This document shows, one piece after another, positions 1 through 64,000 of a stretch of DNA of 64,000 nt. The notes under the pieces were generated by a model. It was not told where the DNA came from, did no database searches, and saw only the letters and a list, made by a program, of their open reading frames with translations. The translations under genes were made by a program, and so were the position numbers. The stretch covers positions 124,001 through 188,000 of the IMG/VR virus record IMGVR_UViG_3300041411_000129; one strand, written 5' to 3'. Each line of letters starts with the position of its first letter. Positions within the stretch are counted from its first letter, which is position 1.

Positions 1-1
1 T

Positions 2-262
2 CCGGGCATCCGCGTTACCACCACCGCTCCGCTGCTGGGCTTCGAGCCCGACTTCCTCGAGGCGCTGTCGCGCTCCCTGGACGCAGCTGACATGTCGAGC
101 TACATGACTGCCGAAGGTGGTCTGAACACTCGTCGTCACGTTGGTGGTAGCAACTGGTCGCAGCTGGCAACTTCCGACATCGGCATCAGCCGTCGTCGTG
201 GTTCCGACCGCACCACCGCTGATCGTGGCCGTGGTGGTCTGTTCGACACCATCGACTACTAA
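2..262 (+). CDS. chmA: Chimallin (major nuclear shell protein), C-terminal fragment, truncated by the window edge
   Basis: Frame 2 is open from the edge to TAA 260-262 and reads PGIRVTTTAPLLGFEPDFLEALSRSLDAADM...RGRGGLFDTIDY. The F-x-P-x-F-x-x-A-L helix resembles the chimallin C-terminal region. It lies directly upstream of the nvRNAP beta'-N gene, as gp54-gp55 do in phiKZ. Confidence 0.75.
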   Translation, partial: PGIRVTTTAPLLGFEPDFLEALSRSLDAADMSSYMTAEGGLNTRRHVGGSNWSQLATSDIGISRRRGSDRTTADRGRGGLFDTIDY

Positions 263-286
263 GTCGGCAGATGCGGTAAACTGACA

Positions 287-325
287 CAGGAGGAGGGGCA
301 ACCCTCCTCCTGTTTCTTTTTTCTT
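287..325 (+). terminator. Intrinsic terminator
   Basis: CAGGAGGAGGG-GCAA-CCCTCCTCCTG stem followed by TTTCTTTTTT. Confidence 0.85.
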
Positions 326-342
326 TATCTGCGAGAAGCGCC

Positions 343-1833
343 ATGGATTTGATTAATTACGATATCTACGAGCCACGTCAGCGTTATCCGGGGCGTAAGG
401 GTATCTATCCAGTCATTGAAGACTTCGACCTGATGTTCAAGAACTTGAGCATTAAGCCGATGTTGGCAAACGACCTGGATCTCGAAACAGATGAAGGTAA
501 ACAGCGGTTCAACGATCTGGTCTACACCAAGTACGATGGTGACGTGTTCTCCAACGTGCCGGCGTGTCCATGCCGTAAGACTTCTGGTGGTAGCCGTATT
601 CATGACAACTGTATTCACTGCGGTTATGAAGTACTGCCAATTACAGAGCAAACTATCGAACCTATCGTCTGGGTAAGGGCACCTGACGAAGTTCCTGGGT
701 TCATCAACTTGACAATCTACCGGTTGCTCAAGGCCCGATTCACCAAGTCCTCATTCAGCGTCTTCGACTACATCCTTGATCCAAAGTACCGCCCTCCTAA
801 GCTTAACAGCAAAGAAGAGCGTCTTATTGAAGCGATCGTACCTACTCGTGGGTTGGTCTACTTCCATAAGCACTTCGATGAGATCATGTCCAAGTTGTGC
901 GCAATCAGGCACTTCGTAACAGCGGCCAAAGCTGCTAGCACGATGCGTTTCATTGATATCCACAAACACCTGATCTTCTGCCGCTACATGCCGTTCCCAT
1001 CCAAGATTGGTTTCATCGTCGAAGATGTGGGCGACCGTACGTACGTCGATCCAAAGATGGCACCCGCACTGGATGCGCTCATCTGTCTTGGCAAAGTAGC
1101 ATCGGCCAAGCGCATTTCTCTGTACGATCTTGAATCCCGGATCGCACGGTCAAGCAATAAGCTCTGCACCTATTACTCGGGTAACGAGCATCTCAAGATC
1201 TTTGACAAGAAAGGAGTATTGCGAAAACTGGTTTACGGTGTATCGCCGCACTTTACGTTCCGTACGGTAATCACCTCGAACCACAAACCTCACGATCACG
1301 AGTCTCTCGAGATTCCATGGGGTTCAGCAGTTCTGACGTTTAAGCTCCACATCGCGAACAAGCTACGGAAGGAGAAGTATACTCCTAACGAAATCTTGAC
1401 GCTGGTCTACGATAACGTTCTTCGGACGCACCACCGCATTGAGAAGATCTTCGACGAGCTGATCGCCGAATCTCCAGGCGGTCGAGGGATGATGGCAGGC
1501 TTTACGCGGTTCCCATCGCTTAAGCGTGGTTCTACGCAAGGCTTCTACATCGATACGATCAAACGCGATCCTACCCAATTGAGTACATCCATCTCTGTAT
1601 TGACGCTGGTAGCACCCAACGCCGACTTCGATGGTGACTACATGTCTGGACAATTGGCACTGGATAACGTGACAGCAAGGGCTTTCGAGCGCCTGAAACC
1701 AAGTACTGGGTTCATGGACCTCAAGAAGGTCTTCGGAGTGAGTAACCACGCAAACATACCTGCGCCGGTTATCTCTACAATCAACGCACGTATTGAGGAA
1801 GGAAACGACCTATCAGTACCCATGGGAGATTGA
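343..1833 (+). CDS. Non-virion RNA polymerase beta' N-terminal subunit (phiKZ gp55-like)
   Basis: Catalytic NADFDGD motif near the C-terminus and an N-terminal Zn-binding CPC...CIHC; follows chimallin. Confidence 0.93.
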   Translation: MDLINYDIYEPRQRYPGRKGIYPVIEDFDLMFKNLSIKPMLANDLDLETDEGKQRFNDLVYTKYDGDVFSNVPACPCRKTSGGSRIHDNCIHCGYEVLPITEQTIEPIVWVRAPDEVPGFINLTIYRLLKARFTKSSFSVFDYILDPKYRPPKLNSKEERLIEAIVPTRGLVYFHKHFDEIMSKLCAIRHFVTAAKAASTMRFIDIHKHLIFCRYMPFPSKIGFIVEDVGDRTYVDPKMAPALDALICLGKVASAKRISLYDLESRIARSSNKLCTYYSGNEHLKIFDKKGVLRKLVYGVSPHFTFRTVITSNHKPHDHESLEIPWGSAVLTFKLHIANKLRKEKYTPNEILTLVYDNVLRTHHRIEKIFDELIAESPGGRGMMAGFTRFPSLKRGSTQGFYIDTIKRDPTQLSTSISVLTLVAPNADFDGDYMSGQLALDNVTARAFERLKPSTGFMDLKKVFGVSNHANIPAPVISTINARIEEGNDLSVPMGD

Positions 1834-1834
1834 C

Positions 1835-2461
1835 ATGGCTTACATCGTAAGTGCTGATGATGACGTAATCCATGCTGCCACTCACGGTATCATGGACAGG
1901 GATGACTTGAGCTTCCTGCGAGATCGCATGGACAGCGCAATGACATCTGCTGGCGGATATGCATCCAGCTTCTTAAAGGCGGCTAGCGACAGGCTGGCTA
2001 ACTTCGATCTCGGTCGTCTGCGGGATCGCGTGAGTGGCCTGCGTGACAGGTTTGGTAAACGGTGGGACGAGGATCGTATCGTTCTTCTGGCAACTCGTGA
2101 AGGGTTGCGTAATGCCAAGCCGAAGATGCGTCGAGCAGCAATGGCCGAACCAAGAACCCGACTTCTCTGGCAACAGGGACGCTTGGAAGGCTATGGCGAG
2201 CTTTACGAAGACGAAGAACCAGGCATGATTGGTCGAGACCATACGCCGTACCGTGAAATCATGAACGGTGCGTACGTTAGTCAAGACATTCCAGATGAAG
2301 ATCACTACGTGACCTACCTTCTGGTACAGGACGAACATGGTGATGAACCATTTACGTTCAATGAGAAAGACATGACCCGTCATGGGACATGGGCAGCTCA
2401 GCGTGGCTTCATCGACGAAGGCAAGCAAGATCCACTCAGCCCGATTGGTAACACACTGTAA
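1835..2461 (+). CDS. Conserved phiKZ-like hypothetical protein
   Basis: ATG 1835 directly follows the upstream stop; 208 aa; ends at a terminator. Confidence 0.8.
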   Translation: MAYIVSADDDVIHAATHGIMDRDDLSFLRDRMDSAMTSAGGYASSFLKAASDRLANFDLGRLRDRVSGLRDRFGKRWDEDRIVLLATREGLRNAKPKMRRAAMAEPRTRLLWQQGRLEGYGELYEDEEPGMIGRDHTPYREIMNGAYVSQDIPDEDHYVTYLLVQDEHGDEPFTFNEKDMTRHGTWAAQRGFIDEGKQDPLSPIGNTL

Positions 2462-2466
2462 AACGT

Positions 2467-2494
2467 AGAGCCCGGTGAAAGCCGGGCTTTATGC
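2467..2494 (+). terminator. Hairpin terminator with TTTATGC tail
   Basis: AGAGCCCGGT-GAAA-GCCGGGCTTT-ATGC. Confidence 0.75.
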
Positions 2495-2522
2495 CCTTTA
2501 TTTTTGTCAGGAGTAACGATAC

Positions 2523-3059
2523 ATGTTTCTAGTTAAAGGGATACTCCCTACGGCGCGTGATAAGAACAGCGCATTCACGGAGATACTTCTCGAAGGTTCA
2601 AACTTCGATACGCGTGAGGATATCCTTCCAGAGCTCGGCATTGCCCTCAGTACAATTGATGCACCGATTACTTGGGAAGATGCCCACGGGTACGTAAGTG
2701 TCTTACGTGGGTACGGTAAAGAACTCATCGTGTACTACGTCACCTTTAAGTTCGATACCCATGAATTCGGTGCAGAAGAGTTTGCGTTACTCGATGGACA
2801 TCGGGTAGCCGAAAGGATTGGAATGATAGTTGCAGGGCAGGTAGAGGACGACGACCGGCCAGCAGCTATTTACTTCATGGAGGGGGTGATTCAAGAACTA
2901 AACTTTAAGCCGCATATTGAAGGGGTATGGCGTGACCGATGCTTCGGTGCAGCTTTCTTCATACCCGGTGCAAGACGTGGAAGACCTTTGAAACAACCAC
3001 CTAATGATCCAGGAGCTGAACATGTCGAAACACGTAGGGGAATACACGACCCGCTGTGA
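2523..3059 (+). CDS. Hypothetical protein
   Basis: 178 aa ORF with AGGAG RBS. Confidence 0.75.
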   Translation: MFLVKGILPTARDKNSAFTEILLEGSNFDTREDILPELGIALSTIDAPITWEDAHGYVSVLRGYGKELIVYYVTFKFDTHEFGAEEFALLDGHRVAERIGMIVAGQVEDDDRPAAIYFMEGVIQELNFKPHIEGVWRDRCFGAAFFIPGARRGRPLKQPPNDPGAEHVETRRGIHDPL

Positions 3060-3240
3060 AATCGCTTTAGCTATCCTTAGCATGGAAGAGGATAACGCTC
3101 TAACCCATGAGCAAGGGGATGTCCTCGTTGTAGCTACAATGGAAGCCCCAGATGACGCCGTGCTGAATATCTCGTTAGCCGATACAGGTTACCTAGTCAC
3201 ATTCAAGTCCGGTAAGACAACAATAACCGTAGAGCCGTAA
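3022..3240 (+). CDS. Small hypothetical protein
   Basis: ATG 3022 with AGGAG RBS; ends at a terminator. Confidence 0.7.
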   Translation: MSKHVGEYTTRCEIALAILSMEEDNALTHEQGDVLVVATMEAPDDAVLNISLADTGYLVTFKSGKTTITVEP

Positions 3241-3251
3241 GCAGCATAAAC

Positions 3252-3292
3252 ACGGGGAGCTTCGGCTCCCTGCTGTCCTACTTCTTTTTTTT
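3252..3292 (+). terminator. Intrinsic terminator
   Basis: GGGAGC-TTCG-GCTCCC hairpin, then a T tract. Confidence 0.75.
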
Positions 3293-3331
3293 GTCCAAAT
3301 AGGATGTCCGATTCTATTAGGCAGATCCGCT

Positions 3332-3757
3332 ATGGCCATTAAAGTAGCAACTCTAGGTAAGGCTGGTTGTGTCGAAGATATTGATCTCAAGATCGATTAC
3401 ATGATGTGCTGTTACTTCTTTTCGAAATACAGCCAGACAACCTACTTCAAAGACAACGTACACTCGCTTACAAAGGTCATACAGCAATACGGCAACGATC
3501 CCTTCGCCATTGCCGAGAAGTTGAAGTCAGACCTCTACAGTTTCCTCTCAGAAGGTTTCAGCAGCGTTACTCTGGAAGTTACTTTGGACACCACAACGGT
3601 GGGTCCAGGTATTTCTTTACTAATCGAGGGAATAGTAAGCGACGGAGACAGCATCGATGTAGAATCACGAAGCATCGGATACGCTCTCACCGCCAAAGAT
3701 TCCATGTTGAAAACAATCCTCAACACCAACAGTGGTACAACACTGTACTCCTCCTAA
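3332..3757 (+). CDS. Conserved phiKZ-like protein; possibly baseplate-wedge (T4 gp25-like) fold
   Basis: 141 aa; the K-x-D-Y...SKYSQT...V-x-SL pattern is typical of this conserved jumbo-phage family; the fold assignment is inference only. Confidence 0.6.
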   Translation: MAIKVATLGKAGCVEDIDLKIDYMMCCYFFSKYSQTTYFKDNVHSLTKVIQQYGNDPFAIAEKLKSDLYSFLSEGFSSVTLEVTLDTTTVGPGISLLIEGIVSDGDSIDVESRSIGYALTAKDSMLKTILNTNSGTTLYSS

Positions 3758-3766
3758 GGAAGACCC

Positions 3767-4303
3767 ATGTCGTCTGAAATCTCGAAACAAAACGAAGCCA
3801 CCGAAGCCGCAGCTCCTGAAGCAGCTCCACAACCAGTCTTCATGCCAGAAACCCCTGAGCAACTGAAAGCGTTCGTCGCGGCCAGCGTTACCGACCTGCT
3901 GAACATCCCGGAAAACGCTACCCACTTCGCTCGCGTTGTTCTGTCCGGCGCTCTGAGCGCTCTGAACAACCAGGCTCAACTGGCATCCCAACTGGCACTG
4001 CGTCCGGTCCTGACCCGCACTCCGTACGCTGGTTGCCTGCGTGCCGTCATCAGCGCCAACACCGAAGCTGGCGACGAGCCTCTGACCGTCGACATCACCA
4101 CCCGCGCTGCTGGCAGCGAAGAGTGGATCGACTCCGGCATGCCGAACGAAGCTCTGCAAAAGATCGCCAAGCTGGTTCTGTCGCAATCCACCGTGCCGGG
4201 CGATGTCTGGTACATCACCAGCAACCGCGCTGTTGACGCGCAACTGGACGCCGCTGCTGAAGCCCTGCTGAACCAGGCTCAGAACGACGCCGCTCCGGTT
4301 TAA
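3767..4303 (+). CDS. Hypothetical protein
   Basis: AGGA RBS and codon usage like highly expressed genes; 178 aa. Confidence 0.8.
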   Translation: MSSEISKQNEATEAAAPEAAPQPVFMPETPEQLKAFVAASVTDLLNIPENATHFARVVLSGALSALNNQAQLASQLALRPVLTRTPYAGCLRAVISANTEAGDEPLTVDITTRAAGSEEWIDSGMPNEALQKIAKLVLSQSTVPGDVWYITSNRAVDAQLDAAAEALLNQAQNDAAPV

Positions 4304-4313
4304 TTGCCGGCCT

Positions 4314-4338
4314 GACAGGGAGCTTCGGCTCCCTTGTC
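4314..4338 (+). terminator. Hairpin (likely terminator)
   Basis: GACAGGGAGC-TTCG-GCTCCCTTGTC. Confidence 0.6.
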
Positions 4339-4352
4339 TCTAGGAGTTTTTT

Positions 4353-5051
4353 ATGTCCCGTACTGGTCCTCGTGAAAGAAAGCCTGTAATCCGCAACAAG
4401 CCCCGTGAGGATCTTGAGGATAAAGGCTCTGAAGCTTACCGGGCTTATGTTCAGGAAGGTCTTGAGCGAATGGCTAAAGCAGCCACAGAGATCAATGACT
4501 CTACGGCTGAGCGTAAGCGTAAGGTCCCTGAGCAATACTTCGTCAACATCCTTCTGCCGGTTCTGCGTAAGTGGATTCGTCGGGAAGAAGTTGAAATCGG
4601 CCACTACCTGAACGTAGCCGATGGTCTCAACAATGAGATTGAAGTTGTCGATCAGGAAGGCGTGAAACTGTACGATGTGCCCCCATTGTTTGTAGACGTA
4701 CCCACTCGAGTGGCGCGTCATGAACCTGGTGTCAACATCCCAACTATCCACAAGTTGGTTCAGATTCAGGGGATGCACGTTGATAACAACGACATGCGTC
4801 AAGTCTTCACGATCGAGAACGATCTGGTAGACATCTTGGCTCCGCGTGCAGAAGACGCATCCAAGACCCGGTGTCTGGTGATGTTGTGCCACATCTACGA
4901 TCGCTACGAGCTACCTCTTGAGGAACTCGTGGGTGAGAAACTCGCTCCCGTTATTGCAGCGGCCTTGAGGGCTGCTAAAAAGCCCGGTACTAACGCCATT
5001 GCAGAGAGCGGTAATAATGCAAGATCCGACGACGACTTTATCATCGACTAA
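4353..5051 (+). CDS. Conserved phiKZ-like hypothetical protein
   Basis: 232 aa with AGGAG RBS; upstream of SbcD in the conserved block. Confidence 0.8.
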   Translation: MSRTGPRERKPVIRNKPREDLEDKGSEAYRAYVQEGLERMAKAATEINDSTAERKRKVPEQYFVNILLPVLRKWIRREEVEIGHYLNVADGLNNEIEVVDQEGVKLYDVPPLFVDVPTRVARHEPGVNIPTIHKLVQIQGMHVDNNDMRQVFTIENDLVDILAPRAEDASKTRCLVMLCHIYDRYELPLEELVGEKLAPVIAAALRAAKKPGTNAIAESGNNARSDDDFIID

Positions 5052-6204
5052 AGGCACCGTCATCAAGGTGGGGCTTAGCCGCCTCACCTACGCTGTCAGA
5101 CAAGCGGGTGACCTACTGATCGCTGTTATCAGCGATGTACACCTCGGACATAACCGGGTTAAGTCTGGAAAGATTGTAGATGTACTGGAGAAGACCTTCC
5201 ATGAAGAGCGGATGAAAGCTCTGGATGTGATCATTATCTCCGGTGATCTGTTTGACAAACGTCTCGCTTATGACAGCGATGACGCGTTCGTGATTACACG
5301 GTGGATGGAACGTTTCCTGAAACTGGCTGCAAAGCACAATGTAGCTATCCGAATCCTTGAAGGTACGCCTAGCCACGATAACAGACAGTCCCGCTGGATG
5401 ATTCAGTACAACGAAATGATCGAGGCTAATGCCGACATCAAGTACTACGAGAACATCGTCATCGATGAACTCATCCCCGGTGGTCCGACTGTCCTGTATA
5501 TTCAGGATGAAGTGAACCACGACGCTAACAAGACCTGGAAGATGGTTCAGGACTTGATGCGGGAGCAAGGCATAGACAAGGTAGACTTTGCCGTTATGCA
5601 CGGCATGTTCACCTATCAGGAGCCTGTACGTAGTATCTCGAGTCACCTTGAGGAACGGTACGAATCAATCGTAGTTCATTTGATCATCATTGGTCACAAT
5701 CACCACCACACGACCAGCGGTAAGATTCGTGTGCCGTCCTCTACTGAAAGACTTAGGTTTAATGAAGAGGATGACAAAGGACATCTACAGTTCTGCTTCT
5801 CCCCAACGGAAGGCGTCTACGATGAGTTCTTTGTGGTCAATGAAGAAGCAACCATCTTCACGACTATCGAGGTAGTAGGTAAGACACTGAACCAAGTGAT
5901 TGCTACCCTCAAGAAATACAACGGCAGTCCAGACGGTAGTTACTTCCGTTTGAAGCTCAGCCGAAACGATGAGGCTTACACAGCCTTAACCCGAATAACC
6001 GTAGAATTCCCGCAGTTTAACATCTCTACCAAAGTAGTGGATGGCGCTGGTGACCTTGACACCGAAGATACTGGACTGATAGTTGAGACCGTGACCCTGA
6101 CATCAATCAGGCCAGACACGCTCATGCAGCTACTCCTTCCACGTCTAGAGGGTACGCCTGATGACATCATGAAGGAGATCGTGAAGGTGCTGGAGAAAGG
6201 CTAA
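5017..6204 (+). CDS. sbcD: SbcD/Mre11-like metallophosphoesterase nuclease subunit
   Basis: Motifs SDVHLGH, GDLFD, GTPSHD, MHG and GHNH. Confidence 0.9.
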   Translation: MQDPTTTLSSTKGTVIKVGLSRLTYAVRQAGDLLIAVISDVHLGHNRVKSGKIVDVLEKTFHEERMKALDVIIISGDLFDKRLAYDSDDAFVITRWMERFLKLAAKHNVAIRILEGTPSHDNRQSRWMIQYNEMIEANADIKYYENIVIDELIPGGPTVLYIQDEVNHDANKTWKMVQDLMREQGIDKVDFAVMHGMFTYQEPVRSISSHLEERYESIVVHLIIIGHNHHHTTSGKIRVPSSTERLRFNEEDDKGHLQFCFSPTEGVYDEFFVVNEEATIFTTIEVVGKTLNQVIATLKKYNGSPDGSYFRLKLSRNDEAYTALTRITVEFPQFNISTKVVDGAGDLDTEDTGLIVETVTLTSIRPDTLMQLLLPRLEGTPDDIMKEIVKVLEKG

Positions 6205-6217
6205 CAGGAATAGATAC

Positions 6218-7075
6218 ATGACCGTTGAGAATATTTCACGAGAGAAGCTGTCCGAAAGAGCCATGGGTCAGTTTCCAATCTCCATTGCTACAAGTCTGGC
6301 AATCGAGTCTCTGGTCGGTATCCTTCCTGAGGCTCCTACGGACTCGCCTGAGATCTTCAAGCGGGACCTGCTACTGATCAACATCCGCACGTTGATTCGT
6401 AACCTGTTGGGCTCTGTAGATAAGGAGGCACGCGCTTTACTCGAAGAGTACACGATGGCTGAAGCCGTCAGTAACGAGATGCGCGTTATTGAGGAGATCA
6501 TCTCAGAGACGTCAGATGGTCGATGTGAAGTAAAGTTCTATCACTGCACGTATGGCGATGTTCCTCGCAAGTACAAGCAAGCTCTGTTGAAAGCTCCGAC
6601 CACAACAGCGCAACACATGTACTGGGCTCAGAAGAATCTGGTGATCAAGAATCTCCTGACTCAATTTGAGAGCGGTTCTCCTATCGAACAGTACACAACC
6701 GACTTCCCTGACTTCAATTACAAGACAGTGCTTCTGACGCATTATCCGATCGACCTGCTACAAAGGTATCGGTTTACCTCGTTAGCGCTCTTAGAATCGC
6801 ACACAGGGGCTATAAAGACACCTCTTATGTGGAACACGAAGTTACTTGGCGGAAAGGAGAATCCGAACCTGCCTTTTGACAAGATGACCTTGCAGATGTT
6901 TGGTGATGGGATTCTATTCAGCCCGATGCCTATCAAGATCCGCAAGCGTGTTCTGGAGCTAGCCGAGACTTACAAATGGACTCCGGCTACCACTAAGGCT
7001 TTGATCATAGATTCCGCTGCGGCTCGTAAAGACCCGGCACTGGAGATGTTGATCAAGGATCTCTATAGTGCGTAA
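6218..7075 (+). CDS. Conserved phiKZ-like protein (between SbcD and the ChmC-like gene)
   Basis: 285 aa; GQFPISIATSLAIE and INIRTLIRN blocks; conserved position. Confidence 0.8.
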   Translation: MTVENISREKLSERAMGQFPISIATSLAIESLVGILPEAPTDSPEIFKRDLLLINIRTLIRNLLGSVDKEARALLEEYTMAEAVSNEMRVIEEIISETSDGRCEVKFYHCTYGDVPRKYKQALLKAPTTTAQHMYWAQKNLVIKNLLTQFESGSPIEQYTTDFPDFNYKTVLLTHYPIDLLQRYRFTSLALLESHTGAIKTPLMWNTKLLGGKENPNLPFDKMTLQMFGDGILFSPMPIKIRKRVLELAETYKWTPATTKALIIDSAAARKDPALEMLIKDLYSA

Positions 7076-7139
7076 ATAGTTATGAATAGGGACAATGGAA
7101 TGTCCAGAAACCACATTCATCCTCACTCAGGTGATTTAC

Positions 7140-7940
7140 ATGTCGCAACAACCCGAAAAGAAACGCCGCGAACCGGAAGCCATCGACGACGGTAAACTCC
7201 GTCTGTACGGCGCTCCTCAGAAGGAAGGCGCCCGTCAGACAATGATCCGGGTGAAGCTGGATTCGAACAACAACAACCCGATCATCGAGGTCGACTTCGG
7301 TTACAAGACCGAACCGAAAGCTGGCAAGTCTGAAGGCTTCCCGGTCAAGATCGATACGCCGATGGCGCCGATCCCTTTCCGTACCCTGATGAACCTGATC
7401 ATCCGTGTTGCGAACTACAACGGCGAAGTGTCGTTCGAAGTCGACAACTGGGGCTTCCCATTCATGTGGGATGCGGATCAGCGTAAGAGCGTTCGTGCCA
7501 AAGAGAAGATGATCATCTCTCGCTTCCAAGTGGCCAAACGTGAAGACGGTGTTGTAACCTTCGGCATCACTGCCAAAGGCAAGCCAGACATGGTTCACGA
7601 GTTCAAATCTGACGAATACCACATGATCATGCAAAATGGTCAGCCGGTTGACGTGAAGATCTCTAGCCGTGAAGCAGCGATTGCAACTGCTGAAGCCTGG
7701 CTGGAAGTGTACTACGAGCGCTTCACCAACAAGTGGGAAGAGCCTGAGTACCAGAAGAAGCGTCGTCTGGAAAACATGCAGAAAGCCCAAAATGGCGGCG
7801 GTGGTTACCAGCAACGTAACAACAATGGCGGCGGTGGCGGTGGTAACAACTACCAGCAGCGTCCTCCTCAGCAACAGCAACAGCAGCCATCAGCGCCTCT
7901 GGGCGACGGTAACGGCTTCGACGACGATATCCCTTTCTAG
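7140..7940 (+). CDS. chmC: ChmC-like nucleic-acid-binding protein with a G/N/Q-rich tail ending DDDIPF
   Basis: Directly upstream of the sigma-like subunit and PicA, the position of ChmC; folded N-domain plus disordered tail. The name rests on synteny. Confidence 0.6.
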   Translation: MSQQPEKKRREPEAIDDGKLRLYGAPQKEGARQTMIRVKLDSNNNNPIIEVDFGYKTEPKAGKSEGFPVKIDTPMAPIPFRTLMNLIIRVANYNGEVSFEVDNWGFPFMWDADQRKSVRAKEKMIISRFQVAKREDGVVTFGITAKGKPDMVHEFKSDEYHMIMQNGQPVDVKISSREAAIATAEAWLEVYYERFTNKWEEPEYQKKRRLENMQKAQNGGGGYQQRNNNGGGGGGNNYQQRPPQQQQQQPSAPLGDGNGFDDDIPF

Positions 7941-7962
7941 GGTCTGAGAGCATTTAGCGTTT

Positions 7963-8003
7963 GTGATACAGGGTCTAACAGCCTTGTATCACGGGCTTTA
8001 TGC
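7963..8003 (+). terminator. Hairpin followed by TTTATGC
   Basis: GTGATACAGGG...CCTTGTATCAC, then GGGCTTTATGC. Confidence 0.6.
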
Positions 8004-8027
8004 CGCCTTAACGTAAAAATACACAGG

Positions 8028-8037
8028 CATACATTAC
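8028..8037 (+). promoter_or_regulatory. Putative phage early promoter motif (CATACATTAC)
   Basis: Intergenic ACATTAC shared with five other intergenic sites; resembles the phiKZ early TATTAC consensus. Confidence 0.6.
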
Positions 8038-8080
8038 ACTATAGAGCAAGCACCATATAGTGACCAAGCGGAGTGTATTG

Positions 8081-9670
8081 ATGGAATTCAGCATCACTGG
8101 ATTTACCAAACGAAGTTTCTCAGCTGTCGCTGTGTCCCACCCTGGTGAAAACGATATCATCATTAATGCTGCGGGTTACGCTAACGCTAAACCGGGTGCA
8201 GTAAAGAACGATGACGAGTTCGGGATGCGCGTCGAGCTGTTCAGCGAGATCAATGATCTCATCAGCCGTTACAGTAAGGGGGATCAACAAAAGCTGTACG
8301 ATTGCTACGCCCGCCTTGACACGGTGCTGGACTCGTACGGTACAGATGTAAAAGCCAGTGAATTCATGGAGTTGCTGCAAGATATCGTTAAAGGTATCTT
8401 CGACATCGTGAAGTTCGAAGATCTGCGTGATTACCTGACCAGTAATAAGAACATCAAGTTCCCCGCAGAACTGGCCGACACTTACGTTACAGCAGATAAG
8501 ATCACTCCGATCTACATGGAGCGTACTTATCTGAAACGGGAATACATCGATCTGGCAGCAGTGGCATTGGGCCTGCGGTGCATGATTCCTGTTTGGGGCG
8601 CCTTCCTTCCAATCGCTATAAAGGAAGAAGGTCCGAAGAAGAAGGAGTACGTTGCGTACAAACTTCTGGAAACCTGCCTGCTCAAAGAGTGTCCTGCATT
8701 CGATCGTCTGGAAACTTACGTTCGGGCAAACACTACCGAGATGGAACACGAGATGGCTATCATCTTCGAGTTCCTGTCATCCGAGGAGATCCCTGTCTTC
8801 CTGATGGCACTGGCATTGATCCGTAAGGTTTCGATCGCCCCGTTGTCCGCAGAGACGGATAAGGATCACTTGATGAAGGTGGTCTTCAACTACGTCTGCG
8901 GTAACAACAACAGACTTCCGGCGGCATTCGGCGGTAACATCCGGTCGAAGATCGATGTGGAAGCAGCAACAGACGACAACAGTTCGGTCTGGTGCTATTA
9001 CAAAATGAAGGAGCAGATCAGTACTGGCGACCTCTGCATCTTCCAGCTGTACATCACCGATTACCTCGAGGCAGCTCGGGCAATCGATCAAGAGATCACT
9101 GACGAACAAACCGAGATGTGCGTAGCCCGCGCGCAGAAGTTGGCACGGTTTGATCCGAACGATGCACAAGTAGCTCTCTGCATCTGGGTTATGTCTACAG
9201 TGGTAGCAGGTTGTGCGATCGAGATGTTCGACCGTAACACTCTGTTCACGGCAATGGGTATTTCCCAGACCGTCCTGTGGAAGTGGGGTTTCCATCAATT
9301 GGCAATCCTACAAACAGCAGCTCCCGTCCAGATGGCAGACGACGAGATGATGACCCCGGTTCCTAGAACCAAGATCAGCGACGAGAACATGAAACAGCTG
9401 GAATACATCTATCCTTACACAATGCCGGAGAGCAAGAAGGATAGTGGTCAATCACCAAACGTTGGGGTACGTGGGGTGGAAGACGCGGCAAATGTATTCT
9501 TTAAGAACGAGTGGGAACCTCAGTGCCCGCGCCAATTGGCAGCGAAGTACGAGCGGACAGACGTTACCCGGCGTCTGCAAGTTTCCAGTGACTTCCGTGA
9601 TGAGCTGGCTGAGTTGTTTATCAAGCTGGACGGTTACGTACGTCACATCCCTATCCCGGTAATGGACTGA
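8081..9670 (+). CDS. Non-virion RNAP sigma-like specificity subunit (phiKZ gp68-like)
   Basis: About 530 aa; position immediately before PicA matches the gp68-gp69-gp70 order; no motif-level proof. Confidence 0.75.
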   Translation: MEFSITGFTKRSFSAVAVSHPGENDIIINAAGYANAKPGAVKNDDEFGMRVELFSEINDLISRYSKGDQQKLYDCYARLDTVLDSYGTDVKASEFMELLQDIVKGIFDIVKFEDLRDYLTSNKNIKFPAELADTYVTADKITPIYMERTYLKREYIDLAAVALGLRCMIPVWGAFLPIAIKEEGPKKKEYVAYKLLETCLLKECPAFDRLETYVRANTTEMEHEMAIIFEFLSSEEIPVFLMALALIRKVSIAPLSAETDKDHLMKVVFNYVCGNNNRLPAAFGGNIRSKIDVEAATDDNSSVWCYYKMKEQISTGDLCIFQLYITDYLEAARAIDQEITDEQTEMCVARAQKLARFDPNDAQVALCIWVMSTVVAGCAIEMFDRNTLFTAMGISQTVLWKWGFHQLAILQTAAPVQMADDEMMTPVPRTKISDENMKQLEYIYPYTMPESKKDSGQSPNVGVRGVEDAANVFFKNEWEPQCPRQLAAKYERTDVTRRLQVSSDFRDELAELFIKLDGYVRHIPIPVMD

Positions 9671-9710
9671 AAAGTTCAATCCCCTAGAGTATTAAGCACA
9701 GGAGTAATTC

Positions 9711-11303
9711 ATGGAACTTGTTAAACTTATCTTCGTGGAAACTGAAGGCAGCGACACTCCAGTCATTCGTCCTTACGAAACCACGCTGAAGAAAGACGAC
9801 CTCGATCTCTTCGCCAAGGCTACCGATGACGGCTCGAACCTGAGCACCATTCGCCTGGCCAAGGTTGTAGCGCCACTCCTCGGTCCATCGAACCGTCGTC
9901 AACACAAGTCCCACATCAGCAATGGTTGGGATACTACTCGGATCATGTTCGGGATGGTTGTTAAGGTGATGAACCGTGACAACGCCAGTACCTACGAATA
10001 TATCGTGGGTTATACCGATCACAGCGAACACGCCCGTCGTGGCGATAACGCGAAGTTCGATGCTGGCATGAAGATGTATTTCAACAACATCACGCGGGTT
10101 CACATGCAGGAATCCCGTCACCGCGATAGCAATATCTGGGTGCCGAAGATCCAAGCGCATGACCAGATCCTGCTTCGCTCCAGCCTGACTGGTTCTGATC
10201 GTGGCACTGCCCGTGGCGGCGATCGTCCAGTTACTCTGCGTCCTACCGACTTGTTCAAACGTGGTGGTGCAGATGCGGCATTCGGTTCGTTCATGCGTGA
10301 TAACGACAGTAATGTCAACAACACCGTTGGTTCGTTCAGCTCGGCAATCCGTGCATCGAACGTTGTCAACAATAGCCAGACCGCTTACGCGGCCCGTAAC
10401 CTGAATGCGTGGATGCAGGCGAGCAACTCGCCTAACGATGCGTACGTCGGTGACGGTAATGATGAAGACACCATCCAGGCAACTTCTGATCGGTTGGCAG
10501 AGAACTCTCTGGAACTCGATCCGTATCTGGAGCGTATCAAGCGCGACACCAACATTCTCCGTGAAGGTTGCATTACTTTCGGCGAACTGATGGACATGAA
10601 CGAAGACTTCGATGAAGATCGTCAGTTGATGTTCGTTCCGTTGGACAAGCGTAAGCGCGGTGGTTTCATCAATAACTCCGCTTGGGGTGAAGATACCAAC
10701 GAGGCGATTGCAGCGACCATCATCGCAAACTCCCTGCCTGGCATTCTGATCAATTCGATGTATTCGTCTGTGTCTGGTCTGGTGCTGAACAGTCGTGCCC
10801 GCTTCGGCGAGTACAAAGTAGTTTGCTCTGAGCCAACTCCGTTTGCTCCAGGTATGTCGGTTAAGGCGAACTGGCCGTACTTCGAAAGTCAGATCGAACA
10901 CGTTCTGATGGAAGAAGTTGGTTGTGGTGGTGCGTTTGAGTTCGAAGCGTACATCGACGCGAACATCGACCAGTTCATCAAGATCCGTATCCGGATGGAC
11001 GGTGGTGAAGAAGCATCGTTCAACTTCCCAGCGTATGCGTCCAGTCTTCTGGCGCCTACTCAGGATAAAGACTTCAAGTCGCTCGATCGGATGTCGAAAG
11101 GCGTTATCGATCTGGCCTCTGGTCTGTCGAACATGCGGATGTCGCGCTCTGGCGTTGGGGCTCGTGAAGACGGCCTGAACACTGGCAGTGAAAGTCGCAT
11201 CAATCTGGCTCCAAGCAGTAAAGAGTCGCGTCCTCGGGATAACGATTACAGAGCCGCTCCAGCAGCAGCCTCTGGCGAACGTAAAGGTGGTAAGGGCTGG
11301 TAA
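9711..11303 (+). CDS. picA: PicA/Imp1-like nuclear-shell protein import factor (phiKZ gp69-like)
   Basis: 530 aa; N-terminal IRPYET and GW...R-x-x-F...Y-x-x-GYTD pattern; synteny between gp68-like and gp70-like genes. Confidence 0.75.
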   Translation: MELVKLIFVETEGSDTPVIRPYETTLKKDDLDLFAKATDDGSNLSTIRLAKVVAPLLGPSNRRQHKSHISNGWDTTRIMFGMVVKVMNRDNASTYEYIVGYTDHSEHARRGDNAKFDAGMKMYFNNITRVHMQESRHRDSNIWVPKIQAHDQILLRSSLTGSDRGTARGGDRPVTLRPTDLFKRGGADAAFGSFMRDNDSNVNNTVGSFSSAIRASNVVNNSQTAYAARNLNAWMQASNSPNDAYVGDGNDEDTIQATSDRLAENSLELDPYLERIKRDTNILREGCITFGELMDMNEDFDEDRQLMFVPLDKRKRGGFINNSAWGEDTNEAIAATIIANSLPGILINSMYSSVSGLVLNSRARFGEYKVVCSEPTPFAPGMSVKANWPYFESQIEHVLMEEVGCGGAFEFEAYIDANIDQFIKIRIRMDGGEEASFNFPAYASSLLAPTQDKDFKSLDRMSKGVIDLASGLSNMRMSRSGVGAREDGLNTGSESRINLAPSSKESRPRDNDYRAAPAAASGERKGGKGW

Positions 11304-11343
11304 AGCCCTTTTCACAAACCCCTATTAATGACCACGGGAATTA

Positions 11344-12609
11344 GTGATGAGTGGAAGTAAGCTCGATCGAATGAATGACTTCAACCGAAAGGTCCTACTT
11401 GACGTAGGGGTTTTCGAAGAAGAAGTAGATGACGGCCATCTGTCCTACCTTAAGGACGGTAAGCCATCTCCAGTGACCCTGAACAAGACTCGTCTGTGCA
11501 TCACCGTACAGCGGATCTTGAAAGAAGGCCTGGGTGAAGAACGTACTGGGTTCCATCCCCTTGCTGAACAGATCACCGAAGGTCCAAGTCCTGTACTGAA
11601 CGCCTTCAAGAACTACGTCGGTGAGCGCATCAAGGCAACGGTTCGCCATATCGGCCTGTCGTTGATGGAACTGGCATCCGACTCCAAGCGCCACAAAGGC
11701 ATGTCTGCCAAGGCTTCCAAGTATCTGACCGCTCTGGCAGGTATTGGTGAAGTCGATGAAAAGACTGTCGATACCATGCGCAAGGTGTTCGATGCTGTCA
11801 GTCAGGTTCCTGAGAAGCACCTGATTACCATTATCCTGAAAGCCAAGACCGACGACGGCAGTCTGCGTCAATCGGTTGTAACCTTCCCGATCATGGATGA
11901 AGCCGATAGCGAAGAAACCGAAACCTTCTTTGGCGTGAAGATGCCACGGAAGACCAAGGACAAAGCGCTGATTGTATCGGTTCTCGAATACATCCTGGGC
12001 GACGAGCCAGCTCGCAAGATGTACACCTCCGGCAGTAAGAATGGCAACTCGCCGTACTTCCACAGCCTGCTGTTGTCCTTCCACAAGCTGGCAACTCGAT
12101 TGAACGACATCCTCACCGTACATGCGCCTAAGTGCCCATCGTTCGAAGAGCTGAAGTTCAATCTGGACTGGAGCGATGAACTCGATAACTTCGACGACTT
12201 CGCCAAGGTTTGCAGCCGAGCAGTTCCTGCTCTGCCGGGTAATACCGGTAAGGAAATCGAAGAAGAACGTTCTGCGTTCGAAGCAAGTGCGAGTGATGTT
12301 GGTGCCGATGATGATCTGCCGTGGAATGAACCTAAAGCCAAACTCACCATCGGTAGCGATGACGAGAAGCGTCCGGCTGCTGGTTCGAGTTTCCGCGACA
12401 CTGTCAACAGCTCTCGTTCGAGCCGTGATCGTGATGATGATCGCTCGGATAGCCGTTCGAATCATGGAAGCTTCCGTGACTTGATGGGCGGTAAGGGTCG
12501 TGACCGCGATCGTGACGATCGTGATAGCCGTCGTGAAAGCCCAAGCTGGCGTTCAGGGCGTGATCGTGATGATCGTGACCGTGGTGGTCGCGGCGGCCGC
12601 GGCTGGTAA
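11344..12609 (+). CDS. phiKZ gp70-like nucleus-associated protein with an RD/RGG-rich tail
   Basis: GFHPLAEQITEGPSPVL block; follows PicA. Confidence 0.75.
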   Translation: MMSGSKLDRMNDFNRKVLLDVGVFEEEVDDGHLSYLKDGKPSPVTLNKTRLCITVQRILKEGLGEERTGFHPLAEQITEGPSPVLNAFKNYVGERIKATVRHIGLSLMELASDSKRHKGMSAKASKYLTALAGIGEVDEKTVDTMRKVFDAVSQVPEKHLITIILKAKTDDGSLRQSVVTFPIMDEADSEETETFFGVKMPRKTKDKALIVSVLEYILGDEPARKMYTSGSKNGNSPYFHSLLLSFHKLATRLNDILTVHAPKCPSFEELKFNLDWSDELDNFDDFAKVCSRAVPALPGNTGKEIEEERSAFEASASDVGADDDLPWNEPKAKLTIGSDDEKRPAAGSSFRDTVNSSRSSRDRDDDRSDSRSNHGSFRDLMGGKGRDRDRDDRDSRRESPSWRSGRDRDDRDRGGRGGRGW

Positions 12610-12616
12610 TTAGCGG

Positions 12617-12660
12617 CATAGAGAGGCGGGGACTTCCCCGCCTATTCTACTTTTCTTTTT
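12617..12660. terminator. Terminator between convergent genes
   Basis: AGGCGGGG-ACTT-CCCCGCCT, then a T-rich tract. Confidence 0.75.
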
Positions 12661-12665
12661 GTTCC

Positions 12666-13007
12666 CTAGCTGACATTTAAGCTAGTTCTGTAGATTTGTT
12701 TAAACCGCGCAACCAAGGCCATGTCAGGCACAAGCACATGGTTGATCGTTTCATCAATCTGGTGAATAGAGGAAAACCCGTTAACTCGCATCACCAGATA
12801 ATGATCCTCAAGTGGTACGCCGTTCGCTAAAAGGAACTGTGTTAGGTCAAACCTGTAGAGATATCCAGTCTCAGGAGACACCATCACTTGACGAGTGGTC
12901 TCAGATTCCCTGAAGTAGATGATCAGGGAGTCCACGTACGTCTTATATTCTTGAGTGAGTGTGAAGCTTGAGGGAGACGCTACGATCCACTTGGAAATGC
13001 CAGTCAT
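12666..13007 (-). CDS. Small conserved protein, possibly LysM/T4 gp53-like baseplate-type fold
   Basis: 113 aa; Y-R-F-D...MRVNG...H-V-L-V-P pattern; fold inferred. Confidence 0.6.
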   Translation of the reverse strand: MTGISKWIVASPSSFTLTQEYKTYVDSLIIYFRESETTRQVMVSPETGYLYRFDLTQFLLANGVPLEDHYLVMRVNGFSSIHQIDETINHVLVPDMALVARFKQIYRTSLNVS

Positions 13008-13035
13008 GTGTTTACCTATAAAAGTCTTGAGTTAT

Positions 13036-13042
13036 ACATTAC
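13036..13042 (+). promoter_or_regulatory. Putative early promoter motif (ACATTAC)
   Basis: Intergenic, 43 nt upstream of the nvRNAP beta-C gene. Confidence 0.6.
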
Positions 13043-13084
13043 CGAAATAGAATCTCAGCCCAAAGTAATAAGGAGACCGATTGA

Positions 13085-15265
13085 ATGAATCCATTTGATC
13101 CAACCGATCATTTACCTCAAGAGCGCTACACCATTCCACCGGAGATGGTTCCGATCAGTGGTTTAAACTCTCAGTTCAAATGTGTCTCTGGTGCCCGTCA
13201 AGCAATGTTCACCGGTAACCTGTCCCAAGTATTGATCGTGGATGGACGTACCCGTAAACGCCAGCAGACTGGGTTGGAACGCGAGATTGCCAAAGCTACA
13301 TTTAACCATCAGTTCCCTCGTGAAGCTGTGGTATTGGCGATCATCCCACGATTTACATCCCGTAACTTCGGCGATAAATTCCAGATCAACCCGTTCGATC
13401 TGGTGATCTACGAGGATTGGGAAACGAAAGAGCTGGACGTGGTCGAGTTGAGCAAGTTTCACGTAATGCACCAGCATTACGGATTCGAGTTCGAATACGA
13501 TCAGGACGTCTACGACGCCATCGTTAAAGGTAAACGTTTCAAAGCAGGTACAGTCATTGCTCGTTCTCCGGCAGTTACGGATGACGGCGACTACATGTAC
13601 GGCCTGGAAACCAACGTCTGCATGATCTCTGATCCGGCAGGTACTGAAGACGGTGTAAAGATCAGTCAGAGTTATGCCAAGCGTATTCGCTCGACAGGCT
13701 TTGAAAGTCGGATTGCTCGCTTCGGCGGTAGCCATTACCCAATTAACTGGAACGGTAACCTGGAGGAGTACAAACCTATTCCAGACATCGGTGATTTCAT
13801 CCAGTCAAACGGTCTGATCTGCGCCTCACGGCCTTTCGATCCAAAGTACGATCCAGTCTACATGACTCGGACCAAGCTACTTAAACCGCAGTATGGGTTG
13901 GACACACCGCTGTACGGCGTACCTAACGCTCAAGTCGTAGACATCCGAGTCCTTCATAACGATAGGCTGTCTTCCCCGAAACTACCAAAGGAAATGACCA
14001 AACAGTTCCTGAAGTACTACGAGGCCGACCAAGAGTTCTACACCAAGATCGTTAAGACGTGCCTCTGCCGGAAAGGTAACTTCCTGGCTGACGACGTTGC
14101 AATGTCTCCACGTCTGCGCATTCTCCTGTACGAAGCAATCGCACGTAGCGGTGAGCGTCTGCTGGAAGAAGGCATCTGGCCGAAGAGCAAAGCCGACCAA
14201 CTGCGTGTTCGCACGAAGTATCGCGGCGAGATCTTAGATGAGTTCCGTGTGGAAATCATCTACCAGTACAAGACGTCGGTTGGTGAAGGTCCTAAGGTTA
14301 CTGACCAATCTGGTGGTAAAGGTGTTACTTCGGCGGTTGCTCCAGACGAAGACATGCCTACAGACGAGAACGGTATTCGTGCCGACGTGGTGATCTTCTC
14401 GAACTCCACGGTAAACCGTCTGAACAACGGTCGTCAACATACCCAGGTAATCGGTGCTGCTGGCCGGGATATCATCAAACGTGTTCGTAAGTCTTACGGC
14501 TTGCCAGCCTTCGGTCCGATTGATCGGGAAGAAGTCAAACGTGCGGTGACGTCTCAGAACAACATGGCTGTAACCATGAAGAACTTTGCGTACATCATCG
14601 GCTTCTATAAGCTAGTGGCGCCTGCAATGTACGAACGTCTGACGCGTAACGATGTCATTCCGCAAGGGATTCACTTGCAGCATGTAATCGAATGCATCAT
14701 GGACGGCGAAGATCCTCACGGTCTGTTCCTGCAACTCGCATCCTCTGACGAAGTCTACATGGACAAAGTCATCAAGGAGATCGAATCAGGTCCGTACATG
14801 CCAGATCTGACGCCAGTGACCTATCGGAACCTGGCTGGCGATATGGTAACCACCAAGACCAGCATCCTGATCGGTCCTGACTACTACCTGCCTTTGGAGA
14901 AGACGGCTACCGACGGTTCCGGTGTATCGTCCTCCAAGACAAACCACTTCGGTGTTACTGCCCGTCTGACGAATGCTGACAAGTATGCCAGCCCTGGCCG
15001 TGAAACCGTAACCAAATCTACCGGTGAGTCCGAAGCGCGTAACCACGCTCACGCATATGGTGCTGAGCCCCTTGCTCACATCATGGACTTGAACTACAAC
15101 CCGGTGGTCCACAAAGAAGCCTGCATGACGATCCTCACCCACGAGACACCGACCAACATCGAATGTCTTGTTGACCGTGAGAAGTTTAAGCTTGGTGGAC
15201 ATCGTCCGCTGGCTTACGTTCGCCACATGATGGCCGTATCTGGTAAGAATATCTCCAGGGAGTAA
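13085..15265 (+). CDS. Non-virion RNA polymerase beta C-terminal subunit (phiKZ gp71-73-like), uninterrupted
   Basis: GARQAMF, EDGVKIS, GPKVTDQSGGKGV (GDK...GNKG equivalent) and GESEAR motifs. Confidence 0.92.
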   Translation: MNPFDPTDHLPQERYTIPPEMVPISGLNSQFKCVSGARQAMFTGNLSQVLIVDGRTRKRQQTGLEREIAKATFNHQFPREAVVLAIIPRFTSRNFGDKFQINPFDLVIYEDWETKELDVVELSKFHVMHQHYGFEFEYDQDVYDAIVKGKRFKAGTVIARSPAVTDDGDYMYGLETNVCMISDPAGTEDGVKISQSYAKRIRSTGFESRIARFGGSHYPINWNGNLEEYKPIPDIGDFIQSNGLICASRPFDPKYDPVYMTRTKLLKPQYGLDTPLYGVPNAQVVDIRVLHNDRLSSPKLPKEMTKQFLKYYEADQEFYTKIVKTCLCRKGNFLADDVAMSPRLRILLYEAIARSGERLLEEGIWPKSKADQLRVRTKYRGEILDEFRVEIIYQYKTSVGEGPKVTDQSGGKGVTSAVAPDEDMPTDENGIRADVVIFSNSTVNRLNNGRQHTQVIGAAGRDIIKRVRKSYGLPAFGPIDREEVKRAVTSQNNMAVTMKNFAYIIGFYKLVAPAMYERLTRNDVIPQGIHLQHVIECIMDGEDPHGLFLQLASSDEVYMDKVIKEIESGPYMPDLTPVTYRNLAGDMVTTKTSILIGPDYYLPLEKTATDGSGVSSSKTNHFGVTARLTNADKYASPGRETVTKSTGESEARNHAHAYGAEPLAHIMDLNYNPVVHKEACMTILTHETPTNIECLVDREKFKLGGHRPLAYVRHMMAVSGKNISRE

Positions 15266-15299
15266 TCCCTGGCGGTACAACGTAGGAGCGTGTTAATTA

Positions 15300-17279
15300 A
15301 TGGCAAGACATCGTCGGTTCAGAGCCCGTGACCTGTTCGATACGATGGTACATCTTTGGCCTTGCGCTGAGTACGAGGAATTCATCCTCGAGTTCGACGA
15401 CGGCGACACGATGACCACCACAACAATCAATACCCAGATCTCCCGCAAGCTCTGGTTGCCACACGAGGTATACGACAAACTCGGTATCTTCAAGCGCCAC
15501 CACATCGGTAATGGTTCGCTGTCCAATGAACGCATCCATGAAGTACAGGGTGCGATCACTGAAGACATGTACAACACGTACGGTGAGTTGGGCTTTAACC
15601 GTGAAGAGTTGTGGCGACACAACTATTACGGCACCAACCGTCTGTACAACGAATCCATCGTCGAATATGCGGCGTATGTTCGCGGCAGTAACTCATTTGA
15701 CTTCAGTCATCTGTACGAGTATCCGCCAATCGCTAAGATCCGTACCGAATGCCAGCCTAACAAGCTGTCTATCGAGAAGGCTTACGATGCGGCGAAGTTG
15801 GTTCTGGAACGTGATCCTGCGATTGCTCGTAACGTGATCATCTCCGACCTTCGGGCTGGGCTGCTGAAGATGGAGCAGTTGCTTCAGATCCTCATCGTGC
15901 GGGGCTATAATACCGACATCGATGGGCACGTATACAGCAAACCTATCATGGGCAACTACTTCGCAGGTATTCATGATCCTGCTGAAGCCATGATGGAATC
16001 CACATTGGCCGCTAAGGCTATCATCTTTACCGGAGCGCCGCTCGAACAAACCGAGTATGCAAACCGGAAGATGCAGTTCACTACCCAGCAGGTTGACTTG
16101 CTGGTAATGGCTGACTGTGGATCGACTGAGTACGGAGAGATTGAGATCACCAAGTTCAGGTTCAAAGCCATGGACGGTCTCAACTATCTCGATCCTGATA
16201 CCAACCGGTTGAAACCATTGCGGATGACTGACACTCACCTGATTGGTGAGACACGCAAGTTCCGTCTGGCATTCAACTGTAAGTACCGGCATCACAACAA
16301 CGTCTGCAAAATGTGCTACGGCTTGCTGGCGTATAACGTGCCGTTCGGTGCGAACATCGGTCATATCGCATCTACAATGACCCAATCGGAAGTATCTCAG
16401 GCAGTGTTGAAGGTTAAGCACTCTGAGGCGTCTGCTTCTTCTGATCCGATCATCATTCAAGATGAAGAACGGCCGTACATCCTCCCAGCATCTGAAGGTC
16501 ACCAGATTCGTCTGAACCCAAGACTGGGCGTTAAGGGTATTCCGCTGATGCTTCGCGGTGGTTACTCTCAGGGTGTTCACAACGCATCGAAGCTTCCTGT
16601 ACTGAAACGTACCGATCTGCGCGCTGGCGTTAACATCGCCAAGTTCAGTCAGTTCCGTGAAGTCAGCTTTGAGCTGCCTAGCGAGAACAAGCAGTCGAAC
16701 CGGGTACACGTCACGGTATCCCGTGGCGCTCGCATGTCGAACCTGACTCGTGAATTCCTGGACTACTTCCTGAAGAAAGGCTTCCGAATCGATGATGATG
16801 GTTATTATCGGATTGATCTGAAGGATTGGAACTTCGACCTGCCAGCCTTTGAAATGCCAAACCGCCACGGTAGCATGAAGGACCACGCAGCAGTAGTGGA
16901 AGTAATGATCCGCTCTACTCGTGACTCCAACCAGCGCCACTTGGGTCGGTTGAAGCAATTGAAGGACTATGCAAACCCAACTGAAGCAATGTTGGATACG
17001 CATGAACTGATCGCACTGAAGGTTCCTGTTCACTTCACCCATGTCGCTATTGTGTTGCTGTCTATGATGGTATCCAGTACGAAGTCCGGTGATTACAGGA
17101 TTCCACCTCTTGGCGAACCTACTCGGTTTGCTAAATACGATCACGTAATCAGTGGTCGCTCGATGGGCGCGTTCTTCGCCTATCAGGGTGGTCGTAACCT
17201 GCTCGATACACTTGAGCAGTACATGATCACCGAACGGGAACAACATCTGCTCGATCCATTGCTGATGCCAGGCTGGTAA
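15300..17279 (+). CDS. Non-virion RNA polymerase beta' C-terminal subunit (phiKZ gp74-like)
   Basis: Bridge-helix-like TEYANRKMQ, DCGS, Zn-site C...CKMCYG and trigger-loop-like SQAVLKVKH. Confidence 0.92.
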   Translation: MARHRRFRARDLFDTMVHLWPCAEYEEFILEFDDGDTMTTTTINTQISRKLWLPHEVYDKLGIFKRHHIGNGSLSNERIHEVQGAITEDMYNTYGELGFNREELWRHNYYGTNRLYNESIVEYAAYVRGSNSFDFSHLYEYPPIAKIRTECQPNKLSIEKAYDAAKLVLERDPAIARNVIISDLRAGLLKMEQLLQILIVRGYNTDIDGHVYSKPIMGNYFAGIHDPAEAMMESTLAAKAIIFTGAPLEQTEYANRKMQFTTQQVDLLVMADCGSTEYGEIEITKFRFKAMDGLNYLDPDTNRLKPLRMTDTHLIGETRKFRLAFNCKYRHHNNVCKMCYGLLAYNVPFGANIGHIASTMTQSEVSQAVLKVKHSEASASSDPIIIQDEERPYILPASEGHQIRLNPRLGVKGIPLMLRGGYSQGVHNASKLPVLKRTDLRAGVNIAKFSQFREVSFELPSENKQSNRVHVTVSRGARMSNLTREFLDYFLKKGFRIDDDGYYRIDLKDWNFDLPAFEMPNRHGSMKDHAAVVEVMIRSTRDSNQRHLGRLKQLKDYANPTEAMLDTHELIALKVPVHFTHVAIVLLSMMVSSTKSGDYRIPPLGEPTRFAKYDHVISGRSMGAFFAYQGGRNLLDTLEQYMITEREQHLLDPLLMPGW

Positions 17280-17287
17280 CTGACAAA

Positions 17288-17318
17288 CATACTGGCGGAG
17301 GAAACTCCGCCTTTATGC
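17288..17318 (+). terminator. Hairpin with CATA/TTTATGC flanks
   Basis: GGCGGAG-GAAA-CTCCGCC-TTTATGC. Confidence 0.7.
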
Positions 17319-17343
17319 CCCACTTTATAAGAAGGAGGCCGTA

Positions 17344-17763
17344 ATGGCTAAGCCGCAATTTGTATCTATACGGTTTGAAGGGGATAGTGCCTCGACTCTC
17401 TTCACCCACGTCGTCTATAAGAAACTACCTGTGAAAGACGATGCGTTACGTTTCTTACACATCGAACGTAAAGGTAACACTAACTTCCTCTTCGATGCCA
17501 CGCGCTTCGTAGACGAGCTTCCAGACTCTCTGGCTATCACTTGGGATCGTGCAGGCGATAGCGCAACATTCACCATTGCCGAGCGTAAGTACGCTATCAG
17601 TATCTACACGGTAATTGATGTTGAGCGGGACAGTCCGTTCTACTTCCTCGATGAACTTCCTGACGGTACATGGCGACTCTGCCACAGCCTTCACTTTATC
17701 CCATGGCACCACGAACACCTGGATACAATCACGATCGAGAAGGTGTCCGTAGAAGTCCAGTAA
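17344..17763 (+). CDS. Hypothetical protein flanked by identical hairpins
   Basis: 139 aa with AAGGAGG RBS. Confidence 0.8.
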   Translation: MAKPQFVSIRFEGDSASTLFTHVVYKKLPVKDDALRFLHIERKGNTNFLFDATRFVDELPDSLAITWDRAGDSATFTIAERKYAISIYTVIDVERDSPFYFLDELPDGTWRLCHSLHFIPWHHEHLDTITIEKVSVEVQ

Positions 17764-17769
17764 CATCCG

Positions 17770-17810
17770 AGGCGGAGGAAACTCCGCCCTAACTCTTACC
17801 TTTCTTTTGT
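17770..17810 (+). terminator. Intrinsic terminator
   Basis: Same 18-nt GGCGGAGGAAACTCCGCC hairpin, then a pyrimidine tract. Confidence 0.7.
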
Positions 17811-17892
17811 AGTAAGAACTAACTATAGACGTATATCTATTATAGGCGAAGTGTGCCGTAAACGCACTAGGTAGATATTTGGGGAGAACGTC

Positions 17893-19413
17893 TTGAAGAT
17901 CGACGTCTATAGCCATTCGTTCATGGTCAGTGATTTGAACGAGCGACAGAAGAAAGCCGTCGAACAGTTCTGCAAAACACTCATCCAGCATGAGATGGTT
18001 ATTGAAGACGGCCGTAAGGAGATGGTGGCTGCAAGGGTGTTCGCATCCTCTACCGCTGCCAGACAGTACTACCGCTTCCACATCAACATGAAGGTGGAAT
18101 TCTTCCAGACCCTGAACTACAACTTCATTAAGTCTGATGAATACACGGTCGTTAAACACGATAACACTCCAACGGATCGCTTCAAGGTTGAACATGAAGT
18201 AATCCACTTGTGGCCACCTCGCCATCCACAGCCGGCTATCATTAACCACGTTGTGAATGAGGAAGGTAGCAACAAGGTCGTAACCCTCCAGACCGGTAAG
18301 GGTAAGACGGAGCTGACGAAGCACTGCATGCACCAGCTGGGGCTGCGTACGGCTATCTTCATGAAGGGTGGTTATCTAGACCGTTGGGTGCCTGACCTTG
18401 AGTCATCATTCAAACTGAAGCGTGGTCAACTCCTTGTTGTCCGAGGAAGTCCGGCGCTGAAGGGTCTGATGGAAATGGTGTTGGAGAAGCGTGACATCGG
18501 TAAGGTCATCCTTATCTCCACAAACACCTACGTCAACTACATCAAGGAATTTGAAGCGGAAGGGTACGACTCAGGTTTCCCTATCGCACCGATCGACTTC
18601 TTTGAAATGTGCGGCATCGGTTTCGGTGTACTCGATGAGGGTCACCAGTACCCGCATGCTATCATGAAGTTCTTCGCTTACATGAATATCCACAAGTTCC
18701 TGACCTTGTCTGCAACACTCGACACCAAAGACAAGTTCATGAACAAGATGTACGAGATCATGTACCCGAGGCCTGCTCGATATAACGGGGATTATTACGA
18801 TGCGTTCATTGACGTGTCGGCGATCATCTACCAGTTGAGTAACGCCAAAGCGATTCGATGTAAGGGGTTCGGTGGAGCGTACAGCCACACGGCTTTCGAA
18901 GCCTCAATGATGTTGGCAAAGAACAAGAAGCTTCTTGAGAAGTATCTTGAAATGATTGCGTACTATATCCAGACTGACTTCGTCGATGTGATGGAGAAAG
19001 GACAGAAGGCAATCGTGTTCTGCGCTACCATTAAGCTTTGTACGATACTGACTAAGTTCTTGCAAAAGAAGTTTCCGAAACTACTCGTGGCTCGCTACGT
19101 GTCTGGGGACAAGATGTCTGTGTTGGAGCGCTCAGACATTGGCGTTAGTACAGTACTATCGGCAGGTACTGCGGTAGACATCAAGAACCTCCGTTACAAC
19201 CTGATGACAACAGCAATCGATTCCCAGCAATCGAACGAACAAACCTTGGGGCGTACACGTCTGCTGAAAGACTGGCCTGACATTACTCCACGGTTCCGTT
19301 ACTTCGTTTGCAGCAGCATCGAGAAGCACATGCTCTACCATCGCAATAAGCTTGACTACTTTAAAGGGAAGGTTAAGTCCCACGGTCAAGAGCAATCACC
19401 TTTCTACATTTAA
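17893..19413 (+). CDS. Superfamily 2 helicase (phiKZ gp75-like)
   Basis: Walker A LQTGKGKT, DEGH box, LSAT (motif III) and QTLGRTR (motif VI); TTG start with GGAG RBS. Confidence 0.92.
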   Translation: MKIDVYSHSFMVSDLNERQKKAVEQFCKTLIQHEMVIEDGRKEMVAARVFASSTAARQYYRFHINMKVEFFQTLNYNFIKSDEYTVVKHDNTPTDRFKVEHEVIHLWPPRHPQPAIINHVVNEEGSNKVVTLQTGKGKTELTKHCMHQLGLRTAIFMKGGYLDRWVPDLESSFKLKRGQLLVVRGSPALKGLMEMVLEKRDIGKVILISTNTYVNYIKEFEAEGYDSGFPIAPIDFFEMCGIGFGVLDEGHQYPHAIMKFFAYMNIHKFLTLSATLDTKDKFMNKMYEIMYPRPARYNGDYYDAFIDVSAIIYQLSNAKAIRCKGFGGAYSHTAFEASMMLAKNKKLLEKYLEMIAYYIQTDFVDVMEKGQKAIVFCATIKLCTILTKFLQKKFPKLLVARYVSGDKMSVLERSDIGVSTVLSAGTAVDIKNLRYNLMTTAIDSQQSNEQTLGRTRLLKDWPDITPRFRYFVCSSIEKHMLYHRNKLDYFKGKVKSHGQEQSPFYI

Positions 19414-19415
19414 GA

Positions 19416-19442
19416 AGCGGGGAGAAATCCCCGCCTTTATGT
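19416..19442 (+). terminator. Hairpin with TTTATG tail
   Basis: GCGGGGA-GAAA-TCCCCGC-CTTTATG. Confidence 0.7.
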
Positions 19443-19460
19443 TCCCATTAGGAGGAAAAG

Positions 19461-19661
19461 ATGTCCCTGAATCAACTCACCATGAAAGCAGAATACGTCT
19501 TCGCAGCTATCCCTCATGGGGAGCCTAGTGATGAATCAAAGCTTTATACGATCCACCGCCGAGCGCTAATACGTGGCGATGCCAAGGCTTGGGAAATCGA
19601 TAACGAGGTTATCGCCAAGCGCACCACGTTGGCCGAACATTACTCGCTGGAGGATTACTAA
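19461..19661 (+). CDS. Small hypothetical protein
   Basis: 66 aa with AGGAGG RBS; coupled (TAATG) to the next ORF. Confidence 0.75.
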   Translation: MSLNQLTMKAEYVFAAIPHGEPSDESKLYTIHRRALIRGDAKAWEIDNEVIAKRTTLAEHYSLEDY

Positions 19662-20089
19662 TGACATTGTTAATGGACCCAAACAGTGGCGAAGAATACG
19701 TTGGTGAACTGCCACTCTCTGATGGCAAGCCAGACTTTAAAGTCCACGTAATCTTCTATCGGTCTTCTCTGGCCGTCTCCCTAATGAATCCAGTTAATGG
19801 GATCATGCTCAGGGACGCTATTAGTCGTAGCCGTGCTGAAGCGCTGTTAAAGCACCTCGAACCACTAAAGGGCGACGCTACTTTGAGTAGCGCGCAGTTT
19901 GCGTATGAGGTTGAGAGAAGGTCCAGCAACTTATTTCACCACATGCGAGCATTCGCAGGTTTCGTAAGTATCGATAAGTCAGCTTACGATGACCCAACGG
20001 TAAGGTTCGAAGAAGCCATGCGTAAATTACCGACGGACCCTAAATGTTGGGACAAGGTTAACGCAATGGTAAACGATATCATTAAGTAA
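19661..20089 (+). CDS. Hypothetical protein
   Basis: 142 aa with GGAGG RBS. Confidence 0.75.
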   Translation: MTLLMDPNSGEEYVGELPLSDGKPDFKVHVIFYRSSLAVSLMNPVNGIMLRDAISRSRAEALLKHLEPLKGDATLSSAQFAYEVERRSSNLFHHMRAFAGFVSIDKSAYDDPTVRFEEAMRKLPTDPKCWDKVNAMVNDIIK

Positions 20090-20096
20090 CGAACAG

Positions 20097-20141
20097 CATA
20101 AAGCCCGGCATTGAGCCGGGCTTTATGTCACTCTTTTTTTT
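20097..20141. terminator. Bidirectional terminator at a convergent junction
   Basis: CATAAAGCCCGGC-ATTGA-GCCGGGCTTTATG, then a T run. Confidence 0.85.
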
Positions 20142-20147
20142 GCCGTA

Positions 20148-21917
20148 TTACTGGGCGTCAGCGTAGTACAGGATCACGTTCTGACGCTCTTCTTCATTCG
20201 GCACGTAGCGCAGAATGTTGTCGAGCTTGTAGATCTTGGCTTCACGCTGGCGAGTACCAGGTACGCGGGTATGGATCAGCAACGACATCAGGTCTTCGAA
20301 GGTCAGTGCAGCAGACTTCGAGATACCCAGCTGGTTGTAACCACGACGTGCGATTTCCGGCAGGAACAGCAGGGTGTAGTTGGTGTTGACGAAGTCCAGC
20401 AGGATGTTCCAGCCTTCGGTGAAGCCGACGCTGTCACGAGCCATTACTTGACGGATTGCTTTGTACAGCATGACTTGCGCCTTACCGGCGGTATCGTCAG
20501 TCAGGTTCTTGCCGTACTTGGACATGGCGTCCTTGTATTCGTCAAGTTTGGATTTCAGCAGGATGTTGTCCATGGAAGCTTCCGTAGGTGTATCAGCGAG
20601 GGTTTCGAGAATGCGTTGGCCGCTGAACTCTGCGGACAGACCCAGGCGCGCCTTCAGGCTTTCGACCAGGTCTTCCTTCGAGTGTTCGCTTTCGATCTGA
20701 TCCAGCAGAGCCGAGCGCAGTTCGAGGTGAGTCCACTGAGAAGGAGTCTTGCGGTCACGCATGCGGTCTTCGATCAGAACACCGTGTTCGGTAACAGCAG
20801 GCTTCTCGCCGGTCTGTACGAACAGCTTGACAGCTTCGTGAGTCCAGTTGTTCGGCAGGCGGTAACGTTTGTAGAGCTCGTCGTAGATCAGCTCTTCGTC
20901 CATGCCTTTCGGAGTCAGGATCAGACCATCAACCCAGTCAGCCAGTTCACCACCAGTCCAGTTGATCATGCTCTGACTACGACGCAGGTCGATAGGCCAG
21001 CTGCCACGAGCGGTCTTGGTTGGTTGAGCTTTGGTTTCGACGTAGGTCAACAGGGTATCGCGGTCCCAGGCAGCCAGAGCATCAACAGTCAGAACGCCGG
21101 TCAGATCAGCACGCAGACCTTCCAGAGAGGTAGGGTCGAGAGGGGTAGCCTCTTCTTCCTCATCCGGAACAGCTTCGTCTTCTTCGTCAGCCTTGGCGTC
21201 TTCGTCGACTTGAGGCTCTTCGACCTGAACGTCAGGTTCTGGCGCTTCTTCGCCTTCAGGCGGAGTTTGATCTTCCGCTGGAGTTTCGATGAGCGGTAAT
21301 TCATCGACTGGAGTTACGAACTCGGTCAGTCCGCGGTCGTTGACATTTACATCACCGCCGGCAGGAACTCCCGAATCAACTGGAAGCTCGACCACTTCAG
21401 ACAGATCGGTGATCTGAACGGTCACTTCCATTACTGGAGCCGGTTCAACGACATCACCAGCAGCCAAATGAGCGGCCGCAGCAGCGGCTTCTTCAGCTTC
21501 AGTAACTTCAGGTTCTTCGGCGAGAGCAGCTTGTTCGTCTTCTACCGATTCTTCCAGCGGCTGAACTTCTTCGTCAGCCATCAGCAGGCGAACCATTTCA
21601 ACGGTGTTGGCATTACCAGCTTCGTCGAAGAAGTACTGTTTGAAGAGGTCGGTCACTTCAGCATCGAAGTGGTCAGTACCCAGCGAGTCCTGATCGACGC
21701 CGACCAGTTGCGCTTCGATAGCGCCTTTCAGCGAGTCTGCCAGCTCAACACTGTTGTCAGCCGCTGGCTCATCACCTTCAGCAGTGGCTACAGGCTCTTC
21801 AGCGCCTTCCTCAGCAACGATCGGAGCTTCTTGCTCCGGTTGTGCCTGTTCCAGCTGCTCTTCCGCTACAACGGCTTCAGGAGCTTGCTGTTCGGTGTTC
21901 TCGTTATTCTGTTCCAT
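20148..21917 (-). CDS. Conserved phiKZ-like protein with a very acidic N-terminal half
   Basis: 589 aa; E/A/P-rich first ~270 aa and a globular C-terminal region. Confidence 0.8.
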   Translation of the reverse strand: MEQNNENTEQQAPEAVVAEEQLEQAQPEQEAPIVAEEGAEEPVATAEGDEPAADNSVELADSLKGAIEAQLVGVDQDSLGTDHFDAEVTDLFKQYFFDEAGNANTVEMVRLLMADEEVQPLEESVEDEQAALAEEPEVTEAEEAAAAAAHLAAGDVVEPAPVMEVTVQITDLSEVVELPVDSGVPAGGDVNVNDRGLTEFVTPVDELPLIETPAEDQTPPEGEEAPEPDVQVEEPQVDEDAKADEEDEAVPDEEEEATPLDPTSLEGLRADLTGVLTVDALAAWDRDTLLTYVETKAQPTKTARGSWPIDLRRSQSMINWTGGELADWVDGLILTPKGMDEELIYDELYKRYRLPNNWTHEAVKLFVQTGEKPAVTEHGVLIEDRMRDRKTPSQWTHLELRSALLDQIESEHSKEDLVESLKARLGLSAEFSGQRILETLADTPTEASMDNILLKSKLDEYKDAMSKYGKNLTDDTAGKAQVMLYKAIRQVMARDSVGFTEGWNILLDFVNTNYTLLFLPEIARRGYNQLGISKSAALTFEDLMSLLIHTRVPGTRQREAKIYKLDNILRYVPNEEERQNVILYYADAQ

Positions 21918-21922
21918 GGGGT

Positions 21923-23209
21923 TTAGTTCCTAAGGAATGTCTCTAAGAAGAGAGGAGTTGTTTTGAGTTCTTTAGCGTGAGCGGAACCCATCATTACGGC
22001 CATCATCGTGGAAGGGATCTCACCTACCATCGAACCGATGGAATCAGGATAAGCCGACAGCTTGTCACCGAAACACACCTCACAGCAGTCTGTGCGTGGA
22101 GTGATACAGAACGCCGGGCTGAACATAGGGTACATCTTACCCAAGTACTGACCGATGTTTTCGGCAGACAACTTAACCGACTCTTTACCGTCAACGATGG
22201 TGCGGCCAATGAGGTCTTCACTGACTTCGATATCGAGCTGATCGGTAGTACCGCAGAAGCCCTTAACTACACGAGCGTTCTGGAAGATACGACCCATCAA
22301 GTCCACGTCCTCACCAGCGAGTGCGGTCATCGCACCACGGAAGTAAGAACCAGCACGTAGCGAGTTCACCATGTGGGGGAACTTGGTTACGTCCAGACCT
22401 TCTTGAAGAGAAGTAGTAACGAGCGTTGCACGACCACCTTCTTCAAATCCAGCTTCAGGTCCGTGGATCTGGAACATTCGTTTCAAAGCAGTGTTCAAGG
22501 ATTTACGTTTGTACAGGAAGCCTTCAGACGGATCACCCTTGAGGTTATCCGAATAGTCCTTGACCAGAGCATCCTGAATACGCGCTTGGATAACCGGGTC
22601 ATCCAATTGATCCTTATACAGCTCCAGCATTTCCTTCAGGATCTTATCCCGATTAGGAGACGGCTGAAGAGCATGCTCAGTAACGGATGGAACGAACATC
22701 TCGTAACCGGCTATGTCAGACACAGCCTTGCCGAAGCGTAGGTAATGCCGAACGTAGATCACGCCTGGCTTTTCTGGTACTTCGTTATCCACCATCGCAC
22801 CGATGATGAAACGCTCCAGACCACCTAGGTCGATTGGACCTTCAGCGTATTTAAACAGATCACCCCCGGCGTAAACCAGAACACGACTGTTGAATAGCAA
22901 GTCACCCCAAGTACCGTCAGGGAGATCCTTATCCAGATTCTCCACGTCACCAGCCTTGATAGGACCGCAGGAGTCGTGATAGATGTACGGGATCTCGTAA
23001 GGCTTAGCGTCCTGTAGGACCTGCCAGCTCCACTCACCCTTATCGTCCGGTACGTATACCTGAACGTTTTCCTTCGTGTGCTTCAAGCCCCACTTGAGAT
23101 CACCGTTCTTAACGTCGTCGATAACGACGGAGAAGGCACGCAAGATCCACGCTCGATTATAATGGACCTTTGCCTTCATCGATTGGATAAAGAAATCATA
23201 CTTCCGCAT
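21923..23209 (-). CDS. Virion RNA polymerase beta' middle subunit (phiKZ gp80-like)
   Basis: SL-x-EG, bridge-helix-like NSLRAGSYFRGAMTALAGE, FCGT and C...CCEVCFG Zn site. Confidence 0.85.
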   Translation of the reverse strand: MRKYDFFIQSMKAKVHYNRAWILRAFSVVIDDVKNGDLKWGLKHTKENVQVYVPDDKGEWSWQVLQDAKPYEIPYIYHDSCGPIKAGDVENLDKDLPDGTWGDLLFNSRVLVYAGGDLFKYAEGPIDLGGLERFIIGAMVDNEVPEKPGVIYVRHYLRFGKAVSDIAGYEMFVPSVTEHALQPSPNRDKILKEMLELYKDQLDDPVIQARIQDALVKDYSDNLKGDPSEGFLYKRKSLNTALKRMFQIHGPEAGFEEGGRATLVTTSLQEGLDVTKFPHMVNSLRAGSYFRGAMTALAGEDVDLMGRIFQNARVVKGFCGTTDQLDIEVSEDLIGRTIVDGKESVKLSAENIGQYLGKMYPMFSPAFCITPRTDCCEVCFGDKLSAYPDSIGSMVGEIPSTMMAVMMGSAHAKELKTTPLFLETFLRN

Positions 23210-24119
23210 GTCCAGCTCCGAAGATGGGTTGGTATACGTCGAACAGTTTTAGTTTCACCTGTTCGGCCCGACGACGATCGTCCATCTCGTAGAATAGATC
23301 GTCGAGACAGTTACCGATAGAGATCTTGGCATCCTCGAAGCTCTCGTTAGAGATCACTGCAAGCGAGAAGATGTCATTGATAGCCTCATCCATTGGCTTA
23401 TCGATCAAACGCCCCACAGCCAAGCCGTAGAGTGCTTCCATCGACACACCGAGACCCTCATCGTTACTGCCCATCTCTGCGCCGATCGAGTCTTTGTTAG
23501 TTTTCACCAGACGGGACAATCGTTTGAGTAATTCACCGTCACGAGTGCTAGTGATTTCATTTACGTTGTCAGCGGTGACGGCGGCCTTACATACACGCCT
23601 CACGTTCTTCGTGAAGTTGTCATGGATCTCGAGGATCTGCTCTTGAAGCAGGTCTTCGGAGTAAGTGCCCAATTGTGCCACGAGTTTGATGAACGCTTCA
23701 TCGACATCTTCAGCAGAATCGAGAAGGTCTACAAGGATAGTGGGCGTATCCGTTGGGTCGAAGTTTACGATGATCTCGTAGACCTCAGCCAACATGGCGA
23801 TAGGGATGTCTGGCGACAATTCCACACCGCAAATATTCAGGGACGTTTCAGCTGCAATGCGCAGCACTTCATCGAGACTGGAGACGATCTCCGTCGGATC
23901 GATGTTCTGATCGTTCAACTTAGAGAACAGTAAATCCATCTCGTCGAGATGGCTGGTCGTGTTGGATTTGATCAGGGACTTGTTCAGATTAACGTAGATC
24001 TCTTCAAGCTCTGGAGAGCAGCGATCCCGAGCGAGTGTCCGCACTGATAGTTCTGTGACGAAATCATCGTCGGCCTGCATTGGCTTGTCCATCAAAGCCC
24101 TCCCGGTTAAACCGTACAT
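23196..24119 (-). CDS. Conserved hypothetical protein
   Basis: 307 aa, helical and acidic; overlaps the start of the vRNAP subunit gene. Confidence 0.75.
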   Translation of the reverse strand: MYGLTGRALMDKPMQADDDFVTELSVRTLARDRCSPELEEIYVNLNKSLIKSNTTSHLDEMDLLFSKLNDQNIDPTEIVSSLDEVLRIAAETSLNICGVELSPDIPIAMLAEVYEIIVNFDPTDTPTILVDLLDSAEDVDEAFIKLVAQLGTYSEDLLQEQILEIHDNFTKNVRRVCKAAVTADNVNEITSTRDGELLKRLSRLVKTNKDSIGAEMGSNDEGLGVSMEALYGLAVGRLIDKPMDEAINDIFSLAVISNESFEDAKISIGNCLDDLFYEMDDRRRAEQVKLKLFDVYQPIFGAGHAEV

Positions 24120-24180
24120 TAATAGATATAGCTACCCTATATATGGGTTCGCTTAAAGCTTCATACTAGAGAGGTTCAGT

Positions 24181-24660
24181 ATGCGTAATAATAATTCCGA
24201 GCGATTCGTTGCTCACGGAAACTCGATCGAGGCTACTAATGCCGAAGTTGAGAAAGAAGTTCAGGGTTATCAAGACACTCTGGCCGTTAGTCTGAACGCT
24301 GCCATCCAGCCAGTCAAAGACCTCGCAGAGTCCATCAACGTATTGCATGCCGAAGGTCGTCAAGAGGACGTGCCTAAATTGACCGGCTTGGTGAAGATGC
24401 TCGCTCGCGACGCTGACGTGCTGCTGAAGGAAAAGAAAGAGGCTGATCAAGAACTGGAGAAACTCCGGGCTAATCCTCCGACCAAGAAGCGCCATCTGTC
24501 CAACCACCACGCCGGCCTGATGGCGGTGGGTGCTAAATACCTCGGTCTGTCCCAGCGCGCGACGAACACCGTAGGTAACATCCTCGGCGATTACATGGAC
24601 TTGATCGATCCGATCAAATCTAAACCTGCAACCGCAGAACAAAGTGAGGCTGTATCGTGA
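24181..24660 (+). CDS. Hypothetical coiled-coil protein
   Basis: 159 aa with GAGG RBS; GTGA overlap with the next gene. Confidence 0.8.
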   Translation: MRNNNSERFVAHGNSIEATNAEVEKEVQGYQDTLAVSLNAAIQPVKDLAESINVLHAEGRQEDVPKLTGLVKMLARDADVLLKEKKEADQELEKLRANPPTKKRHLSNHHAGLMAVGAKYLGLSQRATNTVGNILGDYMDLIDPIKSKPATAEQSEAVS

Positions 24661-26522
24661 GTGACGAACAGATCGTAGATCAACCTGAAGAAGAACGGCC
24701 GATCGTGCTGGAAGACCAGATCACCAAGCCGGCTGAGTTCAATCCTACTCCTGCCGATGAACCGGTCGATCTTACTCAAGCTGAGTGGGCGTCTATCGAA
24801 GAACTGCCTTCGGGCTTTGCTCACGAACCAGCTCCTGAGCATCCAGCTCAAGAAACCGGCGCTCTCGGCGATCTGTTGGCTGGCATTGCCGCCGATACAG
24901 CTGTACCGGTCAGTGAACAGATCGTGGATCTCTCCGTACCTGTTCCTGAAGCTGAAGCTGCGCCACTGCGCGAAATGGTTGGTGACTTCACGCCGAACAT
25001 GAACGTCAACGATGATCAGGGTATCCTGACCGTCCTGACTGATGTACAACTGGCCAAGTTCTCCCGCGACAACCCTTCCGTGCTGCTGTCCAACTTCTCG
25101 GCCGACGAACTGGACGTCATGTACGACCAGATCGAACGTCAAGTGGCGAACGCTCAGGAAGCTCGTGAAGAGCTCGTGAAGAATGGTGGTGGCGCTGGTC
25201 TTTACGCTGGTCGTACTGACGATGGTGAAGTGATCTACATCACCGCCAACGAAGGTAAGGCGATGGGTGCGATTGAAGACTATCGCAAGACCACCGCTCC
25301 ATTCCGTAACAACGCTGATCTCTTCGGCGATGATGACAGTGAGTGGACCAACCTTCCTAAGGTCGGTGATATTCCGATTGCTCCTGGTCGTCTGGATCAC
25401 GAGAAGTCCAAAGACCCGGTCATGCGTATCCGCGGTCGTCTGGGTATGGCTGTTGAATACACCAACCCGTTCTGGGCGTCTGGCCTGCACATGGTTATCG
25501 AAGGCGCTGGTGCGCTGGAAGAACTCTCTCTGGATCAGAAGATCCTGACTGAGAAAGCCGAAATGGGTCGTGACAGCAGCGGTTACGTTTATAGCGCTTC
25601 GGCACTGTACCTGAACCGTCCTGTGGTTGACTTCGCTCTGAGTCAAGTGCGTAGCACCACTATCGGTACTACTGATCCGCAAGTGCTGAAGAGCCTCTTG
25701 CTGATTACTGATATCGATCCGCTGGCGCTAGCAATGGCTTCTGCCAACATGCCTAACGGCTTCCTGCTGGAACGTCCTTGCTTGGAACAGGTCGGCGGTT
25801 GCGGTTTCGTTACCAAGCGTCAGGTTAACCTGCGCCGTATGCTGATGGTCCGTCGTTCGAAGCTGTCGGACGATCAGGCTCAGTTCATGAGCAAGCGTGC
25901 CGGTACTGTTGACATCAAGACTGTACTCGGCTACCAAGCCAAGATGCGTCCTGAGATCAGCCGTATCGTCAACCTGAAGGGCGGCTTGATTCTGCGCTTC
26001 AAGGTTCCTACCATCGCTGAATACGAGCGTATCGCTTCGGCATGGCTGGACTACATGGACCAACAGTCCCGTAAGGTTGCCGCCAGTAATGCTAACCAGC
26101 AAGAGCGTGAAGCGTTCCTGCTGAAGGCATCCCGCGTCTCCGTTCTGATGGCCTACGGTCACTGGATCGAAGCTGTGCTGGAAACCGATCCTGACGATCT
26201 GGCTGCTGACCCTAAGGTCATGATCGAACGCACTGGTGAAGAAGGTAGTCCTGAGCAGTACCAGTCTGACGTTCAGATGCAGCGTCTGTTGGTATCTCTG
26301 GCTGTCGATCAGGAACTGAGCGATCAGATCATCGAAGAGCTGAGCGAGTTCATCAACCAGATGACCATGTCTACACCGGTTATCCCGAAGATGAAGTGCC
26401 CGAACTGCGGTAAACAGATGCAGGGCGACGATGCGTCGAAGCACCCACACCTTGTAAACCTGAACGCCGTTGAAGTTTTTTTTACCCTACTCCGCCTCAG
26501 AATGCAAAAGCTGTCAAGCTAA
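24657..26522 (+). CDS. Conserved protein with C-terminal CxxC and FF end; candidate tail/baseplate assembly chaperone
   Basis: 621 aa; KMKCPNCGK...VEVFFTL; the T8 slippery run encodes the FF. Confidence 0.75.
   Translation: MSDEQIVDQPEEERPIVLEDQITKPAEFNPTPADEPVDLTQAEWASIEELPSGFAHEPAPEHPAQETGALGDLLAGIAADTAVPVSEQIVDLSVPVPEAEAAPLREMVGDFTPNMNVNDDQGILTVLTDVQLAKFSRDNPSVLLSNFSADELDVMYDQIERQVANAQEAREELVKNGGGAGLYAGRTDDGEVIYITANEGKAMGAIEDYRKTTAPFRNNADLFGDDDSEWTNLPKVGDIPIAPGRLDHEKSKDPVMRIRGRLGMAVEYTNPFWASGLHMVIEGAGALEELSLDQKILTEKAEMGRDSSGYVYSASALYLNRPVVDFALSQVRSTTIGTTDPQVLKSLLLITDIDPLALAMASANMPNGFLLERPCLEQVGGCGFVTKRQVNLRRMLMVRRSKLSDDQAQFMSKRAGTVDIKTVLGYQAKMRPEISRIVNLKGGLILRFKVPTIAEYERIASAWLDYMDQQSRKVAASNANQQEREAFLLKASRVSVLMAYGHWIEAVLETDPDDLAADPKVMIERTGEEGSPEQYQSDVQMQRLLVSLAVDQELSDQIIEELSEFINQMTMSTPVIPKMKCPNCGKQMQGDDASKHPHLVNLNAVEVFFTLLRLRMQKLSS
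26475..26483 (+). other. Putative -1 ribosomal slippery site (GTT TTT TTT)
   Basis: The -1 frame opens right after TGA 26471-26473 and stays open to TAG at 27001. Confidence 0.65.
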
Positions 26523-26536
26523 CTCCCAACGGCGAA

Positions 26537-27001
26537 GTGTATCACCATATCGGTCTCCATGATTTCGGTAAAGAGATTACTCCGTTCACGGAAGGTACTC
26601 CTCTGTATAACCTGATCATGGGTAAGACTGTGAAGGATGACTTCACTTCGCAGCTGATGTTCCTTGAAGCTTACGACGAAACCTTCGGTATCTTCGATCA
26701 CGCTACCTACGACCATAACGATCCAATGTCTATCATCGCGATGCATCCATCCGAGGATATGGTTACTGGGTCACGGTTGGTGTCGTATTCGAGGGAGCTG
26801 ATGGCTTGTCGTATTCCTGAGCTGACCAATAAGCCTATCGATGAGTTGATGCGATTACCCAAGTGGTATTTGGATGATCTGCTCAAAGATGGGCGTAAGG
26901 CGCGGCATCGGGAAGATGCTGAAGTGGAGAAGATGCAAAACGATCTTAAGGCTAGTGCAGAAGCTGCGGCTAATCGTACTCAAGGGAACGAGCAGCCGTA
27001 G
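26537..27001 (+). CDS. Hypothetical protein; probably the C-terminal extension of the upstream gene via -1 frameshift
   Basis: GTG start without a clear RBS; frame is open upstream to the slippery run. Confidence 0.7.
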   Translation: MYHHIGLHDFGKEITPFTEGTPLYNLIMGKTVKDDFTSQLMFLEAYDETFGIFDHATYDHNDPMSIIAMHPSEDMVTGSRLVSYSRELMACRIPELTNKPIDELMRLPKWYLDDLLKDGRKARHREDAEVEKMQNDLKASAEAAANRTQGNEQP

Positions 27002-27004
27002 ACA

Positions 27005-27038
27005 GCATAAAGGGCGGGGTAATCCCCGCCCTTTATGC
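27005..27038. terminator. Bidirectional terminator (perfect 15-bp inverted repeat)
   Basis: GCATAAAGGGCGGGG-TAAT-CCCCGCCCTTTATGC. Confidence 0.85.
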
Positions 27039-27043
27039 CCTTA

Positions 27044-28381
27044 TCAACCTTTCAGCACTGACGCAACGTCTTTGCGATGTTGTGCGATAGCGAGGTTCTC
27101 GACAATAGTCAGTTTTGACTTATTCTCGATGGAGAAGCTATCGACCTTCTTCACGACGACGAGGGTTGCCTTGCAGAGATCGTACGACACCTTGTTACGT
27201 GTATCGGTCAAGAAGCCCATGCACTGACTGATTGCAGTGAAGCCGGTCAGTACAGATGCCAGAGACTTCAGGAACGGTACGAGCTTGTTGGCGTAGACTT
27301 GTTCCAACCCAGGCTTGAGACCTTTGTTGTTGAAGCCCTTAACCTTGGCCAGTACTGGATCGGTGCGACCACGCGCCCAGCTGATAGTGCTACTGATCTC
27401 TTCAGCCCACTTGGTAGGCTTGTATTCGATGATGAGCTTCTTGAAGTCATCTTCTTTGATCTGCGTACGCTCGTTCATCTGACTGCGGTAAGCGCCCTTG
27501 ACGTAGCTGGCGATCGATTCGAACGAAGTCAACTTACCGTTAACGTTCATCTTCTTGGCATCATAACCGTAGTTACGTGCCAGCATGACCAGCGGACCGC
27601 TGGCCATATCGAAGAGTTCCATCTTGGCGATAGCCACGTCAACATCAGCTTCGGTCTCAGCTTTACTCAGTTCGATAAGGAAACTTTCAACAGCCTCAGC
27701 GAATGGAGGAAGCTTGAGTTTGATAACCCCGCAGAGGGTAACCATTTCTGCAAGCTGCTTCTCAGGATCTTCTAGTTGCCGATCCTTGAAGCTATTCCAC
27801 TTACCGTTGATGTTGCGCATTTCGCTGCTGATGGTGCCATCGCGAGTACGACGTGCCATCTGCATGACGTTCGGGTTGTTTGCCAAGATCTTATCGACCT
27901 CAACAATGTACTTCTGGAGTTGACCGAGCTTCTGTTCAAGGTCGTCCACCGCAGCGGTCGCTTGGCCAGCCTGACTCAACCAGTTCCAGAGCTTGGTGAC
28001 CGCATTGATCACGTAAGCCAATACATCGCCCAGCGCGTTCACTACCGCCTCGTAGGCGGTCTTAACGAAGCTCTCAGTGGATACTTCGTAGTTGGTGCGG
28101 CTAGGCTCCTGAGTGAAGCTGTTGATCGGGTAACGATCGATCAACTTACCAAGCACTGGGTAAGTACCAGTCAGTGCTTTGATGTTCTCCATGTCGCTAC
28201 GGCAAACGTATTTACGCTTGACGATGGTTTCGTACGTTTCGAAGACCAGCATCATGTCGTCGAATTCTTTCGCATGGACGGGGTTAGGCGTCTCATCGAT
28301 GATCGCAACAGAGGTTCCTTCGTCGTTCTCAATCTCGGCGGATTCAACCGAGAGGTCGGCTAATGTGATACTGGCATTCAT
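27044..28381 (-). CDS. Putative internal head/virion protein with an acidic propeptide
   Basis: LSVE and STE S/A/T-x-E prohead-protease-type sites near the N-terminus; 445 aa. Confidence 0.7.
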   Translation of the reverse strand: MNASITLADLSVESAEIENDEGTSVAIIDETPNPVHAKEFDDMMLVFETYETIVKRKYVCRSDMENIKALTGTYPVLGKLIDRYPINSFTQEPSRTNYEVSTESFVKTAYEAVVNALGDVLAYVINAVTKLWNWLSQAGQATAAVDDLEQKLGQLQKYIVEVDKILANNPNVMQMARRTRDGTISSEMRNINGKWNSFKDRQLEDPEKQLAEMVTLCGVIKLKLPPFAEAVESFLIELSKAETEADVDVAIAKMELFDMASGPLVMLARNYGYDAKKMNVNGKLTSFESIASYVKGAYRSQMNERTQIKEDDFKKLIIEYKPTKWAEEISSTISWARGRTDPVLAKVKGFNNKGLKPGLEQVYANKLVPFLKSLASVLTGFTAISQCMGFLTDTRNKVSYDLCKATLVVVKKVDSFSIENKSKLTIVENLAIAQHRKDVASVLKG

Positions 28382-28418
28382 GTTCTCGTCCCTCAGGTCA
28401 TGCAGATGAAAGGTGTAA

Positions 28419-28853
28419 TCAGGCAGCAGCTTCAGCGTCTGCTTTCAAGATGTTCACCGCTTGGGTGATCTTGTACTTGTTGACGCCGCTGGAGGCGTAC
28501 TCAGGCATTACCTTGATCAGCGTAGCGGCGAATGGTGCTTCACCAACCAGCTCATCGATGCAGCAGCCGTATACCAACTGGTAACGACGCGACCACAGCT
28601 GGAAGCCGTACTCGACAGCGCGATCAACGTCGAATGGAGCGACTTCGTTGATCTGGTACATGGTGCTACGAACTTCGCTGACGTTCTGGGTGTAGAAGTC
28701 ACGAACAGCACTGTCTTGCAGAGGAGCGCCCGGCAGGATGACCAGAGTTGCAGCCGCGCAACCCAGGACCGAAGCCAGCAGGTAACGACGATTTTCGATC
28801 TCGGTGCCTTCGGTGAGAGTGGCTACGAGTGCGTTGACTTTAAGTGGGTTCAT
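28419..28853 (-). CDS. Putative virion protein
   Basis: 144 aa, coupled within a minus-strand structural operon. Confidence 0.7.
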   Translation of the reverse strand: MNPLKVNALVATLTEGTEIENRRYLLASVLGCAAATLVILPGAPLQDSAVRDFYTQNVSEVRSTMYQINEVAPFDVDRAVEYGFQLWSRRYQLVYGCCIDELVGEAPFAATLIKVMPEYASSGVNKYKITQAVNILKADAEAAA

Positions 28854-30166
28854 TAGTTCAATCCTTTCAGGGAAGCGGACAATTCGTACAAACGATTGTT
28901 AGCAAGGTCTTCTTTAAGATCATTGGAAGCATGATCCTGACGAATACCCCGCATCATCTCATAGGTAAACGCGCCGATCTTACGAATCACATCGCCGAAG
29001 CCATGGATCTTCGAAATCTCTTCGTCGATCACCGCAAGGTCTTCAAGAGCAGTGATGCGCGTCTTCTTATCAAGGCTCTGATCCTTGAGTAGAGTAACCA
29101 ACTCGCGGCGAATCATAGCGATCCGCTGCTCTGGCTGCGGATACCTGTCACCGTCCAGAAGGCCAAGACCTGAGGTGAAGATAACGTTGATCGAGAAGGT
29201 CTTAGCAACACTCCAGATCGACGCAATTGCAAAGGCTGCACGTCCGGCTTCGGTCAGTGCTTTAAACGGCAGCCCGACGATCTGAAGACCGTTAGACAGA
29301 AGACCTACCCACTTGGCATCAAAGCCAGAGCGAGCAAACATGCCTTTAGCGCGTTCACGCTTAGCGATAGCGCGAACCAATGGAGCACCCAACATCCATC
29401 GAGCAGCGAACTGATCCGCTACTGTTTCAGCAAGACGCTTGTCATACCAGCGAGTGCCAGCCTTCTCTTGCATCCGAACGACCTGTCCTTGCATTACAAG
29501 GGCGGTGATCTCAGCAGGAGTGGCATCGTCAGGTAGATTCTTCGGGTCCATCGCAGAGAGCTTCAGAGCAGCCTTACCGATAAGAATGCGCTTCTCGAGT
29601 GGAACGTCAGGAGTGATGGCACCAACAACCTCAGCAAGGATGATGTTGGTACGCAGAGTCTCACACATGAACTCGTAGTTAGTCCAAGCATGGGCCAACT
29701 CATGGAAGTACAGAGCTGTGAGTTCTTCAGGTTCAAACAAACCTTCGAACATCGACTTGCTCATCTCCATGTCGTTACGCAGCTTCGTGAAGAAGCCCGT
29801 CACCTTACCCTTCTTCAGATCGACCGTACCTTCCACCAGCTGAACGCCGGTCAGGTTATTGAAGTCGTACTTCTGGATGCGCTTGAGAGCATCGAGGTTG
29901 ATCGGGTTGATAGCGTTTAGGTTGGGGAGATGACATTCGATTCGATACGATTCGAGGAAGTTCAGCTCTTCAACGTAAGTCGCTTCCATCCAGACACCGG
30001 TGGCGTCTTTGGCCAGCATGGTGATCTCAGCTAAGAACTGCCGCACCGCGTGCGGATCGTCTTTGTGAGTCTGAGCTTGAACGAATAGTGCGGTGATTTG
30101 CTTCGGTAATTCGGAGTTCGTTTGGAAAGCAATTGCCTCCAACGACTCACTAATCTTACTGGACAT
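28853..30166 (-). CDS. Putative virion protein with a zincin metallopeptidase motif
   Basis: FHELAHA (HExxH) and downstream ETVADQFA; N-terminal ESLE processing-type site. Confidence 0.7.
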   Translation of the reverse strand: MSSKISESLEAIAFQTNSELPKQITALFVQAQTHKDDPHAVRQFLAEITMLAKDATGVWMEATYVEELNFLESYRIECHLPNLNAINPINLDALKRIQKYDFNNLTGVQLVEGTVDLKKGKVTGFFTKLRNDMEMSKSMFEGLFEPEELTALYFHELAHAWTNYEFMCETLRTNIILAEVVGAITPDVPLEKRILIGKAALKLSAMDPKNLPDDATPAEITALVMQGQVVRMQEKAGTRWYDKRLAETVADQFAARWMLGAPLVRAIAKRERAKGMFARSGFDAKWVGLLSNGLQIVGLPFKALTEAGRAAFAIASIWSVAKTFSINVIFTSGLGLLDGDRYPQPEQRIAMIRRELVTLLKDQSLDKKTRITALEDLAVIDEEISKIHGFGDVIRKIGAFTYEMMRGIRQDHASNDLKEDLANNRLYELSASLKGLN

Positions 30167-30273
30167 AAATCGACTCCTGCCCCAGTGGGTATCATAGCAA
30201 TTAGAGTAACGGACAATCGTACAAATTTAATCCCGTGACCAATACTTTACAGGAACGTAGATCCGAGGTAGCA

Positions 30274-32094
30274 ATGAAGAAGTTTCTTACACCACAAGAG
30301 ATCGATGTACATCTCGCACACATTCCAAAAGATCAAATTGTATCGCGTGAATGTAAACATGCGACTTACGTTCGCCATCGTGGTGGCGAGCAGCAAGACT
30401 GCTTGGTGATCAAAGAGTGGGTCACCCTCGCTGATGGTTCACGCTTCCCACGTATCCGTACTGTGGAGAACTATAAGCGTCCGTATTGGGTAACGAAAGA
30501 ACCGTTCCGCACACACCCAGATAAGATTCAGTTCGAAGAGCTGAAACGTCTGGACGTGTTCCGTGTACCGCAGTGCAAACTGCGTCAGGATATCTGCTTC
30601 CGCATCCGTGGACTTCAGCCAAACAACCCAATGAAGGTCTTGGCACGCAGCCCTTATCTGTACGGCCTCGACACAGGCCCTGAAGTCTTCATGAAGCAAA
30701 GCTACGCTGACAAGTGGCCCAATGCATTCATGCCGAACCAAGTCTCTGTAATCGACGCCGAGACCGATGTAAACGGCATTCTTCACGATAAGCTTCAACT
30801 GCCGATTCTTTGGTCGTTGGTTAGCGATGATGAGATCGTCCTCTACGTGAACGATGCGTGGGCTGGCGATATCGACAACTATGCTGAGCAAGTTCACAAA
30901 GAATACCAGCAGGTGATCGGTCAATGGGCTGAGGCCATCCGTAAGAAGATGACCAACAAGAAGTCCGGTGAATGCCCAGAATGGGTAGACATGATCGAGA
31001 AGATCCCTGTTCGCGTTGTGCGTCTGAAGAATGACTTCGACATCACCAAGGCAATGGTTGATCGTCTGCATGAAACACAACCGGACCTCGTTACTGGCTG
31101 GAACGTATTCTTCGATGCTAAATGTATCGAGAACTCTGTTCTGAATGCTGGCTACGATTTGGCTGACATCATGTCCGATCCTCGTGTTCCTTACGAGTAT
31201 CGTGGTGCCCTGCTTCGAGAAGGTCAGGCTGTTAAACGTACTTCGTCTGGGCGTGAGATGCGTCTTGATCCGCAAGAACGTTGGAACGTAATTCTCAATA
31301 CGGCCTCATGGCGCATGCAGGACATGATGCAGCTGTATTGGCAGTTGCGTAAGGCCAAGGGTAAGGAATCTGGTGGTTACGGCTTAGACGCTGTTCTAGA
31401 CCGTCAGTTGTCTGTGGGTAAGCTCAAGTACGATACCGAAGATACTTCGGTTCCGCCTGGGACACTTCACTGGCACATGGACATGCAGCGGAACTACAAG
31501 GTTCGCTACGGCGTGTACAACATCATCGACTCCTTGGCAGTTTGGGCGCTCGACAAGAAGAACCAAGACTTGAGTTCTCAGATCTCATCTCTTGCAGGTC
31601 CACTGGATTACTCCAACTTCAACTCACAGCCGAAGATCAACGTCACTGACATGCTCTTCAGTACGATGAAGAAGCTGGGCAAAGTAATCTGCTCCACATC
31701 CGATCAAATGGCCGACGAGAACGATGCACTTCTCTCCGGTAAGGATGGGTGGATCGTAACCTTCCCAAGCCACATCGTTGCGGATACTGGACTGTTCTTA
31801 TTCGAGGACATGCCAGAGATCAGATCCATGATCCACATGTTCAACGCGGATGCTGACGTGGAAACGACGTATCCGATTTCTGAGATCATTCAGAACCTTT
31901 CCAGTGAGACGACAATTGCAGAACCTTGTCGTGTGATGGGTGTAGGGCGTGAAGCATTGCGTCTTGCAAGTATCAACCTTACTGGTGGTCGAGTGAACGC
32001 GGTCGAGATCGTTGAATCCATCTGCAAGATGCCAATGTTCGACGAGTGGCTGGATCAAGCACTCCTAGACGTCGAAGAGATCAAAGCAGCATAA
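30274..32094 (+). CDS. Family B DNA polymerase, exonuclease-containing half of the split enzyme (phiKZ gp82-like)
   Basis: ExoI DAETD, ExoII VTGWNVFFD, ExoIII YNIIDS and polymerase motif A-like DADVETTYP; lacks motifs B and C. Confidence 0.88.
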   Translation: MKKFLTPQEIDVHLAHIPKDQIVSRECKHATYVRHRGGEQQDCLVIKEWVTLADGSRFPRIRTVENYKRPYWVTKEPFRTHPDKIQFEELKRLDVFRVPQCKLRQDICFRIRGLQPNNPMKVLARSPYLYGLDTGPEVFMKQSYADKWPNAFMPNQVSVIDAETDVNGILHDKLQLPILWSLVSDDEIVLYVNDAWAGDIDNYAEQVHKEYQQVIGQWAEAIRKKMTNKKSGECPEWVDMIEKIPVRVVRLKNDFDITKAMVDRLHETQPDLVTGWNVFFDAKCIENSVLNAGYDLADIMSDPRVPYEYRGALLREGQAVKRTSSGREMRLDPQERWNVILNTASWRMQDMMQLYWQLRKAKGKESGGYGLDAVLDRQLSVGKLKYDTEDTSVPPGTLHWHMDMQRNYKVRYGVYNIIDSLAVWALDKKNQDLSSQISSLAGPLDYSNFNSQPKINVTDMLFSTMKKLGKVICSTSDQMADENDALLSGKDGWIVTFPSHIVADTGLFLFEDMPEIRSMIHMFNADADVETTYPISEIIQNLSSETTIAEPCRVMGVGREALRLASINLTGGRVNAVEIVESICKMPMFDEWLDQALLDVEEIKAA

Positions 32095-32141
32095 GGAACC
32101 AGCACACTACAGATCGCTCTGTAGTGTGCTGGGGTTTATGC
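32089..32141. terminator. Bidirectional terminator at a convergent junction
   Basis: CCAGCACACTACAGA-TCGC-TCTGTAGTGTGCTGG with CATAA/TTTATG flanks. Confidence 0.85.
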
Positions 32142-35078
32142 CTGCAATGGCTGGTGAAGCTTGAAGTTCACTTCGATAGCGTCAACAACCGAGTACGTGC
32201 CATCGGCCTGAGCTTCCAGTGCCTTAGCAATACACAGACGAGACGAAGCGTCCGACAAGGTGATCACGTCGTAGTCTTTATCAGCACCACCCAACCCAGT
32301 GAGACTAGCGCCGATAACGTCGTTAGCACCGAGGTTGTTGTAGATGTCTGTTTCGATCACGTTACGAGATACACGCTGGTTATCGAGGCCTGCCACCACA
32401 CGAGCAATCGTAGTGACTTCCATCGCATCCCGAAGGTCAGTGTTACCGTACACCTCTTTGCTGACCCAAAGGGTCACTGTCAGAGACTGAGACGTGTGCA
32501 GAGTAACCAACTCACTGTCTTGTACAGTTGCTTCCACGAACTTCAGAGTGTTGCGCGGTTGGAAGAACAAGTCAGTACGTTCGAACAGTTCTTGACGAAC
32601 TGGAGCAAGCACTTCGTTGATCCACTCGTTGAGGATCTGAGGTACTTCCTTCACGTAAGTCAGATCGCCGCCTTTAGTAGCGTAGCGATACACGCCATCG
32701 AACAAGCAGACATCCCACCAGTGAATGACGTTACGCTCCGATTCGTAAATCGGATTGCCATTCTCATCGAGGACTGCATCGTTGATGTAATGCAGGACTG
32801 TCTTGTCGCCATCGGCATTAAGAACGAAGTCGCCCTTCTTGTGCTTGATCTTGAGTTGCTTGACGCCATCAACCACTTCAAAGACCGGCTGCTTGTCAGC
32901 ATCGAACTCGTAGTAGTTCTTATCCCACGTCTGGTAAACAACCTCATCGTAGGTCAGAACTTTACGAAGGCCAGCTAGATCCCGGCAAAGAGCCCACAGA
33001 CCAGTCAGCTCGTCACCAAGTTTCAGGGTCAGCTCTTCGTGATAGATACCGGTCGAATCATCAGGCAGAAGGAAGTCACCCAACACCTGATCAACAGCAG
33101 TGGTCGCCGCACCTTCAACAGTGTAATCGGACACCGACCAGATCAACGAGAACTCGTTAGTCAGGTAAGTAGACAGATTGCGTGCTTCCGGCTCGTACAT
33201 GCTGAAGTTCGACAGGTTTAGCTCATGGTCACCGTTGATGTCCCAGTTACTGTTGAGACGGAACGTATAGATGCGCTCACCGTTCTTAGCGATCTGCACG
33301 CCGTTAACGTAAGCATAGTCACTCTCACCGACAGGTTTGAATGCAAGCTGTACGTGAACCTGATCATCGCGCAGAGCTTGCCATGCGTCGTTAGACGAGC
33401 TGCGTACGGTCAGTAGATAACCCGCATCATCGCGAACGATGGACATGGTGTTGCTCGAGCTCACAGTCAAGCCCAAGGTATCGTTACTGGCAATGAACGA
33501 CTTGATGTCGATCTCTGGAGCGTTCAAGTAGTACGGCCGTACTTCGAAGTTGAAGTTAGCTGTGTCGAGAACGTAGTGCAGCGGAGTCCAGAGGTACGTG
33601 CCATCGGAGACCTTGTTGATCAGCGGATCACCCTTCAACAGATCGATCGCCTTACGGTCAGCATCTTTAACGATCGTCAGCACGCCATCGATATACCGAT
33701 ACAGAGTCTTCGGAGTCACAGTGAAGCGTTGACCATTGTCGATGACTGTTTCGTATTGCAGCAGATCAGCGATAGCGAACTTGGCCGTGATAACAGCGGA
33801 GTCGATACCGGTAGTCGCTACACCCGCTTCGTTCACCGGCATAGCGCGAGTGGCAAGGAAGGTACGTTCGGTGACCACGTCGGTAGGCTTCATCGAGTCA
33901 AAACCCAATTCGTCCAGAGTGGTCTTCATCTGCAAGTCACTGACAGGGATGATCGCATCGCCAACGGCGTTGCTGAGAACACGCTTACGACGCTCTTCAA
34001 ACGTCGGAGCATTAGCACCGCCACTGATTAGATCGGTGGAAACAATGCTGATGGTGTTCATCGTCGACAGCGGAGCTTTGTAGATACCAGCGTCATCGTT
34101 GTCAAGGTCGCTGTAAGTCGCTACAAACGCTTCTGGCGGCAAGCCCGACAAAGACATCGTCATCTCGCCTTTCGTCGTGTATACGTCAACACGGATGTCT
34201 TTCGTGGTGAGGTTGGTGGCGAAGTAAACGTACGGCAGCTCGATCGTCAGTTCGTTGTTCACCAACTTGTACAGAAGCGTTGGGTCAGTCGGGTCGAACG
34301 ATTGAATGCTGTTGGTCGTCTTGATCTCATCCCACCCTTTGGTAGCAGTGTTACGAGAGAACGCCCGGACGTAGTAGAACTTGTCGGTCAGGGTCAGAAC
34401 CTTCTTCAAGGACTTAGCGCCAGACAGACTGTAGGTGTACGACGTCAGCAGCATCTGCTTGATAGGCACATCGACACGAACCATCTCAACAAAGCCACCG
34501 CTGTTTGGATCAACGAGCGTGTTGACGTTCTGAGTCTTGACCTTGTTACCAGAAAGCTTCTGGAGAGGCGATGGACGGCTACCGTCGTAAACCACGTCAA
34601 TACCACCGTTCTTCTTCACGATGAAGTTGATGGCGTATTGGAAGGTAAACGCAGTGTTGTTCACGACGATCCGGGTATGCTTCGGAATCGTCAGGCGCTT
34701 AGTGCCGGTGTTACCGACAGGTACAGCGCTTGCCACGATCTCATCGACCGAGAAGAACCAACTGAACACGCCTTCGGAAGGACTGTCGAACATCCCCTCG
34801 AAGTCTTTGTCGGATAGGTGGTAGAACAGAGTCTCATCATCCACAGCCTGAATCGGATACTGGCGTGTGTTGAGAATCTGGTCTTCCTGAATACCAGCCA
34901 GCGCCAACACCACTGACATTTCCATCAGGTGAGGAAGTGGAGCTGAAGGATTGGTTACAATCGTGCCACCGTCGAGCGCTTCTTCGGTCATCCCCATCAG
35001 CAGAGGAATGATTCGAGTGGGCTCGTACTGCAACTCCGCCATCTCGTTGAGAATGGTGTTGTGATCAATTGTAGTCAT
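32136..35078 (-). CDS. Large virion structural protein, probable baseplate wedge (phiKZ gp87-like)
   Basis: 980 aa; NP...L-MEMS start and GGANAPTFEE-R-R resemble baseplate J/gp6-type proteins; synteny. Confidence 0.7.
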   Translation of the reverse strand: MTTIDHNTILNEMAELQYEPTRIIPLLMGMTEEALDGGTIVTNPSAPLPHLMEMSVVLALAGIQEDQILNTRQYPIQAVDDETLFYHLSDKDFEGMFDSPSEGVFSWFFSVDEIVASAVPVGNTGTKRLTIPKHTRIVVNNTAFTFQYAINFIVKKNGGIDVVYDGSRPSPLQKLSGNKVKTQNVNTLVDPNSGGFVEMVRVDVPIKQMLLTSYTYSLSGAKSLKKVLTLTDKFYYVRAFSRNTATKGWDEIKTTNSIQSFDPTDPTLLYKLVNNELTIELPYVYFATNLTTKDIRVDVYTTKGEMTMSLSGLPPEAFVATYSDLDNDDAGIYKAPLSTMNTISIVSTDLISGGANAPTFEERRKRVLSNAVGDAIIPVSDLQMKTTLDELGFDSMKPTDVVTERTFLATRAMPVNEAGVATTGIDSAVITAKFAIADLLQYETVIDNGQRFTVTPKTLYRYIDGVLTIVKDADRKAIDLLKGDPLINKVSDGTYLWTPLHYVLDTANFNFEVRPYYLNAPEIDIKSFIASNDTLGLTVSSSNTMSIVRDDAGYLLTVRSSSNDAWQALRDDQVHVQLAFKPVGESDYAYVNGVQIAKNGERIYTFRLNSNWDINGDHELNLSNFSMYEPEARNLSTYLTNEFSLIWSVSDYTVEGAATTAVDQVLGDFLLPDDSTGIYHEELTLKLGDELTGLWALCRDLAGLRKVLTYDEVVYQTWDKNYYEFDADKQPVFEVVDGVKQLKIKHKKGDFVLNADGDKTVLHYINDAVLDENGNPIYESERNVIHWWDVCLFDGVYRYATKGGDLTYVKEVPQILNEWINEVLAPVRQELFERTDLFFQPRNTLKFVEATVQDSELVTLHTSQSLTVTLWVSKEVYGNTDLRDAMEVTTIARVVAGLDNQRVSRNVIETDIYNNLGANDVIGASLTGLGGADKDYDVITLSDASSRLCIAKALEAQADGTYSVVDAIEVNFKLHQPLQA

Positions 35079-35090
35079 GAGTACACCTTG

Positions 35091-36161
35091 TTAGAGACCC
35101 TTGGTCAGAGCCTTGTACTGTTCGTTTTCAATCCACCACTGGAGTTCGTTCGTTTCCAGATCGATCCATGGATAGCCGTTGTAGTTTGTCGCAGCGTAGA
35201 AGGCATAAGGCACTTTGGTGTATTTCTGAGTGCGGGTGGAATCTTGCATGCCTTTGTTAGTGCGAGCAATCCGGTAGTTGAATTCGAGCAACTGGATCGG
35301 ATCGTTATACACAGCGCCAACCGATGTAAAGGTTACGGAGAGTTGCTTGTTCTCAAACTCAGCCGCTTCCTCACGGTTAAAGCCGAAGCCTGCACCGATA
35401 GAAAGGTTGGTCGGTACGGAAGCACCGGTGTGGAACCACTGAACAATCTTCTGCCCATTCGTATCCAGTTTGAAGCGTTCAATACGAGTGAAGTAATCCA
35501 TCTCGTTCTGAATGCGTTGACTCGGATGGGGAATGATCGGACCAATCCGAAGATAGGTCATGTACAACAACCAAGTGTGGAACAATGCGAGAACCGCGTT
35601 GCCCTTAAAGTTGTTGAACGTACAGGTCAAGTCAAACCGACCGTTATACTCAGCGATCGAATCGTTCATAATCCAGGTCTCTTTAGCGATACCTTCAGGA
35701 CTACTATAGATGTTGACGCCGATGTCAGGCGGTGAGCTCATGGTCATGATGCTGTTTGTCAGCAATGTGATGTAAGGATTCAGGTTATCCACGAGAGCCG
35801 ATTGTTTGGCTGTCTTGTATGTTGTGGGGTCCAACATCATCCTTACAGCGTATTGATATGACAGAGGGTCTTGCGTCATAAGCGCAGCGAGTTGTCGGAC
35901 GGGCGATATGTTATCGTACGACAGGTTGAGGTTTGGGCGTGTAAACAGCACCAAACCTTGCAACTCTCTATGAAGCGGTAAAGGCGCTAAGTTGGGCAGT
36001 CGGTTGAGTCCGAAGAACATGTCGCTATAGCGGCTGAACTCGGCACCGGCACCCATAGTCCTGGAGATGCTATCAAGTAATGCGTAAGAGTTATCGAGTC
36101 CGCCAGCATCAGCCACGGACTTCATAATCGTGTTATAGAGAAAATCATCTGCTGTGGACAT
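35091..36161 (-). CDS. Virion tail/baseplate protein (phiKZ gp88-like)
   Basis: GLVLFTRPNLNLS block; tube-like beta pattern; synteny. Confidence 0.7.
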   Translation of the reverse strand: MSTADDFLYNTIMKSVADAGGLDNSYALLDSISRTMGAGAEFSRYSDMFFGLNRLPNLAPLPLHRELQGLVLFTRPNLNLSYDNISPVRQLAALMTQDPLSYQYAVRMMLDPTTYKTAKQSALVDNLNPYITLLTNSIMTMSSPPDIGVNIYSSPEGIAKETWIMNDSIAEYNGRFDLTCTFNNFKGNAVLALFHTWLLYMTYLRIGPIIPHPSQRIQNEMDYFTRIERFKLDTNGQKIVQWFHTGASVPTNLSIGAGFGFNREEAAEFENKQLSVTFTSVGAVYNDPIQLLEFNYRIARTNKGMQDSTRTQKYTKVPYAFYAATNYNGYPWIDLETNELQWWIENEQYKALTKGL

Positions 36162-36297
36162 GGGAAACCTCAGTCTTTCGTTTATTCCTAGAAATACAAA
36201 GAGAAGGGATGCGCCCCTTCACTGAAAACCATCACCATCCCCCATCTAAGCAGGCGGTTTATCCAGCGGCGATAATTGCCTTAGGAGTAAAATAAAG

Positions 36298-37506
36298 ATG
36301 ATTGCTGACATCCTCAAAGCTGCGGGTGCAGTTGCTGGAGGCGCGATCCTTCACGCAACAGCAAAGGCTATCGGCGAGAACGTAGCCACCAAGGTGGTTG
36401 ACACTTCGCTCAACAAAATGGTCGATGTGCTGACTGGCCAGTGGGCAGGCGGCGCAGGCCAGAACTACATCTCCAAAACCCAATCCGTACGTATCGAACC
36501 GTTCACTCTGATCGATGCGCGTGCAGTTCGTCTGCCGTACATGAAAGACGTGATGAACGTCGCTCAACGGCTGTTCACTTCGTACTATCTGCTGTCGGTT
36601 GCTTCCGACAACAAGATCGGCGGCGTGCGAGTTGCGAAGTACCTGGACAAATTTGCACCTGATCGTGACCTCCACGAAGCGACGAAAGAGTTTCTTTCGA
36701 TGGAGTCATATCAATTCGGCTTGCCTTTCGTGGGCGAAGCTGCTGGCTTGGATCGCTACTCGGACTACACCACCGAAGCGAACGATCCAAGCAAAGGTAA
36801 GGAACCGAGCAAACAAGGCGACGGCGCTACCTTCAGCGGCGGCACTGCTCAAACCCTGAAAGATGTCGGCAACCTGGCCGTTGGTCAGATCGTTGATGTG
36901 AAGATTCAGGACGGTCAGAACTCTGCCACCATCCCTGTTTCCATTCGCATGCGCACCATCGGCATGGAACCGGTTACTCTGGTTGAGTTGCTGTCTCTGG
37001 TCGGCGCTGATCAAAGCGTTTCTACCCGGTGGCGTAAGTTCAAGGTCGGCGAACTGACCTTGTGGAAAGACCTGGTTATGGCCCAAGACCGTATCGACGA
37101 TTATCGTCGTGCAGTAGTGGCTGACAAGTCGGGCTACTTCCGCAAAGCGCACAGCCGTCAGAACCGTGGCATCGTTGCCAACCTGCTGACCTCCCGTCCG
37201 TCGATCGGCGACGCTACTTCGGTGTGCATCATCACCAAAGATACGCAGCGTGAAGTCGAAGGTAAGATGAATGGCCGCTTCACTGACTTCGCTACACGTC
37301 AGCAGATGTTTGAAGGCGGTCTGATGATGCTCCTGTTCGTTATCGACCCGGACATGGAAACTCTGACCATCTACACCCGCGACATCGAAGACTACGGTGT
37401 TTACACTATGTCCGATATCAAGTCGGCTGGGCCTTCGAGCGGCAACACCGATCTGTCCGAGATCATGCGTTCCTATCTGGAAGGCAAAGTCCCAGGCCGT
37501 CTGTAA
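36298..37506 (+). CDS. Head/inner-body protein (phiKZ gp89-like)
   Basis: RIEPFTLID block; LSME and TTE processing-type sites; synteny. Confidence 0.75.
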   Translation: MIADILKAAGAVAGGAILHATAKAIGENVATKVVDTSLNKMVDVLTGQWAGGAGQNYISKTQSVRIEPFTLIDARAVRLPYMKDVMNVAQRLFTSYYLLSVASDNKIGGVRVAKYLDKFAPDRDLHEATKEFLSMESYQFGLPFVGEAAGLDRYSDYTTEANDPSKGKEPSKQGDGATFSGGTAQTLKDVGNLAVGQIVDVKIQDGQNSATIPVSIRMRTIGMEPVTLVELLSLVGADQSVSTRWRKFKVGELTLWKDLVMAQDRIDDYRRAVVADKSGYFRKAHSRQNRGIVANLLTSRPSIGDATSVCIITKDTQREVEGKMNGRFTDFATRQQMFEGGLMMLLFVIDPDMETLTIYTRDIEDYGVYTMSDIKSAGPSSGNTDLSEIMRSYLEGKVPGRL

Positions 37507-37532
37507 TCATCACGAAATAAGAGAAGAGTCCA

Positions 37533-38435
37533 ATGGATATCTTAAGCTGGGTTAGTTCCATCCTCCCGACCTTCGGGAAGAAAGACGTGCGTGAGAAGTT
37601 GCGCACCATCTCGAAGAAACTGACGGATATCGTCAAGCCTTCGGTTGAACTGTTTCGTGAAGAGATCAAGGAGCGTCAGCTGAAGTCTGCTTACGGTAAG
37701 TCCTTCTTCAAGGACATCGTCGGCGTTCTTCCATCGCGTCTCCAAGGCGGCGATTCGCCATTCAGCTTCGTGCTGGGCATGGCGATCGACAACGCGGTCA
37801 AGTTGCTCGACCAGCTCGAGCAGTACGTTACCAAGAACATGGGTGAGACCATCCATATTGAAGGTATCACGTACCAGAAGGCGTCGGTCATTCGTTTGAT
37901 CGAGATGCTCGACTTCTTCGCGGACTACTCCAACCGGCATCTGTCCTATCTTGTTGCGTCTGAGACCAACATCGAAGCGTTCGACAAACCGGACGGTAAC
38001 CCGTTCACGCCTTACGCGTTGAAGTATCTTCAGAACAACAAGCTGCCCTACATCCAAATGATGGGGCTGCTGCTGAACGATCCGAAGAAGATCATGACCG
38101 ACATCAACGGCATTCCTGAAGTCATCATGACTGATGCTGGCGTTGGTGAAGTACCGGCTCTGGCCGGCGGTGCGGCTGACCCTCTTCGTCTGGGCGCGTT
38201 CCCGATCGTCACCAGCGTCTTCCACTGGGTAGGTCTACGTAATGTCGATTACGACATCGAGCGTTACGAACTCGCCAAGAAAGAACGTCGCGATATCGAG
38301 ATGCGTCTCGAAACTCTGCGTCAACGCCGTGCTGGTAATCAGGACGCACAAGCCGAAGTCATCATCGCCAACTACGAGCGTGAACTGACTCTGGCCCGCG
38401 CCAAAGTTACCACCATGGAGGAGAAGCTGAGATGA
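37533..38435 (+). CDS. Head/inner-body protein (phiKZ gp90-like)
   Basis: 300 aa with a C-terminal coiled coil; follows the gp89-like gene. Confidence 0.75.
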   Translation: MDILSWVSSILPTFGKKDVREKLRTISKKLTDIVKPSVELFREEIKERQLKSAYGKSFFKDIVGVLPSRLQGGDSPFSFVLGMAIDNAVKLLDQLEQYVTKNMGETIHIEGITYQKASVIRLIEMLDFFADYSNRHLSYLVASETNIEAFDKPDGNPFTPYALKYLQNNKLPYIQMMGLLLNDPKKIMTDINGIPEVIMTDAGVGEVPALAGGAADPLRLGAFPIVTSVFHWVGLRNVDYDIERYELAKKERRDIEMRLETLRQRRAGNQDAQAEVIIANYERELTLARAKVTTMEEKLR

Positions 38436-38947
38436 GCAACCTCGTATATACACACCGTGGCTTTCCATGCGTGATGGATATCGAGATTTCCCAAGGGGCT
38501 GTCTACGAAGCCCCTGAGGTCAGCAAGATCTATCGCGATCGCATGCAGGAAACTCGTTCAGGGTTTGAAGTTGAACTCGATCAGGTTGAAATGCTATTAG
38601 GTGAGTGGACTCGTACCGGAGGCTTCTTCGGCCCGGCTCTCGCCCCGCAAGTGCGTCTGAGTGGCTCTGTGCAATCGTTCATCGCCGAGACAGCGCTCTT
38701 CCTGACCAAGCGTATCACCCGCCGCCGCGTCAGCTTCCAAGACCGCGGTATGCTGATGAAGCAAGACATCGCTGTGGCTGTACGCCTCCCAACCTTCACT
38801 GATGACGAGCGTGCGGCATTGACTGAACTCTCTGGTATGAAACCAGAAGTTCTGATCCAGTTCTGGATCACCCGCCTGGGGCTGGACGACCTGTCTTGCT
38901 CCATGCAGTTGTATGTAGGTGACCGTTCAAACTCGGACATGATGTAA
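38432..38947 (+). CDS. Conserved virion-associated hypothetical protein
   Basis: ATGA-coupled; 171 aa. Confidence 0.75.
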   Translation: MSNLVYTHRGFPCVMDIEISQGAVYEAPEVSKIYRDRMQETRSGFEVELDQVEMLLGEWTRTGGFFGPALAPQVRLSGSVQSFIAETALFLTKRITRRRVSFQDRGMLMKQDIAVAVRLPTFTDDERAALTELSGMKPEVLIQFWITRLGLDDLSCSMQLYVGDRSNSDMM

Positions 38948-39005
38948 TAATGTGCGTATACGCCGTCGGTTGCGCACCGACGATTAATATCCCTAGGAGT
39001 TTCAC

Positions 39006-40346
39006 ATGAGCAAATCTCTGCACGCATCTCTTCTGGCATACGCCGTTGAATCCGGCGAAGTAGCACCAGAAGAAGTGATCACCCCAGCCGGTGAAGAAGA
39101 AATCACCGTCATCACCGACGAAACCATGTCGGACCTGGAAGAAGCCGTTGCCGAACTGGCCGACGACGTCGAAAAGGTTGAAGACCACGAAGACGGCGCC
39201 GAGAAGGTAATCGAAGCCGTTGAATCCCTGGAAGCCTACGTGGTTCAGTTCGAACGTCTGGGCGAAGCCGGTATCGCGATCAACACCACCGCTGCCAACT
39301 TCGCGCTGCAAGGCATCGTCGCTTCCCTGGAAGGCCGCAACATCCCTGCCGCCGTCTACAGCACCGAAGCCTTCGCTCTGCAAGAGTCGTTCGAAGCTGA
39401 CGACAAAGAAGCCGACAAAGGTCCTGGCCTGCTGGGCAAGGGTAAAGCCCTGCTGACCAAGCTGTGGAACATGCTGAAAGCCGCTGCTGGCGCTGTGAAG
39501 CAAGCCATCATCGACTTCTTCGCCACCATGGGCAAATCCGCTGCCGCCATCAAGGCCGGTGGTGAGAAGCTGAAGCGTGTTGGCGCTACCATCAAAGACA
39601 GCAAGACTGTCTCCCTGAAGGGCGGTTCCTACAGCGCTCTGACCGTCGGCGGTTCCGTCGATCCAGTCAAAGCGATGGCTGACGTTAATAGCGGCTACAA
39701 AACCGCTGTTGTCGACAACATCACCAAGCTGCGCATCGTGGTTAACCCACTGGTGAAAGCTCTGCGCAACCCAACTCCAGGCGGCGTCAAGTCGGCTGCT
39801 GAAGGTATCGACGTCAAGTCGCTGGCTTCCGCAAGCGCATCCCTGCCAGGCGGCTACGTTGCTCACTTCACCGTTGGTTCGGGTGAAGGCGTTGCAGCCC
39901 TGACCGGCACTACCTTCAAGATCGAGAAGACCAAAGGCGGCGAAGGTGCCAAGGACTTCAACGCTCTGTCCGGTGGTGACATCGTCAAGCTGGGTACTGC
40001 TGTTGTTGCCACTGCTGACCTGATGGTCAAAGCCAAGTCCGACGCTGATGCCATCATCAAGTCGAACGACGAGCTGCTGTCGGCCGCTACCACCGCGATC
40101 AACGCTGCCAAGGACGATGAAGCCCAAGGCGCCGCTCGCGAGCTGCTGAAGACCGCTACCAAGCTGATGTCCGTTACCAAAGGCTTCGTACCTACCTACG
40201 TTCGCTACATGGCTACTACTGCCAAGGTTGCGTACAAAGCTGGTATGGCCTCGGCTTCGGCTCACGGCAAGAAAGACAAAGCTGAAGAAGGCGCGGCCGA
40301 CAAAGGCGCTGCTGATCCAAAGCTGCTGAAGAACGATGACAAATAA
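39006..40346 (+). CDS. Internal head protein, phiKZ gp93-family paralog
   Basis: Acidic propeptide with ESLE, STE and SFE sites, then KLWNMLKAA helix; strong high-expression codon bias. Confidence 0.8.
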   Translation: MSKSLHASLLAYAVESGEVAPEEVITPAGEEEITVITDETMSDLEEAVAELADDVEKVEDHEDGAEKVIEAVESLEAYVVQFERLGEAGIAINTTAANFALQGIVASLEGRNIPAAVYSTEAFALQESFEADDKEADKGPGLLGKGKALLTKLWNMLKAAAGAVKQAIIDFFATMGKSAAAIKAGGEKLKRVGATIKDSKTVSLKGGSYSALTVGGSVDPVKAMADVNSGYKTAVVDNITKLRIVVNPLVKALRNPTPGGVKSAAEGIDVKSLASASASLPGGYVAHFTVGSGEGVAALTGTTFKIEKTKGGEGAKDFNALSGGDIVKLGTAVVATADLMVKAKSDADAIIKSNDELLSAATTAINAAKDDEAQGAARELLKTATKLMSVTKGFVPTYVRYMATTAKVAYKAGMASASAHGKKDKAEEGAADKGAADPKLLKNDDK

Positions 40347-40374
40347 GCTTAACGGCTTAGACGTCTAACGTTTA

Positions 40375-40403
40375 GTACGGCGGGGCTTCGGCCCCGCTGT
40401 ATG
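40375..40403 (+). terminator. Hairpin with TGTATGC tail
   Basis: GCGGGGC-TTCG-GCCCCGC-TGTATGC. Confidence 0.65.
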
Positions 40404-40463
40404 CCGCGTTTATGATATAGCTTCCGCTATTAACGCCATCTCTCTGTGCAACGGGTGATAACA

Positions 40464-41771
40464 ATGACACGGTTCTCCGACGAATTCAAACGGTCGATGC
40501 TTGGTGACGGTTCTTTCGAATCCGCCATCGTTGATGAAAGCGATTATCAAGAAACAGGTATTACTCCTGAGCTGGTTATCCAGACTCAAGAAGAACGTGC
40601 AGAGCTGGCTGATGCTCTGGATCAGGTTGATGAAATCGGTGATGACCGTAAAGACATCGACGCTGCCGCTGCTGTAACTGACGCAGTCGTAACTGCTGTC
40701 GCCGCTGCCGAAACCATGCCTGCTGCTGCATCGGAAACCTTCGCTGAAATCGCGAACGTAACCATCGCTTCGGCCGCTCAAGTGTTGGACTGTGAGATGC
40801 CTCGTCTCGAGACTGATCCACACACCGGCGCTATCACTGAAGAATCCATGGAAAGCTTCAGCAGCTGGTTCTCCGGCGCTGCCAAGTCCTTCATGGAAGC
40901 AAGCTCGAACTTCTTCGCCCGTATCGGCCTGGGTATCTCCCGCCTGAACGACAGCTCCCAAGGTCTGACCAAGCGCTGCATGCGCGTTCGTACCGTGATG
41001 GGTGATCGTAAGGGTAACGGTGGTAAGCCGATCAAGCTGAGCTCCGGCGTACAACGTCATCTGGTTCTGGGTGATGGTTACGCTGCTGACCCGATCGCTG
41101 CACTGACTGAGTTCGGTGGCTACAACGTAGCGCTGACCAAAGTCGTCAACGAATACCACAAGCGTCTGGGCGATCTGATCAAGGATCGTATCTTCGCTGC
41201 CGTATCGTCCGGTCAGAAGAACGACATCTTCGTCGACCTGCAAAGCTCCGACCTGCTGGATGACATCGAGAAGATCCTCGCCCGTCAACCAAAGAACCTG
41301 ATGGGTAACCAGGTCTACGCCTTCAATGATCGTCCGATCAACAAGGTGTTGAAGGTAACCCTGCAATCGGGCATGCCGAATGCTATCGACTTGATCCGCC
41401 ACCTCGATGCTCCGAACTCTCTGAGTAACGATGCGATCGTTCCGATGCTGACTGCGCTGGAAGGTTTGATCGCTGAACAGCTGATGGCTCTCGAGAAGAT
41501 GTCCAGCCAGTCCAAGGCTTCGTTCAAGTCTCTGCAAGACGTGATCAAGAAGTTCAATGGCATGGCCGAAGAAGCTGAGATCGCTCAGCTCAAAGCCAAC
41601 GGCGTCGAAGCACCAGTATCCCTCAACTCGATGGAACTGCTGCGCGTCGAGAACCAACTGGTTTCCGAACTCGGCCGCGTCTGCGACCGTCTCGTTGATT
41701 ACCAGCGCGACATGATCGACCGTATCGACTCGTTGTTGACTTTGGTCGAAGAGTCGGTCTTCCAAGACTGA
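40464..41771 (+). CDS. Internal head protein, gp93-family paralog
   Basis: SFE and ESMES processing-type sites followed by SWFSG helix. Confidence 0.75.
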   Translation: MTRFSDEFKRSMLGDGSFESAIVDESDYQETGITPELVIQTQEERAELADALDQVDEIGDDRKDIDAAAAVTDAVVTAVAAAETMPAAASETFAEIANVTIASAAQVLDCEMPRLETDPHTGAITEESMESFSSWFSGAAKSFMEASSNFFARIGLGISRLNDSSQGLTKRCMRVRTVMGDRKGNGGKPIKLSSGVQRHLVLGDGYAADPIAALTEFGGYNVALTKVVNEYHKRLGDLIKDRIFAAVSSGQKNDIFVDLQSSDLLDDIEKILARQPKNLMGNQVYAFNDRPINKVLKVTLQSGMPNAIDLIRHLDAPNSLSNDAIVPMLTALEGLIAEQLMALEKMSSQSKASFKSLQDVIKKFNGMAEEAEIAQLKANGVEAPVSLNSMELLRVENQLVSELGRVCDRLVDYQRDMIDRIDSLLTLVEESVFQD

Positions 41772-41786
41772 TCTCACTGACCTGCG

Positions 41787-41816
41787 TGGGGAGGGGTCAG
41801 CCCCTCCCTTCGTATG
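41787..41816 (+). terminator. Hairpin with TATGC tail
   Basis: GGGAGGGG-TCAG-CCCCTCCC, then TTCGTATGC. Confidence 0.65.
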
Positions 41817-41839
41817 CCGCTTATTCAAGGTGCTAGACC

Positions 41840-43603
41840 ATGCCTAAAATCACAGTGGAGCTGGCTTCTAACTACGAGAACACCACACGCCCTGTTGCGA
41901 TGTCGATCGCTCGTGACGTGATGAAGCTTTGCAACATCCCCCAAGATACTCCTCTGTACATGCCGGGTGAGTTCGACCAGATTAATCAGGCTGGTACTAC
42001 TCTTGACGGTGAAGCTAAACTCTCCTTCGGTGGAAACCAGAAGGTGAAAGTAGTCGTCGAAGAAACCCTTCGTAATGAATCGGTCATGCAGCAGGTCATT
42101 AAGCAAAATGAAATGCCTGCGATGTTTGAAGACAGAAGGCTGGGTATCAGTATCCGTCCTGTCTACATGCAGTCTGACCTGACTCTTACCTTCCAGTACA
42201 CTTGCGCTAGCCGTCAGCAAGCCAAGAAGTGGCAGGATGGGTTTGCAGCTCGACGTGCAGAGAACCGTACTTCGACCTCTCATCAGATCGAATACGAGAT
42301 TCCAATTCAAGAAGGTGTGTTGGCGTTGCTTGCGCACTTGCATTCATTGAGGGAGAAGACTGCCGGATATGGCGAGACAGTAGCTGAGTGGTTCAAGTCG
42401 TGTCAAAGACGGCCGTTCCAATTACTCGCTACTCAAGACAAGGACATGAAGAAGTCCATGGTGTCTGTCCCTGAGACTCAGGTACAGATTACTGGGTGGT
42501 GGGATTTCACTGACATTCCAAGAGAGCAGAAGAACGGTGACACCAGTACGTGGGCTATTGAGTTCTCGTACCGCGTCATGTACCACCGCTGCACTCACCT
42601 GTACCTCGTCTATCCGCTGGTGGTTCACCAGTCGCACATCTCTCGGGATTACTTCGACTCCAAACCTCGATTCAGTCTTGAGGACCTTCCTAAGGAAAGC
42701 GCGATCGGTATCCGTGCGCTGGACTACATGGATCATTACGTCGACTCGTTCCCACAACCCGTCGATGGTCTGCGTTACCCAACGTACGACGAATGGATTC
42801 CTGGAAAGAGTCAGCAACCTCCAAAGAGTATTCCTGCTGCCAGTTGGATGCTCTCGCTCGATCCGAAAGATTCTCAGAAGATCGGCAACCTTACTCAACT
42901 ACCTGATATCCGTTTCACCAAAGAGATGGATACGTACTTGCGGGCAAACTACGCAGGGCTGGGTAAACGAGGACAGGCTTCGGTTCTGTTCACGATCTAC
43001 GTCAATGATTCGCCAATGACCGAGTCGTGGATTGAGATTGATAAGGATCTGAACATCCGCGCAACGGCTCCTCTGGATCTACGTCAGCAGTACCATCTAC
43101 GGATGTCATTCCCGACGTACTATCCAAAGTTCACCAAAGACGCTGTAAGGCAAATGCAGCTCAACAGTAATGCCACGCTGCAAGTCTTTCAGTCAATCGT
43201 CCCACGGCTTAACGTGGAGTACGCCAAGGCTATCATGTTGGATGACCAGTATCTCCCGATCGATTACATCGTCTGGTTTTACAAATACCTACAAGATCAC
43301 GGTATCGGTTACAATAATGATGGTGGCGGTAATCAAAACAACGGCGGTGCTTCTGGTGGCGGTCATGTCAACACTGGCACTGGTGTTCCTGGTTACATTG
43401 GTGGACCTGGAGGAAATACCGGAGGTAACGGATCAGACGGCTCTGGAAGTAACGGCCACACCGGTGGTAATATCGGCGGTGGTGGTGTCCGTGATCCCGG
43501 TGTTCCTTATCCGGATGATTGGATTAACGGTGGCGTCTGGACTAAACGAAGCATGAGCGGTGCCCGTTACGTTCAGTTCCTGTATATCGTCCACAAGAAG
43601 TAA
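41840..43603 (+). CDS. Virion structural protein with a Gly/Asn-rich C-terminal insert
   Basis: 587 aa; in the late operon upstream of tail-type genes. Confidence 0.75.
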   Translation: MPKITVELASNYENTTRPVAMSIARDVMKLCNIPQDTPLYMPGEFDQINQAGTTLDGEAKLSFGGNQKVKVVVEETLRNESVMQQVIKQNEMPAMFEDRRLGISIRPVYMQSDLTLTFQYTCASRQQAKKWQDGFAARRAENRTSTSHQIEYEIPIQEGVLALLAHLHSLREKTAGYGETVAEWFKSCQRRPFQLLATQDKDMKKSMVSVPETQVQITGWWDFTDIPREQKNGDTSTWAIEFSYRVMYHRCTHLYLVYPLVVHQSHISRDYFDSKPRFSLEDLPKESAIGIRALDYMDHYVDSFPQPVDGLRYPTYDEWIPGKSQQPPKSIPAASWMLSLDPKDSQKIGNLTQLPDIRFTKEMDTYLRANYAGLGKRGQASVLFTIYVNDSPMTESWIEIDKDLNIRATAPLDLRQQYHLRMSFPTYYPKFTKDAVRQMQLNSNATLQVFQSIVPRLNVEYAKAIMLDDQYLPIDYIVWFYKYLQDHGIGYNNDGGGNQNNGGASGGGHVNTGTGVPGYIGGPGGNTGGNGSDGSGSNGHTGGNIGGGGVRDPGVPYPDDWINGGVWTKRSMSGARYVQFLYIVHKK

Positions 43604-43614
43604 TCGGTTGAATG

Positions 43615-43647
43615 GAGAGTGGGGTAATCCCACTCTCTTTTATTTTG
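43615..43647 (+). terminator. Intrinsic terminator
   Basis: GAGAGTGGG-GTAAT-CCCACTCTC-TTTTATTTT. Confidence 0.75.
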
Positions 43648-43660
43648 TTGGAGGACCATC

Positions 43661-45019
43661 ATGTCGTTTATTGAAATCCCGGACGAAGTTCCGGTAGTGA
43701 AACCGAATCTTAAGATCGCCGATGAACCTTATCGCGGTCAGGTGGTAGAAACCAATAAGCAAAGCTTCTTCTCGCTGGCCACTTTCGGGTCAGGTATGAA
43801 GATGGCTTGCGATTACTACTCAGCCGTCGCAGGGCGCGATAACGCAGCCGCTTCGTATCAAGATGACCTTCCGCCAGTCTTTGGTCAGTACGAGCTTATC
43901 CGTGGCTTTGAGCTGCTCATCACGACACCACTGTCTCACCAGCAGAACAACGAAGGCACTGGTGAATGGGTATCGACTGGTTCGGGTACGGTGTACAGTT
44001 GTATCACTCCGCAGAACGGCGAGATGTTCTTGGCTGACATCGGTAACGGACAGGAAGCATTCTTCCAAGTCAACAACCCGCGTCGTCAGGGCATCTATCC
44101 GGAATCTCCAACCGAGATCGATTTCAAAATCACGCTGCCTGCAACTAAGGAGCTGGTCGAACGACTCAATAAGTTCCGGGTTGTAGAGACCTACTACTTC
44201 CATCGCGAGAACTACCGCAATGGCGTGAAGTGTCTTCTGCGTCGTGAAGAGGTTGATATCACCCGCCGTCTGGTTGATGCGTTCCGCCGACTGGTCCCTC
44301 TGTACTTCCGTGACTTCTTCGCTGATCGCTTCAACACTTTCTTGGTGCCTGGTCAACTCACCAGCACTTACGATCCGAACATCGTACGGTTCATGAAGTC
44401 GATCCTTGGGACTGAGCATCATCACCTGATGAACACGCTCACTGAACTCGGCGTAGCACATGACGTATATTCTAACCAGATTACGTTATTTGATGTAATT
44501 GCTAAGCGTGACTACAACCTCCTGTACAGCGCCTCAAGACATCTTCAGGTCGCACACGTTGAACGCATGCGCCAACACGCTCTCATGCGCTCTATCGTCT
44601 TCAGCGGCGTTAAGCAGATGCTCATCGCGGTGGATGTGGCGAACAGCAACAATAACCCTATCCAGCCTCCAGGCGCTTGGGGTCAATTGCAGGATGGTGG
44701 TGTACGTCAGCCAAACATGCGCTCGATTCTCCCTAATCTGGATCTGACCGATCCTGTCCCTGATGAACCTCCAGTAACTCAGTTGGTCAAGCCTGTCTTG
44801 GTCGATGACTGCTACGTCCTGAGCAAAGAGTTCTACGACGATGCTCCGGGTCAGAGTAAGCTGGAAGTCCTATTAGGGCAGTGCCTGCGTGGTCAGGCTA
44901 TCGATCTGGAAGTGCTGGCTGATATTGCAGACGCCTCCGTCAAGTTCGATAACCTCGAGCGGTTCTATTACACGCCGATCATTCTGGTCCTCATCAAGAT
45001 GGCCTCAGGTGTACTCTAA
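43661..45019 (+). CDS. Virion structural protein (probable tail/baseplate)
   Basis: 452 aa with GGAGG RBS; coupled operon. Confidence 0.75.
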   Translation: MSFIEIPDEVPVVKPNLKIADEPYRGQVVETNKQSFFSLATFGSGMKMACDYYSAVAGRDNAAASYQDDLPPVFGQYELIRGFELLITTPLSHQQNNEGTGEWVSTGSGTVYSCITPQNGEMFLADIGNGQEAFFQVNNPRRQGIYPESPTEIDFKITLPATKELVERLNKFRVVETYYFHRENYRNGVKCLLRREEVDITRRLVDAFRRLVPLYFRDFFADRFNTFLVPGQLTSTYDPNIVRFMKSILGTEHHHLMNTLTELGVAHDVYSNQITLFDVIAKRDYNLLYSASRHLQVAHVERMRQHALMRSIVFSGVKQMLIAVDVANSNNNPIQPPGAWGQLQDGGVRQPNMRSILPNLDLTDPVPDEPPVTQLVKPVLVDDCYVLSKEFYDDAPGQSKLEVLLGQCLRGQAIDLEVLADIADASVKFDNLERFYYTPIILVLIKMASGVL

Positions 45020-45642
45020 TGAGATCACAACCGATTTCCAAGTCTGCGAACTTCAGGTTCTCAACAGATACGGTACATGACGGAACGGATACTTCGTTCC
45101 TGATCTTCAACAAGCAATGCCTCCATCTGTATGAAATCGACTACAGCCACTTCAAGGCCATGAACGGAATCCTGAACCAGCCTATCGTTGGCCGGTATTC
45201 CGAACGTGAGATGGATAACCTGACCCGTGAGATGGTTCCTACTGCGAGCTGTATCTGGGATATGGTTAAACAGTTTCTGGACGGTGCCCACATTCGGATA
45301 CCGTGTCCAAAGACTGCTGCGTTGATCTACAAGACGATTGCGGCTCACGTCGAGGCTCACCTCACGGCTATGCGGACAATCAAGATGTACGAGGCTCCAG
45401 ACCCCGAGGACTTCCGTGCATTGACAGAGTTCGCTGTTGGCATTCGTCTCAACGCCATGCGTAGCGATGATGACATCGACGGTAAACGCGCTCAAGGTCT
45501 CAACCGTCAGCAACTCCCAGTCCGTGCGTCGTTCAGTCGTCAAACGGTTCAGGAAGATGCTGAGAAGAAACCTGACATTCCAAGAGTGATGCAGAAGATG
45601 GACTGCATCGATCGGTATCTGGAATCGATAAATGGCCGTTGA
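45019..45642 (+). CDS. Conserved hypothetical protein
   Basis: TAATG-coupled; 207 aa. Confidence 0.75.
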   Translation: MRSQPISKSANFRFSTDTVHDGTDTSFLIFNKQCLHLYEIDYSHFKAMNGILNQPIVGRYSEREMDNLTREMVPTASCIWDMVKQFLDGAHIRIPCPKTAALIYKTIAAHVEAHLTAMRTIKMYEAPDPEDFRALTEFAVGIRLNAMRSDDDIDGKRAQGLNRQQLPVRASFSRQTVQEDAEKKPDIPRVMQKMDCIDRYLESINGR

Positions 45643-47047
45643 GTTAGATTCGTCCCCGATTGCCCAAGAGGTCGCCCTCATCGTTAAGGAAGGTGGTAGT
45701 CCTTACTTCTTGTTCGCAGTGACCATCCATTGCGGCGGTAAAGACATTACCCCTCTCCAAGTGTTGAGGTTTGACGTTGGGCGCAACTACCGTGGCGCTT
45801 ACACGGATGACCTGTCCATCGTGGTGTCACTCGGCACCGGTACATTGATGAATGACATTGGTCCGTATCAAGACGACATCAAGATCACCGTCAACATCTC
45901 CAACGCCGATACAACCGGTACTCAGAAGACCGATCAGGCGGTGATGTCCAGAACGTACGTTGCGTATCTGGGTGATGAGATCCCACGCCCAACTGATACA
46001 GCGTTCAACCCATCGCTGCAAGATACTGAGACGGCTAACCGTAGTTCCCTCAAGAACACGACGTTTGTGTTGGAGATGGCAGCGGTCGGTCAGCTCAGGA
46101 AACAAAGTCTCGGCACGATCGGTAAAGCATGCCCTCCTTACGAGCTCATGCGTACGCTGATGACGAAGGCGTGTCAAGCGTTGAAGTTGGGTAAGGATGA
46201 AGTCATCGACAAGTTCGATATGGCTGATGCCAACAACCTGACAGCGCGTGACCACGTCATCGTTCCGGATAACACTCCTGTCTTGGAGATCCCTGATTAC
46301 ATCCAGAACAAATCTGGTGGGATCTACTCGACAGGTCTTGGGTTCTATATCCAAGGACAGTGTCTGTTCACATGGCCGATGTACGATACAACCCGTCAAG
46401 ATTCCGCTAAACGTGTGTTGCAGGTTGTGATGGCTCCTAGTCGTCACTCTACGATGCTCGATAAGACGTGGAGAGATGGTGGGCGGATGGTCAGCATTTA
46501 CTCGGCTGGTATTTCTAAGATCCTCGATGATTCGTTGGGTCAGTTGAATACCCAAGGTAACGCCGTTCGTTACACCAACGCCAATCAGTTGGTGGACGGT
46601 GGTCCTAAAGTTGCTGGCAACAAGATGGTGGCGTCTCGTACGACCAACAACCAAGAGTTCTCAACCACGGTTGTAGGTAACGGACAGAACCTCGCTAAAG
46701 CCGCTGGATCGAAAGTAACTGATAACGTGTACTTGGAGGCCAGTAAGCTGGCGAAACGTTCAGGTGCGCACATGGTGATCCCTTGGAAGCGAAGTAACCC
46801 AGAGCTTATCACTCCGGGTATGGCTACTGAGATCAACTACGATCACGATGGCGTTATAAGGACAATCGAAGGTACTGTGATTTCATGCTACAGTTCTTAC
46901 GAGCTGGAAGGTCAAGGTATGAACGCAGCACGATGGATGGCTTCATCTGTCGTAACGGTCTTCATTGATCGGAATGATCCTGACTATATCGCTTACCTAC
47001 AAGGTGGCGGTACGATCAGTGCCGTTCCAGAGATCGGTGAGATCTAA
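45632..47047 (+). CDS. Virion protein, probable baseplate hub/tail-tip component
   Basis: 471 aa; YIQNKSGGIYSTGLGFY block; hub assignment is inferred. Confidence 0.65.
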   Translation: MAVELDSSPIAQEVALIVKEGGSPYFLFAVTIHCGGKDITPLQVLRFDVGRNYRGAYTDDLSIVVSLGTGTLMNDIGPYQDDIKITVNISNADTTGTQKTDQAVMSRTYVAYLGDEIPRPTDTAFNPSLQDTETANRSSLKNTTFVLEMAAVGQLRKQSLGTIGKACPPYELMRTLMTKACQALKLGKDEVIDKFDMADANNLTARDHVIVPDNTPVLEIPDYIQNKSGGIYSTGLGFYIQGQCLFTWPMYDTTRQDSAKRVLQVVMAPSRHSTMLDKTWRDGGRMVSIYSAGISKILDDSLGQLNTQGNAVRYTNANQLVDGGPKVAGNKMVASRTTNNQEFSTTVVGNGQNLAKAAGSKVTDNVYLEASKLAKRSGAHMVIPWKRSNPELITPGMATEINYDHDGVIRTIEGTVISCYSSYELEGQGMNAARWMASSVVTVFIDRNDPDYIAYLQGGGTISAVPEIGEI

Positions 47048-47062
47048 CAATCCCATAGTCAC

Positions 47063-47069
47063 ACATTAC
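47063..47069 (+). promoter_or_regulatory. Putative early promoter motif (GTCACACATTAC)
   Basis: Intergenic ACATTAC with the extended GTCAC prefix seen at other copies. Confidence 0.6.
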
Positions 47070-47087
47070 CGACGTAGAATCTAATCA

Positions 47088-47114
47088 CCGGGGGAGTAAT
47101 TCCCCGGCCTTTTT
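47088..47114 (+). terminator. Intrinsic terminator
   Basis: CCGGGGGAG-TAA-TTCCCCGG, then CCTTTTT. Confidence 0.65.
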
Positions 47115-47170
47115 CTGCATCGGTAAGAAGGAACCATTTTGAATGCATTCTAATTTCAAGGAATTTAACC

Positions 47171-47911
47171 ATGAATACGACTCTGTCTCCAGACAGACCC
47201 GTAGTTGAGAGGAATACGATACTCAACTTAATTGTCAAAACCTCCGAGGGTAAATCCGAATACGGACTCTTCCTCGTGCTTGAAAGCTTCGATTACAACG
47301 ATGCGCTGGCGGAAGTTCGTATCGACGGCGCTGTGAAGTCTGAAGATGTATTCTCCAAGCTCACACGGCAGCTTGTGGATCGCAAAACGATCCTACCCGT
47401 TGAATCGTACACTTTAGATTTAGGAGAGCGTGGGCGAGCTTGTGGAGCCTTGAAGGATAGCTACCATCATCAGCTCAACGATTGGTCTAGCATGGCCAAG
47501 GTGTTGGTTACTGAAGTTGAGAAGCATCACTTCGACTTCATGGGACCTGAAGGTCTTCTCCATCTGCTCAAAGTACAAAACGGCCCGACGCTTGGACAGG
47601 TCTTCATTGAAATCAAAACGGGGAACTACGAATACACAACGCTGGACATCATCGGACCTGAAGGGGCTGACTACCCTGAAGACTTCAAGAACATGATTCA
47701 GCGGGAGATCACCCAATTCCTCAGAGAGAAGTACAGCGACGTTCCATTCGAGCTTATGGTTAGTATCCGCCAGTCGGATCTGTCCAAAGCTATCGAGGTG
47801 CTACATGTCGTCAGGGCAAGCTCTAATCACAGACATTTTCAAATCGGAGTTACTAAACGATTTAGACGGCCCGATACTGGTGTCGTTAGCAATACAAGCG
47901 TGGCTCACTAA
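47171..47911 (+). CDS. Hypothetical protein
   Basis: 246 aa with AAGGA RBS. Confidence 0.75.
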   Translation: MNTTLSPDRPVVERNTILNLIVKTSEGKSEYGLFLVLESFDYNDALAEVRIDGAVKSEDVFSKLTRQLVDRKTILPVESYTLDLGERGRACGALKDSYHHQLNDWSSMAKVLVTEVEKHHFDFMGPEGLLHLLKVQNGPTLGQVFIEIKTGNYEYTTLDIIGPEGADYPEDFKNMIQREITQFLREKYSDVPFELMVSIRQSDLSKAIEVLHVVRASSNHRHFQIGVTKRFRRPDTGVVSNTSVAH

Positions 47912-48048
47912 TAACCTTCTGGATGACTTGCTTTACTCGCTTCAACTGAACAGTATCACTTACACTCAAACCGATCAATTCCTTCACTTATACATTCGAG
48001 GACAACGCTTGAAAGTCCCACTCATCAACTTCATGACAGGAGAACGCT

Positions 48049-48525
48049 ATGGCCAAGCGTAGAACACCGGACGAGATCTCCAAAGCCAAGGATGACATCA
48101 TCACTACGCTTTCCATCGCAGCGCTCTCTGGAGCCGACAACGCGAAGATCCAACAGATCGCTTATTCACTCATCGATAGAGCGCCGGGAGCTATGAAGAA
48201 AAGCTTCCTACTTCCTTTGTCTCAGAGTGAAGAAGCGCTGGACATCGTTCTGGAGGAGATGTGTTTCCCACAGACCGAGAAGTGGATCGGCACAGCGCGC
48301 ATTAACGATTACGAATACGACATCACCTTGAAGTGGACTGACACTTTGACGTATGTCCAATCGGAAGTCGTCGAACTCATCGCAGCACAATTCCTTCAAC
48401 GTGGTTTCACATCGGGTCGACTTTACCTTCGCTTCACTCATCCTCAATACCGTTTCGAAGATAGCACCAGCGTCTGCATGCAGCACTTCTGTGAGCAAAC
48501 ACAGATGGGCTTGAAAGTTGCCTGA
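48049..48525 (+). CDS. Hypothetical protein
   Basis: 158 aa with AGGAG RBS. Confidence 0.75.
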   Translation: MAKRRTPDEISKAKDDIITTLSIAALSGADNAKIQQIAYSLIDRAPGAMKKSFLLPLSQSEEALDIVLEEMCFPQTEKWIGTARINDYEYDITLKWTDTLTYVQSEVVELIAAQFLQRGFTSGRLYLRFTHPQYRFEDSTSVCMQHFCEQTQMGLKVA

Positions 48526-48530
48526 CACGA

Positions 48531-48577
48531 CATAAAGCCCGGCATTACGCCGGGCTTTATGCTCACTCTTTTTTTTT
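48531..48577. terminator. Bidirectional terminator at a convergent junction
   Basis: CATAAAGCCCGGC-ATTAC-GCCGGGCTTTATG plus a T run; near-identical to 20097-20141. Confidence 0.85.
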
Positions 48578-48583
48578 GCTGTA

Positions 48584-49771
48584 TTACTCGCCTTTGGAGT
48601 CGTACTGTCGAAGGCTTGCGTTGGCGTGCAGATACGCCGACTGAGCAATACCGCCGACCAACGGCAGCATGGTGCGTGGACCAGTGCCGATGCGGGCCAG
48701 GATCTTGGAAACGATCGCAGGACCTTGCTTAACGCGGGACTTGTCGTAAGTACCGTTAGCGCGCTTCAGATCGCTGATAGCGATCCGCAGATCACGCTTG
48801 GTTTCGTCCATCCACTTAGCAACGTCAGTCAGACCACGAATGATGTCACGGATCTCGCCGAAGCCGCAGACGAAAGTACCTTCAGCGATCTTGGTTTCCG
48901 ATTTGGTAACCTTGATAGCCGCGTTCAGAACGTTGAGGTCGTTATCGCCGGCGGAGACAGTGACTACGTTCAGGCCAGGGAACTCGTAGAACTCGTTCGA
49001 GCCGTTAGGAGTACCTTGTGGCAGATCGGCTTCGCTGACTTCCTGACCGCCTTTCAGCTTGTCAGTAACGGTAGCGCCCAGCTTGGCGTACATCTTGACC
49101 CAATCACCGGCCAGGAGCTTACCAAAGTTGGTAGCAGTATCCAACGCCTGTTTCGGAGTCAGAGTCTTCTGAGTAGTCTGCAAGTAAGCAGCCCACTTAG
49201 GAGCACCATCGAACTTATCTTTCTTCAGAGTGCCAGCAGCCTGGTTCTGACGAGAGATCAAGTTGTCGCGCATTCTGTAAACGGCAGACTCGGTCTTACC
49301 GTAGTTGTTCATCAGACCGGTCAGCATCTCGGCCAGCTTAGCGCAAGCGGCTTTGAAAGCTTCCCACATGCGAGCCAGCAGACCTTTCGACTTACCTTCA
49401 GTTTCCTGACGGTTCTCGAAGCTGGTCTGATGGACGCCGATGGATTCGAACGATGCCGAGAACACCGCATCAGGAACTGGCAGGTCAGCAGCGCGCAGGA
49501 TGTTACCAACGCCCAACTGGTACTGGCGCGCAGTCTTGGCGTTCCAGTTATCGGCCGGTACACGATCCATGAAGTCAGAAACGAACGACTCGAGGGATAC
49601 GGTTACTTCGGCGATGCTTTCAACGTTGCGGCTACCTTCAGCGATTTCGGCATCGCTTACAGCAGCGTCAGATACGCATTCAGCGATCTCGCCAATTACC
49701 ACGTCAGTTGGGTTCTCTTCCAACATCATGGCATCAGCGGCTTGCTGTAGTGGATCGTCGTGTACAATCAT
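48584..49771 (-). CDS. Internal head/ejection protein paralog
   Basis: VSLES, ASFES and TSFE sites, then GLLARMWEAFK; ATG 49771 with GAGG RBS. Confidence 0.8.
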   Translation of the reverse strand: MIVHDDPLQQAADAMMLEENPTDVVIGEIAECVSDAAVSDAEIAEGSRNVESIAEVTVSLESFVSDFMDRVPADNWNAKTARQYQLGVGNILRAADLPVPDAVFSASFESIGVHQTSFENRQETEGKSKGLLARMWEAFKAACAKLAEMLTGLMNNYGKTESAVYRMRDNLISRQNQAAGTLKKDKFDGAPKWAAYLQTTQKTLTPKQALDTATNFGKLLAGDWVKMYAKLGATVTDKLKGGQEVSEADLPQGTPNGSNEFYEFPGLNVVTVSAGDNDLNVLNAAIKVTKSETKIAEGTFVCGFGEIRDIIRGLTDVAKWMDETKRDLRIAISDLKRANGTYDKSRVKQGPAIVSKILARIGTGPRTMLPLVGGIAQSAYLHANASLRQYDSKGE

Positions 49772-49779
49772 GGGAAACC

Positions 49780-51009
49780 TCAGTTGTAAGCGTTGGCACA
49801 CTCGTCGATGTAACGAATGCTTGCCTTGATGGTTTTGAGGAAGTACGGGGTGGCGTTAATCCAACCCTGTGCTGCCAAGCTGCATGCTTTGTTCAGGGAG
49901 CTGAACGCAGTCCGGAGTACTGCTACATCAGTCTTATCGTTGTGGGCGGTAACGCTCTTGGAGAGTTTGCCGACCTTATCGGTAATGGCTGTGAAAGCAT
50001 TCATCTCACGTTTGAGACTAACGAGGACTTTGAGTCCATCATTACAAACGGTGATGCCTGTTTTCAATTCAGCTACAGAAAGCAGATCAGCTTTCGTATT
50101 GTTCGCTACAGCCGACTGGTTGATCTTGATCTTAGTCCCCATGATCGGATTAGCCCCAGCACCCGGAGTCAATTCCAGATAATGGTTAGGGGTAATATCG
50201 ATCTTGACCGGTTTCATCGCCAGCGACTTCTCAGCGAACTCGGTAACACTCTTACCGACTTTATCCGCATCCAGTCCAGCGACGTTAGTCGGTAGAGGGA
50301 ACTCAACCAAACTCTTCCAGCCACCGCGCCATTCGATCGCGAAGTCTTCGAAGTAAGCGACTGCTTGAACGACGTGACGACTAGGCGGTTCGATACGCGA
50401 ATGTTTGTCCGTAAGATAGGCAGCGACCTTACCTACGTTAACATCTTCGACCGTAGCCTTAGCATCAGCCTTGATTAAGGAAACCTTCTCCGTAACCTTA
50501 TCGAGATAGTTCTCGACAGACTTACCGCTGTCAGTCAGATTCTCCCAGAAGGAAACGAACGCATCGGCGACAGCTTTCATCGCTACATGAAGCCACGTCA
50601 GAATACGACGGATGATGCCGTCCTTCTTCTCAGCGACTTCAGTGCTGTAGTTCCCGTTACTCGCTTCGAACGACGGTACAATCATTGTTGCGGGGATGTA
50701 GATATCCGCGTTAACGAGAATGGCTTCAACCGACAGACGTAGAAGATCAGCGTCGCCTTCATCGAATCCATCCGCGCCACAAGCGGCGATACTCTTATCC
50801 ACCAAATCCGTCAGGTTATCGGACACACCAGCCGCAATGGAGATCTCATCGGAATGACCCTCCACTTCAGCCGCAATATGAGACAGCTTCTCGATATTGC
50901 CGTCAGCCAGATCCGAGGCCTCGATAATGGAATCTTCGAGGCTCAGATGAATGACTGGACGTGGTGTCGACGCTGACTGGGCGAGTCTTTGAAGAATACT
51001 AGCAGTCAT
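49780..51009 (-). CDS. Internal head/ejection protein paralog
   Basis: LSLED, PSFE and YSTEVAEKKDGIIRRILTW. Confidence 0.8.
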   Translation of the reverse strand: MTASILQRLAQSASTPRPVIHLSLEDSIIEASDLADGNIEKLSHIAAEVEGHSDEISIAAGVSDNLTDLVDKSIAACGADGFDEGDADLLRLSVEAILVNADIYIPATMIVPSFEASNGNYSTEVAEKKDGIIRRILTWLHVAMKAVADAFVSFWENLTDSGKSVENYLDKVTEKVSLIKADAKATVEDVNVGKVAAYLTDKHSRIEPPSRHVVQAVAYFEDFAIEWRGGWKSLVEFPLPTNVAGLDADKVGKSVTEFAEKSLAMKPVKIDITPNHYLELTPGAGANPIMGTKIKINQSAVANNTKADLLSVAELKTGITVCNDGLKVLVSLKREMNAFTAITDKVGKLSKSVTAHNDKTDVAVLRTAFSSLNKACSLAAQGWINATPYFLKTIKASIRYIDECANAYN

Positions 51010-51022
51010 TGTCTGTCACCGG

Positions 51023-52450
51023 TTACTTGGCGTGATCGTAGGTGTTGCCCTGGTTGTTACCGGCAGCATTTGCACGATAGCGCTCAGGACGAACCACTTC
51101 AGGCTCATCTTCTTTGGTATCGCTACCACCAGCGCCACCTTTGATCTTGCTGGCCGACAGGTCGCAATAGCGCATGTTGGCTTTGAGCATCATCAGGAAG
51201 TCAGGAACCGACTTGGTCCAGCCCTGAGACATTACACGGCAACCGCCGAGGATACCGTTGACCCACAGACGCAGCTCAGGATCGATCTTCGCGCCACCCA
51301 TGCTTTCAGCCATCTTCAGACGACCGAGGATGGTATTGCAAGCCTTGACCACTGCGTCAGCGCCTTTGGTCCAGCTGGAAACGTCTTTCTCGATGACCTT
51401 CATGATGTCGAGGGCCTTCAGAGCCAGCGTGCAACCGCTCAGCATTTCAGCGTGCTTCAAGACCTTACCGGTGTGAGCAGCCTTCTCTTTGATGACGGCA
51501 CGTTCCAGTTCGACCTTGGCGCCGTTGAGAGGCCACTTGCTATCTTCGCCAGGGATCAGCTTGATAGTGCTGGTCTCGGAGATCTTGATGTCCTTCAGCT
51601 TGGACATGTCGTTCTTCATCGAACGGTTCAGGTTATCGACCGCCGTATTGAGGAACGTGGTGATCGGACCGACGTCGTTCATGCTCGAAGGCGGCTTGAT
51701 GTCCACCAGATCTTCGAACGCGCCGTGCCAGGCCGAAACGAAGTTCTTGAACAGACCCACGTTGGTCTGAACGATCGCAGCAGGTGGCTTGACCACGCCG
51801 GAAGCGTTCGCGCAATACGCGCCAATGCTCGCACCGAGATTGATGGTGCCTTCTTCGGTCTCGCCTTTGTTCTTGTTGATCTTCGCCAATACAGCGGTGC
51901 CGTATTTGCCGATCGACTTGCTGTTGTTGAACAGACGGTGCCAGAACTTGGCAACCATAGCCATCAGGCTCTTGAACGCTTCAGCTACCCAGCTAAGGAT
52001 ACGGCCGATAACGCCCTTCTTCTTTTCTTCAGCTTCCGTTGAGTAGTCCGAACGGCTAGCGCAGGATTCGAAAGAAGGAACCACGACACCTACTGGAATG
52101 CCCAGGCCGGAGACCTTCAGAACGGCTTCCACCGAGATGAACATCAGTGCAGCACCTTCTTCGGTGATACCGCTGGCGCCGTAGGTTTCGATAGTCTGGT
52201 CGACGATCGCTTCGATAGAGCCGGCTGCTGCCTCAGCTTTATCGATGGAGGCATTCTGCCCATTGATGTCTTCGGAGATAGCATTGATCTCGGCAATGTC
52301 GGCAACGATATCTTGCGACAGTTGTTCGAGTTCTTCACCCTGTACCGGCTCTTCTTCAGGAGCTGGGAGGTTAGCGAAGTCTGGCTGAGCTGGCAGCTCA
52401 GACGATTCAACGCCGTAGTTAGCAAGTTGCTGCAAGATGGATGGAGGCAT
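51023..52450 (-). CDS. Internal head/ejection protein paralog
   Basis: PSFES and YSTEAEEKKKGVIGRILSW; ATG 52450 with AAGGA RBS. Confidence 0.8.
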   Translation of the reverse strand: MPPSILQQLANYGVESSELPAQPDFANLPAPEEEPVQGEELEQLSQDIVADIAEINAISEDINGQNASIDKAEAAAGSIEAIVDQTIETYGASGITEEGAALMFISVEAVLKVSGLGIPVGVVVPSFESCASRSDYSTEAEEKKKGVIGRILSWVAEAFKSLMAMVAKFWHRLFNNSKSIGKYGTAVLAKINKNKGETEEGTINLGASIGAYCANASGVVKPPAAIVQTNVGLFKNFVSAWHGAFEDLVDIKPPSSMNDVGPITTFLNTAVDNLNRSMKNDMSKLKDIKISETSTIKLIPGEDSKWPLNGAKVELERAVIKEKAAHTGKVLKHAEMLSGCTLALKALDIMKVIEKDVSSWTKGADAVVKACNTILGRLKMAESMGGAKIDPELRLWVNGILGGCRVMSQGWTKSVPDFLMMLKANMRYCDLSASKIKGGAGGSDTKEDEPEVVRPERYRANAAGNNQGNTYDHAK

Positions 52451-52487
52451 GGCTATGTCCTTGGTAATGACGTACGTGAAACGATGA

Positions 52488-53864
52488 TTAAGCGGCTTTG
52501 GAATAGGCCGAGGCGCTGGCGCTGACATAACCGTCAAGTGCAGACTTAACTGCCCAGATAGTTTTGATCAGCTTAGGGGGAAGCATCCCGAGATCGTACA
52601 TAACGTCGACGGCCAGCTTGTAGGCGTCACACGCTTCTTTGATCGCAGTGGTATCTTCGTTGGCTGCCTTCTTCTTGCTGTACAGAGCGTTCAGTTGAGA
52701 GCTCATGTCAAACAGTTTGGTAGCCATGCCGTCGATCTCTTCAGCAGCATCCTGAAGAGGTTTGATGAAATCGCCAACATGGTCAGTCCATGCGGGAACT
52801 GCATCGGTGTAGTCTTGCATATCCTGAGCGCTGAGCGCTGGATACTCACCACCCTCGGCTTCCTTGTGAACCACCATGTTGCTATTGAGGTTCATGGAGT
52901 TGCCTTTACGCTCGCCAGTCAGAACGATGTCGATGTTCTTACTCACGTTGAACTCGACTTCTTTCGCTTGACCGAGTCCGACAGCATTGAGGAGAGCGGT
53001 CAGCACCCGAGGGAGTTCACTTTCCTTCGTCGGCTGTACGCCATTGACGATCGAGCTGACTTTCTTAACCATTTCCAGAACGCGGTCAGCTGAGTGCTTG
53101 CCGAAACCTTTGAGATCCTTGAGAGTCTCAGTAGGCTTCTTAGCCCGACCATCTTGCCCGATGATGAACTTAGGGTCCTTAACAGTAACCTTAGTGCTTG
53201 GAGTAGACGGAGCTGCTTTAGGAGCCGCTTTCGGTTCTTCCTTCTTCGGTTCTGGTTCGGGCTTCTTCGGTGGAGGAGATGTCGGTTTCTCAGCAGGCTT
53301 AGCCGCTGGCTTGACCTCAGACTCTTCCTCCTTCTCAGCCGGCTTCTCTTCAGCAGGCGCGTCGCCGTCAACGGCTGCATCAACCTTCTTCTTCAGAGCT
53401 TCGTTCTTGGCCTGGTCGTTCTTCTTGAACAGACCCAGCTTCTGGAAGAACGCCTTCAGCATTCCCATGAGGGTAGTGAAGGTACGCTTGATCCATGCCC
53501 AGATCTTACCAATGAAGCCCTCGCTCTTCTCCTCAGCTTCCGTTGAGTAGTTCTCAGGAACGCTGGATTCGAAGGACGGAGCAAGCATCGTAACTGGGAG
53601 ATCCAGATCAGACGCCATCAGAACCGACTCCATACAAACACGATAAAGCGCAGCGCGCTCTACGTCCATGGATGGCTTGTCGTTAATGAAGGCGTCACGA
53701 ATGTTCTTCACCGAAGCGAGGGTCGCACGAGCTCGAACAATCTGGGTTTGAAGCACATCCATCTCGTGGAAATCGGATTGCATGTCCACGCTTTCGAAGC
53801 TATAAGCAGCTTCTACTCGCCCGATGTTGTTGTTGGCTAGCTGTTTCAAAATGCTCGCGGTCAT
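52488..53864 (-). CDS. Internal head/ejection protein paralog with a Pro/Glu/Lys linker
   Basis: YSFES, PSFES and YSTEAEEKSEGFIGKIWAW. Confidence 0.8.
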   Translation of the reverse strand: MTASILKQLANNNIGRVEAAYSFESVDMQSDFHEMDVLQTQIVRARATLASVKNIRDAFINDKPSMDVERAALYRVCMESVLMASDLDLPVTMLAPSFESSVPENYSTEAEEKSEGFIGKIWAWIKRTFTTLMGMLKAFFQKLGLFKKNDQAKNEALKKKVDAAVDGDAPAEEKPAEKEEESEVKPAAKPAEKPTSPPPKKPEPEPKKEEPKAAPKAAPSTPSTKVTVKDPKFIIGQDGRAKKPTETLKDLKGFGKHSADRVLEMVKKVSSIVNGVQPTKESELPRVLTALLNAVGLGQAKEVEFNVSKNIDIVLTGERKGNSMNLNSNMVVHKEAEGGEYPALSAQDMQDYTDAVPAWTDHVGDFIKPLQDAAEEIDGMATKLFDMSSQLNALYSKKKAANEDTTAIKEACDAYKLAVDVMYDLGMLPPKLIKTIWAVKSALDGYVSASASAYSKAA

Positions 53865-53956
53865 TTTACACACTCGACTAGAGTATTATGCAAAGATCGA
53901 GAAGACCTCGCTCGGCGGATTATTACTTACATAAGATCTCCCTAAAGGAACGATTA

Positions 53957-54304
53957 ATGAAGATTGGATCGGTCCAAGATGTTGAGTTCGAAACCACTCA
54001 ACACGGCAATGTAATCCCTGTTCTGAAGATACAATCTGGAAGAACTAAGTTCGATTACAAACTCCCCAACATTCATGTACTTCAAGAGATGAAGTTGTGG
54101 ATGGCAGACATCGTGATGTTCACTGAGAAAGCCGGTAAGACTTCCTGCAAGGTATTAATGGAGAACCGTCCCATTGATGCTAGTCCTGTCGAACTACCAC
54201 ACACCTGCCAATCGTGTGGAGAAGAACTCCACATCTATCTAGAACGGCGACTGATCGTCAAGTGCGTTAATCAGTCTGGATGTAAGGCTCAGAATGTAGG
54301 ATGA
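53957..54304 (+). CDS. Standalone OB-fold plus C4 zinc-finger module resembling NAD-dependent DNA ligase (LigA) domains, without an adenylation domain
   Basis: VQDVEFETTQHGNVIPVL, LPNIHVLQEMKLWMADIV...KAG and PHTCQSCGEEL...KCVNQSGCKAQ align by eye to the LigA OB and Zn-finger; AAGGA RBS before ATG 53957. Confidence 0.7.
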   Translation: MKIGSVQDVEFETTQHGNVIPVLKIQSGRTKFDYKLPNIHVLQEMKLWMADIVMFTEKAGKTSCKVLMENRPIDASPVELPHTCQSCGEELHIYLERRLIVKCVNQSGCKAQNVG

Positions 54305-54308
54305 CGCT

Positions 54309-54761
54309 ATGCTACTGGATGTCAAAGGCGACATGTTCAAACGCGCCCCAAAGGGATCGTTAGTCGGCATTCCCGTTAATACCGTCGGAGTAGGCGGGAA
54401 GGGTCTGGCGTGTCTAATGAAGCTGCGTTGGCCAGAGGCGTACAAGAAGTATTGCAAAGATTGTAGACGCGGTAGGATCGCATCAGGAGAGCTCTGCGTG
54501 TATGACGTAGGGGACTATCGTCTCGCTATGCTACCAACTAAGTACTACTGGGGTAATCCTTCCGATAAAGGCCTGATCACAATCACGGCTAAAAGACTCC
54601 TTGCCTACATGGAAGGTACGTTCGAGGAAGATTGCTACATCCCTCAACTCGGATGTGGTGATAAGACTGGAACGTTGGATTATGAAGTTGATGTTCGCCC
54701 TATCCTCGAAGAAGTGTTTGGCGAGGCTGGCGAAACCATTCACGTATTCGATTGGAGCTGA
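54309..54761 (+). CDS. Macrodomain ADP-ribosylhydrolase, DarG-like
   Basis: GDMF, PVNTVGVGGKGLA, LPTKYYW and IPQLGCG motifs. Confidence 0.88.
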   Translation: MLLDVKGDMFKRAPKGSLVGIPVNTVGVGGKGLACLMKLRWPEAYKKYCKDCRRGRIASGELCVYDVGDYRLAMLPTKYYWGNPSDKGLITITAKRLLAYMEGTFEEDCYIPQLGCGDKTGTLDYEVDVRPILEEVFGEAGETIHVFDWS

Positions 54762-54764
54762 CAG

Positions 54765-55019
54765 ATGTTCAAAGAGCTGGATGCGAAGATACAGCAAGAT
54801 CTGGTTGCGTTAGGCAAAGAGATCTGGGCTGAGTTTAATATCGATGTACCTGCGCCTGTTGAGGTGTATATCTCACGAGTTGATCAATACCTCAGTCGCC
54901 TACACACTCGGACTCCTCCTGAATTCGAGGTAACTGTAGATGCGGATGGTACATTCACCGTTTATACCCCAGTGAGTAAACCCGTATGTCCTCTAACGAT
55001 AGTAGCAACCCGCCGGTAA
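54765..55019 (+). CDS. Small hypothetical protein
   Basis: 84 aa with GGAG RBS. Confidence 0.7.
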   Translation: MFKELDAKIQQDLVALGKEIWAEFNIDVPAPVEVYISRVDQYLSRLHTRTPPEFEVTVDADGTFTVYTPVSKPVCPLTIVATRR

Positions 55020-55024
55020 GAACC

Positions 55025-55390
55025 ATGGCTTTCGAGAGCGCTCAGATCGAACGCATCGAAGCGTGGTTGATCGGTGAAGGCTGGACTGTTAATCGCTTCG
55101 ATTATAGCCTGACACCTTCCTGTGCTGAAGTGAACTACCGCGCCAAGACATTCCGTTCGAACATCAGCAGCGCCTATTACTGTGCGCAAGTGTTTGAGCG
55201 CGTTGAGAACAACCTCAAGACAAAAGGAGTAACAACCGTTGGAGGATACATGTACGTCTTCAGTGGAGGAGAAACCCACCGTCGGCATGATGGCGGGGAT
55301 TTGTATCAACATAAAGCGCTATCTATCCACCCGGTGGAGTTACCGCGTGCGAAGCCTAAGGCTATTGATGAGCTGATATACCCGGCGTAA
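55025..55390 (+). CDS. Hypothetical protein
   Basis: ATG 55025 follows the upstream stop; ends at a hairpin. Confidence 0.7.
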   Translation: MAFESAQIERIEAWLIGEGWTVNRFDYSLTPSCAEVNYRAKTFRSNISSAYYCAQVFERVENNLKTKGVTTVGGYMYVFSGGETHRRHDGGDLYQHKALSIHPVELPRAKPKAIDELIYPA

Positions 55391-55393
55391 GCG

Positions 55394-55428
55394 GCATACA
55401 TCGCCCGGCCTTGAGCCGGGCTTTATGC
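55394..55428 (+). terminator. Hairpin with CATA/TTTATGC flanks
   Basis: GCCCGGC-CTTGA-GCCGGGC-TTTATGC. Confidence 0.7.
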
Positions 55429-55448
55429 TGCAATCGTAGTCAAAGAAT

Positions 55449-55465
55449 TTACAGTCACACATTGC
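55449..55465 (+). promoter_or_regulatory. Putative early promoter motif variant (TTACAGTCACACATTGC)
   Basis: Nearly identical to the 57859-57876 copy. Confidence 0.55.
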
Positions 55466-55508
55466 CGGAGTACATAAACCAACTGATCAACGAAACTGGA
55501 GATCAATC

Positions 55509-55604
55509 ATGGCAAACTTTGCCCGTGCTGTAGCCGTCGGTGTAACCGTCGTCGTAGTATCGCAAATCATCCTTCGCCAGCTTTCCAAGCGCGGCTACAT
55601 CTAA
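55509..55604 (+). CDS. 31-aa single-TM microprotein (not in the ORF track)
   Basis: GGAG RBS; MANFARAVAVGVTVVVVSQIILRQLSKRGYI. Confidence 0.7.
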   Translation: MANFARAVAVGVTVVVVSQIILRQLSKRGYI

Positions 55605-55635
55605 CCCCAATTCTAACGACCGAGGAGGTCTAATC

Positions 55636-55755
55636 ATGAAACAGAAACCACGCGAAATCCGAATCTACTTCCGCGGTCAAGTCGCCCTCGATATTCGAGA
55701 CAGACTCATCTTGGCGCAAATCACCACCCCGGTAAAGACTAAGGATTCGAAATGA
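55636..55755 (+). CDS. 39-aa basic microprotein (not in the ORF track)
   Basis: GAGGAGG RBS; MKQKPREIRIYFRGQVALDIRDRLILAQITTPVKTKDSK; ATGA overlap with the next ORF. Confidence 0.7.
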   Translation: MKQKPREIRIYFRGQVALDIRDRLILAQITTPVKTKDSK

Positions 55756-55880
55756 AACAGTTTAAACTCGTACTGGCTGGCATGATTCTGAGCATTGGCA
55801 TTTCGACTGCTTACTCTTCAGGTATCTTCGATGAAGCTGGTCAGTACAAGGCGCAACACGCAGCATTCGCAGCGCAGTAA
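55752..55880 (+). CDS. 42-aa signal-peptide/membrane microprotein (not in the ORF track)
   Basis: MKQFKLVLAGMILSIGISTAYSSGIFDEAGQYKAQHAAFAAQ; AAGGA RBS. Confidence 0.65.
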   Translation: MKQFKLVLAGMILSIGISTAYSSGIFDEAGQYKAQHAAFAAQ

Positions 55881-55906
55881 TTTATTGCAATCTAAAAAGA
55901 TTGACT

Positions 55907-55916
55907 GACACATTAC
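55907..55916 (+). promoter_or_regulatory. Putative early promoter motif (GACACATTAC)
   Basis: Intergenic ACATTAC copy. Confidence 0.55.
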
Positions 55917-55968
55917 TAACGTAGTCATGCGCTGACTTTTGATACCCACTGTCCGTGGAGGACGCCCC

Positions 55969-56295
55969 ATGAATTTCCAAACCGTAGCAGACATCATAAT
56001 CTGCTTACTCTTCATCTACTTCGCGACCGTTAGAACCCGCGTGGTCTGGAAGCATTTGAAGGATCGTAACGCCGTCACAGTTGCCCGCATCTACGGCTGC
56101 TGTTGTGTTGCGATTGGTTGGAACGGAACGATCTCTCGATACGTTAAAGTAACTCTACCGATACTCGGTGTGATGCTCTACGGATCATGGACTTTCCAGT
56201 TGATCGGTACTCTCAGCTTCTTAGCTGTTGAGCAAGCGATCGCACTTGTTGTAGCCGTTTCAATTTATCTCGCTGCACGTTTCGTAACACGCTGA
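55969..56295 (+). CDS. Multi-TM membrane protein
   Basis: GGAGG RBS; 3-4 hydrophobic segments in 108 aa. Confidence 0.75.
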   Translation: MNFQTVADIIICLLFIYFATVRTRVVWKHLKDRNAVTVARIYGCCCVAIGWNGTISRYVKVTLPILGVMLYGSWTFQLIGTLSFLAVEQAIALVVAVSIYLAARFVTR

Positions 56296-56349
56296 ACCCA
56301 AACCCTAACGTAACACCCTTTGTAATTAACGTCCGTGGAGGACAAACAA

Positions 56350-56703
56350 ATGCTCGATATCATCTTCACTATCCCTGTAGCAATCGTGTTCATGCTCATC
56401 ACTCTGATGGCTGGTTACGTCATTGGCAAACTGAAAGAAGACGAACGCTGGGAAGAAGTCGCTATGGCTTTCTGCACTATGGGTGACTGGGGTCTCAAGA
56501 CTCACTTCACTCGCCGTCTGATGCTTTTGCTGAACATCGTCATCTCCATCATCTGGATCTACTACATCGACACTCCAGTCTTCGTAGCGTTCTGCATGAC
56601 TATCATCGTAGCTTCCCACATCGCAGCCTACATCCTGAACACTCGTTGCGGTATTCCATACCCAGACAAAGATGCAGTGAAAGTGATGTTCCTTAAGAAG
56701 TAA
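56350..56703 (+). CDS. Multi-TM membrane protein
   Basis: GGAGG RBS; 3 hydrophobic segments. Confidence 0.75.
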   Translation: MLDIIFTIPVAIVFMLITLMAGYVIGKLKEDERWEEVAMAFCTMGDWGLKTHFTRRLMLLLNIVISIIWIYYIDTPVFVAFCMTIIVASHIAAYILNTRCGIPYPDKDAVKVMFLKK

Positions 56704-56713
56704 GTAACGATAT

Positions 56714-56756
56714 GTGAGGGTGGCCCAGCCACCCTCATTGTTAATCTTTTTTTTTT
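56714..56756 (+). terminator. Intrinsic terminator
   Basis: TGAGGGTGG-CCCAG-CCACCCTCA, then a T-rich tract ending in T10. Confidence 0.75.
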
Positions 56757-56770
56757 GGTCGAGGTGTGGG

Positions 56771-57817
56771 ATGCCTAGTAAAAGCAAGAAGCAATATGAT
56801 CTCATGAAGATCGCTTCGTATAACAAAGAGTTTGCCGAGAAACGCCACATCGATCAGGATGCTGCGCGTGAATGGCATAAGGCTGATAAGGAGATGGAGA
56901 AGAAGGATAAAGACTTCTACAAGAACCTCCCCGATCATGCTGAAGATAAGAAAAAGAAGAAGCCTGCTAAGAAGCGTACCAGTCAGCGCCGTAAGCGCGA
57001 GAAGGGTGAAGCTCATGAGAAGGCTGGCGATGCTTCGATGGAAGGTGTCGTATCGTCTATCTTGGATCTCTTTCGATCCAGCCAGACTATCGATGACATT
57101 CCAGACGCTGTTAGTGATAGCGTCATCCAAAAGCTTTCCGCCGATCCAAATGCATTGGCCGGGATGGAACTGCGCACTGGTCCTGTCGATGTACGTGGGG
57201 TCAATACTCACTTCCTGCTGAAGACCTGGTCGAACAACTGGCTATCGGATGTTGAGGCTCACGCCAAGGCAATCGATGCGTTCTACAAGAAGTTCATTCC
57301 TGCGCGTGCTGCGTACGGTAATGCGCTGAAGAAGATCTACGATCAGTGCGAGAAGATGTCTCCTAGTGAAGCGCTGGCTTACGCCAAGCCTCGCGTCAAC
57401 ATGGAGAAGATCAAACTCGGTCGTATGGACCTCCCTGACCTGAAGAACTTCGCGGTTGATTTCAAACGCGATGGTCATGGCTACAAGCTTACCCTCGGTA
57501 CTCCGGGTAAAGGTCCTGATTCGATGGAAGCCCTCAGCGAAGGCGCTATCCGTAAAGTCGTATCCATCCTCGGCATTCTCCTTCGCGGTTACGACTACGA
57601 AGATGAAGACGACTACGGTTGGTATCTTGACGATACGGACGAAGCCAAGTTCTGGATGCGTAACTTCCCGGATGAAGATGAAATCACCGGTGAGTTGCTC
57701 AGCCTGTTCCCGTGCGCTGGCGACTGGTACGAGTTTGCTTATGATGACGTTCTCGACATGGCGATCGAGAAGATGTACCTTGGTCTGAAAGGCCTGGTCA
57801 TGAAGTCCATCAAGTAA
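56771..57817 (+). CDS. Putative virion protein with a basic N-terminal propeptide
   Basis: [12 protein letters not shown]...KEFAEK N-domain, Lys-rich linker, then an ASMEG S-x-E processing-type site; GAGG RBS. Confidence 0.7.
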
Positions 57818-57848
57818 CATAAGGCCCGGCTTCGGCCGGGCTCTATGC
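57818..57848 (+). terminator. Hairpin with CATA/TATGC flanks
   Basis: CATAAGGCCCGGC-TTCG-GCCGGGCTCTATG. Confidence 0.75.
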
Positions 57849-57858
57849 CGTCAACTAA

Positions 57859-57876
57859 TTTACGGTCACACATTAC
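57859..57876 (+). promoter_or_regulatory. Putative early promoter motif (TTTACGGTCACACATTAC)
   Basis: Intergenic, about 40 nt upstream of the AmrZ-like gene. Confidence 0.6.
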
Positions 57877-57917
57877 CCACTCGTCACTTAACCATTAATC
57901 AAGATCGGAGTTACCGC

Positions 57918-58310
57918 ATGAAACCTTTGAAACAAGCAATCTATTCTTCGCGTTCGGCTGATAAGTTCGTAGTTCGTCTTCCAGACGGCATGCGTGAAAA
58001 GATCGCTGATGTTGCTCGTGGTCACCACCGCAGCATGAACTCTGAAATCATCGCACGACTCGAAGCGTCGTTGATGGCTGAAGGGCACATTGATGTGGAA
58101 GAGGGTGAACTGGAAGCATTGCCACCTGAAGGTTGGATGCCGGGTATTGGTCAATTTGTTTATAAGAAAGCCGGTGGTAAGAAAATCTACGGAACCATCA
58201 AAGCAATTTATATCAACGAGCTGGGTGAGATGTCAGCCAAGGTCACTAACGATCTACTGGGCAACTTCACCGAAATGCTGAAGCTCTTACGTCCTGTCAT
58301 CCTGAAGTAA
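57918..58310 (+). CDS. amrZ: AmrZ/AlgZ-like Arc-family ribbon-helix-helix regulator with a replaced C-terminal domain
   Basis: [52 protein letters not shown] closely matches the Pseudomonas AmrZ N-terminal DNA-binding domain; GGAG RBS. Confidence 0.9.
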
Positions 58311-58363
58311 TTCGTTACTAGATAGACTCATGGTTTGTATTCCCCTATCAAGAGAATCGAACC

Positions 58364-58681
58364 ATGAGTCTTAAAGCCCGCGACTTCTTCAACATCTACT
58401 GGATGCACCCGATCCCAGGTGTGTACATCAGCTTTGAAGAATCCACCGAAGCCGCTGAGCCGCCTGAGCCGAATCAAGTTCCTACGCACAGCGTAGAAGT
58501 TCTGGTCGACGTGTGCGGTATGCAGCGCCAGCTGTCTGGCTCCATGGCGGTATCGTGGAGTGAGGCTGAATTCGCTAAGCACAACTCGGCTGACTTCACG
58601 AACATCGTGAACAACGCCATCAGCGATAAACTCCTCCCGTACGTGAAGATCGTCGGCAGCGTGACTATCGCCAAATTGTAA
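58364..58681 (+). CDS. Hypothetical protein
   Basis: 105 aa; high-expression codon usage; ends at a terminator. Confidence 0.75.
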   Translation: MSLKARDFFNIYWMHPIPGVYISFEESTEAAEPPEPNQVPTHSVEVLVDVCGMQRQLSGSMAVSWSEAEFAKHNSADFTNIVNNAISDKLLPYVKIVGSVTIAKL

Positions 58682-58697
58682 TTGCAGCAAACATGAC

Positions 58698-58733
58698 GCC
58701 CCACTTCGGTGGGGCTTTGTGTTCTTTCTTTTT
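58698..58733 (+). terminator. Intrinsic terminator
   Basis: GCCCCAC-TTCG-GTGGGGC, then a T-rich tract. Confidence 0.75.
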
Positions 58734-58749
58734 ATTAAGGGGCGGCCAA

Positions 58750-59199
58750 ATGTCCACAATCCACGTTAAAGATGTCAAACGCATCAAAGGTCCTAATGTC
58801 GAATCATTAGACCGATTTGTTATCGCAGGTCAGGCTCCTATCAGGGTTACTATCCTACCAGGCCTTGATCTCATCATAGATGGCGACAAAGAACTGTGTG
58901 CGGAAGATGTATCCGGTTTCGTAACCGTTCACTTCAATCGTGACAGTCAAGGAATCGGTATCGGCACTATCTATTTCAGGCTGGAATCTCGTTACTACAG
59001 CTGTCCTGAAACCAAATCCCTGCTGCACGGACCAACACTCTGCAAACTCATCGCAGAGTATCTCCATCGTAACTTCAAGGTGGATATAGGTCTTGGCTAT
59101 CTAGTCGAAGACTGGAAGGTCGGCGGTCGTATCTCCGCCCGTGGTCATTCCGATGGCCGTGGCGACATCCTTTACTATACTGGCAATCGTTGCAAATAG
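58750..59199 (+). CDS. Hypothetical protein
   Basis: ATG 58750 after AAGGGG; 149 aa. Confidence 0.7.
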   Translation: MSTIHVKDVKRIKGPNVESLDRFVIAGQAPIRVTILPGLDLIIDGDKELCAEDVSGFVTVHFNRDSQGIGIGTIYFRLESRYYSCPETKSLLHGPTLCKLIAEYLHRNFKVDIGLGYLVEDWKVGGRISARGHSDGRGDILYYTGNRCK

Positions 59200-59208
59200 G
59201 AGTTGTAC

Positions 59209-60852
59209 ATGTTTCTGAATGAAGTGGATCAAATCCAACACAACCTCTACTCCAAGCTCATGGAACAGGGTTATCTGAAAGGCGACCGGACAGGTGTAGG
59301 CACCCTCATGCTGCCGGGTCTGGTAATGAACTACGATATCAGCGATAAACGTATCCCGCTGCCGTCGACCAAAGAAGTCTTCAACAAGTCGTGGGGCATC
59401 GAGAACCTGATGTTCATCTCGGGTTCCAGCAACATCAAGTTCCTGAAAGACAACAACGTGTCGATCTGGGATAACTGGTTCATGCCAGGCACTGCGGTTT
59501 ACGACGAACCGAAGCGCGTTCCTTACACTCTGGATGAACGCATTCAAGTCGCTGTGGACACGGGTCATCGTCAGGCGATCCTCGATCACGTTACTGCGTT
59601 CAAGCTCAATTCGAAAAGCATCGGCAGTGGCTGCATCGTTGTTCAAGACGAGAACGGCGATCTGGTGGAGTTCTTCAATCTTACTTTCACGTATTACGGT
59701 GAGCTGATTGGATATCTCGATGGTCTCGGAATTCCAACCCATAATGAAAATGGTGGTGGTAAGCCGGTCGGCATTCAGACTCGTCTGAAACGTGTTGCGA
59801 AGAATCAGTCTGCTTGCTGGGAAGCTATCAACGCTATCGTCTTCAACTTCGGTGATGAAGTCGCCGCAGGCGATAAGCCGTACAAGGTCGTTGTCTTCCA
59901 TAACGGCAAGTTTGTTGACGTCGAGATCAGTCAGAAGAAAGTCGCAGCTATTCAGGCTGTGATGGATACCTTTGATATTCCGAAGTATCCTCTGTTGGAA
60001 GCTGATATCGGTCAGGGTAGCTACGGCGTTCAGTGGCGGCGGTGGCAGGATACGCAGATTGTTGACTGCATGTATGACGACGCTACATTCAAGCAGTACG
60101 AAGCTCAGGGCTACACGTTCAAGGGTAATCTGGATTACGGCCCGGATGAAGATCGCATGAAGTGTGTCTTCCATCGCGATATCGACCAGTTGCAGAACTG
60201 CATCGATATGTTGCGCAAGAACCCTGACGATCGCCGCATGATCGTTAACGCATGGAACCCAGGTCGTACATGGCAAGCTGCTTTGCCTCCGTGCCATCTG
60301 TACTTCCAGTTCATCAGCTATCCGAAGACTGCCGGTCAGATCCTCGACGATCTCGAGAAAGCGGGCATGCTGCAAAGCCTGCGTCAAGCGATCTCCGAAG
60401 ATTACGGCACTCACGTAATCGAAACTGTTCAAAGCTTCGAGAAGAAGTACGAAGAAGATGAAGAGTTCTACGGTTACGTGAAGCGTTTCTGTGAGCATGC
60501 GGTAGTAGGCGTTAATCCACGCCTCATATCCACGCTGATGGTAATGCGCTCCAACGACTACGCTCTGGGCATGCCGTTCAACGTAGCGCAGTATGCGGCC
60601 TTGACGCACATGGTTGCACACGTCACCGGCCACGATACTGACCGTCTGATCGTTGTAGGTGGTGATTGCCACCTGTACGTGAATCAGCTGGAAGGTATCA
60701 GCAAACAGTTGGCGCGTACTTCTACGGAAGAGAGTGATCCTCGGTTCATTATCAAACGTAAGATCGCCGAGATTGATGACTTCACTTTCGAAGACTTCAA
60801 AATCGAAGGCTATCTGCCGCAGCCAAACATCCCAATGCCTGTCGCGGTGTAA
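59209..60852 (+). CDS. thyA: Thymidylate synthase with large insertions
   Basis: DRTGVGT, TKEV, IWDNW, YGVQWRRW, DRRMIVNAWNP, ALPPCH (catalytic Cys), RSND..LGMPFN and DCHLY. Confidence 0.95.
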   Translation: MFLNEVDQIQHNLYSKLMEQGYLKGDRTGVGTLMLPGLVMNYDISDKRIPLPSTKEVFNKSWGIENLMFISGSSNIKFLKDNNVSIWDNWFMPGTAVYDEPKRVPYTLDERIQVAVDTGHRQAILDHVTAFKLNSKSIGSGCIVVQDENGDLVEFFNLTFTYYGELIGYLDGLGIPTHNENGGGKPVGIQTRLKRVAKNQSACWEAINAIVFNFGDEVAAGDKPYKVVVFHNGKFVDVEISQKKVAAIQAVMDTFDIPKYPLLEADIGQGSYGVQWRRWQDTQIVDCMYDDATFKQYEAQGYTFKGNLDYGPDEDRMKCVFHRDIDQLQNCIDMLRKNPDDRRMIVNAWNPGRTWQAALPPCHLYFQFISYPKTAGQILDDLEKAGMLQSLRQAISEDYGTHVIETVQSFEKKYEEDEEFYGYVKRFCEHAVVGVNPRLISTLMVMRSNDYALGMPFNVAQYAALTHMVAHVTGHDTDRLIVVGGDCHLYVNQLEGISKQLARTSTEESDPRFIIKRKIAEIDDFTFEDFKIEGYLPQPNIPMPVAV

Positions 60853-60865
60853 TGGAGTAAGGTCC

Positions 60866-61243
60866 ATGATTCGTTATCGTGAGTATTGGCCGGCCTTCTT
60901 CGATATAGCTCGAGAGCCGGTTGTAGGTGAGGTCGAAACGCTCGATGAACTGCTCGAAGTACCTTTCATTAAGGAAAAGGCAGAATGCGCAGGTGATCAA
61001 GTTAAGTTCGCGCTGAGCCTGCATGACACCCACGGTCACTTGATGCGCTGTACAAGTGATGATAAGTGGTGGGTTGTAGCAACGTTCTTCTACGACACCA
61101 AGCCTGAACCTACAGACAAGCTCCCACTCTGGGTAGCGCCTGACGTAGTGCAGGTAGCGCCGTATGTCGAGAAAGAATATCCAGATCCTGTTCCACTGGA
61201 TGATCTCCTCGCAAGCGGCGCCGTCAAGAAGACTGTACGCTGA
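60866..61243 (+). CDS. Hypothetical protein
   Basis: ATG 60866 with GGAG/AAGG RBS; 125 aa. Confidence 0.7.
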   Translation: MIRYREYWPAFFDIAREPVVGEVETLDELLEVPFIKEKAECAGDQVKFALSLHDTHGHLMRCTSDDKWWVVATFFYDTKPEPTDKLPLWVAPDVVQVAPYVEKEYPDPVPLDDLLASGAVKKTVR

Positions 61244-61434
61244 GCGGTAAAGCACCGCATCCTATCGATGACCCTGAGATAAGGTTTAAAGCCAAACTCT
61301 TAGGGTTCACCGATGAAGCTCTCGAATCCATACGCGACTCACAACTGAAAGCTTGTCTAGCATGTCAGCTAGTCGGGAAGAGGAAGTGTGTTCGCGTATG
61401 TCAAGCGATGCGGAATAGGAACGAACTCGAATGA
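61240..61434 (+). CDS. Possible 64-aa Cys-rich protein with a non-ATG start
   Basis: Fills the gap exactly, with 4-nt overlaps at both ends (CTGA, ATGA); CLAC...CVRVC. Confidence 0.4.
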   Translation: MSGKAPHPIDDPEIRFKAKLLGFTDEALESIRDSQLKACLACQLVGKRKCVRVCQAMRNRNELE

Positions 61435-61814
61435 ACCTCCAACCACACCACACCCTTGATGCAATGGCTTTCTATAAGCGGCACAAAGAGCTACATGATC
61501 AAGGCGCACCATCCTTCACCTTCGACTCTATCACTAACTTAGCCCAACCAGGTAAGGTTGTGTATGAGTCACCACTCTTCCAGCCGGAAGCGGTTGTAGA
61601 CGGTCGTTACGAAGCTTATTACAAAGCTGACATCGAACTGTCAGAACGCAGCGCTACATTTATAGCTGCAAATCCAAACGCATCATTCATCGAAACACTC
61701 TTCTTTCTCATTTACGGAGTAACAATCCATGACCAAGCAAACCCCTCAGACGCCAGTGGACACAATCAGCCTGTCGGAGAAATTCCGACTAACCCTTATT
61801 CCAAACTCGACTGA
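61431..61814 (+). CDS. Hypothetical protein
   Basis: 127 aa ORF; the last 86 nt overlap the next gene. Confidence 0.55.
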   Translation: MNLQPHHTLDAMAFYKRHKELHDQGAPSFTFDSITNLAQPGKVVYESPLFQPEAVVDGRYEAYYKADIELSERSATFIAANPNASFIETLFFLIYGVTIHDQANPSDASGHNQPVGEIPTNPYSKLD

Positions 61815-62196
61815 TATCCCAGTCGCTCACGTAGCCAGCATCACCACTATCGAAGAGCTGGACGAAGACCGTACTGAAGTAATCAACACTTATCCAGTAC
61901 AAGCGGCCTTCACCGTCGATCAAATGAAAGACGGCGCCTGGGTTCAACTGCAAGAAGCTGACTTCACTGAAAGCATGTACGCTGAACTGAAGCCGCTGGT
62001 TGAAGCTGAACACAAACGTGGCTGCGAACTCAATGGCACTGCGTTCGATCAACGCATGATCCATGAATACGTTCACGTCCCGATCATCGGTCACCGCAAG
62101 CACGCTGCTGCGCTGCTCGCAAGCCTGAGCGGTAAGACCAAGATCTTCACCGACTCTCCGCTCGAGCAAACTGAATACAAGCAAGGCGATAAGTAA
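61729..62196 (+). CDS. Hypothetical protein
   Basis: 155 aa with GGAG RBS; ends at a hairpin. Confidence 0.75.
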   Translation: MTKQTPQTPVDTISLSEKFRLTLIPNSTDIPVAHVASITTIEELDEDRTEVINTYPVQAAFTVDQMKDGAWVQLQEADFTESMYAELKPLVEAEHKRGCELNGTAFDQRMIHEYVHVPIIGHRKHAAALLASLSGKTKIFTDSPLEQTEYKQGDK

Positions 62197-62214
62197 AGTT
62201 ATCGCAACACAGTG

Positions 62215-62252
62215 CGCCGGGGCTTTCCCCGGCGTAACTATCAACCTTTTTT
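62215..62252 (+). terminator. Intrinsic terminator
   Basis: CGCCGGGG-CTTT-CCCCGGCG, then a T tract. Confidence 0.65.
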
Positions 62253-62292
62253 GCTAACCTTATAGAACCAATTTCTTATCAGGAGTGTCATC

Positions 62293-62502
62293 ATGTTGCG
62301 AGCGTTTCTTTTCTTGGCTATCGGTGTTATTGCAGGCGCAGCTACACAAGTGGTAATCCACAAACACCCCGTTCAACTTAACGGCGCCGCTAAAGCAATG
62401 GCCGACTGCGTTGAGAAGGATAGCATCGGTGTAATCAGTCCTGCCGAACTCAACAACGTTTATAAGCTGTGCTGGAATCACGCGACTTTAACTAAGCGAT
62501 AA
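62293..62502 (+). CDS. Small exported/membrane protein
   Basis: AGGAG RBS; hydrophobic N-terminus; two Cys. Confidence 0.7.
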   Translation: MLRAFLFLAIGVIAGAATQVVIHKHPVQLNGAAKAMADCVEKDSIGVISPAELNNVYKLCWNHATLTKR

Positions 62503-62512
62503 GGATACTTCA

Positions 62513-63124
62513 ATGCGTTACGGACAAGAGCCACAAGTACTTGGGGAATTCCCTATCGATCTGGTTAAGGCTAAGGTCGAGATGTGTTTCGTGCAGTATC
62601 TCCCTATCTTCATCCCAGGTATGCGGAGTATTGAAATCCCCGTTAACCTGGACTGGATTCGCCCACTGGTCAGACAGATCGAATGGGACGCCGCCACTGA
62701 ACATGTTTACGTATCGGTGAAGCACCTATTCGTTACTCCAGACAACATGGGTAATCGCCCTGGCTGGCATTCGGATGGCTTCGGTACAGATGACCTCAAT
62801 TATATCTGGACTGACCACTTCCCAACCGAGTTCTCTATTCAGGACTTCGAGTTGAGTGAAGATCACCATCTGTCGTTGATCGAACTTGAACAGCAGGTTA
62901 AGCCTGAGAGCATCCGCACTTACGGCGAGAACAAACTGGTACGACTGGATAAATACAACATCCATCGTCCGCCAGTGCAGGACAAATCTGGATTCCGTAC
63001 TTTCGTGAAGATCTCGGTCTCCAAAGAACGGTACAACCTGCAAGGCAACGCGCACAATCACCTGATTGATTACGATTGGGAAATGAAACCTCGTGACGCT
63101 GTGCGCAATCCTACTTCGGCATGA
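62513..63124 (+). CDS. Putative 2OG-Fe(II) oxygenase-superfamily protein
   Basis: RPGWHSDG (HxD), distal NIHR (His) and FRTFVKIS (Arg) in the order expected for a double-stranded beta-helix dioxygenase. Confidence 0.65.
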   Translation: MRYGQEPQVLGEFPIDLVKAKVEMCFVQYLPIFIPGMRSIEIPVNLDWIRPLVRQIEWDAATEHVYVSVKHLFVTPDNMGNRPGWHSDGFGTDDLNYIWTDHFPTEFSIQDFELSEDHHLSLIELEQQVKPESIRTYGENKLVRLDKYNIHRPPVQDKSGFRTFVKISVSKERYNLQGNAHNHLIDYDWEMKPRDAVRNPTSA

Positions 63125-63357
63125 GTAAGACAGCTCAACGAAATCGCCAGCTTTACGCCTACGGATACAGAGTCGGACTCGGTAAAGAGAAGTTCGATTG
63201 GACTAGACGTGCGCGTAAGGTGGGGTGGGAAGCATTCGATCGCGGCAAGGCTGCTGGTAAAGCAGAGAAGCTTCGACGCCAACAGCTTAATGCTAATCCA
63301 TGGCTTGACTTCAAACGGTGGGTTAAACGCGTCTTCCGTAACTTGATAAAACGATAA
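63121..63357 (+). CDS. Small basic hypothetical protein
   Basis: ATGA-coupled; 78 aa. Confidence 0.7.
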   Translation: MSKTAQRNRQLYAYGYRVGLGKEKFDWTRRARKVGWEAFDRGKAAGKAEKLRRQQLNANPWLDFKRWVKRVFRNLIKR

Positions 63358-63360
63358 CAG

Positions 63361-63390
63361 CATACAGCCGGGGCAATCCCCGGCTTTGTG
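63361..63390 (+). terminator. Hairpin terminator
   Basis: CATACA-GCCGGGG-CAAT-CCCCGGC-TTTGTG. Confidence 0.65.
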
Positions 63391-63405
63391 TCAGGAGAGT
63401 TCGCA

Positions 63406-63516
63406 ATGACTAAACTGCAAATGGTTCTGGCTGTTCCAGTAGGTATCGCTGTACTGATGGGTATCGGTCATGCTGCTATCTGGATTCATGAAATGATTCG
63501 GGCAGGTTGGCTATGA
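63406..63516 (+). CDS. 36-aa single-TM microprotein (not in the ORF track)
   Basis: AGGAG RBS; MTKLQMVLAVPVGIAVLMGIGHAAIWIHEMIRAGWL; ATGA-coupled to the next ORF. Confidence 0.65.
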   Translation: MTKLQMVLAVPVGIAVLMGIGHAAIWIHEMIRAGWL

Positions 63517-63788
63517 CAGCTGCTACAGAAATCTGGACTAAACCAGAGGACCTAACGGATGCACACAAGGCGCTTAGAGCAGTCATGCGCTGGCGGTGTC
63601 TTGAAGTGCTTCCGGATGGGTGTATGAAAGCTGTCGATGAGATCACCGGCGTTCTGTCCAACTTCACCCCTGCTGTTATTACTCTGCAAGGGTTGGAGAT
63701 TGGCGATGCTATTGAAGTACGGGAAGGAGCTACCCGTAATCTCGATGTGGTTATTCTTTACAAAAGCGGAGTGAAGTATGAGTCTTGA
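63513..63788 (+). CDS. Hypothetical protein
   Basis: ATG 63513 overlaps the upstream stop; 91 aa. Confidence 0.7.
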   Translation: MTAATEIWTKPEDLTDAHKALRAVMRWRCLEVLPDGCMKAVDEITGVLSNFTPAVITLQGLEIGDAIEVREGATRNLDVVILYKSGVKYES

Positions 63789-64000
63789 CCTAGCGATCTA
63801 TGACGGCAACGATCTGGAACAAGCCTGTATCATCAACTTCACGAACGATGGTTTCCAGGAATTAGTTACTCTCGGTCTTGGGCAGGTTCCTCACTGTACC
63901 GCTAATGATGGCAACCGCGTCATCGACCTCCAGATCTTCCGCCCTAAGGTCGTGAGTATTCTGGAGCAACGTAAGATCCCGAACAATCAAACCCGTGAAA
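63778..64000 (+). CDS. Hypothetical protein, truncated by the window edge
   Basis: GGAG RBS; MSLDLAIYDGNDLEQACIINF... stays open to the end. Confidence 0.6.
   Translation, partial: MSLDLAIYDGNDLEQACIINFTNDGFQELVTLGLGQVPHCTANDGNRVIDLQIFRPKVVSILEQRKIPNNQTRE

What the first reader, a model, noticed from the sequence alone, without database searches (positions are those of the whole stretch)
53957..54304. Standalone OB-fold plus Zn-finger fragment of NAD-dependent DNA ligase, with no catalytic domain
Seen: a 115-aa ORF with its own RBS whose sequence tracks the LigA OB domain (DVEFETTQHGNVIPVL vs DVEWQVGRTGAITPVA; LPN..LQEMKL..ADIV..KAG vs LHN..IERLDI..GDTV..RAG) and C4 finger (PHTCQSCGEEL...KCVN..GCKAQ vs PTHCPVCGSEL...RCTN..CPAQ). 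There is no KxDG adenylation domain on either side, and both flanks are intact unrelated genes. Inference: not a decaying ligase but a repurposed nick/ssDNA-binding module, a LigA decoy, or one half of a split ligase whose other half lies elsewhere (this clade splits its RNAPs and DNA polymerase).
Basis: partly seen in the sequence, partly recalled or inferred. Interest (0 to 1): 0.65.

Follow-up and report, generated by a model that had tools for sequence, protein, structure and literature searches.

The report
Ligase remnant partnered with anti-DarT macrodomain
A jumbo phage keeps only the DNA-gripping piece (OB fold plus zinc finger) of a lost NAD-dependent DNA ligase, under selection and right next to, in relatives fused to, an enzyme that strips defensive ADP-ribose off phage DNA, so a dead ligase seems to have been recycled as a helper module.

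Summary
Window 53957-54304 (+) encodes a 115-aa protein that is homologous to, and folds like, the OB fold plus C4 zinc finger of NAD-dependent DNA ligase (LigA). The complete 253,921-bp nucleus-forming (chimallin-encoding) jumbo phage genome has no detectable ligase catalytic domain.

The ORF is not an orphan. In related phage contigs the same slot, between a DprA-like gene and a DarG-like macrodomain gene (AdfM, the published anti-DarT2 factor of PhiKZ), holds one of six things:
- an active 554-aa LigA;
- a full-length LigA with all catalytic motifs destroyed;
- an OB-ZnF-HhH piece of 249 aa;
- the OB-ZnF alone (this window and 11 other lineages);
- an in-frame OB-ZnF::macrodomain fusion (13 sequence clusters);
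- nothing.

The solo gene is under purifying selection (dN/dS 0.14-0.22). Six of six differences in an independent strain are synonymous.

Best reading: an old, selected relic of a resident phage LigA, reused as a non-catalytic nucleic-acid-binding or targeting partner of AdfM. Its biochemical role is inferred, not shown. A split ligase is not supported. A LigA decoy is not excluded. The AdfM paper and the virus NAD-ADPr survey I read, and one full-text search of the held papers, do not describe the association.

The parts
53957..54304 (+). 115-aa LigA-derived OB-fold + C4 zinc-finger protein (P0001). OB is about aa 1-70 (53957-54166). Linker plus Zn finger is aa 71-115 (54167-54301), with Cys 84, 87, 103 and 109.
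   Evidence: Purifying selection.
54309..54761 (+). 150-aa DarG-like macrodomain, the AdfM family (anti-DarT2 DNA ADP-ribosyl glycohydrolase). It starts 4 nt after the OB-ZnF stop. The catalytic-site Asn (PVNTVG) and Lys (PTKYYW) are kept.
   Evidence: NCBIfam DarG E 2.5e-20. PADLOC DarG E 1e-20. PDB DarG macrodomains 5M31 and 5M3I, E 3e-14 and 6e-13. 38.8% identity to the PhiKZ-group macro proteins. AdfM paper PMC13309987.
53874..53956 (.). Divergent intergenic region with the RBS. It is identical in three phages whose coding DNA differs at dS about 0.5-0.6, apart from one 1-nt indel. Presumed promoter or regulatory region of the unit.
   Evidence: No sigma-70-like site, as expected for a phage with its own RNA polymerases.
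54765..55019 (+). 84-aa ORF of unknown function, third gene of the same unit.
   Evidence: no family hit. Also present in L006 and L007.
54986..55390 (+). 134-aa ORF of unknown function, fourth gene of the unit.
   Evidence: A 131-aa gene stands at the matching position in L003, L006 and L015; its homology to this ORF was not tested.
55403..55421 (+). Terminator-like hairpin (7 G-C pairs, 5-nt loop, T-rich tail) that closes the unit. In other strains all changes fall in the loop or at the loop-stem edges.
52488..53873 (-). Upstream flank: last of a row of paralogous phiKZ-type internal head protein genes. It marks the conserved slot. The DprA-like gene that relatives carry between this gene and the ligase slot is absent here.

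Best explanation
The ORF is what remains of a phage NAD-dependent DNA ligase gene. In the ancestor of this chimallivirus clade that gene sat between a DprA-like gene and adfM, the DarG-like macrodomain that removes DarT2-made ADP-ribose from thymidines in single-stranded DNA.

The NAD-binding Ia domain, the nucleotidyltransferase domain and the HhH domain were lost. Only the OB fold and the Zn finger were kept. The protein cannot ligate.

I propose that it is made from the same transcript as AdfM and acts as a non-catalytic nucleic-acid-binding or targeting partner of AdfM. It works in trans here and in cis in the sister phages where the two are one polypeptide. On this model it helps the glycohydrolase find or hold its DNA substrate inside the phage nucleus.

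Shown: homology and fold; absence of any catalytic ligase domain in the genome; the series of states at the same slot; the fusion family; purifying selection.

Inferred: DNA binding, physical or functional partnership with AdfM, and any effect on de-ADP-ribosylation.
For: 1. Identity as LigA OB + ZnF.

2. The same slot (phiKZ_IP genes on the minus strand, then DprA-like, then X, then macro) holds different things in relatives:
- an active 554-aa LigA (L033; Pfam aden 6e-49);
- a 559-aa LigA with motif I KxDG, TRGDG, motif IV and motif V all destroyed (P0012 and P0015);
- OB-ZnF-HhH of 249 aa (L039 and L040);
- the solo OB-ZnF;
- a fusion, or nothing.

3. In 11 of 12 solo lineages a 149-161-aa macro gene follows, anywhere from an 11-nt overlap to a 9-nt gap (same calls).

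4. The OB-ZnF::macro fusion is real and old. There are 13 clusters at 41-91% identity on contigs up to 266,805 bp. The C4 finger and the macro catalytic residues are invariant. hhalign against the OB-ZnF alignment gives 98.8% probability, E 1e-16. P0067 hits both DarG (4e-30) and LigA (1e-6). The model has pLDDT 81, and its macro half matches DarG and TARG1.

5. The complete fusion-bearing genome G002 also carries a separate intact LigA (E 4e-173). The OB-ZnF on the macrodomain is therefore not merely the debris of the phage's only ligase.

6. Selection: dN/dS 0.14-0.22, and a Zn-finger half with dN 0.02. Synonymous-only divergence in that half against a 49%-identical relative. 6 of 6 strain differences are synonymous.

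7. The neighbour's function is experimentally known in PhiKZ (PMC13309987). This genome encodes a chimallin homologue.
Against: - The adjacency to the macro gene is inherited from the ancestral LigA-macro gene order. By itself it does not prove coupling.
- PhiKZ AdfM works alone in vitro and in E. coli, and PhiKZ's upstream gene is unrelated to the OB-ZnF.
- One solo lineage (L031) has no macro gene in the 4 kb downstream.
- Residues that, as I recall from E. coli LigA mutagenesis, are needed for nick sealing are not conserved in the solo family: R333 and T334 (the VGRTG loop) and R379, V383 and I384 (RAGDVIP).
- Net charge is near neutral, which is also true of genuine LigA OB-ZnF segments, so it is uninformative.
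- No binding experiment or expression data exist. No RNA run holds the sequence.
Confidence: 0.5

Rival explanations
1. A protein-binding accessory rather than a DNA binder. The OB-ZnF might bind and neutralise DarT2 itself, playing the part of the C-terminal domain of bacterial DarG. Or it might serve as an import or assembly adaptor for AdfM at the phage nucleus.
For: - Phage AdfM lacks the DarG C-terminal toxin-binding domain: matches cover only positions 5-147 of 338.
- The most conserved part of the solo family is the Zn-finger end (CGEELHIYLERRL..C), not the OB DNA-contact loops.
- The fusion family also fits this reading.
Against: - No host or DarT2 is known for this phage.
- The fold is that of a known DNA-binding module.
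- Nothing here points to a specific protein partner.
Confidence: 0.15
2. A stand-alone nick- or end-binding factor unrelated to AdfM. It could protect or mark nicks, or modulate or compete with the host LigA (decoy or dominant negative). A phage that has no ligase of its own must otherwise rely on the host enzyme.
For: - The genome has no ligase catalytic domain.
- Full-length but catalytically dead LigA in relatives shows selection for a non-catalytic ligase-scaffold function.
- L031 keeps the solo gene without an adjacent macro gene.
Against: - It does not explain the repeated, conserved fusion to the macrodomain, nor its coexistence with an intact LigA in G002.
- The nick-sealing contact residues are not kept.
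Confidence: 0.2
3. A functionless relic of a deleted ligase gene that has simply not yet decayed, or that is kept only as a leader cistron for translational coupling to the macro gene.
For: - Relatives have a full ligase in the same slot.
- One relative has lost the piece altogether (L038).
Against: - There are twelve diverged solo lineages with the same boundaries and an intact C4 finger.
- dN/dS is 0.14-0.22, with an upper 95% bound of 0.33-0.42.
- The Zn-finger peptide is nearly invariant despite synonymous changes.
- 6 of 6 strain differences are synonymous.
Confidence: 0.07
4. One half of a split NAD-dependent ligase. The catalytic half (with the solo Ia-domain protein encoded 38 kb away) would be too diverged to recognise.
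For: - A solo Nlig-Ia ORF exists in the same genome and in relatives G001 and G003.
- Heterodimeric NAD-ligases exist in a phage, PR1 (PDB 9I5I and 9HU3, seen).
Against: - No nucleotidyltransferase domain is found by Pfam, PHROG, tblastn or custom HMMs in any frame of a complete genome.
- There is no HhH domain either.
- Solo Nlig-Ia proteins are known in 81 phages that mostly lack any ligase (PMC9503650).
- G004 has the Ia ORF but no OB-ZnF at the slot.
Confidence: 0.03

Closest known systems
OB-fold and Zn-finger domains of bacterial and phage NAD-dependent DNA ligase LigA (e.g. E. coli LigA, PDB 2OWO)
   Same: Sequence homology and the same fold over the whole 115 aa. Same C4 finger spacing, and the same RPxDAxPxxxP linker.
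   Different: No Ia, nucleotidyltransferase, HhH or BRCT domains. The VGRTG and RAGDVIP elements are degenerate. A short OB loop is deleted. It cannot be a ligase.
AdfM (PhiKZ gp104), the chimallivirus anti-DarT2 macrodomain, and bacterial DarG
   Same: The gene 4 nt downstream belongs to this family. In sister phages the OB-ZnF is part of the same polypeptide.
   Different: Published AdfM is a bare macrodomain. The paper contains no mention of 'ligase', 'zinc' or 'OB-fold'. Bacterial DarG carries a C-terminal DarT-binding domain instead, not an N-terminal OB-ZnF.
Solo Nlig-Ia domain proteins of phages (Iyer, Burroughs, Anantharaman, Aravind 2022, PMC9503650)
   Same: Another single LigA domain living on its own in phages that lack the catalytic module. 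One is encoded in this very genome.
   Different: A different domain (NAD-binding helical Ia, not OB-ZnF), a different locus, a much wider distribution, and a proposed role as NAD sensor. The survey does not report a solo OB-ZnF.
Heterodimeric (split) NAD-dependent ligase of phage PR1 (PDB 9I5I, 9HU3; PHROG 3498)
   Same: LigA domains distributed over separate polypeptides in a phage.
   Different: There both halves exist and together ligate. Here the catalytic half is absent from a complete genome.
Catalytically dead full-length LigA of related phages (P0012, P0015)
   Same: Same slot and same neighbours. Its OB-ZnF scores as high against the solo-family profile as those of active phage LigAs (55.9 bits, E 5.5e-10) and shares some solo-like residues.
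   Different: It still has the whole 559-aa scaffold including HhH. The window's protein is the minimal version.

Membership tests
NAD-dependent DNA ligase (LigA) | Nucleotidyltransferase domain with the motif I lysine (KxDG) | tested here: not met
   Absent from the ORF, its flanks and the whole genome.
NAD-dependent DNA ligase (LigA) | N-terminal NMN/NAD-binding domain Ia | tested here: not met
   Not in this ORF. A separate 116-aa solo Ia ORF lies 38 kb away (PF22745 E 1.6e-5, just under the cut-off; PHROG 19233 E 4e-20).
NAD-dependent DNA ligase (LigA) | OB-fold domain | tested here: met
   Profile matches. Model and Foldseek hits to LigA.
NAD-dependent DNA ligase (LigA) | C4 zinc finger | tested here: met
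   C84, C87, C103 and C109 are invariant or nearly so and aligned to the LigA finger. Metal binding itself is not testable here.
NAD-dependent DNA ligase (LigA) | HhH (and BRCT) DNA-binding domains | tested here: not met
   The ORF ends 6 residues after the fourth Cys. A custom C-terminal HMM finds nothing in the genome.
Split/heterodimeric phage NAD-ligase | A partner subunit carrying the adenylation domain encoded in the same genome | tested here: not met
   The same holds in the complete relative G003.
AdfM / DarG-type macrodomain (the partner gene, 54309-54761) | Macro fold closest to DarG and TARG1, with the catalytic Lys (PTK) and the conserved Asn (PhiKZ N23) | tested here: met
   (N24 and K78 invariant). 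Fold shown for the fused homologue. Enzyme activity is not testable here.
Solo/fused LigA-derived OB-ZnF of chimalliviruses (family defined here) | OB + C4 finger only, about 105-130 aa. Encoded directly upstream of, or fused to, an AdfM-type macrodomain next to the phiKZ_IP gene row. | tested here: met
   One exception lacks an adjacent macro gene (L031).

The most novel reading that the evidence does not exclude
A phage has turned the DNA-binding core of its own dead NAD-dependent ligase into a substrate-targeting domain for a DNA ADP-ribosyl glycohydrolase. That would create a two-part (or fused) anti-DarT enzyme. Every intermediate of the exaptation is still present in living relatives: active ligase, dead ligase, N-terminally truncated form, minimal OB-ZnF, and fusion.
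Probability: 0.4. Interest if true: 0.75.

Novelty: new variant of a known kind. Interest (0 to 1): 0.62.

Why it matters
AdfM was described only in 2026, as the way nucleus-forming phages undo DarT2 ADP-ribosylation of their DNA. A LigA-derived OB-ZnF partner or domain would be the first accessory module reported for it. It would suggest how a bare macrodomain is brought to lesions on DNA.

The locus is also an unusually complete natural series of enzyme-to-binding-module exaptation, which can be tested with simple biochemistry. It adds a second LigA domain, after the solo Ia domain, that lives on its own in phages.

It also raises the question of how ligase-less chimalliviruses seal their DNA.

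Tried and rejected
- Pfam gave no hit for the ORF. Megablast of the region against known phages found nothing. The closest cultured phages share 35% identity or less in a structural protein.
- Complex prediction of OB-ZnF with the macro protein returned 'no answer' (score 0.00). This is neither support nor evidence against binding.
- A tree of concatenated OB-ZnF + macro was unresolved at depth. It cannot say whether the truncation happened once.
- PhiKZ/SL2 gp103-like upstream gene: no relation to the OB-ZnF.
- The DprA-like gene of relatives is absent from this genome.
- An alignment-based scan of viral contigs with the solo family failed for lack of a conserved stretch. The macro alignment was used instead.
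- Net charge and pI do not discriminate.
- A k-mer search for a repeated promoter motif in the conserved intergenic region was inconclusive.
- No RNA runs hold the locus, so expression is untested.
- No alternative genetic code was used.

Full report
**What is there.**
Window 53957-54304 (+) is a 115-aa ORF with an AGGA ribosome-binding site. Pfam finds nothing in it. Other profiles do. PHROG 3869 ('NAD-dependent DNA ligase') matches at E 3.9e-8 over profile positions 313-421 of 656. The NCBIfam LigA equivalogs match at E about 9e-8 over positions 317-430 of 664. PDB LigA chains are the best sequence hits.

A profile of the ORF and five close homologues was searched against 1.84 billion representative proteins. 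It found eight further standalone proteins of 108-131 aa, and 550-580-aa LigA proteins at E about 5e-10 aligned over their OB + Zn-finger region. An AlphaFold2 model is confident (pLDDT 93.9). Its seven best PDB matches are all LigA (2OWO E 5e-7, TM 0.79, 118 columns). The four cysteines are invariant or nearly so.

**The genome.**
The window lies in a complete 253,921-bp virus record with direct terminal repeats. The record carries phiKZ-type internal head protein genes and a chimallin homologue. It is therefore a nucleus-forming jumbo phage. It is only distantly related (35% identity or less) to cultured ones. It recurs in rhizosphere and root metagenomes from many studies.

No ligase catalytic domain was detected:
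- PF01653, PF01068 and PF09414 give nothing at E<=10.
- tblastn with two phage LigAs finds only this ORF.
- HMMs built from the N- and C-terminal parts of 20-25 LigA homologues find nothing in any frame. The only exception is a weak hit to a 116-aa ORF 38 kb downstream.

That 116-aa ORF is a solo Nlig-Ia domain (PF22745 E 1.6e-5; PHROG 19233 E 4e-20). This kind of protein is already described in 81 phages (PMC9503650). A split ligase is therefore not supported.

**The neighbour.**
Four nucleotides after the stop codon starts a 150-aa macrodomain gene. It matches:
- the DarG antitoxin macrodomain (NCBIfam E 2.5e-20; PADLOC DarG E 1e-20);
- the solved DarG macrodomains 5M31 and 5M3I;
- the PhiKZ-group macro proteins, at 38.8% identity.

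PhiKZ gp104 was recently characterised as AdfM. It is imported into the phage nucleus, removes DarT2-made ADP-ribose from TNTC motifs in ssDNA, and protects the phage from DarTG2 (PMC13309987). The catalytic-site Asn and Lys are conserved here.

**The slot in relatives.**
In related phage contigs the gene order is conserved: a row of phiKZ_IP genes on the minus strand, then a DprA-like/SLOG gene (PHROG 768, E 1e-45 to 1e-53), then a variable gene X, then the macro gene, and further on an Arc-like gene and thymidylate genes. X takes six forms:
- (a) a canonical 554-aa LigA with Ia, adenylation, OB and Zn domains (L033);
- (b) a 559-aa LigA-like protein with Ia, motif I (KxDG reads TYKS or TYFG), TRGDG, motif IV and motif V all destroyed (P0012 and P0015);
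- (c) a 249-aa OB-ZnF-HhH protein (L039 and L040);
- (d) the solo OB-ZnF, in this window and 11 other lineages. The DprA-like gene is present in some of them but absent in this phage's closest group;
- (e) an in-frame OB-ZnF::macro fusion of 262-277 aa (L042 = P0054);
- (f) nothing, with the DprA-like gene abutting the macro gene (L038).

The ORF thus descends from a resident LigA gene. But the truncation is old. Solo forms share the same N- and C-terminal boundaries and have diverged to 25-49% identity. A tree could not resolve whether the truncation occurred once.

**Is it functional?**
Pairwise dN/dS is 0.14-0.22. Bootstrap 95% intervals are 0.09-0.33 and 0.11-0.42, and no replicate reaches 1. 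The Zn-finger half has dN 0.02. Against a 49%-identical relative, that stretch differs almost only synonymously. A variant strain seen at high depth in an independent run differs at six sites in the ORF, and all six are synonymous third positions. Contigs from four independent runs confirm the ORF and the stop/start junction without indels. A functionless relic is strongly disfavoured.

**Link to AdfM.**
The adjacency alone could be inherited synteny. The fusion argues for more.
- It forms 13 clusters at 41-91% identity, on contigs up to 266,805 bp from many samples.
- The C4 finger and the macro active-site residues are invariant in it.
- Its N-terminal half matches the OB-ZnF alignment at 98.8% probability (E 1e-16).
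- One member hits both DarG and LigA models.
- Its model folds with pLDDT 81, and the macro half is closest to DarG and TARG1.
- The complete fusion-bearing genome G002 also has an intact LigA elsewhere (E 4e-173). The OB-ZnF attached to the macrodomain is therefore a dedicated module there, not the leftover of the only ligase.

The existence of full-length but catalytically dead ligases in the same slot further indicates selection for a non-catalytic role of the ligase scaffold.

**Most likely mechanism (inferred).**
The unit appears to run from a conserved intergenic region, through the OB-ZnF, the macro gene and two small ORFs, to a terminator-like hairpin. I propose that it makes an OB-ZnF protein that binds nucleic acid and assists AdfM in finding or holding ADP-ribosylated DNA in the phage nucleus.

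Caveats:
- PhiKZ AdfM works alone.
- One solo lineage lacks an adjacent macro gene.
- The LigA residues I recall as essential for nick sealing (R333, T334, R379, V383, I384 in E. coli numbering, from memory) are not conserved.
- The complex prediction gave no verdict.

Alternatives are a protein-binding role (DarT2 inhibition or import), an AdfM-independent nick-binding or LigA-modulating role, a relic, or a split ligase. I rank them at about 0.15, 0.20, 0.07 and 0.03.

**Novelty.**
The AdfM paper contains no occurrence of 'ligase', 'zinc', 'OB-fold' or 'DNA-binding'. The survey of viral NAD-ADPr systems reports solo Nlig-Ia but, in the passages I read, no solo OB-ZnF and no ligase-macro link. 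A full-text search for a standalone LigA OB/Zn module in phages found nothing relevant. I rate this as a new variant of known kinds, namely a LigA domain and the AdfM/DarG counter-defence, with an unusually complete evolutionary series.

Noticed in passing
L002:1396-1746 (= G000:C1:215862-216212, outside the window): A 116-aa solo Nlig-Ia (LigA NAD-binding domain Ia) ORF. The YY...D..YD motif is kept. It lies 38 kb from the OB-ZnF. The same pair of solo Ia and solo OB-ZnF, with no catalytic domain, occurs in relatives G001 and G003.
   Followed up: partly
L032:1884-3563 (P0012), and P0015: Full-length 558-559-aa LigA homologues in the same slot with every catalytic motif destroyed (KxDG, TRGDG, motifs IV and V, and the Ia signature). 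These are conserved pseudo-ligases.
   Followed up: partly
L042:3671-4495 (P0054), and P0055-P0067: A family of in-frame OB-ZnF::DarG-like macrodomain fusion proteins (262-277 aa) in related jumbo phages. The complete genome G002 carries the fusion and also an intact LigA at C1:163631-165601.
   Followed up: yes
window 53842-53956: About 115 nt spanning the start of the head-protein gene and the divergent intergenic region are identical in three phages apart from one 1-nt indel, while the flanking coding DNA differs at dS about 0.5-0.6. Probably a constrained promoter or regulatory region. No repeated motif was found.
   Followed up: partly
window 55403-55421: A G+C-rich hairpin followed by a T-rich tail. 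In other strains all substitutions and indels fall in the loop or at the loop-stem edges, consistent with a functional terminator.
   Followed up: partly
window 48584-53873 (- strand): A row of four paralogous 405-504-aa genes. The three whose sequences were examined (49780-53873) share conserved N-terminal motifs, and one of them was scanned and weakly matches Pfam phiKZ_IP (internal head proteins). Relatives carry similar rows.
   Followed up: no
L003:5406-6023, L015:4411-5004, L033:5417-6043 and others: A DprA-like/SLOG gene (PHROG 768) overlaps the start of the ligase-slot gene in most relatives. It is missing from this phage and its closest group. In L038 it directly abuts the macro gene.
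   Followed up: partly
window 1-178 (G000:C1:122964-124178): A chimallin (phage nuclear shell protein) homologue, 24% identical to PhiKZ gp054, ends at the very start of the window.
   Followed up: no
window 53600-55500, run X6: A variant strain of this phage is present at very high contig depth (about 500x) in one rhizosphere metagenome. The phage recurs in root and rhizosphere samples from about 20 studies. The host is unknown.
   Followed up: no

What the first reader, a model, noticed from the sequence alone, without database searches (positions are those of the whole stretch)
57859..58310. Jumbo phage carries a captured host AmrZ DNA-binding domain fused to a foreign C-terminal domain, behind an early-type promoter
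Seen: the first ~56 aa are [56 protein letters not shown], preceded by an ACATTAC motif. Known: Pseudomonas AmrZ (AlgZ) is a ribbon-helix-helix global regulator of alginate, flagella/pili, biofilm and c-di-GMP. It also represses type I-F CRISPR-Cas, and AmrZ homologs on temperate phages and mobile elements can do the same. From memory this N-terminus differs from fluorescens-group AmrZ at only a handful of positions, but the helical tetramerisation C-domain is replaced by a beta-rich segment ([29 protein letters not shown]). Inference: this early lytic-phage chimera may hijack the AmrZ regulon, silencing cas genes or receptors (pili/flagella, i.e. superinfection control), or may heterodimerise with host AmrZ and poison it. 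The KQAIYSS variant also points to a non-aeruginosa Pseudomonas host.
Basis: partly seen in the sequence, partly recalled or inferred. Interest (0 to 1): 0.85.

Follow-up and report, generated by a model that had tools for sequence, protein, structure and literature searches.

The report
Jumbo-phage AmrZ-like early regulator
An uncultivated phiKZ-like giant phage carries a small DNA-binding protein whose front half copies the Pseudomonas master regulator AmrZ and whose back half is a phage-specific small beta-barrel; such phage AmrZ look-alikes are already published, so this is a new member of a known kind.

Summary
ORF 57918-58310 (+) encodes 130 aa. Residues 1-58 match P. aeruginosa AmrZ (PDB 3qoq, E=7e-23) and are 79-86% identical to cellular Pseudomonas AmrZ, against E~0.2 for P22 Arc and Mnt. 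All AmrZ base-contact residues are kept.

The C-terminal half is not AmrZ's tetramerisation domain. It is a confidently predicted SH3/Tudor-like barrel.

The window is a phiKZ-like jumbo phage (nvRNAP gp71 homologue; 253,921-bp metagenomic contig).

The interpretation needs trimming. This is not a one-off chimera. The same two-domain architecture occurs in dozens of 230-310-kb viral contigs and in 93-kb Samunavirus phages. SM1 gp115 corresponds to PhiPA1019 Gp53, an early protein shown to bind the fleQ, pslA, amrZ and ftsZ promoters. Phage AmrZ homologues, including jumbo phage PaBG's, were shown in 2019-2020 to work in the AmrZ network and repress type I-F CRISPR-Cas.

Codon usage and a poorly resolved tree argue against recent capture from a host.

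An early promoter is plausible. The A/T box plus ACATTAC is conserved in a diverged relative and also precedes the nvRNAP gene.

Verdict: new member of a known kind, moderate interest. The uncharacterised C-domain is the only new angle.

The parts
57818..57847 (.). Palindromic G+C-rich stem-loop (CATAAGGCCCGGC / GCCGGGCTCTATG). It is a bidirectional intrinsic terminator that closes the upstream gene, and one of at least 16 similar elements in the window.
   Evidence: The hairpin and the CTCTATG tail are also present upstream of the orthologues in L008 and L014.
57853..57876 (+). Candidate phage-RNAP promoter of probable early class: an A/T box AACTAATTT (57853-57861), an 8-nt spacer, then ACATTAC (57870-57876).
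   Evidence: The same bipartite layout occurs at four other intergenic + strand sites: 8031, 13036, 47063 and 55910. The 13036 site precedes the PHIKZ071 nvRNAP homologue. Five of the 11 ACATTAC copies lie in the 8.8% of the window that is non-coding (binomial p=0.0015). The block is conserved in L008 and in L014, whose proteins are only about 50% identical.
57907..57910 (+). Shine-Dalgarno GGAG, 7 nt before the ATG.
   Evidence: Sequence read directly.
57918..58310 (+). CDS of the 130-aa AmrZ-like two-domain protein.
   Evidence: identical gene call on the source contig.
57918..58085 (+). [quoted passage not shown] The base-contact residues K16, V18 and R20 and the extended N-terminus residue R12 are kept.
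   Evidence: Residue roles come from PMC3325190. R20, R26, M40 and N41 correspond to the residues whose mutation abolished DNA binding in Gp53.
58086..58130 (+). Acidic linker with low structural confidence (residues 57-71).
   Evidence: pLDDT is 54-58 in this stretch and drops below 50 at residues 61-64. Length and sequence vary among homologues.
58131..58307 (+). C-terminal SH3/Tudor-like beta-barrel (residues 72-130) with the conserved signature W73-x-P75-x-x-G78-x-x-V81 ... I94 ... P126.
   Evidence: AF2 pLDDT is 83-96. Foldseek against the PDB gives target-normalised TM-scores of 0.72-0.78 to Tudor domains and R67 DHFR, with E-values of only 0.002-0.06. Conservation is shown. Homology to the C-domain of SM1 gp115 has hhalign probability 96.4% and E=1.2e-9.

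Best explanation
The gene encodes a phage copy of the Pseudomonas global regulator AmrZ. It is probably transcribed early from a phage-RNAP promoter.

The proposed mechanism has three steps.
1. Its ribbon-helix-helix domain forms dimers. This step is inferred from the fold.
2. It keeps every AmrZ base-contact residue, so it should recognise the same GGC half-sites as host AmrZ on the host chromosome. Likely targets are AmrZ-controlled promoters such as fleQ, psl, amrZ and diguanylate cyclase genes, and possibly ftsZ or cas. The residue conservation is shown here. The binding is inferred from experiments on homologues.
3. The SH3/Tudor-like C-domain replaces AmrZ's helical tetramerisation domain. 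It most likely supplies the dimer-dimer contacts needed for cooperative binding. This is inferred from position and fold only.

The net effect would be rewiring of host motility, biofilm, c-di-GMP and cell-division programmes during infection.
For: - The RHH domain matches AmrZ far better than Arc or Mnt (E=6.7e-23 against ~0.2) and is 79-86% identical to cellular AmrZ.
- K16, V18, R20 and R12 correspond to AmrZ K18, V20, R22 and R14, which specify the GGC half-sites (PMC3325190). They are invariant in the family.
- Phage AmrZ homologues, including the one from lytic jumbo phage PaBG, complemented a PA14 amrZ deletion and repressed Csy expression (bioRxiv 10.1101/673095).
- PhiPA1019 Gp53 is a 126-aa RHH protein from a 94-kb phage. 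Its mutated residues R15, R21, M35 and N36 fit SM1 gp115 numbering exactly. It is expressed early and binds and represses fleQ, pslA, amrZ and ftsZ (PMC13650114).
- SM1 gp115 shares both domains with the window protein.
- The RHH domain is held at 77-95% identity among phage homologues whose C-domains are only 17-33% identical. This suggests constraint from a shared host target.
- The promoter block is conserved in a relative with ~50% protein identity. It is shared with the homologue of the phiKZ early nvRNAP gene (PMC4666361).
- The gene is intact and present on at least 6 contigs from independent samples.
Against: - No experiment exists on this protein, its host or its timing.
- The host is unknown.
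- If the phage is nucleus-forming it may shut down or degrade the host chromosome early. That would limit the value of a host-transcription regulator.
- Gp53 and AmrZ were reported as functionally non-equivalent (PMC13650114), so an identical regulon is not guaranteed.
- The syntenic orthologue P0127 in a related 240-kb phage has an RHH only 50% identical to the window's. Near-identity to AmrZ is therefore not obligatory for the gene's role in this phage lineage.
- The oligomerisation role of the C-domain rests on fold analogy only. The Foldseek E-values are weak.
- The ACATTAC core also resembles the phiKZ middle-promoter motif AAanTTACc, so the early class is not certain.
Confidence: 0.6

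Rival explanations
1. Dominant-negative poison. The near-identical RHH domain co-folds with host AmrZ monomers into mixed dimers. These carry one helical and one SH3-like tail and cannot form proper tetramers, so host AmrZ is inactivated rather than mimicked.
For: RHH dimers are intertwined and form through the very domain that is 79-86% identical to the host's. AmrZ needs its C-terminal domain for tetramerisation and function (Xu et al. 2016, cited in PMC13650114). The phage C-domain is unrelated to it. Overexpressing amrZ did not rescue the Gp53 phenotypes.
Against: Five of six phage homologues complemented an amrZ deletion, which means they act as AmrZ rather than against it. Gp53 binds DNA on its own in EMSA and DAP-seq.
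Confidence: 0.12
2. Regulator of the phage's own transcription. As with P22 Arc and Mnt, the RHH protein binds operators in phage DNA, for example in its own leader, to autoregulate or to switch off early promoters.
For: Classical phage RHH proteins do this. GGC-N5(A/T-rich)-GCC has the amrZ1 half-site layout. It occurs 9 times in the window against 1.7+-1.3 expected, with 5 copies intergenic and one at 57839-57849 just upstream of the gene's promoter.
Against: Those intergenic sites are the 3' arms and tails of palindromic terminators (GCATAAAG-stem-CTTTATGC), which explains the enrichment without any operator. Most such terminators end in GCT, not GCC. Self-regulation would not require keeping the RHH at 80-86% identity to host AmrZ across phages with highly diverged C-domains.
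Confidence: 0.12
3. Dedicated anti-CRISPR by transcriptional repression. The protein exists mainly to shut off type I-F cas genes, as shown for amrZ from PaBG, phi3 and JBD68.
For: bioRxiv 10.1101/673095 shows repression of Csy by phage homologues, including PaBG's.
Against: If the phage shields its DNA in a phage nucleus as phiKZ does, DNA-targeting type I-F systems would pose little threat; this premise comes from general knowledge and no nucleus-shell gene was identified here. Repressing cas transcription after infection starts cannot remove pre-made Csy complexes. Many environmental Pseudomonas lack type I-F systems. The host is unknown.
Confidence: 0.06
4. RHH antitoxin or partition (ParG/omega-like) protein that is unrelated to host regulation.
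For: PHROG matches include families labelled 'partition protein ATPase' and FitA-like RHH. A small gene of unknown function follows at 58364-58681.
Against: No ParA or toxin family is found in the neighbours. The downstream gene is not conserved as a pair: it is only 42% identical in L008, where neighbours are 80-97% identical, and it is absent in L014. The specific match is to AmrZ.
Confidence: 0.03

Closest known systems
Pseudomonas AmrZ (AlgZ), PDB 3qoq
   Same: It shares the ribbon-helix-helix domain with an extended N-terminus. Identity is 79-86% over residues 1-56. K, V and R base-contact residues and R14 are kept, as are the helix-2 N-terminus and the equivalent of R28.
   Different: The C-terminal helical tetramerisation domain is absent and an SH3/Tudor-like barrel takes its place. 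The gene is phage-borne behind a phage-type promoter, not chromosomal. It lacks the 2-residue TP insertion of P. aeruginosa AmrZ, as do AmrZ proteins of other Pseudomonas species.
PhiPA1019 Gp53 / Samunavirus SM1 gp115 (126 aa; PMC13650114)
   Same: It has the same two-domain architecture. The RHH carries the same DNA-binding residues (window R20, R26, M40, N41 = Gp53 R15, R21, M35, N36). The C-domains are homologous (hhalign 96.4%, E=1.2e-9). It is a small gene in a block of hypothetical genes, and Gp53 was shown to be early.
   Different: Overall identity is only ~35%. The SM1 RHH is much more diverged from AmrZ. The phage is a 93-94-kb type that uses other transcription machinery. Identity between SM1 gp115 and Gp53 is inferred from length, genome size and residue numbering, not from a sequence I could read.
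Mobile AmrZ homologues of Borges et al. (PaBG gp184, phi3, JBD68; bioRxiv 10.1101/673095)
   Same: They are phage-encoded AmrZ-type RHH proteins with the contact residues conserved. PaBG is also a lytic jumbo phage. PaBG gp184 aligns collinearly through the W-x-P-x-x-G region.
   Different: C-domain homology to PaBG is not statistically supported (hhalign E=0.034). The temperate-phage homologues have other C-termini. The C-domain is not mentioned in that preprint's text.
P22 Arc / Mnt repressors
   Same: They share the Pfam family PF03869 and the RHH fold, and are phage-encoded.
   Different: Sequence similarity is only marginal (E~0.2). Arc and Mnt regulate phage operators. Mnt tetramerises through a C-terminal coiled coil, not a beta-barrel.
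SH3-like small barrels (Tudor domains; R67 type II DHFR)
   Same: The fold of residues ~72-130 is the same, with target-normalised TM-scores of 0.72-0.78. R67 DHFR shows that such a barrel can assemble into homotetramers.
   Different: No significant sequence similarity. There is no aromatic cage and there are no DHFR active-site features that I could verify. This is a fold-level analogy only.

Membership tests
Arc/MetJ-type ribbon-helix-helix (Pfam PF03869 Arc) | Pfam model score above the curated cut-off | tested here: met
   79.7 bits against a cut-off of 20.4, E=1.4e-22, residues 11-58.
Arc/MetJ-type ribbon-helix-helix (Pfam PF03869 Arc) | Beta-strand then helix A then helix B topology | tested here: inconclusive
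   The AF2 monomer predicts helices at 25-35 and 40-54. The N-terminal strand is not formed and pLDDT is 44-72, as expected for an obligate dimer modelled as a monomer.
AmrZ (Pseudomonas global regulator) | RHH specifically similar to AmrZ rather than to other Arc-family members | tested here: met
   3qoq scores E=6.7e-23 against ~0.2 for Arc and Mnt. Identity to cellular AmrZ is 79-86%.
AmrZ (Pseudomonas global regulator) | Base-contact residues Lys18, Val20, Arg22 (and Arg14) that read GGC half-sites | tested here: met
   K16, V18, R20 and R12 are present and invariant in the family alignments. Their roles come from PMC3325190.
AmrZ (Pseudomonas global regulator) | C-terminal helical domain that mediates tetramerisation | tested here: not met
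   Residues 57-130 do not align with the ...ERELLQRFRQL... tail of cellular AmrZ. They are predicted as a beta-barrel.
AmrZ (Pseudomonas global regulator) | Chromosomal core gene of Pseudomonas in its conserved locus | tested here: not met
   The gene sits in a 253,921-bp viral contig between phage genes. One cellular copy sits in a different neighbourhood, next to mgtE.
AmrZ (Pseudomonas global regulator) | Binds AmrZ operators and controls algD, fleQ, psl and c-di-GMP genes | not testable with these tools
   This needs EMSA, DAP-seq or RNA-seq.
Phage/MGE-borne AmrZ homologues (Borges et al.) | AmrZ-type RHH with conserved contact residues, encoded on a Pseudomonas mobile element | tested here: met
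   A Pseudomonas host is inferred only from the AmrZ similarity and from the nearest phage relatives.
Phage/MGE-borne AmrZ homologues (Borges et al.) | Complements an amrZ deletion or represses type I-F cas expression | not testable with these tools
   This was shown for PaBG, phi3 and JBD68 only.
Gp53 / SM1 gp115-type two-domain phage RHH regulators | N-terminal RHH plus a homologous W-x-P-x-x-G beta-barrel C-domain | tested here: met
   tblastn covers 97% of the query in Samunavirus-type phages. hhalign of the C-domain profile against SM1 gp115 gives probability 96.4% and E=1.2e-9.
Gp53 / SM1 gp115-type two-domain phage RHH regulators | Early expression | tested here: inconclusive
   The promoter motif is shared with the nvRNAP gene, which is early in phiKZ, and is conserved in L014. 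The core also resembles the phiKZ middle-promoter motif. No transcript data exist.
SH3/Tudor-like small beta-barrel fold | Five- to six-stranded barrel superimposable on known members | tested here: met
   The AF2 domain model has pLDDT 87.3. TM-scores to ERCC6L2 Tudor and R67 DHFR are 0.63-0.65 normalised to the query and 0.72-0.75 normalised to the target. No Pfam family is significant.

The most novel reading that the evidence does not exclude
The SH3/Tudor-like C-domain is found almost only fused to AmrZ-type RHH domains in Pseudomonas-type phages, so it may be more than an oligomerisation module. In that reading it is an effector domain. It would turn the AmrZ copy into something host AmrZ cannot be: a dominant-negative partner that traps host AmrZ in non-tetramerising mixed dimers, or an adaptor that recruits another host or phage factor to AmrZ operators. 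The RHH would be held near-identical to the host protein by selection for co-folding with it.
Probability: 0.15. Interest if true: 0.6.

Novelty: new member of a known kind. Interest (0 to 1): 0.35.

Why it matters
Phage copies of host master regulators are a documented way for phages to reprogramme Pseudomonas. They affect motility, biofilm, c-di-GMP, cell division and CRISPR expression.

This locus adds an uncultivated phiKZ-like lineage. Together with its relatives it shows that the AmrZ-type domain is held near-identical to the host protein across very divergent jumbo phages. It is always paired with a phage-specific small barrel that nobody has characterised.

That barrel is a concrete, cheap target for structural and oligomerisation work. 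It could explain why Gp53-type proteins behave differently from AmrZ.

The conserved A/T-box plus ACATTAC element also gives a candidate promoter consensus for this phage clade.

Tried and rejected
- **Near-identical DNA in isolate phages:** none found (megablast).
- **Deep profile search with the C-domain alone:** the top long multi-stretch hits are WD40-repeat proteins that match the W-N-P-x-T-G-x-L motif. These are false positives. The true hits are RHH-fused proteins plus two stand-alone copies (P0142, P0159).
- **Pfam on the C-domain:** nothing significant.
- **ESM Atlas on the C-domain:** weak leads only (score 0.74).
- **Relatives of the diverged RHH of the syntenic orthologue P0127:** the search returned only itself.
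- **AmrZ-operator-like GGC-N5-GCC sites:** they are enriched but explained by palindromic terminators, so I do not count them as operators.
- **RHH-only tree (54 columns):** too poorly resolved to give a donor or a direction of transfer.
- **C-domain homology to PaBG gp184 and Noxifer gp106:** not demonstrable by hhalign.
- **IMG/VR scan with the C-domain alignment:** The scan was run with the full-length alignment instead.
- **Self-correction:** an early estimate that P0127's RHH was more diverged than its C-domain was wrong. Both are ~50% identical.
- **Operators' note about stop-codon read-through:** it does not apply, because the ORF is intact.

Full report
**What is there**

The region 57818-58310 holds a compact transcription unit on the + strand.
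- A palindromic G+C-rich stem-loop at 57818-57847 ends the upstream gene.
- An A/T box AACTAATTT follows at 57853-57861, then an 8-nt spacer, then ACATTAC at 57870-57876.
- GGAG lies at 57907-57910, and a 130-codon ORF runs from the ATG at 57918 to the stop at 58310.
- The public gene call on the source contig has the same ends.
- The ORF is intact, so the operators' remark about stop-codon read-through does not apply.

**Context**

- The window comes from a 253,921-bp metagenomic viral contig (JGI 3300041411).
- It encodes split multisubunit RNA-polymerase beta-like proteins. ORF 13085-15265 matches PHIKZ071 of the phiKZ non-virion RNAP (7ogp chain C) with E=4e-111.
- It also encodes a phiKZ-type DNA polymerase and virion proteins.
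- No isolate phage is close at the DNA level. The best protein identities are 35-40%, to Pseudomonas jumbo phages.
- 'Jumbo phage' is therefore right, and the lineage is uncultivated.

**The protein: N-domain**

- Residues 11-58 hit Pfam Arc (E=1.4e-22).
- Against all PDB sequences the best match by 20 orders of magnitude is P. aeruginosa AmrZ (3qoq, E=6.7e-23, residues 1-58). Arc and Mnt score E~0.2.
- Cellular Pseudomonas, Stutzerimonas and Aquipseudomonas AmrZ proteins (about 108 aa) are 79-86% identical. The match covers only the first 43-48% of the query.
- AmrZ reads two GGC half-sites with Lys18, Val20 and Arg22, and Arg14 matters at algD (PMC3325190). The equivalents K16, V18, R20 and R12 are present and invariant in the family.
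The protein passes it: it groups with AmrZ.

**The protein: C-domain**

- Residues 57-130 do not align with the helical tail of cellular AmrZ.
- AlphaFold2 with a 42-sequence family alignment gives a confident beta domain (pLDDT 83-92 for residues 70-130). The domain modelled alone gives pLDDT 87.3 and pTM 0.72.
- Foldseek against the PDB returns only SH3-like small barrels. These include the ERCC6L2, PHF1 and SMN Tudor domains, R67 type II DHFR and ribosomal eS4 KOW-like domains. Target-normalised TM-scores are about 0.7-0.78, and E-values are weak at 0.002-0.06.
- No Pfam family is significant.
- The conserved signature is W73-x-P75-x-x-G78-x-x-V81 ... I94 ... P126.

**It is a family, not a one-off chimera**

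- A protein search found close copies at 76-89% identity on several contigs. It also found about 40 more two-domain proteins of 122-174 aa, many on 240-277-kb contigs.
- IMG/VR holds 145 viral contigs with a relative, at least 20 of them 228-314 kb long.
- Among cultured phages, 93-kb Samunavirus-type P. aeruginosa phages (SM1, PaMx31, PA_L9, BHU-1 and others) match over 94-97% of the query at ~35% identity.
- The SM1 gp115 C-domain is homologous to the window's (hhalign 96.4%, E=1.2e-9).
- PaBG gp184 and Noxifer gp106 share the RHH and a collinear W/P/G pattern. Their C-domain homology is not statistically demonstrable.
- An exhaustive profile search with the C-domain alone found it almost only fused to this RHH, plus two stand-alone copies. 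The high-scoring long hits are WD40 false positives.

**Was the N-domain 'captured' from a host?**

Similarity at family level is unquestionable, but nothing points to a recent event in this phage.
- The N-domain DNA is 71% identical to one cellular Pseudomonas-type amrZ, taken from a metagenomic contig, that is 86% identical in protein.
- Only 22 of 48 identical-residue codons use the same codon.
- GC3 is 0.47, phage-like or lower.
- In a tree of the RHH domain the cellular sequences cluster together. The window's clade joins other phage copies (P0013, P0015, P0024; support 90/87).
- The tree has only 54 columns, most forks are open and there is no root. The direction of transfer therefore cannot be decided.

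The RHH evolves unlike the rest of the protein.
- Among family members the N-domain is 77-95% identical while the C-domain drops to 17-33%. This set was selected through N-domain words, which biases it.
- The positional orthologue in a related 240-kb phage (P0127, locus L014) has the same gene order from the phiKZ inner-body genes to thymidylate synthase. Flanking proteins are 46-67% identical.
- In that orthologue both domains are ~50% identical to the window's (28/56 and 31/59).
- The window's RHH is thus closer to host AmrZ and to distant phages' copies than to its own positional orthologue.
- This fits selection that holds the domain to a host-defined target in Pseudomonas-infecting lineages, or past domain exchange. 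I cannot tell which.

**Promoter**

- By count alone ACATTAC is marginal: 11 copies against 5.8+-2.7 expected.
- Five of the 11 lie in the 8.8% of the window that is non-coding (p=0.0015). All five are on the + strand upstream of + genes.
- All five have an A-rich box 8-11 nt upstream: sites 8031, 13036, 47063, 55910 and 57870.
- Site 13036 precedes the PHIKZ071 homologue. The phiKZ nvRNAP subunits are early-gene products (PMC4666361).
- The block hairpin-CTCTATG-AACTAATTT-N8/9-ACATTAC is conserved upstream of the orthologue in L014, whose proteins are only about 50% identical.
- This is good evidence for a real promoter and fair evidence for the early class.
- One caveat: the core also resembles the phiKZ middle-promoter motif AAanTTACc.
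- Gp53 of PhiPA1019 is early by RT-qPCR.

**Mechanism**

Published experiments on homologues carry the functional inference.
- Borges et al. (bioRxiv 10.1101/673095) found AmrZ homologues on 14 Pseudomonas mobile elements, including obligately lytic myoviruses. Five of six complemented an amrZ deletion. Three (PaBG, phi3, JBD68) repressed Csy expression.
- PMC13650114 shows that Gp53 is a 126-aa early RHH protein of a 94,085-bp phage. It binds and represses fleQ, pslA, amrZ and ftsZ, blocks division and motility, and is not functionally equivalent to AmrZ.
- The Gp53 mutant residue numbers R15, R21, M35 and N36 fit SM1 gp115 exactly. I therefore treat Gp53 as the Samunavirus member of this family. 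This is an inference, because I could not read the Gp53 sequence itself.

My best model is an early phage AmrZ mimic.
- It binds AmrZ-type operators on host DNA.
- The barrel substitutes for AmrZ's tetramerisation domain. R67 DHFR shows that such barrels can tetramerise. This step is an analogy only.

The rivals are, in order:
1. Dominant-negative mixed dimers with host AmrZ.
2. Self-regulation of phage transcription.
3. Dedicated cas repression. From general knowledge, not from a tool result here, phiKZ-type phages shield their DNA from DNA-targeting CRISPR systems, which would make this a weak benefit. No nucleus-shell gene was identified in this work.
4. An antitoxin or partition role, which has no supporting neighbours.

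The apparent AmrZ-operator-like sites, including one in the gene's own leader, are parts of palindromic terminators. I do not count them as evidence.

**Host**

Nearly all phage copies carry that form, and the homologue from the P. aeruginosa phage PaBG also lacks the aeruginosa-specific insertion. Related proteins carry 'compost metagenome' labels, and Noxifer (P. fluorescens SBW25) came from compost. An environmental Pseudomonas host is plausible but unproven.

**Verdict**

This is a new, uncultivated member of an already described kind: phage-borne AmrZ homologues and Gp53-type RHH regulators. The one undescribed aspect is the conserved SH3/Tudor-like C-domain, together with the decoupled evolution of the two domains. 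Interest is moderate to low.

Noticed in passing
window, e.g. 2470-2497, 7980-8006, 17295-17321, 27005-27040, 40380-40407, 48530-48565, 55395-55431, 57818-57850, 63340-63370; minus-strand sites near 20100, 12620 and 3248: At least 16 intergenic palindromes of the form GCATAAAG + G/C stem-loop + CTTTATGC(C/T). They probably act as bidirectional intrinsic terminators. Their TATG tail coincides with the phiKZ late-promoter core (TATG, with G as +1), so they might double as terminator plus late promoter.
   Followed up: partly
window 8009-8037, 13014-13042, 47040-47069, 55888-55916, 57853-57876: Five intergenic + strand sites share an A-rich box, a 8-11 nt spacer, ACATTAC and often a downstream TAG. 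This is a candidate early-promoter consensus for this phage clade. One site precedes the nvRNAP beta-like gene.
   Followed up: partly
window 58364-59199 (two ORFs of 105 and 168 aa): The two genes just downstream of the AmrZ-like gene are only 42-48% identical between this phage and its close relative L008. Neighbouring genes are 80-97% identical. They are missing at that position in L014. This is a fast-evolving accessory hotspot with no family match.
   Followed up: partly
window 59203-60852: The thymidylate synthase is about 547-549 aa. The Pfam domain is split, and profile positions 4-154 are spread over about 360 residues, which implies an insertion of roughly 200 aa. The insertion is conserved in L008 and L014 (542-550 aa).
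   Followed up: no
window 54309-54761: A 150-aa protein gives a marginal Macro-domain match (ADP-ribose binding or hydrolase; Pfam E=1.4e-4). It is conserved in L008 and L014, in the same block of small genes next to divergently oriented phiKZ inner-body protein genes.
   Followed up: no
window about 55509-55880 (L004:1592-1963): Three tandem micro-ORFs of 31, 39 and 42 aa are called in all related contigs. The 31-aa product is 97% identical in L008 and 48% in L014, which suggests real small proteins.
   Followed up: no
L014:6001-6411 (protein P0127), 240,166-bp contig: The positional orthologue of the AmrZ-like gene in a related jumbo phage keeps the K/V/R contact residues. Its RHH is only 50% identical to the window's and has no close relatives in a word-based search. 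This phage lineage may have drifted away from AmrZ mimicry.
   Followed up: partly
L027-L044 and similar (IMG/VR contigs of 12-15 kb): Many short predicted viral contigs carry an AmrZ N-domain match (80-86% identity) right at a contig end. They look like small integrated elements lying next to the host amrZ gene rather than phage-encoded copies.
   Followed up: no
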